A DNA stretch of 8,901 nt, from contig CAYSFJ010000014.1 in the NCBI GenBank assembly GCA_964430785.1, positions 13,856-22,756 of the forward strand, written 5' to 3'. The notes under the pieces are model-generated. The model saw only the letters and a list, made by a program, of their open reading frames with translations, was not told the origin of the DNA and made no database searches. Origin of the DNA: an uncultured Mycoplasma sp. (GTDB lineage Bacteria; Bacillota_I; Bacilli_A; RF39; UBA660). The position numbers and the translations under genes were made by a program. This document shows positions 1 through 8,901 of the stretch, piece after piece; position 1 is the stretch's first letter, and each line of letters begins with the position of its first letter.

Positions 1-1717
1 ATGAATAAGGCATTGGGTTAGGCATTTCCATCTTAACTATCATAGGTATTTTAAAGGCACTACCAAATGATACACAAGTTCCTGGCTGAAGTGTTTTCTG
101 CTTTTCAATAATGTCAGCACTAATGTTAGGTAGCATTTCAGAAATATATTTAATATCAAGAGGGTGTGTCATTTTAAAGATTAAGAAATTTGAACATTGG
201 GCAATAACTGTATCAGATATTTCTACTGGTCTTTGAGAAATAATATCAAGAATTACACCATATTTTCTACCCTCTTTAGCAATACGATCAAATATGTTAT
301 AACCTAGTAAGAATGTATCATTATCTTTTTGAATATATCTATGGGCTTCTTCCAAAAACAAATGGAATGGAATACTTGCTCTTTGTTCAAGAGATTTAGA
401 ATAGTCAAATAAGAATTTACACATTATTTTTACAATAACTTTAGCATAAATATCATCAACATCCTCGAGGTTAATATTAATTATTTGAGCCTTTTTACCA
501 TTAAATGATTTTAAAGCATCAATAAATTCATTATTTGTATAGTGTTTAGTTCCATCAAAATAATTACCAACTTCACTATGAAGTATTGTAGTAAGTCTAA
601 CCTTTAATATTGAGGCATCATCAACAAGAGTATCATTATGTAAAAATCCTTCAGAAATTAGAGTAAACTCCAATGCTTTAGAATAATCAAGTAATGAATA
701 AAACGCATTTTCATCTGGTGCTAAGTTTTCTATTTCATCATTAATATTTTTTAAAATATATTCAGTAATTAAAACACTTTCTCCAAAATAACCATTTGAA
801 TCAATTTCAAAACATTCTGAAAAACTTCTTGTATAACCAAGTCCTTGAATAGTTGAATCAAAATTAAATTCAGGTGTATGACAAGTTTCAATGATTGTAA
901 ATATTTCATTTTTCTTTTGTGCAGTAGTCTCTGATGAGAATAATACGGCAAGTAAAGCTTTAGCAATTAAATGATTTTTATATTTTCTAGATTCTGGTGT
1001 ATCTGTTGCAAATATTTTAACAAGTTTTAATGTCCTTTCTAGTATTGGAAGTTGAGTATGTTTGCTCGCTTGTAAAAGTAATGCATAATCATCAAGTTTT
1101 AATAAGTTAACTGGTATTTTAAGAGGTACATCTGTTGCCTCTTTAGGATTAGTTGTAATAAACTTATAATTATATTCTGGATCAATTGTATTAATTGAAC
1201 TAAAAGCATTTTTATATTCGCCATAAGCATCAAAAATAAACATATTAGCATTTTTTACTTTAGCAAATTTATTTAAAAATATATTTTGAACCATTCTTGA
1301 TACACCACATGATTTACCAGAACCAGTATTACCAAATATTGCTAAATGATTTGAAAATAAATCATTTATACTAGGACATACTGTAAAGTTTTTATAAATA
1401 GCACTTTGGCCAAGAACAAAACTACTTTCAGAATAAGTACCCACAAGTGCCATTAATTCCTCACCATTAATTATTCTAATAGTCGAAGATAAAAGTGGTT
1501 TTCTTAGTACACCATTTAAAAACCTATTACCTTGATATTCTCCAAGGAAACGAATTTTAATTTCACTGCTGTTAACCTCAGTTATTTCTCCTAAAATTCT
1601 TTCACCATTACTTTCAAATATTACATGCATATTCATTAAATCTGCTTGAACATTACTTCCAGCTAGATTTTGAACATATGCCATACTATCACTAATATAA
1701 AGTATCTTACCAAACAT
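1..1717 (-). CDS. HerA/DUF87-family P-loop ATPase (FtsK-HerA superfamily); C-terminus runs off the left edge
   Basis: Not in the supplied ORF track because it is open at the window edge. My translation from ATG 1717..1715 stays open for 572 codons down to position 1 (MFGKILYISDSMAYVQNLAG...). It shows Walker A AIFGNTGSGKS, Walker B HLFLEEAHRY, and the HerA-type block EGRKYGVILDIISQRP...QCSNFLIFKM...PGTCVSFG...MPNPMPYS. An AGGA ribosome-binding site lies about 6 nt upstream and overlaps the serpin stop codon. Confidence 0.8.
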   Translation of the reverse strand, partial: MFGKILYISDSMAYVQNLAGSNVQADLMNMHVIFESNGERILGEITEVNSSEIKIRFLGEYQGNRFLNGVLRKPLLSSTIRIINGEELMALVGTYSESSFVLGQSAIYKNFTVCPSINDLFSNHLAIFGNTGSGKSCGVSRMVQNIFLNKFAKVKNANMFIFDAYGEYKNAFSSINTIDPEYNYKFITTNPKEATDVPLKIPVNLLKLDDYALLLQASKHTQLPILERTLKLVKIFATDTPESRKYKNHLIAKALLAVLFSSETTAQKKNEIFTIIETCHTPEFNFDSTIQGLGYTRSFSECFEIDSNGYFGESVLITEYILKNINDEIENLAPDENAFYSLLDYSKALEFTLISEGFLHNDTLVDDASILKVRLTTILHSEVGNYFDGTKHYTNNEFIDALKSFNGKKAQIININLEDVDDIYAKVIVKIMCKFLFDYSKSLEQRASIPFHLFLEEAHRYIQKDNDTFLLGYNIFDRIAKEGRKYGVILDIISQRPVEISDTVIAQCSNFLIFKMTHPLDIKYISEMLPNISADIIEKQKTLQPGTCVSFGSAFKIPMIVKMEMPNPMPYS

Positions 1718-1725
1718 AATTTTTC

Positions 1726-2901
1726 CTACCCTTCACACACATCTTTATTTTCATCATACTCTATAGGATCATATATAGTGCCCATAAAATAAATATTGTT
1801 ACTTCCCTTTTTTCTAATTAAATATACAAATGGTTTATCAAAATTGACATATTTTATTTCCTCAACAGTGGCAGAACTAGTACCATAAGTATTTCCAGTA
1901 GCCGCAGCTGCTTTAGTACCTGTTTCCATAAAATCTATATAAGTTTTTTGTATTATACTGCTAACATAAATATCATCTGCTATACCTTTTAAATTAGCTT
2001 TTTCTTTATCAAACATATCTTTAACTCCAAGATTTAATAAAATACCTTCTAAATTATCTACAACATATTCATATTTAAATCTAGGTATTGCTATCTTTGC
2101 ATAATCACTTGTAATAGAATTATTTATTACATCATTTGACAAATTATTAATTACATCACTAACATCATTTTTAGGAAGAAGTGCTATAAATTCAAATTGT
2201 GTATCATCAGAAAGTTTTTCATAATTTTTAATAAATCCAGTATAATAATCACTTTCTATATATATTTCTTCAGAGGACATCATATAAACATTTTTATCTA
2301 AAAATTTACCATTATATGTTTTATTACAATCAAAAGTATCTTCCCATTTAAAATTAATACCAATAGCATTTAACAAAGCCATGACAGTATCAGAGTTAAT
2401 ACTTTCATCCGAAAATAATTGATTTATCATTCCATATGTCTTTTGAGAAACCCAATTATTTATATTACTGACATTATCAAAATTATCATATATTAGCTCA
2501 CTATAATAATTAATTTTTAATGCATTACTATATGAACTATTAATATCATTTTTATATTTATTATTAATCCAGATACTATTAGCCATTGATATTTTACCTT
2601 CAATATTTTCCATGGCTTGTAATTCATAATTATCAAGAGCAATATTAAGTTCAGATAAAGTGTTTTCTTTTGCACCACTTTGAATCATTGATAATACATA
2701 TGCTAAAGATATTGGACTTACTAAACTATTATTATTAATATCTATTTGTTTTATAAATTTATAATCAAAATTATTATTTTTATTAACAGAAATAGTAGGT
2801 GTAGAAATTTCTTTCTTATTATGCACTATATAACCAGTTAATAAAAATATACTACATATCAAAAGAGCTCCAATTACAAATAATAATTCTTTTTTTTTCA
2901 T
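1726..2901 (-). CDS. Serpin-family protease inhibitor with N-terminal signal/membrane anchor
   Basis: 391-aa ORF. The N-terminus MKKKELLFVIGALLICSIFLLTGYIV is hydrophobic. The serpin N-terminal signature is SPISLAYVLSMIQSGAKENTLSEL. The hinge and reactive-centre loop read ETGTKAAAATGNTYGTSSATVEE, followed by FDKPFVYLIRK...IYFMGTIYDP. An AGGA RBS lies 7 nt upstream of the ATG. Confidence 0.9.
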   Translation of the reverse strand: MKKKELLFVIGALLICSIFLLTGYIVHNKKEISTPTISVNKNNNFDYKFIKQIDINNNSLVSPISLAYVLSMIQSGAKENTLSELNIALDNYELQAMENIEGKISMANSIWINNKYKNDINSSYSNALKINYYSELIYDNFDNVSNINNWVSQKTYGMINQLFSDESINSDTVMALLNAIGINFKWEDTFDCNKTYNGKFLDKNVYMMSSEEIYIESDYYTGFIKNYEKLSDDTQFEFIALLPKNDVSDVINNLSNDVINNSITSDYAKIAIPRFKYEYVVDNLEGILLNLGVKDMFDKEKANLKGIADDIYVSSIIQKTYIDFMETGTKAAAATGNTYGTSSATVEEIKYVNFDKPFVYLIRKKGSNNIYFMGTIYDPIEYDENKDVCEG

Positions 2902-2927
2902 AAAACCATCCTACTCTCTACTATTAA

Positions 2928-2956
2928 ATTTTATCATAAAATATATATAAAAACAA
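2928..2956 (-). promoter_or_regulatory. Candidate sigma-70-type promoter for the serpin/HerA transcription unit
   Basis: Minus strand reads TTGTTT (2956..2951), a 17-nt spacer, then a TG-extended -10 TGATAAAAT (-10 hexamer 2933..2928). It lies between the upstream terminator and the serpin RBS. Such matches are common by chance in AT-rich DNA. Confidence 0.3.
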
Positions 2957-2975
2957 TTATCAGAAACTATAATTT

Positions 2976-3007
2976 AAAAAAATCGGCTTCACAAAGCGAA
3001 GCACGAT
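2976..3007 (-). terminator. Rho-independent terminator / conserved GC-rich hairpin immediately after target gene 1
   Basis: Minus strand reads ATCG-T-GCTTCGC-TTT-GTGAAGC-CGAT followed by TTTTTTT. The stem is 2982..2990 paired with 2998..3007, and the T-run is 2976..2982. It starts directly after the TAA stop at 3008..3010. A near-identical copy occurs at 6548..6573. Confidence 0.7.
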
Positions 3008-4141
3008 TTAACTTCCAAGAATTATCTTATATGGATTACCCTCAGAACCATCTCCTGATATAACATATACATTAGATTTAAGATATAAGACTGGCCTAAC
3101 TGCAAAACCGCGATACGCAATGTCGCTGTAGAGACCGCCATCGTTGTCGACGTTAACAGGGCTTGAAGCATTGTAAGCTGTCATTGTCCATTCATATCCT
3201 TTTGTAAATAACCAATTGTTTTTATAACTGCTATTCATTGCATAACCATAATCACTTGCATACATTAAACCGACCTTTAAAGTAGTACTTGTTTGACTAG
3301 TTTTTTCTTTCTCATATTGAGTTTTACCGGTAGTTGTTGATGAACTACCATCAAAACCAATATTCCAATATATCCCATCATATATCATATTATAATAATC
3401 TCCACTTGAGGCTATACCATTTTCAGTATAATCACATTTGGCAACTGGTTTATATGAACTAGTGTAACATGAATAGCAATACGCTGCACAAGTAGTATTA
3501 TTTCTACTATTAATTTGGCCTAAAAAGCATTCATTTAAATTTTTTTGAATTGTGCTTCCAACCCAAGTAGAACTAGATGTTGTATTTGCATTATATGAAA
3601 GTCCTCCTATTGAATCATTTCTTATTATTTTAACAAGTCCATTATTATTCCAAGTTGAACAAGTTCCATCGGTATTTATAGCTGTACATACTGGAGTTTT
3701 ACCAATTATTCTATAAAGCTCACCATTATACCAAATATAATTATTAGGGTTATTTCCTTTATATCTAACTCCATAATCTGATTTATATAAAAGCCCATTT
3801 CCACTTACAACTCCATCCGTACTTGTTGTATTAACTACATTAGAAAGAAGTTTAGGACTACTTGTAAATGATACATTACAACTTACATTTCCAGTAATAT
3901 TTTTAATATCTAATTTCCAATTATCAATATCCCATACTCCATCAGCATTATCACAGTTTATATCTATTTGATATAAACCTTTACTAGGAAATGTATTAGA
4001 TACTTTACCATCAACAAGTAAAGCAATAGTACTTCCATTATAACCAAATGTCTTTTTAGGTTTATTACTAATTACTAATAAAGTACATATCATTATAACA
4101 ATTAATATTGTACATATAATAATCTTCTTATTATTTTTCAT
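3008..4141 (-). CDS. DGR variable (target) protein 1: N-terminal membrane anchor, Cys-rich C-terminal putative C-type-lectin-fold domain carrying VR1
   Basis: 377-aa ORF with a TM/signal anchor KKIIICTILIVIMICTLLVI. The C-terminal module (NPNNYIWYNGELYRIIG...VGLMYASDYGYA...NNWLF..EWTMTAY) is paralogous to the one in 6581..8290. VR1 encodes ASSPVNVDNDGGLYSDIAYRGFAV. The start overlaps the stop of the upstream ORF (ATGAAAAATAA). Confidence 0.9.
   Translation of the reverse strand: MKNNKKIIICTILIVIMICTLLVISNKPKKTFGYNGSTIALLVDGKVSNTFPSKGLYQIDINCDNADGVWDIDNWKLDIKNITGNVSCNVSFTSSPKLLSNVVNTTSTDGVVSGNGLLYKSDYGVRYKGNNPNNYIWYNGELYRIIGKTPVCTAINTDGTCSTWNNNGLVKIIRNDSIGGLSYNANTTSSSTWVGSTIQKNLNECFLGQINSRNNTTCAAYCYSCYTSSYKPVAKCDYTENGIASSGDYYNMIYDGIYWNIGFDGSSSTTTGKTQYEKEKTSQTSTTLKVGLMYASDYGYAMNSSYKNNWLFTKGYEWTMTAYNASSPVNVDNDGGLYSDIAYRGFAVRPVLYLKSNVYVISGDGSEGNPYKIILGS
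3098..3170 (-). repeat. DGR variable repeat VR1
   Basis: Aligns without gaps to the TR (4558..4630, offset 1460). There are 11 mismatches, each at a plus-strand T of the TR, which is an A on the coding strand. They fall at TR positions 4565, 4571, 4572, 4580, 4584, 4586, 4590, 4594, 4602, 4608 and 4622. Confidence 0.92.
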
Positions 4142-4400
4142 TTAATAACCTTCTTTCTAATATATTAATTAAATTTACTTTGAAATAATAATTTAAATAA
4201 TTATTATTTTCATATTCCTTTTTTACTATAATATCTAACTTATCTAATATTATATAATTAGTTTCATACTTATTTAAATTTTTATTTATATAATTAAATA
4301 TTAACTTATCTTCATCAAAAGTATAATATTTATTATTTTTAATTATTAATATTAAATAATTTTGATAAATATGTTTTAAAACATTATATCTTTCTTTCAT
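4131..4400 (-). CDS. Small MutS-domain-I-like (MSL-like) protein, truncated paralog of 6072..6392
   Basis: 89 aa. YNVLKHIYQNYLILIIKNNKYYTFDEDKLIFNYI matches the pattern of the E. coli MutS N-terminus ([37 protein letters not shown], from memory). It also matches the paralog's FLILYKNHGKFYQCRDMDAYIMNLL. The stop overlaps the target-1 start, suggesting translational coupling. No clear Shine-Dalgarno sequence was seen. Confidence 0.55.
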   Translation of the reverse strand: MKERYNVLKHIYQNYLILIIKNNKYYTFDEDKLIFNYINKNLNKYETNYIILDKLDIIVKKEYENNNYLNYYFKVNLINILERRLLNEK

Positions 4401-4411
4401 ATTATTTTATT

Positions 4412-4452
4412 AGATGTCGATAGAAAGAGTACGTATACTCTTTCGTCCATCT
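4412..4452 (-). other. Strong imperfect hairpin in the non-coding spacer downstream of the TR
   Basis: A 9-bp stem pairs gaaagagta (4423..4431) with tactctttc (4436..4444) around the loop cgta. An outer 5-bp stem pairs agatg (4412..4416) with catct (4448..4452), with 2 more bp across the internal loop. No T-run follows on the minus strand, so it does not look like a classical terminator. Confidence 0.45.
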
Positions 4453-4557
4453 ATTATCTTTTAAAAGTATAACTTTTAAGGAAAGTTTATGTTTCTTATG
4501 CTTAACACTTTATAGCCATAACCATAAAACCTAAACCAAACATAAGAAGCTCTAAAA

Positions 4558-4630
4558 AACTGCATAACCGTTATACGCATTGTTGTTGTTGAGTCCGCCA
4601 TTGTTGTTGACGTTAACAGGGTTTGAAGCA
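4558..4630 (-). repeat. DGR template repeat (TR), non-coding
   Basis: Coding-sense sequence is GGTGCTTCAAACCCTGTTAACGTCAACAACAATGGCGGACTCAACAACAACAATGCGTATAACGGTTATGCAGTT. In the VR frame it reads G A S N P V N V N N N G G L N N N N A Y N G Y A V. It has 25 adenines, 20 of them in 10 AAC/AAT codons. It matches both VRs except at adenines. It begins 32 nt after the RT stop codon. Confidence 0.92.
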
Positions 4631-4662
4631 CCTTTTTTCTAAAAAACTTCCCTATATTTATA

Positions 4663-5724
4663 TTAATAGTACCTATCAATAATATGTTTTATTTTATCTT
4701 TATTTACAAAACTATAACTATGTAAATAATTTTCTAAAGAATAAAAATATTTTTCAAATGTAATCATATTATTTTGATACCTATAAATATCTTTCTTAAT
4801 ACCTTTTTTTATATTATTTCTTGCACTTTTACTTAAATTAATAATAGTTTTATTATTAATTATTCTAAAATTATAACCTAGAAAATCAAATCCATTTTTT
4901 AAGTTTACAATATAAGTTTTCTTTTCATTTATTTCTAAATTATAGGAATGAATAAAATCTATAATTTTATTTTTACATATTTTCAAATAATCTAAATCAT
5001 TTGAAAATATTACATAATCATCCATATATGAAAGCATATATTTTAAATGTAAATTATGAATTATATAATGATGTAATTTATATAAATAAAATATAGCAAA
5101 AAATTGTTGTACTTGGCCTCCTAAAGAAAGACCAACATCTTTTTTATATCTAGGTAATTTTTCATTAACGTTTTTTTCTAATACAACTATTTTATCATTA
5201 ATATAATCATAGTTAGTGCTATCAATTATTTTGCAAACTAAGTTATATTCTTCACTAGTTAAATCATTTATTATTAAAGATTTTAAAATATTATGATCAA
5301 TAGAATAAAAATATTTTTTTATATCAATTTTTAATACATAAATATCTTTATTACAGTGTTTTAGCTTTTCAATATCAGAAAGTAATAAGTTAATAGCATA
5401 TGTTAATCCCATACCCTTTCTTGTTGCAGTTATTTCCTTACACAAGTATTTTGAAAGTTTGGGAATCAAAATATATTTTGCTACATAATGATTAATAATT
5501 TTATTAATTATACTTTCACTCATAACAACTCTAACTTTTGGTTCTCTTACTACGAAAATATTATAACTACTACCTTGATATAAGCCATTTTCTAAAATAT
5601 TTATTATATAAACTAAATACTCTATTTTACATTTTTCAAATGCAAGAATTTTCTTTCTATTTTTCACTCCTTTCAATATTTCATTATTATATATATCTAA
5701 TAAATCACTTATTTTTACTATCAT
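4663..5724 (-). CDS. DGR reverse transcriptase
   Basis: 353 aa. RT motifs seen: KVRVVMSESIINKIINHYVAKYIL (motifs 1/2), YVLKIDIKKYFYSIDHNIL (motif 3), GLSLGGQVQQFFAIFYL (motif 4, DGR-type I/LGxxxSQ with S replaced by Q), SYMDDYVIFS (catalytic YxDD) and INEKKTYIV..GFDFLGYNF (motifs 6/7). The start overlaps the avd 3' end by 20 nt, and the TR lies immediately downstream. Confidence 0.95.
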   Translation of the reverse strand: MIVKISDLLDIYNNEILKGVKNRKKILAFEKCKIEYLVYIINILENGLYQGSSYNIFVVREPKVRVVMSESIINKIINHYVAKYILIPKLSKYLCKEITATRKGMGLTYAINLLLSDIEKLKHCNKDIYVLKIDIKKYFYSIDHNILKSLIINDLTSEEYNLVCKIIDSTNYDYINDKIVVLEKNVNEKLPRYKKDVGLSLGGQVQQFFAIFYLYKLHHYIIHNLHLKYMLSYMDDYVIFSNDLDYLKICKNKIIDFIHSYNLEINEKKTYIVNLKNGFDFLGYNFRIINNKTIINLSKSARNNIKKGIKKDIYRYQNNMITFEKYFYSLENYLHSYSFVNKDKIKHIIDRYY

Positions 5725-6088
5725 AGTCTATCTTATTATCTAACCATTTATTACACATTCGATTTATTTCAGACAACTTATATGAAACTTTTTTTAATGA
5801 TGTTTCAGCAATATAACCTTTAATAAATAATCTTTCTATAATGTAATCAATAGTATTTATAAGTGCATTTATTTCTACTTTATATGAACTTATTAATTTA
5901 TAATTATCTTCATTATTAGTTTTATTTATAAAATACAATAATTCTATAGATAACTCCTTTAATTTATTTTTATAAAAATAATCTTTTTTAGGAATATTTT
6001 CTATTATCTTATCTAGAATATTCATAAAATCTTTATACTTAGTTAGTATTAAAAATTCTTTAGATGATGCATTATTTTCTAAGTTCAT
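5705..6088 (-). CDS. avd: Avd (accessory variability determinant), four-helix-bundle family
   Basis: 127 aa, a typical Avd size, located directly upstream of and overlapping the RT. ILTKYKDFMNILDKIIENIPKKDYF resembles the Bordetella phage bAvd segment ending in IPRKH (from memory). LSEINRMCNKWLDN resembles the bAvd C-terminal helix. The C-terminal tail is basic. Confidence 0.8.
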   Translation of the reverse strand: MNLENNASSKEFLILTKYKDFMNILDKIIENIPKKDYFYKNKLKELSIELLYFINKTNNEDNYKLISSYKVEINALINTIDYIIERLFIKGYIAETSLKKVSYKLSEINRMCNKWLDNKIDYDSKNK

Positions 6089-6392
6089 TTTCTATTAAAC
6101 CTATTATTTGTTCAAGTTTTTCATTTGAGCATTTATTTAAATTATCAATTAAATAATCTAATCTTTTCCTTTTATCTAAATTTTTTAATGCTAAATCTAA
6201 ATATTTTGGATAATTATTTAGTTTATCAAAATTCTTAATAACAGGATTTTTATCTACCTCAATAATTTGATAAGATATTTTAGCATCTTCCAAAGTATTT
6301 AAAACTTTTACTAAACTATTATCAGGAAATCCACATAAACCATCTTTGAGTACCTTATAACCAAATAGTAAATTCATAATATAAGCATCCAT
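6072..6392 (-). CDS. MutS-domain-I-like (MSL-like) DGR accessory protein; the ORF as called is 5'-truncated by a frame break
   Basis: LLFGYKVLKDGLCGFPDNSLVKVLNTLEDAKISYQIIE matches the pattern of MutS domain I (LLDISLTKRG...[29 protein letters not shown]). The homologous reading frame continues upstream of ATG 6392 (…NVKSFLILYKNHGKFYQCRD-MDAY…) with no start codon until a TAA at 6468..6470. An RBS-preceded ATG at 6510 lies in a different frame. Confidence 0.7.
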   Translation of the reverse strand: MDAYIMNLLFGYKVLKDGLCGFPDNSLVKVLNTLEDAKISYQIIEVDKNPVIKNFDKLNNYPKYLDLALKNLDKRKRLDYLIDNLNKCSNEKLEQIIGLIENELRK

Positions 6393-6444
6393 ATCTCTAC
6401 ATTGATAAAATTTACCATGATTTTTATAAAGTATTAGAAATGAC

Positions 6445-6495
6445 TTTACATTAGTACCCCCCCGACTTTACATTTTCTTTACATTCATTTACATT
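6445..6495 (-). repeat. Four phased copies of the octamer TTTACATT (minus strand AATGTAAA)
   Basis: Copies lie at 6445..6452, 6467..6474, 6478..6485 and 6488..6495, with spacings of 22, 11 and 10 nt. The first two extend to an 11-mer, gactttacatt (6442..6452 and 6464..6474), and they flank the homopolymer. Confidence 0.6.
6457..6463 (-). repeat. C7 (minus strand G7) homopolymer at the frame break of the MSL-like gene
   Basis: Plus strand reads gtaCCCCCCCgac. It is the longest G/C homopolymer I noticed in this very AT-rich window. Losing one G would join the ATG-6510 frame to the 6072..6392 frame. Confidence 0.9.
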
Positions 6496-6540
6496 TTTAA
6501 ATAAGCTCATTTTTTTCCGTCCTTTCAAATTATTTATTTT

Positions 6541-6573
6541 TTTCAAAATCGGCTTCACAATGCGAAGCACGAT
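6541..6573 (-). terminator. Conserved GC-rich hairpin / weak terminator after target gene 2
   Basis: The hairpin is the same as at 2982..3007, with a single loop difference (a2995 versus t6561). The stem pairs 6548..6556 with 6564..6573. Only about 4 T residues follow on the minus strand, so read-through into the MSL-avd-RT operon is plausible. Confidence 0.5.
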
Positions 6574-6580
6574 TTATTAT

Positions 6581-8290
6581 TTACATTCCCAATACGTATG
6601 GGCTTGCCATTGTTCCATCACCAGACAATTTATTAACATTAGATTGAAGATACAAGACTGGCCGAACTGCATAACCGATATACGCATAGAGGTTGTTGAG
6701 CCCGCCACCGTAGTAGACGTCAACAGGGTGCGAAGCTCTGTAAGCTGTCATTGTCCATTCATAACTTTGACCAAATAGCCAATTATTAACCATTTGACTA
6801 TTAGCACTTCCATAACCCAAATTTCCAGTATAACTACTTATAGCATAGCCAAAATCGCTTGCATACATAAGTCCTACCATAGTATTTTCTGAAGTTTGTT
6901 TTGTTATCTCTTTAGCATAAAAATTACTTGAAGATAAACTATATGAATTAGCCATTCCAATGTTATAATAAACGCTTTCTATTATAGTACCATAACTATC
7001 ATTTTCATTAATACCATTTTGTGAATAATTACATACACCTTGATTAGTTGAATATGCATAGCAATATTTTGAACAACCATCTTTTTTACCTAAATAACAT
7101 GTATTTAAAAGTCCTTGAATACTGCTTCCATTCCAAGTTGAATTACCGGTTATATTGTAAGCATATGCTCCGATTGGATCAGCTTTAATAATTTTAACTC
7201 TATTTTCCCATTTAGTACACTGTGCTTCACCTTGTTTAAATGATATTCCGTCAATTGTAGTATCCTCAGTGATAGGATTAACCTCTAAACATACTGGTAC
7301 ATAACCAATAATTCTCCACAACTCATTATTAAAATATACATAATTATTTGGATTATTACCTTGATATCTATATTGATTTGTATTATTATCTGTTACATTA
7401 GTTATTACACCATCCCCAGATGTACCAATACCATTTATAATAACATCTGATAAAAGTGTACCAGTTACATTACTAGATGTAATAAGTGATGCACTTGCAC
7501 CATCATTTGCACCATTTTTAATTGAAATCATTTTATTAATATTATCCCACTCAATATCCGAAGAATTAATGCCACTTAAACTAGATAATGAATAATTACT
7601 ATTAGGATTATTATATGGATCTTGGGCAACATTTATATTTATTTGATTTACTGGTTCAGTTTGATAACAAGTAATATTTGTCACATTAAATACTCCAGAA
7701 TATTTTTTATTCTTTAAATTAGATTGATCATATGCTAAATTATAAAATTTAGTATTTATAGTCCAGTTATGTACTGAAGTGCTACCTTTTTTAGAATTAG
7801 ATATTTTTGCATTTTTTACTACAGTCATATTTGCTGAAGGAAAATCATCCTCACTTAAAAATTCATTACTACCCACTTCTGGACCTATAACTTGTAATGT
7901 AAATTCTTTAAAAGTTCCACTTGTTTTCGTAGTATATTTATCTGAAGAACTATCATAAGTAAAATTAATATCATAAGTACATGTTATTCCTACTTTATCA
8001 CTATTAGCATCTAAACTTACATTTAACATGCTTGTGCTACTAGCAATATAATTTGAACTAGTTTCCTCAGTCATATTGTATGGATCAACTGTTATTGAAA
8101 AGTTTGTTGATGTAGTATCAAGTACAGCATTATCTATTTTATTTGCAGTAATATTAACGTTCATAACATTATTTAAATTTACATCAAACATTCCTAAGTA
8201 TCCAAAAGATACCGTTATGGCTAGTACTAATGTAATTATAATTGATAATATTAATACTTTCTTCTTATCATCTATTTTCTTCATAATCAT
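6581..8290 (-). CDS. DGR variable (target) protein 2: membrane anchor, long N/S/T-rich ectodomain, Cys-rich C-terminal putative lectin-fold domain carrying VR2
   Basis: 569-aa ORF with TM anchor VLILSIIITLVLAITVSFGYLG. The C-terminal module (NPNNYVYFNNELWRIIG...VGLMYASDFGYA...NNWLF..EWTMTAY) is paralogous to target 1. VR2 encodes ASHPVDVYYGGGLNNLYAYIGYAV. The true start is probably the second ATG (8284), because the AGGA RBS is only 2 nt from ATG 8290 but 8 nt from ATG 8284. Confidence 0.9.
   Translation of the reverse strand: MIMKKIDDKKKVLILSIIITLVLAITVSFGYLGMFDVNLNNVMNVNITANKIDNAVLDTTSTNFSITVDPYNMTEETSSNYIASSTSMLNVSLDANSDKVGITCTYDINFTYDSSSDKYTTKTSGTFKEFTLQVIGPEVGSNEFLSEDDFPSANMTVVKNAKISNSKKGSTSVHNWTINTKFYNLAYDQSNLKNKKYSGVFNVTNITCYQTEPVNQININVAQDPYNNPNSNYSLSSLSGINSSDIEWDNINKMISIKNGANDGASASLITSSNVTGTLLSDVIINGIGTSGDGVITNVTDNNTNQYRYQGNNPNNYVYFNNELWRIIGYVPVCLEVNPITEDTTIDGISFKQGEAQCTKWENRVKIIKADPIGAYAYNITGNSTWNGSSIQGLLNTCYLGKKDGCSKYCYAYSTNQGVCNYSQNGINENDSYGTIIESVYYNIGMANSYSLSSSNFYAKEITKQTSENTMVGLMYASDFGYAISSYTGNLGYGSANSQMVNNWLFGQSYEWTMTAYRASHPVDVYYGGGLNNLYAYIGYAVRPVLYLQSNVNKLSGDGTMASPYVLGM
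6665..6736 (-). repeat. DGR variable repeat VR2
   Basis: Aligns without gaps to the TR (offset 2107). There are 12 mismatches, all at TR coding-strand adenines: TR positions 4571, 4581, 4583, 4584, 4594, 4601, 4602, 4605, 4608, 4614, 4623 and 4624. Homology ends at TR 4629/4630. Confidence 0.92.
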
Positions 8291-8310
8291 TTTCCTATCT
8301 TTACTAATTT

Positions 8311-8339
8311 ATCATATCATAATAAGTCCACTTTTCCAA
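8311..8339 (-). promoter_or_regulatory. Candidate promoter for target gene 2
   Basis: Minus strand reads TTGGAA (8339..8334), a 17-nt spacer, then a TG-extended TATGAT (8316..8311), about 20 nt upstream of the RBS. The -35 element lies in the loop of a small hairpin (ccactt/aagtgg, 8328..8343). Chance matches are common in AT-rich DNA. Confidence 0.3.
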
Positions 8340-8406
8340 GTGGTTATTTATAAATTTTTTTGTAAATAATTTTACCATTAATTAAAAAAGTAAATATAAT
8401 TCCAGT

Positions 8407-8901
8407 TTAATTAGCTATTTTAAATTCCCTTGCAAATATTCTTTCATCAGAACAGTACTCAATTATATATTTATTATTTCTAGCACATATTATTATTCCA
8501 ATAGTTTTATCATCAGTTATATCTTTTATATTTTTATCAATATAGTTCATATAAACTTGTATTTGTCCAATATGTTCTTTTTTTAGTTCAGTAACTTTGA
8601 GTTCAATAACTACAAAACATTTATATTTAAAGTTATATAAAAGTAAATCTATATAATTATAATTATTTCCAAGTTTTATTTTATATTCGTTCCCAGCATA
8701 AGTAAAACCGTTACCTAACCCTTTTAAAAAGTTATCTAAGTTATTAAGTATCGCCTCTTTAAGGGTATATTCAGTTATTTTTTCTTGATTGTTTTTACTT
8801 TTAATTAATATTGGATTTGGAACTAAATCAGGTAATTTTAATTCTTCATTTGTAATTAATTTATTTTTAGTTTCCTCGCTAAGTTTTTCATATTCTTTAG
8901 A
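8407..8901 (-). CDS. YhcG/DUF1016-family PDDEXK nuclease domain protein, C-terminal part (N-terminus off the right edge)
   Basis: Not in the supplied track. My translation from 8901 is open for 164 codons to TAA at 8409..8407. It reads ...FLKGLGNGFTYAGNEYKIKLGNNYNYIDLLLYNFKYKCFVVIELKVTELKKEHIGQIQVYMNYID...TIGIIICARNNKYIIEYC. This matches the E. coli YhcG C-terminal pattern (GFAFVGRQ...DLLFYH..L.CYVVIELK...GKLNFY...IGLLLC, from memory). Confidence 0.8.
   Translation of the reverse strand, partial: SKEYEKLSEETKNKLITNEELKLPDLVPNPILIKSKNNQEKITEYTLKEAILNNLDNFLKGLGNGFTYAGNEYKIKLGNNYNYIDLLLYNFKYKCFVVIELKVTELKKEHIGQIQVYMNYIDKNIKDITDDKTIGIIICARNNKYIIEYCSDERIFAREFKIAN

Follow-up and report, generated by a model that had tools for sequence, protein, structure and literature searches.

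The window (the whole stretch of 8,901 nucleotides that was analysed) contains on its minus strand genes for two target proteins, a reverse transcriptase (RT), an Avd protein and two MutS-like proteins (MSL1 and MSL2), together with a repeat (TR) that is embedded in a structured RNA and recurs as VR1 and VR2 within the two target genes (Table 1). Read along this strand, the order is target 2 - MSL1 - avd - RT - TR with its structured RNA - MSL2 - target 1.

Table 1. Features of the locus; positions are those of the window.
Feature	Position	Strand	Remarks
32-nt element after target 1 stop codon	2979..3010	-	hairpin GCTTCGC-TTT-GTGAAGC, then T-run; terminator-like
Target gene 1	3008..4141	-	377 aa; N-terminal membrane-anchor helix, variable C-terminal domain
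VR1	3098..3170	-	73 nt, inside target 1; 87 nt between VR1 end and stop codon
MSL2	4131..4400	-	89 aa; second, shorter MutS-domain-I-like protein; overlaps start of target 1
Structured DGR RNA	4412..4652	-	brackets the TR; alignment of 33 loci
P1 clamp	4652..4645 with 4487..4480	-	
P2	4548..4541 with 4500..4493	-	
P3 hairpin	4527..4510	-	
P4	4477..4463	-	short stem-loop, then A-rich stretch 4462..4451
P5	4452..4448 with 4416..4412	-	
P6	4444..4423	-	9-bp stem, UACG tetraloop
TR	4558..4630	-	73 nt; 25 A, 18 C, 17 T, 13 G
RT gene	4663..5724	-	353 aa, YMDD intact; RVT_1 E 1.2e-16
avd	5705..6088	-	127 aa; overlaps MSL1 and RT
MSL1	6072..6510	-	MutS-domain-I-like accessory gene, frameshifted
MSL1, N-terminal piece	6510..6451	-	19 aa, then stop
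MSL1, remainder	6392..6072	-	106 aa, internal ATG start
Poly-G tract	6457..6463	-	G7 on coding strand, in 5' part of MSL1, out of frame
32-nt element after target 2 stop codon	6545..6576	-	hairpin GCTTCGC-ATT-GTGAAGC
Target gene 2	6581..8290	-	569 aa; N-terminal hydrophobic anchor, C-terminal domain paralogous to that of target 1
VR2	6665..6736	-	72 nt, inside target 2; 81 nt between VR2 end and stop codon

Realignment on the minus strand places the TR (4630..4558) against VR1 (3170..3098) without a gap over 73 nt and, from position 4629 onwards (4629..4558), against VR2 (6736..6665) without a gap over 72 nt, the 5' limit of the VR2 homology being position 4630/6737 (T vs A). A preliminary description of this DNA had counted 71 aligned positions; its gapless match stands, while the length is corrected to 73 for VR1 and 72 for VR2. 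All 11 mismatches of VR1 and all 12 of VR2 fall on adenines of the TR (hypergeometric P of 1.25e-6 and 3.4e-7, respectively, with a product of 4.2e-13). The central claim of that description, one TR feeding two VRs with 23 of 23 mismatches at template adenines, is reproduced (P ~4e-13), and neither VR showed a non-adenine mismatch on realignment. An independent repeat search of the window recovered the same three copies and no fourth one. As had been noted, VR1 and VR2 also differ from each other, namely at 17 A-templated positions and at the boundary base. The substitutions extend to synonymous adenine sites, since TCA to TCG in VR2, GGA to GGT in VR1 and GGA to GGG in VR2 were each verified in frame; the VR translations equal the listed target proteins, and the reading frame holds. 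Twenty of the 25 TR adenines sit in ten AAY codons, and 33 nt separate the RT stop codon from the start of the TR. The earlier depiction of the VRs and the TR as GC-rich islands in AT-rich DNA agrees with the measured GC contents (0.405 at 3001-3200, 0.425 at 6601-6800 and 42% for the TR, vs 0.10-0.28 in the surroundings).

The TR lies within a covarying RNA fold, clamped by a duplex formed between upstream and downstream sequences. In the alignment of 33 loci, the pairing of the RNA scaffold is found in 89.4% of the cells, compared with 42-56% when the partners are slid, and compensatory changes occur at 33 of the 42 pairs. The covariation score (0.538 vs 0.217 in shuffles) was reached by none of 500 shuffles. 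The elements of this RNA agree with those of Handa et al. (bioRxiv 10.1101/2023.10.23.563531).

The best relative of the RT in the PDB is 8ub7_A, both with the single sequence (E 3e-11) and with the family profile (E 3.5e-29), whereas the same profile matches group II intron RTs with an E of 4.7e-15 and retron RTs with an E of about 1e-6; no specific family of defence RTs was matched by the RT. Entry 8ub7 comprises a 328-aa RT chain deposited together with an 'Avd' chain, and because this chain length and its IGSLTSQ motif fit, we suggest that the chain is bRT of the Bordetella phage. Judged from these comparisons, the RT, for which homologues were collected (n = 952), groups with a putative DGR RT and not with group II intron, retron or defence RTs. 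Its signature motif reads LGGQVQQ in this clade vs IGNxxSQ in relatives, and departs from [ILV]GxxxSQ. The ORF adjoining the RT gene had been called Avd, an assignment with which its matches to Pfam bAvd (E 4.9e-7) and NCBIfam DivGenRetAVD (E 7.3e-8), both short of the curated cut-off, and the first PDB match of the family profile, 4dwl (Bbp7; E 0.09), are consistent.

The identification of two MutS-like ORFs holds at the family level. MutS_I (Pfam) is matched by 34 of the 55 members of the MSL1 family alignment (best E 5.4e-7) and, weakly, by 22 of 95 members of the MSL2 family, and hhalign relates the two families with a probability of 89.7% (E 1.9e-6). The top PDB match of MSL1 is domain I of MSH6 (E 0.2), and the AF2 model of MSL2 (pLDDT 88.5) has MutSbeta and E. 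coli MutS as its top Foldseek matches (TMq 0.40-0.50; E 0.29, not significant). Among the loci fetched, 37 conserve a member of the MSL2 family 3' of the TR. Comparison with the intact copies of 146-147 aa in the related loci L006 and L018 revealed that MSL1 is frameshifted in the window; a 106-aa product may still be made from the internal ATG. The poly-G tract at which the frame is lost counts eight G in another member of the same lineage (L003), where MSL1 is out of frame as well. Since tract lengths between G5 and G12 occur in relatives, the tract suggests a phase-variable switch. In 13 of 74 loci, a run of at least six G precedes avd by 375-431 nt, compared with nine such runs in 670 kb elsewhere. 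The DGR had been called complete, which holds for its core parts but has to be qualified for MSL1, frameshifted at the poly-G tract.

Targets 1 and 2 are 49% identical over their C-terminal 230 aa and belong to one family that spans 36 target genes; the C-terminal domain of this family yields weak matches to Pfam DUF6273 (E 0.005 for target 1) that lie below the curated threshold, and the target fold prediction has a pLDDT of 34. Homologues of target 1 were grouped into clusters (n = 3396). In 120 close homologues, the ten residues with the highest entropy are exactly those templated by the ten AAY codons of the TR, and each of these positions is occupied by 12-15 residue types. Across the wider population, hypervariability of target 1 is limited to A-templated codons. 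Stop codons are unreachable by mutation from the ten AAY and two TAT codons of the TR, and about 9e12 protein variants are allowed per target. Both membrane-anchored targets are presumably displayed on the cell surface, where they would bind ligands. The two 32-nt elements that follow the stop codons are identical in 31 of 32 nt, with the sole mismatch in the loop, and a GC-rich hairpin is present 3' of the stop codon in all 36 family target genes examined. This hairpin is about 90 nt away from the VR and has no GRNA loop, unlike the hairpins of phage DGRs, which are found 4-34 bp from the VR (PMC3240598); it may simply be a terminator.

We consider it highly probable (about 0.9) that the window carries a chromosomal DGR, with one TR serving two targets, from an AT-rich bacterium of the human gut. 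Every test run supported the DGR reading, with its RT, Avd, two MutS-like ORFs, one TR and two VRs. The closest relatives bear the public labels 'Bacilli bacterium', 'Tenericutes' and 'Mycoplasma sp. CAG:472'. Except for the variable poly-G run that breaks MSL1, the cassette is typical of a large DGR class that is already known. Its layout, described earlier as departing from the textbook, is not unusual: avd-RT-TR corresponds to architecture B2 and the presence of MSL genes to architecture D (PMC5758913). The avd-RT-TR layout, the MSL genes and the two targets have all been catalogued before and are the norm in the clade of gut Bacilli resembling 'Mycoplasma sp. CAG:472'; at least 15 related loci have this layout, again with two A-biased VRs.

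One could regard the TR and the VRs as ordinary paralogous sequence, i.e., two target C-termini and a pseudogene fragment that evolve under diversifying selection without reverse transcription. The C-terminal domains of the targets are truly paralogous, and fast evolution is common in surface proteins, but this explanation is effectively refuted by the confinement of all differences to template adenines, three of them at synonymous sites, whereas in the 50 coding nucleotides that directly precede the VRs, the targets differ at all four base types. Furthermore, the supposed fragment sits immediately past the RT gene (33 nt) and within the covarying RNA, and the A-biased pattern recurs in dozens of loci. 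We regard it as very improbable that the DGR is part of a prophage or another mobile element and, like that of BPP-1, acts on a receptor-binding (tropism) protein and not on bacterial surface proteins: phage structural genes are absent from every locus table, trigger factor, topoisomerase I and RelA/SpoT are among the neighbours, both targets possess an N-terminal membrane-anchor helix, and the contigs of the relatives (0.1-1.5 Mb) stem from bacterial MAGs. These properties outweigh the differences in flanking genes between this cassette (serpin and DUF87) and relatives such as L006 (a 1974-aa protein) and the proximity of integrase, Bro-N and Abi_2 genes in the loci L013-L015.

The impression that this chromosomal DGR looks recently active is not borne out for the lineage at hand. 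An identical RT is encoded by five other contigs, which show 1-21 SNPs relative to the window; despite SNPs elsewhere, none was found in VR1 (three covering contigs), VR2 (four) or the TR, in samples that may trace back to just one or two studies. A sister lineage is represented by two contigs that have the same RT and TR and exhibit 24 differences over 3.6 kb, 17 of which lie within VR1, and the duplicated targets of L037 and L047 have upstream flanks that are 97-100% identical but VRs that are only 73-77% identical. DGR activity is demonstrated by the target 1 homologues for the family and by the two contigs for the sister lineage, but no further. The element might be a DGR by descent that has been switched off or is decaying in this lineage, with full-length MSL1 absent and the VRs representing frozen past events, a scenario that we consider rather unlikely. 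Loss of the MSL1 frame at G7 here and at G8 in L003, VRs that are identical across all covering assemblies while SNPs occur elsewhere, the departure of the RT motif from the canonical SQ, and the widespread occurrence of clearly decayed relatives (L013-L015, with a truncated avd and an RT broken into 212 + 120 aa) speak for it. However, no damage is seen in RT, avd, MSL2, the TR or any of the six RNA helices, non-adenine TR-VR mismatches number zero here although relatives do have some, L107 and L103 still display clean A-only patterns with MSL1 also out of frame, and a single slip would restore an in-frame tract length. With full-length MSL1 out of frame at its poly-G run and no VR difference among the available assemblies, the DGR, intact in its core, may currently be quiescent.

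By analogy with the DGR of the Bordetella phage, the RT-Avd complex would bind the RNA that brackets the TR, and synthesis would be self-primed by this RNA immediately downstream of the TR (P2 region), so that the TR is copied into cDNA with random bases placed opposite its adenines. Synthesis of the cDNA would halt at the P1 duplex, and the product would then take the place of the VR in the 3'-terminal part of one or the other target gene; directionality would stem from the differing 3' flanks of the VRs (AGGCCAGTC or CGGCCAGTC) and of the TR (TTTTAGAGC).

With the prototypical DGR of Bordetella bacteriophage BPP-1 (mtd-avd-TR-brt), the element shares the adenine-specific transfer from TR to VR, the Avd partner, the 3'-terminal location of the VR in its target gene, the AAY codons in the TR and, if 8ub7 is bRT, the closest solved relative of the RT. 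Likewise, upstream and downstream sequences pair around the TR in the DGR RNA of BPP-1, which also has a short stem-loop with adenosines after it and a further stem-loop capped by a tetraloop. Unlike in BPP-1, the TR follows the RT gene instead of preceding it, the number of targets is two and not one, a pair of MutS-like accessory genes is present, the RT motif is LGGQVQQ and not IGSLTSQ, and membrane-anchored proteins of a bacterial chromosome take the place of a phage tail-fibre protein. In the survey by Wu et al. 2018 (NAR 46:11; PMC5758913), B2 denotes avd-RT-TR and D the MSL-containing DGRs, e.g., that of Legionella; two targets were recorded in 13% of DGRs, and only 16 of 372 had an MSL, with a length of 112-283 aa. 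The avd-RT-TR core, a small neutral MutS-like gene co-occurring with avd, and two targets tie the locus to these architectures, from which it differs by two MSL paralogues, one on either side of the RT-TR core, by the length-variable poly-G tract of the upstream MSL, and by an MSL2 that is, at 89 aa, shorter than the catalogued proteins.

Homopolymer contingency loci phase-vary through slipped-strand mispairing, as exemplified by the poly-G tracts of Campylobacter (PMC3417653), and the MSL1 tract resembles them as a long G-run in the 5' part of a gene of an AT-rich genome, with a length that varies between otherwise identical sequences and sets the frame on or off; unlike in Campylobacter, it resides in a DGR accessory gene and not in a gene for a surface structure, and is known here from comparison between assemblies. 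Surface or adhesin proteins are also diversified by other DGRs, such as the pilus-tip DGRs of Bacteroides (bioRxiv 10.1101/2024.11.15.621889) from the gut microbiome and that of TvpA in Treponema denticola, which are likewise chromosomal DGRs of host-associated bacteria with surface-exposed variable proteins and several targets per TR; here, in contrast, the host belongs to AT-rich 'Bacilli/Tenericutes' gut MAGs, the targets represent another family (weak DUF6273), and MSL proteins stand in place of HRDC accessories.

An independent repeat search of the window recovered a 73-nt repeat in exactly three copies (3098-3170, 4558-4630 and 6665-6737), and the alignment was recomputed with 4630..4558 taken as the template. 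Relative to this template repeat (TR), the variable repeat VR1 in the target1 gene differs at 11 positions and VR2 in the target2 gene at 12; all of these positions are TR adenines, neither alignment contains a gap, and random placement of the mismatches would produce such patterns with probabilities of 1.25e-6 and 3.4e-7, respectively. The proposal of the preliminary description that a single TR serves two VRs, which depart from it only at template adenines, is thus borne out by 23 of 23 mismatches, each situated on one of the 25 adenines present in the TR. Mismatches at other template bases were sought in the realignment and none was found within the VR1 or VR2 homology, the sole further mismatch being the boundary base 4630/6737. 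The reading frame is the one previously assumed, and therefore the substitutions TCA->TCG and GGA->GGT/GGG at template adenines are indeed synonymous, in keeping with the earlier remark that third-position adenines are hit as well. The TR comprises ten AAY and two TAT codons, from which stop codons cannot arise. The VR regions (GC content 0.40-0.43) and the TR (42%) form the GC-rich islands noted before, against values of 0.10-0.28 in the surrounding DNA. The 3' ends of the VRs lie 87 nt and 81 nt from the stop codons, and the VRs thus occupy the 3' part of their target genes.

All ORFs of interest are located on the minus strand, and each gene of the window reads without in-frame stops under translation table 11.

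Features of the cassette and of the adjoining DNA, in order along the minus strand
Feature	Coordinates	Strand	Basis or remark
target2	8290..6581	minus	ORF
small ORF (MSL1 remainder)	6392..6072	minus	ORF
avd	6088..5705	minus	ORF, Avd-like
RT	5724..4663	minus	ORF
TR	4630..4558	minus	repeat alignment
non-coding stretch, 157 nt	between TR and downstream small ORF	minus
small ORF (MSL2)	4400..4131	minus	ORF
target1	4141..3008	minus	ORF
serpin gene	1726-2901		beyond target1; not counted as part of the element
partial DUF87 ATPase gene	1-1717		beyond target1; not counted as part of the element

The window holds a genuine diversity-generating retroelement (DGR) with an intact core. To this extent its designation as complete is appropriate; the upstream accessory gene MSL1 is out of frame at a poly-G tract. 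The gene order had been singled out as departing from the textbook layout, but a simple TR/VR finder detected the same arrangement, with the TR 17-40 nt past the RT gene and A-biased targets one upstream and one downstream, in at least 15 related loci. Hence, it is the norm in this clade rather than an oddity, and in the catalogue of Wu et al. 2018 (PMC5758913) it falls under architectures B2 and D. Every architectural feature flagged in the preliminary description is already catalogued and, as a DGR, the element is ordinary. A promoter scan of the window was uninformative in such AT-rich DNA (70 sites found vs 81 expected). The genes past target1 vary among relatives, with the serpin and DUF87 genes in the window and a gene for a 1974-aa protein in the related loci L006 and L013, and integrase, Bro-N and Abi_2 genes are found upstream in L013-L015; the genomic setting of the cassette appears to be a variable region.

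The reverse transcriptase possesses an intact YMDD motif. Among solved structures it is closest to a 328-aa 'Reverse transcriptase' chain, 8ub7_A of the PDB, whose deposit also contains an 'Avd' chain; this co-deposition, together with the length of 8ub7_A and its IGSLTSQ motif, leads us to infer that 8ub7 represents the Bordetella bRT-Avd complex. The single RT sequence matches 8ub7_A with an E-value of 3e-11, and a profile built from 13 family members does so with an E-value of 3.5e-29 over the N-terminal/finger region and the palm, compared with 4.7e-15 for the best group II intron RT and about 1e-6 for retron RTs. The assignment to the DGR RTs therefore withstood the comparison with other RT groups. 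Membership in a defence family was likewise considered and rejected, as PADLOC yields generic RT-domain matches alone. By its sequence, then, an RT of the DGR clade adjoins the TR.

DGR RTs carry [I/V/L]GxxxSQ as their signature instead of QGxxxSP. The window RT and its closest relatives read LGGQVQQ, in which the L and G of this signature are retained and the S is replaced by Q; RTs with 50-57% identity to that of the window read IGN(M/L/Q)(T/S)SQ. At about residues 199-210 (window 5100-5125), the window RT and its closest relatives contain LSLGGQVQQFFA, compared with the canonical LPIGNMTSQFLA in the RTs at 50-57% identity. The 390-aa RT homologue P0012 carries an Asn-rich C-terminal extension (…NPNNVNNVNSDGNNNNDNVNN…) that looks like a read-through translation of its own TR.

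The 127-aa ORF preceding the RT gene matches the families bAvd (E 4.9e-7; 30.7 bits, under the curated cut-off of 40) and DivGenRetAVD (E 7.3e-8; 32.7 bits, under the curated cut-off of 80), and the top PDB matches of its family profile are 4dwl Bbp7 (E 0.09) and the Avd chain 8ub7_B (E 0.52). The position and size of this candidate avd gene and its overlap with the RT gene are all consistent with Avd.

The exact RT of the window occurs on five further metagenome contigs, which together with the window we refer to as the window lineage. A total of 952 RT homologues were found, and a search of GTDB species-representative genomes located relatives at 177 sites. Of these, the best 80 stem nearly all from entries named 'Bacilli bacterium', 'Tenericutes' or 'Mycoplasma sp. 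CAG:472' (93-94% identity); their sources are the human, rabbit, ruminant and chicken gut. We take the host bacteria to belong to the RF39 group; a literature search for a link between DGRs and this group yielded no paper. Gut bacteria are rich in DGRs. With its 5.3 kb, two targets and perfect A-only pattern, the element provides a clean and compact example of a large clade of DGRs in AT-rich gut bacteria. A closely related cassette at about 9600-11030 of L013, L014 and L015 has its RT split into 212 and 120 aa and its avd truncated; this decayed DGR recurs in 36 blocks of the collection, where the contigs reach several hundred kb, and is widespread in human-gut samples. Locus L010 contains a second TR-like copy (5255-5367) that has the conserved RNA-flank sequences on both its 5' and 3' sides. 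Situated about 4.8 kb upstream of the TR that is linked to the RT, it adjoins another gene, of 439 aa, and could be a second TR or a remnant of another cassette.

The element had been described as recently active, and for the family as a whole diversification is active. Homologues of target1 form 3396 clusters; among the 120 closest of them (84-90% identity), the ten most variable of 377 amino acid positions are exactly those encoded by the ten AAY codons of the TR, each with an entropy of 2.9-3.3 bits and 12-15 residue types, compared with less than 0.75 bits at the non-adenine VR codons. The sister-lineage loci L006 and L007 (93% RT identity to the window) have identical RTs and TRs and are 99.3% identical over 3.6 kb, with 17 of their 24 differences in VR1 and one in the poly-G tract. 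In L037 and L047, which contain two targets each, identity between the target copies is 97-100% upstream of the VR and drops to 73-77% within it. The two target copies of L031 and of L042 are fully identical, which could reflect a very recent duplication or assembly collapse. For the window lineage itself, the notion of recent activity did not find the same backing: wherever another contig covers VR1 (three contigs), VR2 (four) or the TR (five), it matches the window exactly there, with 1-21 SNPs elsewhere. The samples belong to two accession series and are perhaps not independent of one another. Of note, the perfect A-only pattern of the window argues against long disuse, since non-adenine mismatches and TR/VR offsets of codon length do occur in relatives. 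Among close relatives, TR length varies by whole-codon steps (69-76 nt; 10 distinct TRs), and a comparison of the VRs of L006 (6571-6647) and L007 (3316-3394) with their TR shows that some VRs are shifted by one codon against their own TR. Hence, TRs change, with VRs lagging behind.

At its 3' limit, the TR/VR homology ends with GCAGTT, followed by (A/C)GGCCAGTC in the VRs and by TTTTAGAGC in the TR, a difference in the 3' flank of the kind by which IMH and IMH*, the sequences 3' of VR and TR, are told apart in known DGRs. Directly after the stop codons of both target genes follows a 32-nt element that is identical at 31 of 32 positions (about 77% in the preceding coding DNA); within it lies a 7-bp hairpin, in the loop of which the only mismatch is found. 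GC-rich hairpins past the stop codon, mostly without a T-run, are present in 36 of 36 family target genes examined. They may be the counterpart of the DGR target hairpin described by Guo et al. 2011 (PMC3240598), but those hairpins are situated 4-34 bp from the VR and have a GRNA loop, whereas the post-stop hairpins lie farther away (69-123 nt) and have non-GRNA loops of 3-9 nt; the window copy after target1 also fits a terminator. Past the target hairpin, about 40-50 nt after the stop codon, a sister clade (L021, L023, L027, L031, L065 and others) carries the motif AGTTATC[AC]ACA, which resembles a DnaA box (TTATCCACA); matches to this motif in the window are at chance level. DGR variable proteins are characterized by a C-type-lectin (or Ig-like) fold; for the target proteins, a fold was not revealed by an AF2 model of target1 from a shallow alignment, which failed (pLDDT 33.9), nor by a C-terminal-domain profile, which had no credible match among PDB sequences; the targets show weak DUF6273 matches only. 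A cluster of 10 SNPs at 3373-3455 (target1 aa 229-257) separates L001 from the window; it lies outside the VR and is not adenine-specific. Among the 120 homologues, residues 227, 230 and 316 rank directly below the VR codons in variability. This further variation could reflect a second loop that is subject to diversifying selection or to recombination and perhaps lies beside the VR surface.

Single-sequence searches of Pfam, NCBIfam and the PDB with the two small ORFs and the two targets returned nothing useful, and family alignments were required. Each small ORF is a member of a family conserved among related cassettes, and it is at this family level that their description as MutS-like holds. 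In the MSL1 family, Pfam MutS_I (PF01624) is matched by 34 of 55 members, the best with an E-value of 5.4e-7. The profile has the mismatch-binding domain (domain I) of MSH6 as its best PDB match, in an alignment that takes in the MutS-like segment KFY...DA...GFP; the window's own MSL1, N-terminally truncated through a frameshift, has no match on its own. The MSL2 family consists of 190 cluster representatives of about 85-110 aa, and the exhaustive profile search that recovered these small proteins brought up no full-length MutS. An hhalign comparison of the two families was negative with a shallow MSL2 alignment (9.7% probability) and gave 89.7% probability (E 1.9e-6) with a deep one; weak MutS_I matches are found in 22 of 95 MSL2 members, and the best Foldseek matches of an AF2 model of MSL2 (pLDDT 88.5), MutSbeta and E. 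coli MutS, are not significant. Such MSL accessory genes of DGRs have already been described (Wu et al. 2018, PMC5758913), and the cassette conforms to that description in that a small MutS-domain-I homologue is encoded alongside avd. No description of two MSL paralogues within one DGR cassette was found in the literature searched, and their joint presence sharpens the question of the role of MSL in retrohoming.

The MSL1 frame opens at 6510 (MSLFKNVNECKENVKSGGY*) and terminates directly past a run of seven Gs (6457-6463 in plus-strand coordinates; G on the minus strand); the MutS-like N-terminus (TNVKSFLILYKNHGKFYQC...) carries on in a different frame, and what is left in the window is only a 106-aa ORF starting from an internal ATG. 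Relatives in which G8 or G11 is followed by TTAC encode an intact MSL1 of 146-147 aa. The gene is out of frame in L017 (G6), in TTAC-type tracts with G9 and G10, and in window-type tracts (followed by TAC) with G7 and G8. The window lineage has G7 in four contigs and G8 in one, and in 16 further human-gut contigs the tract ranges from G5 to G11, with the frame open in five.

The length of this homopolymer thus varies among close relatives and toggles the MSL1 frame, as in a contingency locus, and the pattern bears the mark of a slipped-strand contingency tract. Homopolymer assembly error is a less likely source of the length differences (G5 to G12 among relatives overall). The tract varies even between otherwise identical contigs, G8 vs G9 being the sole difference between L006 and L009 over 2.5 kb. 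Its position is conserved: 13 of 74 loci have a run of at least six Gs at 375-431 nt upstream of avd, compared with nine such runs in 670 kb elsewhere in these loci. In the few loci available, the MSL1 frame state bears no relation to a clean A-only TR/VR pattern. We regard it as possible, with a probability of roughly one in four, that the poly-G tract is a maintained slipped-strand on/off switch of full-length MSL1 that makes the output of the DGR phase-variable. This output would be retrohoming or the survival of mismatched cDNA:target heteroduplexes, and MSL2, the shorter paralogue, would be present regardless of the state of the MSL1 switch. If such a switch operates, a random switch would be superimposed on a targeted hypermutator. 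A literature search for DGR accessory genes linked with slipped-strand tracts found no paper, and a functional poly-G tract would, to our knowledge, be the first hint of phase-variable control over DGR activity.

The interval from the RT stop codon to the next ORF was aligned for 33 related loci, and the RNA predicted to bracket the TR (4412-4652) contains six helices. P1 is a clamp in which GGGAAGUU, just upstream of the TR, pairs with AACUUUCC, about 70 nt downstream of it; in P2, a segment 9 nt past the TR pairs with the segment immediately before the 3' strand of P1. An inner hairpin (P3) and an outer stem (P5) are also present; P4, a short stem-loop, precedes an adenosine-rich stretch, and in P6 a UACG tetraloop closes a 9-bp stem. 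Pairing is possible in 89.4% of the alignment cells, a share that falls to 42-56% if the partners are displaced by 1-3 columns; compensatory changes are present in 33 of 42 pairs, and the observed covariation was reached in none of 500 shuffles. An Rfam scan of the window (E<=1) returned three chance snoRNA-like matches and no described family over the TR-flanking RNA.

The layout of this predicted six-helix RNA is the same as that of the Bordetella phage DGR RNA. The cryo-EM structure of the latter revealed a template:primer duplex and, adjoining it, an upstream:downstream 'cPRT Stop' duplex; after these come a short stem-loop, with adenosines docked into the duplex, and a tetraloop-capped Avd-binding stem-loop. 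Avd-binding stem-loops and cPRT Stop duplexes were predicted in 207 of 278 Avd-containing DGRs (Handa et al., bioRxiv 10.1101/2023.10.23.563531). By analogy, P6 would be the Avd-binding stem-loop of the window RNA, self-priming would occur near P2 as the primer duplex, copying of the TR would follow, and synthesis would halt at P1 as the stop duplex. The covariation-backed scaffold of this RT-then-TR cassette mirrors that of the Bordetella phage elements and supports a conserved mechanism of priming and stop.

Follow-up and report, generated by a model that had tools for sequence, protein, structure and literature searches.

MSL genes have been recognized as accessory genes of DGRs since 2018, and their function is unexplained. 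As published, the MutS-like (MSL) class consists of stand-alone proteins of 112-283 aa with homology to MutS, encoded in DGRs that have avd and no HRDC gene (Wu et al. 2018, PMC5758913), and Msl has been named in the Bfr, Bth and Bun DGRs of Bacteroides (bioRxiv 10.1101/2024.11.15.621889). More recently, host MutS has been shown to restrain the output of DGRs, and engineered DGRs have been shown to require that mismatch repair be switched off. A lineage that always encodes two complementary fragments of the MutS head suggests how DGRs might deal with mismatch repair, in a form open to test.

We analyzed a stretch of 8,901 nucleotides, referred to here in its entirety as the window, which contains a complete two-target DGR of an uncultured, low-GC gut member of the Bacilli resembling "Mycoplasma sp. 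CAG:472". As in the described MSL class (PMC5758913; bioRxiv 10.1101/2024.11.15.621889), the product of the gene that we call ORF-A is a small, stand-alone MutS domain I encoded beside avd. The locus differs from that class in having a second, shorter paralogue, ORF-B, which at 89 aa falls below the published size range, and in having a frameshifting simple-sequence repeat at the 5' end of MSL; neither the second paralogue nor the repeat is mentioned in the literature that we examined. An earlier, sequence-only reading of this DNA had mentioned a MutS-like accessory class, the existence of which the 2018 description confirms. The cassette is associated with record FR899419 ("Mycoplasma sp. CAG:472").

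A two-target DGR and its relatives

All of the DGR genes in the window are encoded on the minus strand, in the order target 1, ORF-A (MSL), Avd, RT, TR, ORF-B, target 2 (Table 1). The Avd gene overlaps both the MSL stop and the RT start, and ORF-B shares 11 nt with the beginning of target gene 2. The two small ORFs singled out by the sequence-only reading, at 4131..4400 and 6072..6392, are present at those positions on the minus strand, the latter being part of a longer gene that we discuss below.

Table 1. Positions of DGR features in the window
Feature	Position	Strand	Description
Target gene 1	6581..8290	-	569 aa, N-terminal membrane anchor
VR1	6665..6737	-	3' end of target gene 1
ORF-A/MSL domain frame	6072..6467	-	Open from just past the poly-G tract to the stop codon
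MSL leader	6451..6510	-	ATG at 6510, 19 codons (MSLFKNVNECKENVKSGGY), then TAA
G7 homopolymer tract	6457..6463	-	Within the MSL 5' coding region; frameshift site
Avd-like accessory gene	5705..6088	-	127 aa; Pfam bAvd match
DGR reverse transcriptase	4663..5724	-	353 aa; Pfam RVT_1 E 1.2e-16
TR	4558..4632	-	AAC-rich, downstream of the RT gene
ORF-B ("mini-MSL")	4131..4400	-	89 aa, shortened MutS-domain-I-like protein
Target gene 2	3008..4141	-	377 aa, paralogue of target 1
VR2	3098..3170	-	3' end of target gene 2

The Avd of the window matches Pfam bAvd with an E-value of 4.9e-7 and 30.7 bits, which is below the curated cut-off of 40 bits, and its position is conserved in all of the related loci. 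When the 73-nt core was compared by hand, VR1 differed from TR at 12 TR adenines and at one further site at the 5' boundary, and all 11 differences of VR2 were at TR adenines. A script count over a 79-nt span, which takes in 6 non-homologous bases at the 5' boundary, gave 15 differences at TR adenines for VR1 and 14 for VR2, plus 2 others in each. With Pfam matches for RT and Avd, and with TR/VR differences located almost only at TR adenines, the two ORFs can be regarded as integral to a genuine DGR, as the sequence-only reading had taken them to be. No HRDC match was found among the window proteins in Pfam, and Rfam and tRNA scans of the window returned no matches. An alternative genetic code was considered for the left flank, which had appeared to be free of ORFs, and was rejected; the flank is a 577-aa ORF that runs off the end of the window.

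The association of both ORFs with DGRs is conserved among their homologues, a point on which the sequence-only reading had staked its interpretation. All 14 of the related loci L001-L014 have the order T1-MSL-Avd-RT-TR-ORF-B-T2. Five diverged lineages, representing three gene orders, encode MSL and ORF-B along with Avd and RT; the other two orders are MSL-Avd-ORF-B-RT and ORF-B-MSL. The cassettes are found in differing genomic neighbourhoods, and ORF-B is always co-encoded with MSL.

ORF-A and ORF-B as relatives of MutS domain I

The 106-aa ORF at 6072..6392 is a remnant that begins at an internal ATG of a longer gene, the true ATG of which is preceded, about 10 nt upstream, by a Shine-Dalgarno-like AAAGGA motif. 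Deletion of one G from the G7 run yields an MSL product of 145 aa, and an uninterrupted homologue of 146 aa (P0001) is 93% identical. Profile and structure comparisons, which had been suggested as a check on the MutS assignment, both support it: Pfam MutS_I (PF01624; curated cut-off 20.6 bits) matches 8 of 12 MSL homologues, with a best E-value of 6.3e-8, and the top 50 PDB matches in a Foldseek search with the ORF-A AF2 model are all domain I of MutS or MSH proteins (best match 1wbd_B; E 2.5e-4, probability 1.00, 70 columns, rmsd 2.1 A). The window's own ORF-A sequence has no match to Pfam MutS_I at E<=10. The sequence-only reading had aligned this product to approximately residues 26-100 of E. 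coli MutS, in good agreement with the hhalign alignment of the family profile to residues 23-99. ORF-A has the MutS homology of the MSL class, a repaired length of 145 aa, and a place in a DGR cassette with avd and no HRDC gene. We therefore place it, as a stand-alone MutS domain I, in the known class of MSL accessory proteins.

ORF-B is a real gene with 83 close homologues, and its family numbers at least 183 sequence clusters at E<=1e-3. Its relationship to MSL, proposed by the sequence-only reading, is not apparent from a pairwise BLASTP comparison with ORF-A (not significant, E 0.4), nor from shallow profiles built from close homologues only (hhalign probability 0.3%). Deep profiles do recover it: when the ORF-B family of 128 sequences was compared with a diverse alignment of MSL, hhalign gave a probability of 89.9%, an E-value of 1.7e-6 and a score of 41.8 over 68 collinear columns. 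By comparison, 200 column shuffles scored no higher than 23.2, and a reversed alignment scored 12.3. Judged by these profiles, ORF-B is a shortened homologue (paralogue) of MSL. In addition, the ORF-B profile repeatedly cross-matches MSL ORFs of other DGRs (20 bits, E 4e-6).

The AF2 model of ORF-B (pLDDT 94.4, pTM 0.82) predicts helix A, strands 1-2, helix B, two further strands and a C-terminal helix. Of MutS domain I, ORF-B retains the helix at the N-terminus and the beta1-beta2 hairpin, and it is missing the beta3-beta4-alphaC (G-F-P) segment, about a third of the domain. The sequence-only reading had already noted that the 89-aa copy has no G.P...L..L segment, which both the alignment gap and the predicted secondary structure uphold. 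That reading overlooked the MutS N-terminal helix, which is present in the 89-aa protein and absent from the longer one.

The link from ORF-B to MutS itself is less direct. The best fold match is domain I of MSH3 (chain B of the MutSbeta entry 8om9; E 0.47, TMq 0.57, rmsd 2.3 A), and PDB matches with TMq >=0.47 are to MutS-family domain I only. At E<=1, 29 of the 128 family members weakly match Pfam MutS_I, in the same register and with a best E-value of 9.6e-4, whereas any other Pfam family is matched by at most 2 of 128; two of these members score 15.3 and 14.9 bits for MutS_I, below the cut-off. Searches of PDB sequences with the ORF-B profile found no MutS, and a direct hhalign comparison with the single E. 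coli MutS sequence gave an E-value of 0.029 over 30 columns only; what ties ORF-B to MutS is therefore the transitive match by way of MSL, together with the weak Pfam pattern and the fold. Could this likeness be a compositional artefact of small proteins rich in Lys, Asn, Ile and Tyr, with ORF-B an unrelated DGR-linked protein? The insignificant pairwise and shallow-profile comparisons, the PDB sequence search, the Foldseek E-value and the sub-threshold Pfam scores of two members all point that way. However, shuffles of the same composition never approached the observed hhalign score (<=23.2 in 200 shuffles and 12.3 reversed, versus 41.8), 29 of 128 members match one Pfam family in one register, against at most 2 members for any other family, and the good structural matches in the PDB are to the MutS family only. 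We consider the artefact very improbable.

Both products, then, are mini-proteins derived from MutS domain I and related to one another. ORF-A has the fold of domain I of MutS/MSH6 (PF01624), and ORF-B probably has it too; the elements follow one another as helix A - beta1 - beta2 (Phe hairpin) - helix B, and the N-terminal helix pattern "QY..LK..hPd" is retained in ORF-B as "RY..lK..YPd". They differ from it in that ORF-A lacks helix A, ORF-B lacks beta3-beta4-alphaC, and Glu38 is unconserved. The remainder of MutS, domains II-V (connector, core, clamp, ATPase, HTH), is absent from both: Pfam searches with MutS_II-V (connector, core/clamp, ABC ATPase) found no matches in the ORF-A and ORF-B proteins or families, and the AF2 models of each consist of one small domain plus helices. 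Both are small and basic, with a pI of about 9. We found no description of ORF-B in the literature searched, and on that basis we regard it as a previously undescribed smaller relative of MSL.

In MutS, the Phe of the Phe-X-Glu motif wedges into the DNA at the mismatch. The full motif (E. coli F36, E38) is absent from MSL and from ORF-B. Across a diverse MSL alignment the Phe36 equivalent is invariant and the Glu is lost, its position being occupied by Q, N, V, H, Y or C. The hairpin of ORF-B is one residue shorter; an aromatic residue occupies position 25 in 89 of 128 sequences, and Thr or Ser occupies position 27 in 91 of 128, with a register relative to F36 that is uncertain by one residue across three alignments. 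The proposal that the aromatic residue is kept and the Glu lost accordingly stands for MSL, and for ORF-B it is subject to that ambiguity of register and to an aromatic residue that is common but not universal. Loss of Glu38 alone need not abolish mismatch binding, because E38Q, E38T and E38A forms of MutS have been crystallized on a G.T mismatch, according to the titles of PDB entries.

A variable repeat at the 5' end of MSL

The G7 run in the window, which is the sole G run of 5 or more that it contains, shifts the MSL start codon out of the reading frame of the domain. The leader encoded upstream is predicted to be disordered in the repaired protein (AF2 pLDDT 37, residues 1-20). The sequence-only reading had called for a "repair" of this ORF; the feature in question is no one-off lesion, being a poly-G tract of variable length, the frame of which is lost in the majority of assemblies. 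Among 28 assemblies the tract ranges from about G4 to G11 between shared flanks, and the 28 alleles comprise 6 that are in frame, 9 at offset 1, 9 at offset 2, 2 without a leader ATG, and 2 that we term "locked", in which the tract reads GGT-GGT-GGT and the gene has its own ATG. The loci with an in-frame leader include L011, L029, L033, L036 and L045. In sister lineages, other repeats occupy the position of the G tract: (AACAC)x9.4 in L012 and a 17-nt unit x2.4 in L014. Programmed ribosomal frameshifting at the G run was rejected as an explanation, given the presence of both +1 and -1 offsets and of many tract lengths.

Contingency loci, such as those with poly-G/C tracts in Campylobacter or with penta- and tetranucleotide repeats in Neisseria and Haemophilus, provide the closest parallel. 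MSL shares with them a non-triplet 5' repeat with length polymorphism among strains, yielding in-frame (ON) and out-of-frame (OFF) alleles in the consensus assemblies. It differs in that the known loci are mostly surface-structure or restriction-modification genes, whereas here the gene is an accessory to hypermutation and the alleles are compared between assemblies. The length variation, together with the other non-triplet repeats at the same place in sister lineages, suggests phase variation, and on this pattern we consider the repeat likely to be a phase-variation switch. Assembly errors at long G runs may inflate the apparent variation of the tract. We know of no earlier case of a contingency locus controlling a diversity-generating element; if confirmed as a switch, the MSL repeat would be the first.

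The same alleles could be read as relaxed selection or decay, with MSL in the window and in most assemblies a pseudogene and the poly-G differences neutral indels or assembly errors. The in-frame fraction, 6 of 28, is near the one third expected by chance, additional stops or frameshifts are present in 6 of 28 alleles, RT and MSL are both broken in L005-L008, and several contigs have low coverage. Yet the entire, highly conserved domain ORF is retained downstream in 14 of the 20 out-of-frame alleles; of the out-of-frame loci, L028 retains it with a variant C-terminus and in L032 it is cut by the end of the contig. The additional lesions are as frequent in in-frame alleles (2 of 8) as elsewhere. 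Three differing non-triplet repeats at the same 5' position in sister lineages, and the existence of locked GGT-GGT-GGT alleles with a new ATG, are likewise difficult to reconcile with decay, and at about 22% GC a G run of 7 or more, the only one of at least 5 in the window, is very improbable by chance. We judge decay to be unlikely.

Possible roles at the hypermutation intermediate

The probable substrate of the MSL/ORF-B pair is the DNA intermediate of targeted hypermutation, which is rich in mismatches, and the most likely role would be to shield the cDNA:VR heteroduplex from mismatch repair. In the mechanism that we propose, MSL and ORF-B, probably together, would bind the mismatch-dense cDNA:VR heteroduplex of mutagenic retrohoming. 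Neither would be able to signal to MutL, and an occupied heteroduplex would keep host MutS from restoring the parental VR sequence; with MutS kept off, more retrohoming events would therefore survive. The slippage-prone repeat in the 5' coding region would govern MSL expression, the window's G7 corresponding to the OFF frame, and DGR output would thereby be stochastically switchable. The scheme presupposes MutS and MutL in a reduced-genome host. Taken as a whole, with shielding by both proteins and expression of MSL set by the repeat, we hold it as a plausible reading to which we give somewhat less than even chances.

Shielding and strand bias, the two roles put forward by the sequence-only reading, are both consistent with the finding that host MutS lowers retrohoming in Bacteroides 5-10 fold: a mutS deletion in B. 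ovatus gave 5-10 fold more VR mutagenesis, and repair was all-or-nothing (bioRxiv 10.1101/2024.11.15.621889). Engineered DGRs in E. coli include a dominant-negative MutL. Counting against a shield, retrohoming in Bordetella phage does not require MutS (Wu et al., PMC5758913), and deletion of mutS was without effect in one E. coli insertion-repair assay. The loss of Glu38, and the absence from ORF-B of about a third of the domain, would fit neofunctionalization equally well.

Alternatively, the two proteins could be nucleic-acid-handling cofactors of the RT-Avd-TR RNA complex, in which the fold of MutS domain I is re-used for purposes unrelated to mismatch repair; possible roles would be to bind the RNA:cDNA hybrid, the TR RNA, or the IMH/hairpin of the target and thus to guide cDNA integration. 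Avd is always present alongside MSL (Wu et al., PMC5758913, and the related loci), ORF-B lies between Avd and RT in the cassette core in some lineages, and both proteins are basic; the unconserved Glu38 of MSL, the remodelled hairpin region of ORF-B and its lack of beta3-beta4-alphaC would also fit such cofactors. It is harder to explain in these terms why, beyond structural Gly and Phe/Tyr residues, the invariant residue of MSL is the Phe equivalent to the mismatch wedge of MutS. Moreover, no RNA-binding motif was found, and published data show that host MutS acts on DGR intermediates (bioRxiv 10.1101/2024.11.15.621889). We regard a cofactor role as possible but doubtful. Strand bias would instead have the two proteins recruit or redirect repair or recombination, so as to bias which strand of the heteroduplex is kept, without blocking MutS. 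That strand choice matters is evident from the all-or-nothing repair in Bacteroides (bioRxiv 10.1101/2024.11.15.621889). Both proteins (145 and 89 aa), however, are no more than a domain I to which helical tails are joined, and the connector domain, the ATPase and a clamp-binding motif were undetected, so that we consider this role improbable. It is the connector domain of MutS that carries the surface for interaction with MutL.

Asymmetric pairs of domain I are known from MutS dimers and from MSH2-MSH6 and MSH2-MSH3, in which one domain I contacts the mismatch and the other contacts the backbone only. In the DGR, too, there are two diverged domain-I modules, one with a conserved Phe (MSL) and one with a degenerate hairpin (ORF-B), the best structural match of which is to MSH3; the asymmetric dimers differ in being held together by domains that are absent from both, and a heterodimer of MSL and ORF-B would be pure speculation. 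Were the complementary partial copies of domain I to form a heteromeric "decoy MutS head" that guards the retrohoming heteroduplex from repair, with protection, and hence the pace of DGR diversification, made phase-variable by the repeat in the MSL leader, targeted hypermutation would be subject to stochastic on/off or gain control. We offer this reading tentatively and think it unlikely to hold in full.

The logic proposed for shielding is that of the dominant-negative MutL E32K used in recombineering and in engineered DGRs, in which blocked mismatch repair spares the heteroduplex. MutL E32K is engineered and acts genome-wide. MSL and ORF-B, by contrast, would be natural derivatives of MutS that presumably act only at the intermediate of the DGR, and they might improve DGR-based directed evolution without turning the whole cell into a mutator.

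The DGR cassette

The window carries a genuine, complete, two-target diversity-generating retroelement (DGR), the features of which are collected in the table. In a hand count over the 73-nt core, the first variable repeat (VR1) departs from the template repeat (TR) at 12 TR adenines and at one position on the 5' boundary; the 11 differences of VR2 are all at TR adenines. A scripted count covered 79 nt, among them six non-homologous bases at the boundary; in the alignment TR/VR identity stops after GCAGTT, where the VRs continue with GGCCAG and the TR with TTTAGAG. Neither target protein matches a Pfam family, and both carry an N-terminal hydrophobic anchor. In related loci the serpin position is filled by other genes, as with one encoding a 1974-aa protein.

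Features of the DGR cassette and its flanks (window positions)
Feature	Position	Strand	Remarks
Nuclease gene	8407-8901	minus	YhcG-type PDDEXK, E 1.2e-36; runs off window end
Target gene 1 (T1)	8290..6581	minus	569 aa
VR1	6665-6737	minus	3' end of T1; matched by TR
ORF-A (MSL)	6510..6072	minus	interrupted
Poly-G tract	6457-6463	minus	in MSL leader
Avd-like gene	6088..5705	minus	Pfam bAvd E 4.9e-7, 30.7 bits, under the 40-bit curated cut-off
Reverse transcriptase (RT)	5724..4663	minus	RVT_1 E 1.2e-16
TR	about 4632..4558	minus	
Hairpin	4423-4444	minus	perfect 9-bp stem, 4-nt loop: GAAAGAGTA-TACG-TACTCTTTC; between TR and ORF-B
ORF-B	4400..4131	minus	89 aa; coordinates from the sequence-only reading
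Target gene 2 (T2)	4141..3008	minus	377 aa; paralogue of T1
VR2	3098-3170	minus	3' end of T2; matched by TR
Serpin gene	2901..1726	minus	Pfam Serpin E 5.9e-60; N-terminal hydrophobic segment; directly downstream of DGR
ATPase gene	1-1735	minus	HerA/DUF87-type, E 8.5e-23; runs off window end

The 75-nt region around the hairpin folds at -15 kcal/mol (z = -2.9). The hairpin sequence shows no change across 14 related loci, an invariance that leaves no covariation; candidate roles are those of a DGR RNA element, a terminator and a processing site.

MSL and ORF-B are domain-I-only MutS derivatives

The listed 106-aa ORF at 6072..6392 begins at an internal ATG; ORF-A truly starts with the ATG at 6510, preceded by a Shine-Dalgarno-like AAAGGA motif, and loses its frame at a G7 run nineteen codons later. 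Deleting one G restores a 145-aa product, and an intact 146-aa homologue (P0001) is 93% identical. The window's own ORF-A sequence had no match in Pfam at E<=10. Eight of 12 family members match MutS_I (best E 6.3e-8), the family profile finds MSH6 domain I as its best match among PDB sequences, and hhalign places the family on residues 23-99 of E. coli MutS, in agreement with the sequence-only reading. The AlphaFold model (pLDDT 79.8, with a disordered 20-residue leader) has only MutS/MSH domain I among its top 50 structural neighbours in Foldseek, the nearest being 1wbd_B (E 2.5e-4, 70 columns, 2.1 A). ORF-A is an MSL (MutS-like) protein, and the class named in that reading was the right one: Wu et al. 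2018 (PMC5758913) defined it from 16 DGRs (112-283 aa), with avd always and HRDC never present, and left its function open; later papers name Msl without a functional test. Taken alone, ORF-A adds one member to this known class.

ORF-B, the 'mini-MSL', has 83 close homologues. An exhaustive profile search (E<=1e-3) recovered the representatives of 183 clusters, none of them a full-length MutS and almost all 80-110 aa long. Pairwise and shallow-profile comparisons of ORF-A with ORF-B were not significant. A deep ORF-B profile aligned with a close MSL set at 59.9% (E 8.7e-5) and, by hhalign, with a diverse set drawn from five lineages at 89.9% (E 1.7e-6, score 41.8, 68 collinear columns); column-shuffling the MSL alignment 200 times gave a maximum score of 23.2 (median 11.5), and reversing it gave 12.3. 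The ORF-B HMM also cross-matches MSL ORFs of other DGRs at up to 20 bits. Pfam MutS_I is weakly matched by 29 of 128 ORF-B members and any other family by at most two; in the two members checked, model positions 2-36 pair in register with residues 1-34, scoring 15.3 and 14.9 bits against a cut-off of 20.6 bits.

The AlphaFold model of ORF-B, built on a 128-sequence alignment, is very confident (pLDDT 94.4, pTM 0.82; elements H2-11, E16-21, E24-26, H29-37, E49-53, E56-61 and H68-88). Its best Foldseek match is MSH3 domain I, at an E of only 0.47 (probability 0.91, TMq 0.57, 2.3 A, 85 columns); MutS-family entries alone reach a TMq of at least 0.47, and the remaining entries lie at 0.2-0.3. The single large gap against MSL removes the beta3-beta4-alphaC block with G-F-P, the segment already seen to be missing from the 89-aa copy. 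ORF-B retains the MutS N-terminal helix pattern QY..LK..HPE as RY..lK..YPd, whereas MSL lacks this helix. We conclude that ORF-B is a real, shortened MSL homologue. The proposed change in the Phe-X-Glu motif holds for MSL, in which, across the diverse alignment, the equivalent of F36, the mismatch-wedge residue, is invariably Phe and the E38 position is Q/N/V/H/Y/C. Because the beta1-beta2 hairpin of ORF-B is shorter by one residue, alignments disagree by one position over its F36/E38 equivalents; an aromatic residue occupies position 25 in 89 of the 128 sequences, and Thr or Ser occupies position 27 in 91.

Pairing with DGRs and possible roles

All 14 related loci L001-L014 are arranged as T1-MSL-Avd-RT-TR-ORF-B-T2; they span three chromosomal neighbourhoods, and in some of them ORF-B identity is only about 55%. 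More distant ORF-B relatives occur in other arrangements: T1-MSL-Avd-RT-ORF-B-T2 (P0122), MSL-Avd-ORF-B-RT (P0136 and P0204), and ORF-B followed by MSL (P0237). MSL and ORF-B accompany Avd and RT on every contig of sufficient length, the named hosts being uncultured gut Bacilli MAGs and 'Mycoplasma sp. CAG:472'. In L001-L004 (1-2050) Bro-N and Abi_2 (abortive-infection) genes adjoin the same cassette, a possible sign of a mobile or defence-island setting. In L005-L008 (about 6100-7650 each) a related cassette lies in another context, with RNase HII / LtaS / TopA upstream; its RT ORF is about 220-250 aa, versus 353, and its MSL is broken by several frameshifts, with ORF-B and both targets still intact. 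These look like decaying DGRs.

Both proteins are basic (pI about 9). The roles suggested from sequence, shielding the heteroduplex from host mismatch repair or biasing which strand is kept, are reasonable hypotheses. In our tentative model, to which we give somewhat less than an even chance, MSL and ORF-B would bind the mismatch-dense cDNA:VR heteroduplex and, being without the ATPase and any MutL-coupling region, would block rather than trigger host MutS. Three published observations fit this model: in B. ovatus delta-mutS, DGR mutagenesis rises 5-10 fold and repair is all-or-nothing (bioRxiv 10.1101/2024.11.15.621889); dominant-negative MutL is used in engineered DGRs; and, according to PDB entry titles, MutS E38 mutants still crystallise on a G.T mismatch. 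The main rival, to which we give a somewhat lower chance, is that both are repurposed nucleic-acid binders within the RT/Avd/TR RNA machinery.

A variable repeat in the MSL leader

We compared the G tract across 28 independent assemblies (the window, L001-4, L009-11 and L026-45), all consensus assemblies and some of low coverage. It varies from about G4 to G11, with G8, G9, G10 or G11 between identical flanks. The leader ATG is in frame with the MSL domain in 6 of the 28 alleles (one with a nonsense codon), offset by 1 in nine and by 2 in nine, and missing in two; the other two are 'locked', carrying CCCTAGGTGGTGGT (GGT-GGT-GGT) in place of the tract and a new in-frame ATG. The in-frame fraction is near the chance expectation of one third. 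The whole 127-codon domain ORF is kept in 14 of 20 out-of-frame alleles; in L028, also out of frame, it is kept with a variant C-terminus, and in L032 it is truncated where the contig ends. Additional MSL lesions are about as frequent among out-of-frame alleles (4/20) as among in-frame or locked ones (2/8). Programmed ribosomal frameshifting at the tract is disfavoured, and DNA slippage favoured, because the frameshifts go in both directions.

Judged from these alleles, the tract resembles a contingency (phase-variation) switch acting on an accessory gene of the DGR; our literature search for phase variation tied to such genes returned no paper. We believe that this putatively repeat-controlled leader and the obligately paired, shortened ORF-B family are worthy of follow-up. 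Other non-triplet repeats occupy this same 5' position of MSL in two diverged sister DGRs, as (AACAC)x9.4 in L012 (4886-4932) and a 17-nt unit x2.4 in L014 (4872-4912), and in each of these loci the start codon lies in another frame than the MSL domain.

Follow-up and report, generated by a model that had tools for sequence, protein, structure and literature searches.

A DGR locus with a split msl gene

The window, by which we mean the whole stretch of DNA analyzed here, is 8,901 nt long with a G+C content of 24.9%, and it carries a DGR whose msl-avd-RT genes, TR, and VRs all lie on the minus strand (Table 1). Its features follow the order target1 - hairpin - broken msl - avd - RT - TR - 89-aa ORF - target2 - hairpin - serpin, with msl beside avd and the reverse transcriptase gene (RT) and without an HRDC gene in the cassette. 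The order target - msl - avd - RT - TR - 89-aa ORF - target recurs in relatives. Because the RT matches Pfam RVT_1 and the TR/VR mismatches fall exclusively at TR adenines, the locus is a genuine DGR. Neither avd nor RT has a ribosome-binding site of its own: avd starts within the 3′ end of msl, which it overlaps by 17 nt, and the start of RT overlaps the end of avd by 20 nt. The element is chromosomal and not phage-borne; it adjoins rimP-nusA-infB in the relative L002, and the Msl alignment retrieved no relatives from IMG/VR. Its host belongs to an uncultured low-GC lineage of gut Bacilli. Related contigs were drawn from metagenomes of the human gut and from MAGs that bear the label "Mycoplasma sp. 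CAG:472" or "Bacilli bacterium."

Table 1. Positions of the features of the DGR locus, counted from the first nucleotide of the window
Feature	Position	Strand	Basis or remarks
VR 1, 3′ end of target gene 1 (8290..6581)	6665..6736	-	12 differences from TR, 12/12 at TR adenines
GC-rich hairpin AATCGTGCTTCGC-ATT/TTT-GTGAAGCCGATTT	6546-6574 and 2980-3008	-	Shortly after the VR of each target gene
Shine-Dalgarno-like GAAAGGACGG	6517..6526	-	6 nt (six A's) before the leader ATG; kept in relatives as GAAAGGAAGG
Leader ORF, OFF state: MSLFKNVNECKENVKSGGY, then stop	6451..6510	-	ATG 6510-6508, 19 codons, TAA 6453-6451
Three tandem copies of AATGTAAAG-type unit, period 11 nt, NVK codons	6466..6497	-	TRF; immediately 5′ of the tract
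G7 homopolymeric tract, proposed slipped-strand switch	6457..6463	-	Sequence read and length comparison in relatives
Fourth copy of 11-mer AATGTAAAGTC	6442..6452	-	3′ of the tract; another copy at 6474-6464
Conserved N-terminal Msl coding segment TNVKSFLILYKNHGKFYQCRD	6393..6455	-	No start codon of its own here; includes GKFYQ
Rest of msl frame from first ATG, 106 aa if translated	6072..6392	-	ORF call
avd, 127 aa	5705..6088	-	Pfam bAvd, E 4.9e-07, 30.7 bits, below the 40-bit gathering cutoff
DGR reverse transcriptase, 353 aa	4663..5724	-	Pfam RVT_1, E 1.2e-16
TR (template repeat), 25 adenines	4558..4629	-	TR/VR comparison
Small ORF, 89 aa	4131-4400	-	Between TR and the second target gene
VR 2, 3′ end of target gene 2 (4141..3008)	3098..3169	-	11 differences from TR, 11/11 at TR adenines
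Serpin, secreted	1726-2901	-	Pfam Serpin, E 5.9e-60; directly downstream of the DGR

The first gene of the msl-avd-RT string is split between two reading frames. The leader ORF opens at the only clear ribosome-binding site within the string, runs through the G tract, and stops shortly thereafter. The main Msl frame is open from 6467 (SRGGTNVKSFLILYKNHGKFYQCRD...) and has its earliest ATG, GTG, or TTG at 6392. The initial annotation had described this layout from the same sequence, and recomputation returned the leader ATG at 6510, its TAA, the G7 run, the 11-mers, the frame open from 6467, and the lack of a start before 6392; its Shine-Dalgarno sequence and start were likewise correctly placed, and only the 7-nt spacer between them had to be corrected to six A's. 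Removing one G in silico, which had been anticipated to join the frames into a protein of about 150 aa, yields a fusion of 145 aa, and removing 22 nt yields one of 138 aa. G7 is the sole G/C run of at least 5 in the window, the next longest being a single C4; by our own estimate, about 0.007 G/C runs of at least 7 would be expected in 8.9 kb at this composition. The motif AATGTAAA is also enriched in the window (8 observed versus 2.8 expected), which is explained by the 11-nt periodic array of NVK codons; nothing that we found marks it as a protein-binding site.

A scan of the window for promoters and terminators gave nothing beyond the shuffle expectation except the post-VR hairpin, on the opposite strand. 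The two hairpins that follow the target genes are contained in 32-mers that are 97% identical and are stable in RNA folding, and they resemble the post-VR hairpin/cruciform elements of other DGRs. Equivalent GC-rich hairpins occupy the matching position in a pig-gut lineage and in a lineage whose Msl is only ~40% identical. In target gene 2, outside the VR, ten substitutions are packed within 55 nt (3401-3455) between the window and the otherwise 99.7% identical contig L012; this cluster resembles a short patch of recombination, or else another variable spot. On longer contigs, a DUF87 ATPase gene comes next after the serpin gene.

The 89-aa ORF has no Pfam match and may be an uncharacterized DGR-associated gene. 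Its counterpart in the ~40%-identity lineage encodes 87 aa (L083, 6112-6375) and also lies between the TR and the second target. The initial annotation had taken this ORF for a paralog of the broken gene, a relationship that finds no support by BLASTP (E 0.5) or hhalign (probability 0.4%). The argument from its length in favor of a 22-nt deletion in msl falls with this paralogy. One JGI protein of 225 aa (P0172) has an N terminus like the 89-aa ORF followed by an Msl-like part.

Msl and its conserved N-terminal segment

The predicted product of the broken gene matches the MSL (MutS-like) accessory class of DGRs, architecture D (Wu et al. 2018, PMC5758913), a class also present in the Bacteroides Bfr, Bth, and Bun DGRs (bioRxiv 10.1101/2024.11.15.621889). 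Like known Msl proteins, it is small, is encoded beside avd and RT, co-occurs with avd, and shows similarity to MutS domain I, although here the similarity to MutS_I lies below the Pfam threshold: the repaired window Msl matches this profile with an E value of 0.0078 and 16.9 bits, under the 20.6-bit cutoff. Subthreshold MutS_I matches were obtained for 8 of 11 relatives, and PF01624 is present as a precomputed annotation in homologs that are 45-52% identical. When the PDB sequences were searched with a profile, no meaningful match emerged. The AlphaFold2 model, built from an 11-sequence alignment, was of low confidence (pLDDT 53), and a Foldseek search of the PDB with it returned nothing significant, the MutS chains ranking 11 and 34 with probabilities of 0.38 and 0.30. 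Since neither the structure nor the PDB searches gave a significant match, the Msl fold assignment relies on weak sequence evidence. In the literature searched, we found no test of Msl function in any DGR, nor was a homopolymeric tract or phase variation of msl described in the papers searched. Host MutS lowers DGR mutagenesis 5- to 10-fold in B. ovatus, and because of this suppression a MutS-domain accessory factor such as Msl could plausibly act as a modulator of DGR output.

The best-conserved part of Msl across lineages that are 62-69% identical is the segment before the internal Met, which aligns with the N-terminal part of Pfam MutS_I. In the protein alignment, the motif Y-K-N-x-G-K-x-Y ahead of this Met is invariant across the same lineages. 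In E. coli MutS, the N-terminal part of domain I contains the mismatch-contacting motif G-D-F-Y-E, and the corresponding region reads GKFYQ in the window Msl. Because the most conserved motif, FLILYKNHGKFYQ, precedes the internal Met, this alignment implies that a functional Msl must start upstream of ATG 6392. Residues 1-24 of the AlphaFold model, i.e., the leader and tract tail, have a pLDDT below 30 in a model that is poor overall; since this tail is predicted to be disordered, in-frame changes in the number of Gly residues should be tolerated. The msl gene calls in related contigs are mostly truncated to 101 or 106 aa. Gene callers have shortened msl in this way in hundreds of contigs, which means that the gene is systematically misannotated in this clade.

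Length and reading frame of the G tract in related loci

To place the window allele among its relatives, the tract was compared in about 80 related metagenome or MAG loci, all of them consensus contigs. Its length ranges from G5 to G11, and interrupted tracts (G6AG3, G4AG, and AGGAGGA) also occur. Within the strain group of the window, defined by an identical Avd, six other assemblies carry G7 (five) or G8 (one), the window itself being G7. The G8 contig, L013, shares 99.9% identity with the window across 5,007 nt and differs from it by 4 SNPs in addition to the extra G, so the tract changes within the time of a handful of SNPs. Ten contigs encoding an identical 106-aa product have G6, G7, G9, G10, or interrupted or GGTGG-type spacers. 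Over the 800 nt that follow the tract, 83 pairs of loci have no mismatch, and 13 of these pairs have different tracts, as do all of the pairs with 1-2 mismatches (22/22). In an alignment of 32 distinct sequences, nucleotide diversity in the tract window (0.24) is on a level with that of the VR (0.25-0.33) and well exceeds that of most of msl/avd (mostly 0.01-0.1, with a few windows up to ~0.18). The 3-4 nt directly 5′ of the run are hypervariable too (AAAGTC, AAAGCC, AAAATC, AAATCC, AAAACC, and AAACCC in L024-L033), and such flank variants distinguish contigs with no difference in the following 800 nt. Because the flanking bases vary as well, the variation is not pure length slippage, and short-tract recombination or mutagenesis of the SSR flank may contribute to it.

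The tract is retained over large distances. All 56 G/C runs of at least 6 found in 376 kb of fetched related loci are the msl tract (56/56). In a lineage with 68% identity, G8 occupies the same codon position, following ...GATAATGTAAAATC, and the 11-nt NVK array is present too; the ~40%-identity lineage has G7 (TCGA-G7-TAT) in the same operon layout; genomes with an uninterrupted tract in these deep lineages have a G+C content of 25-27%. By their N termini, the proteins of the ~40%-identity lineage form three classes (with 30, 10, and 9 cluster representatives), which correspond to the three frames upstream of the tract. In this lineage, L083-L092 (~4000-4080) have a start codon in every frame ahead of the G tract, and their gene calls give full-length Msl with three N termini (152, 141, and 145/164 aa), a ribosome-binding site being present only at the 145-aa GTG. 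This arrangement could represent N-terminal switching and not a strict ON/OFF choice. At the protein level, several other Msl lineages hint at the same position through a Gly run in the equivalent place of the N-terminal tail.

We then examined how tract length sets the reading frame. In the lineage of the window (TC-Gn-T-ACT), G6 or G9 places the leader in frame with Msl (ON), and G7 and G8 do not (OFF); the window allele, G7, is therefore OFF as read in silico. ON alleles read MKLFKNVN.CKDNVKSGG(G)VTNVKSFLILYK, in which the leader forms the N-terminal tail of Msl. Across relatives, in-silico translation identified in-frame variants of G5, G8, G9, and G11 and out-of-frame alleles of G6, G7, G8, G9, and G10. 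OFF readings end 2-4 codons past the tract with the peptides ...GGY and ...GGVLM, the stops that close both out-of-frame readings being supplied by the fourth 11-mer copy and the TAC-TAA junction. In OFF alleles, the downstream Msl frame is still open and highly conserved. A frame-unbiased sample was obtained from scans with a short downstream anchor and comprised 24 loci, of which 5 were in frame, 2 had a substitute start, and 17 were out of frame (2 of these 17 counted by hand). The resulting ON fraction of ~21% is no different from random, and a neutral tract would give the same.

Some alleles have replaced the run altogether. The GGTGGTGG allele creates a new in-frame ATG (ATGAAAACC...) and represents 2 of the 24 unbiased loci. 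Such "locked" alleles have GGTGGTGG in place of the G run in human gut contigs (L002-L011, L019, L044, and L057) and GTAGGGGTAG in pig gut contigs (L074-L082). In these, ATGTAAA has become ATGAAA, which puts an in-frame ATG inside the leader ORF and turns the leader into an overlapping upstream ORF; this alternative-start arrangement recurs in two lineages, from human and pig gut, that are only ~64% identical. Locked-OFF or degenerate alleles (AGGAGGA, G4AG, and ATGTAAACCCTAGGTGGTGG) were also found. In L068-L071, a TGA replaces TAC in the Msl tail, ~60 nt upstream of the YKNHG motif. Since the stored protein has Trp at this position, the gene caller used genetic code 4, and the TGA reflects a nonsense mutation or, alternatively, an artifact of code assignment in the Logan gene calls.

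The state of the tract was also compared with that of the downstream genes. Nine of 10 OFF loci have an intact avd (127 aa) and RT (353 aa); in L063, where a degenerate AGGAGGA stands in place of the tract, avd and RT are broken as well. A lineage fixed at G8 (L034-L043; ON, with an msl of 146 aa) has its RT split into 33 aa and 286 aa (or 195 aa) in 10 of 10 contigs from different samples, and is apparently a dead DGR with msl and avd intact. In the strain group of the window, two G7 (OFF) contigs differ from the window by 11 VR changes, and because all 11 fall at TR adenines, retrohoming must have taken place recently in a lineage whose sampled alleles are all OFF. This would mean that the tract was then ON, that retrohoming can do without full-length Msl, or that slippage yields enough protein.

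The G tract as a candidate phase-variable switch

These observations are best accommodated if the G7 tract works as a slipped-strand contingency locus and gates the production of full-length Msl, with the window captured in the OFF state, a reading that we regard as probable, though well short of certain. Slipped-strand mispairing during replication would alter the number of Gs, and one length class in three would connect the leader ATG and its ribosome-binding site to the Msl frame. With the other two, the leader would terminate soon after the tract, leaving the Msl segment that contains FLILYKNHGKFYQ without a start. Switching would be frequent and reversible inside a population, and the OFF state would reduce or abolish functional Msl. 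Since the sole ribosome-binding site is at the leader and the genes overlap, loss of msl translation could in turn lower avd and RT translation. The coupled avd and RT genes are thus probably gated by the tract as well, in which case OFF would reduce Avd and RT through lost translational coupling and the switch would gate DGR mutagenesis. The tract has the marks of a contingency locus in that it exceeds the expectation from composition, differs in length between near-identical strains, and toggles the frame in silico. The ON/OFF switch put forward in the initial annotation is accordingly upheld in part: the tract is conserved, its length is hypervariable in near-identical strains, and both frames exist, the effect on the frame being computed in silico.

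An unstable yet neutral tract has to be weighed against this proposal. Full-length Msl would then be dispensable or in the course of being lost, and OFF alleles would be tolerated frameshifts or incipient pseudogenes. The near-random frames (5 ON among 22 tract alleles), the DGR-type VR changes inside an all-OFF strain group, the occurrence of the locked-OFF or degenerate alleles AGGAGGA, G4AG, and ATGTAAACCCTAGGTGGTGG, and the broken RT of one ON lineage would all fit such drift. It would not, however, readily explain why an uninterrupted run of 7-11 Gs persists at the same codon position down to ~40% identity in genomes of 25-27% G+C, with no comparable run in 376 kb of flanks, or why OFF alleles keep an open and highly conserved Msl frame. 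Uninterrupted runs in deep lineages, conserved open OFF frames, and intact avd and RT in 9 of 10 OFF loci favor a maintained switch, as does the fact that L063, where the tract has decayed, also has a broken avd and RT. We consider neutral drift unlikely, while still giving it some weight; the data fit a maintained switch rather than decay.

The two frames might also be joined during decoding, by RNA polymerase slippage or by +1/-1 ribosomal slippage on GGG-GGG, with tract length tuning expression. Transcriptional slippage at homopolymers is established, and G runs of 7-11 are long enough for it in principle. A +1 shift of tRNA-Gly from G2-4 to G3-5 would enter the Msl frame in the G7 allele, and such a bypass would account for VR turnover in the all-OFF lineage. 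Programmed sites, however, have a fixed length and frame, and the fixed +1 frameshift site entertained in the initial annotation is contradicted by orthologs with runs of 5 to 11 in frame 0, 1, or 2. No conserved stimulatory structure or Rfam family was found at the tract: the sole stable local stem-loop in an RNA fold of 6420-6600 is the post-VR hairpin (z -2.2), and an Rfam scan of the window gave only subthreshold snoRNA noise, with nothing near the tract. Moreover, some lineages have exchanged the run for GGTGGTGG and a new in-frame ATG, a replacement that suggests that the frameshift does matter. Decoding bypass is for these reasons quite improbable, and there is a similarly small chance that nonprogrammed slippage leaks some product.

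Two further options from the initial annotation fared worse. A homopolymer sequencing or assembly error masking an intact G6 gene would be conceivable given that homopolymers are error-prone and that one same-strain Logan contig has G8. Yet G7 is repeated in five further, independent assemblies of the window's strain group, for which separate samples and two pipelines (ENA MEGAHIT-style k141 and Logan contigs) were used, G6 is found in no same-strain contig, and related lineages show consistent lineage-specific lengths. Because of this recurrence, we take G7 to be real and an error to be very unlikely. It is even harder to credit that a recent insertion or duplication of 22 nt (the 11-mer plus GGGGGGGTACT) inactivated an msl whose ancestor lacked the unit. 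Its deletion does repair the frame, and the 11-mer is directly repeated, but alleles without the unit, for which the initial annotation had recommended looking, number 0 among ~80 related loci, and every relative keeps the second NVKS copy. The unit is a normal part of the N-terminal tail, as the KSGG(G)(V)TNVKS encoded by in-frame alleles shows; the 11-mer is one member of an older NVK array with a period of 11 nt, which the 68% lineage has as well, and the support drawn from the length of the 89-aa ORF fails.

If the tract is indeed a phase-variable switch, stochastic switching of msl, together with the coupled avd and RT, might split a population into target-diversifying and target-fixed cells, and selection might have kept the tract in several DGR lineages of gut Bacilli, to ~40% Msl identity. 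We put this forward tentatively, as a possibility that we hold somewhat less likely to be true than to be false. To our knowledge, DGRs are the only natural targeted protein hypermutation systems in bacteria. A heritable and probably reversible switch at the head of msl-avd-RT, if true, would bring in a further level of control and amount to phase variation of the mutator itself. The ON, OFF, and locked alleles in public metagenomes would offer a natural genetic handle on Msl function. Other DGRs have by now been reconstituted in E. coli (PMC12875486). A full-text literature search retrieved no paper linking DGRs or Msl to simple-sequence phase variation.

Poly-G phase variation itself is a well-known mechanism. 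Like the poly-G/C contingency genes of Campylobacter jejuni, Neisseria, and Haemophilus, the msl tract is a G/C run of 7-11 near the 5′ end of a coding sequence in an AT-rich genome, varies in length between near-identical strains, and shows ON/OFF states beside interrupted, stabilized alleles. It differs from them in lying in a DGR accessory gene instead of a surface, LOS, capsule, or restriction-modification gene, and in being known from consensus contigs of uncultured gut Bacilli and not from within-clone switching. Slippage and frameshifting sites such as those of dnaX and IS-element transposases share with msl two overlapping frames joined across a homopolymer; at those sites, in contrast, length and frame are fixed and a stimulatory element is usually present, whereas the msl tract varies in both between strains and such an element was not found there. 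In phasevarions, a simple-sequence repeat in a phase-variable mod methyltransferase gene gives stochastic population heterogeneity. As in these systems, the msl tract would exert an effect beyond its own gene product, but the proposed target here would be a hypermutation machine rather than a methylation-dependent regulon.
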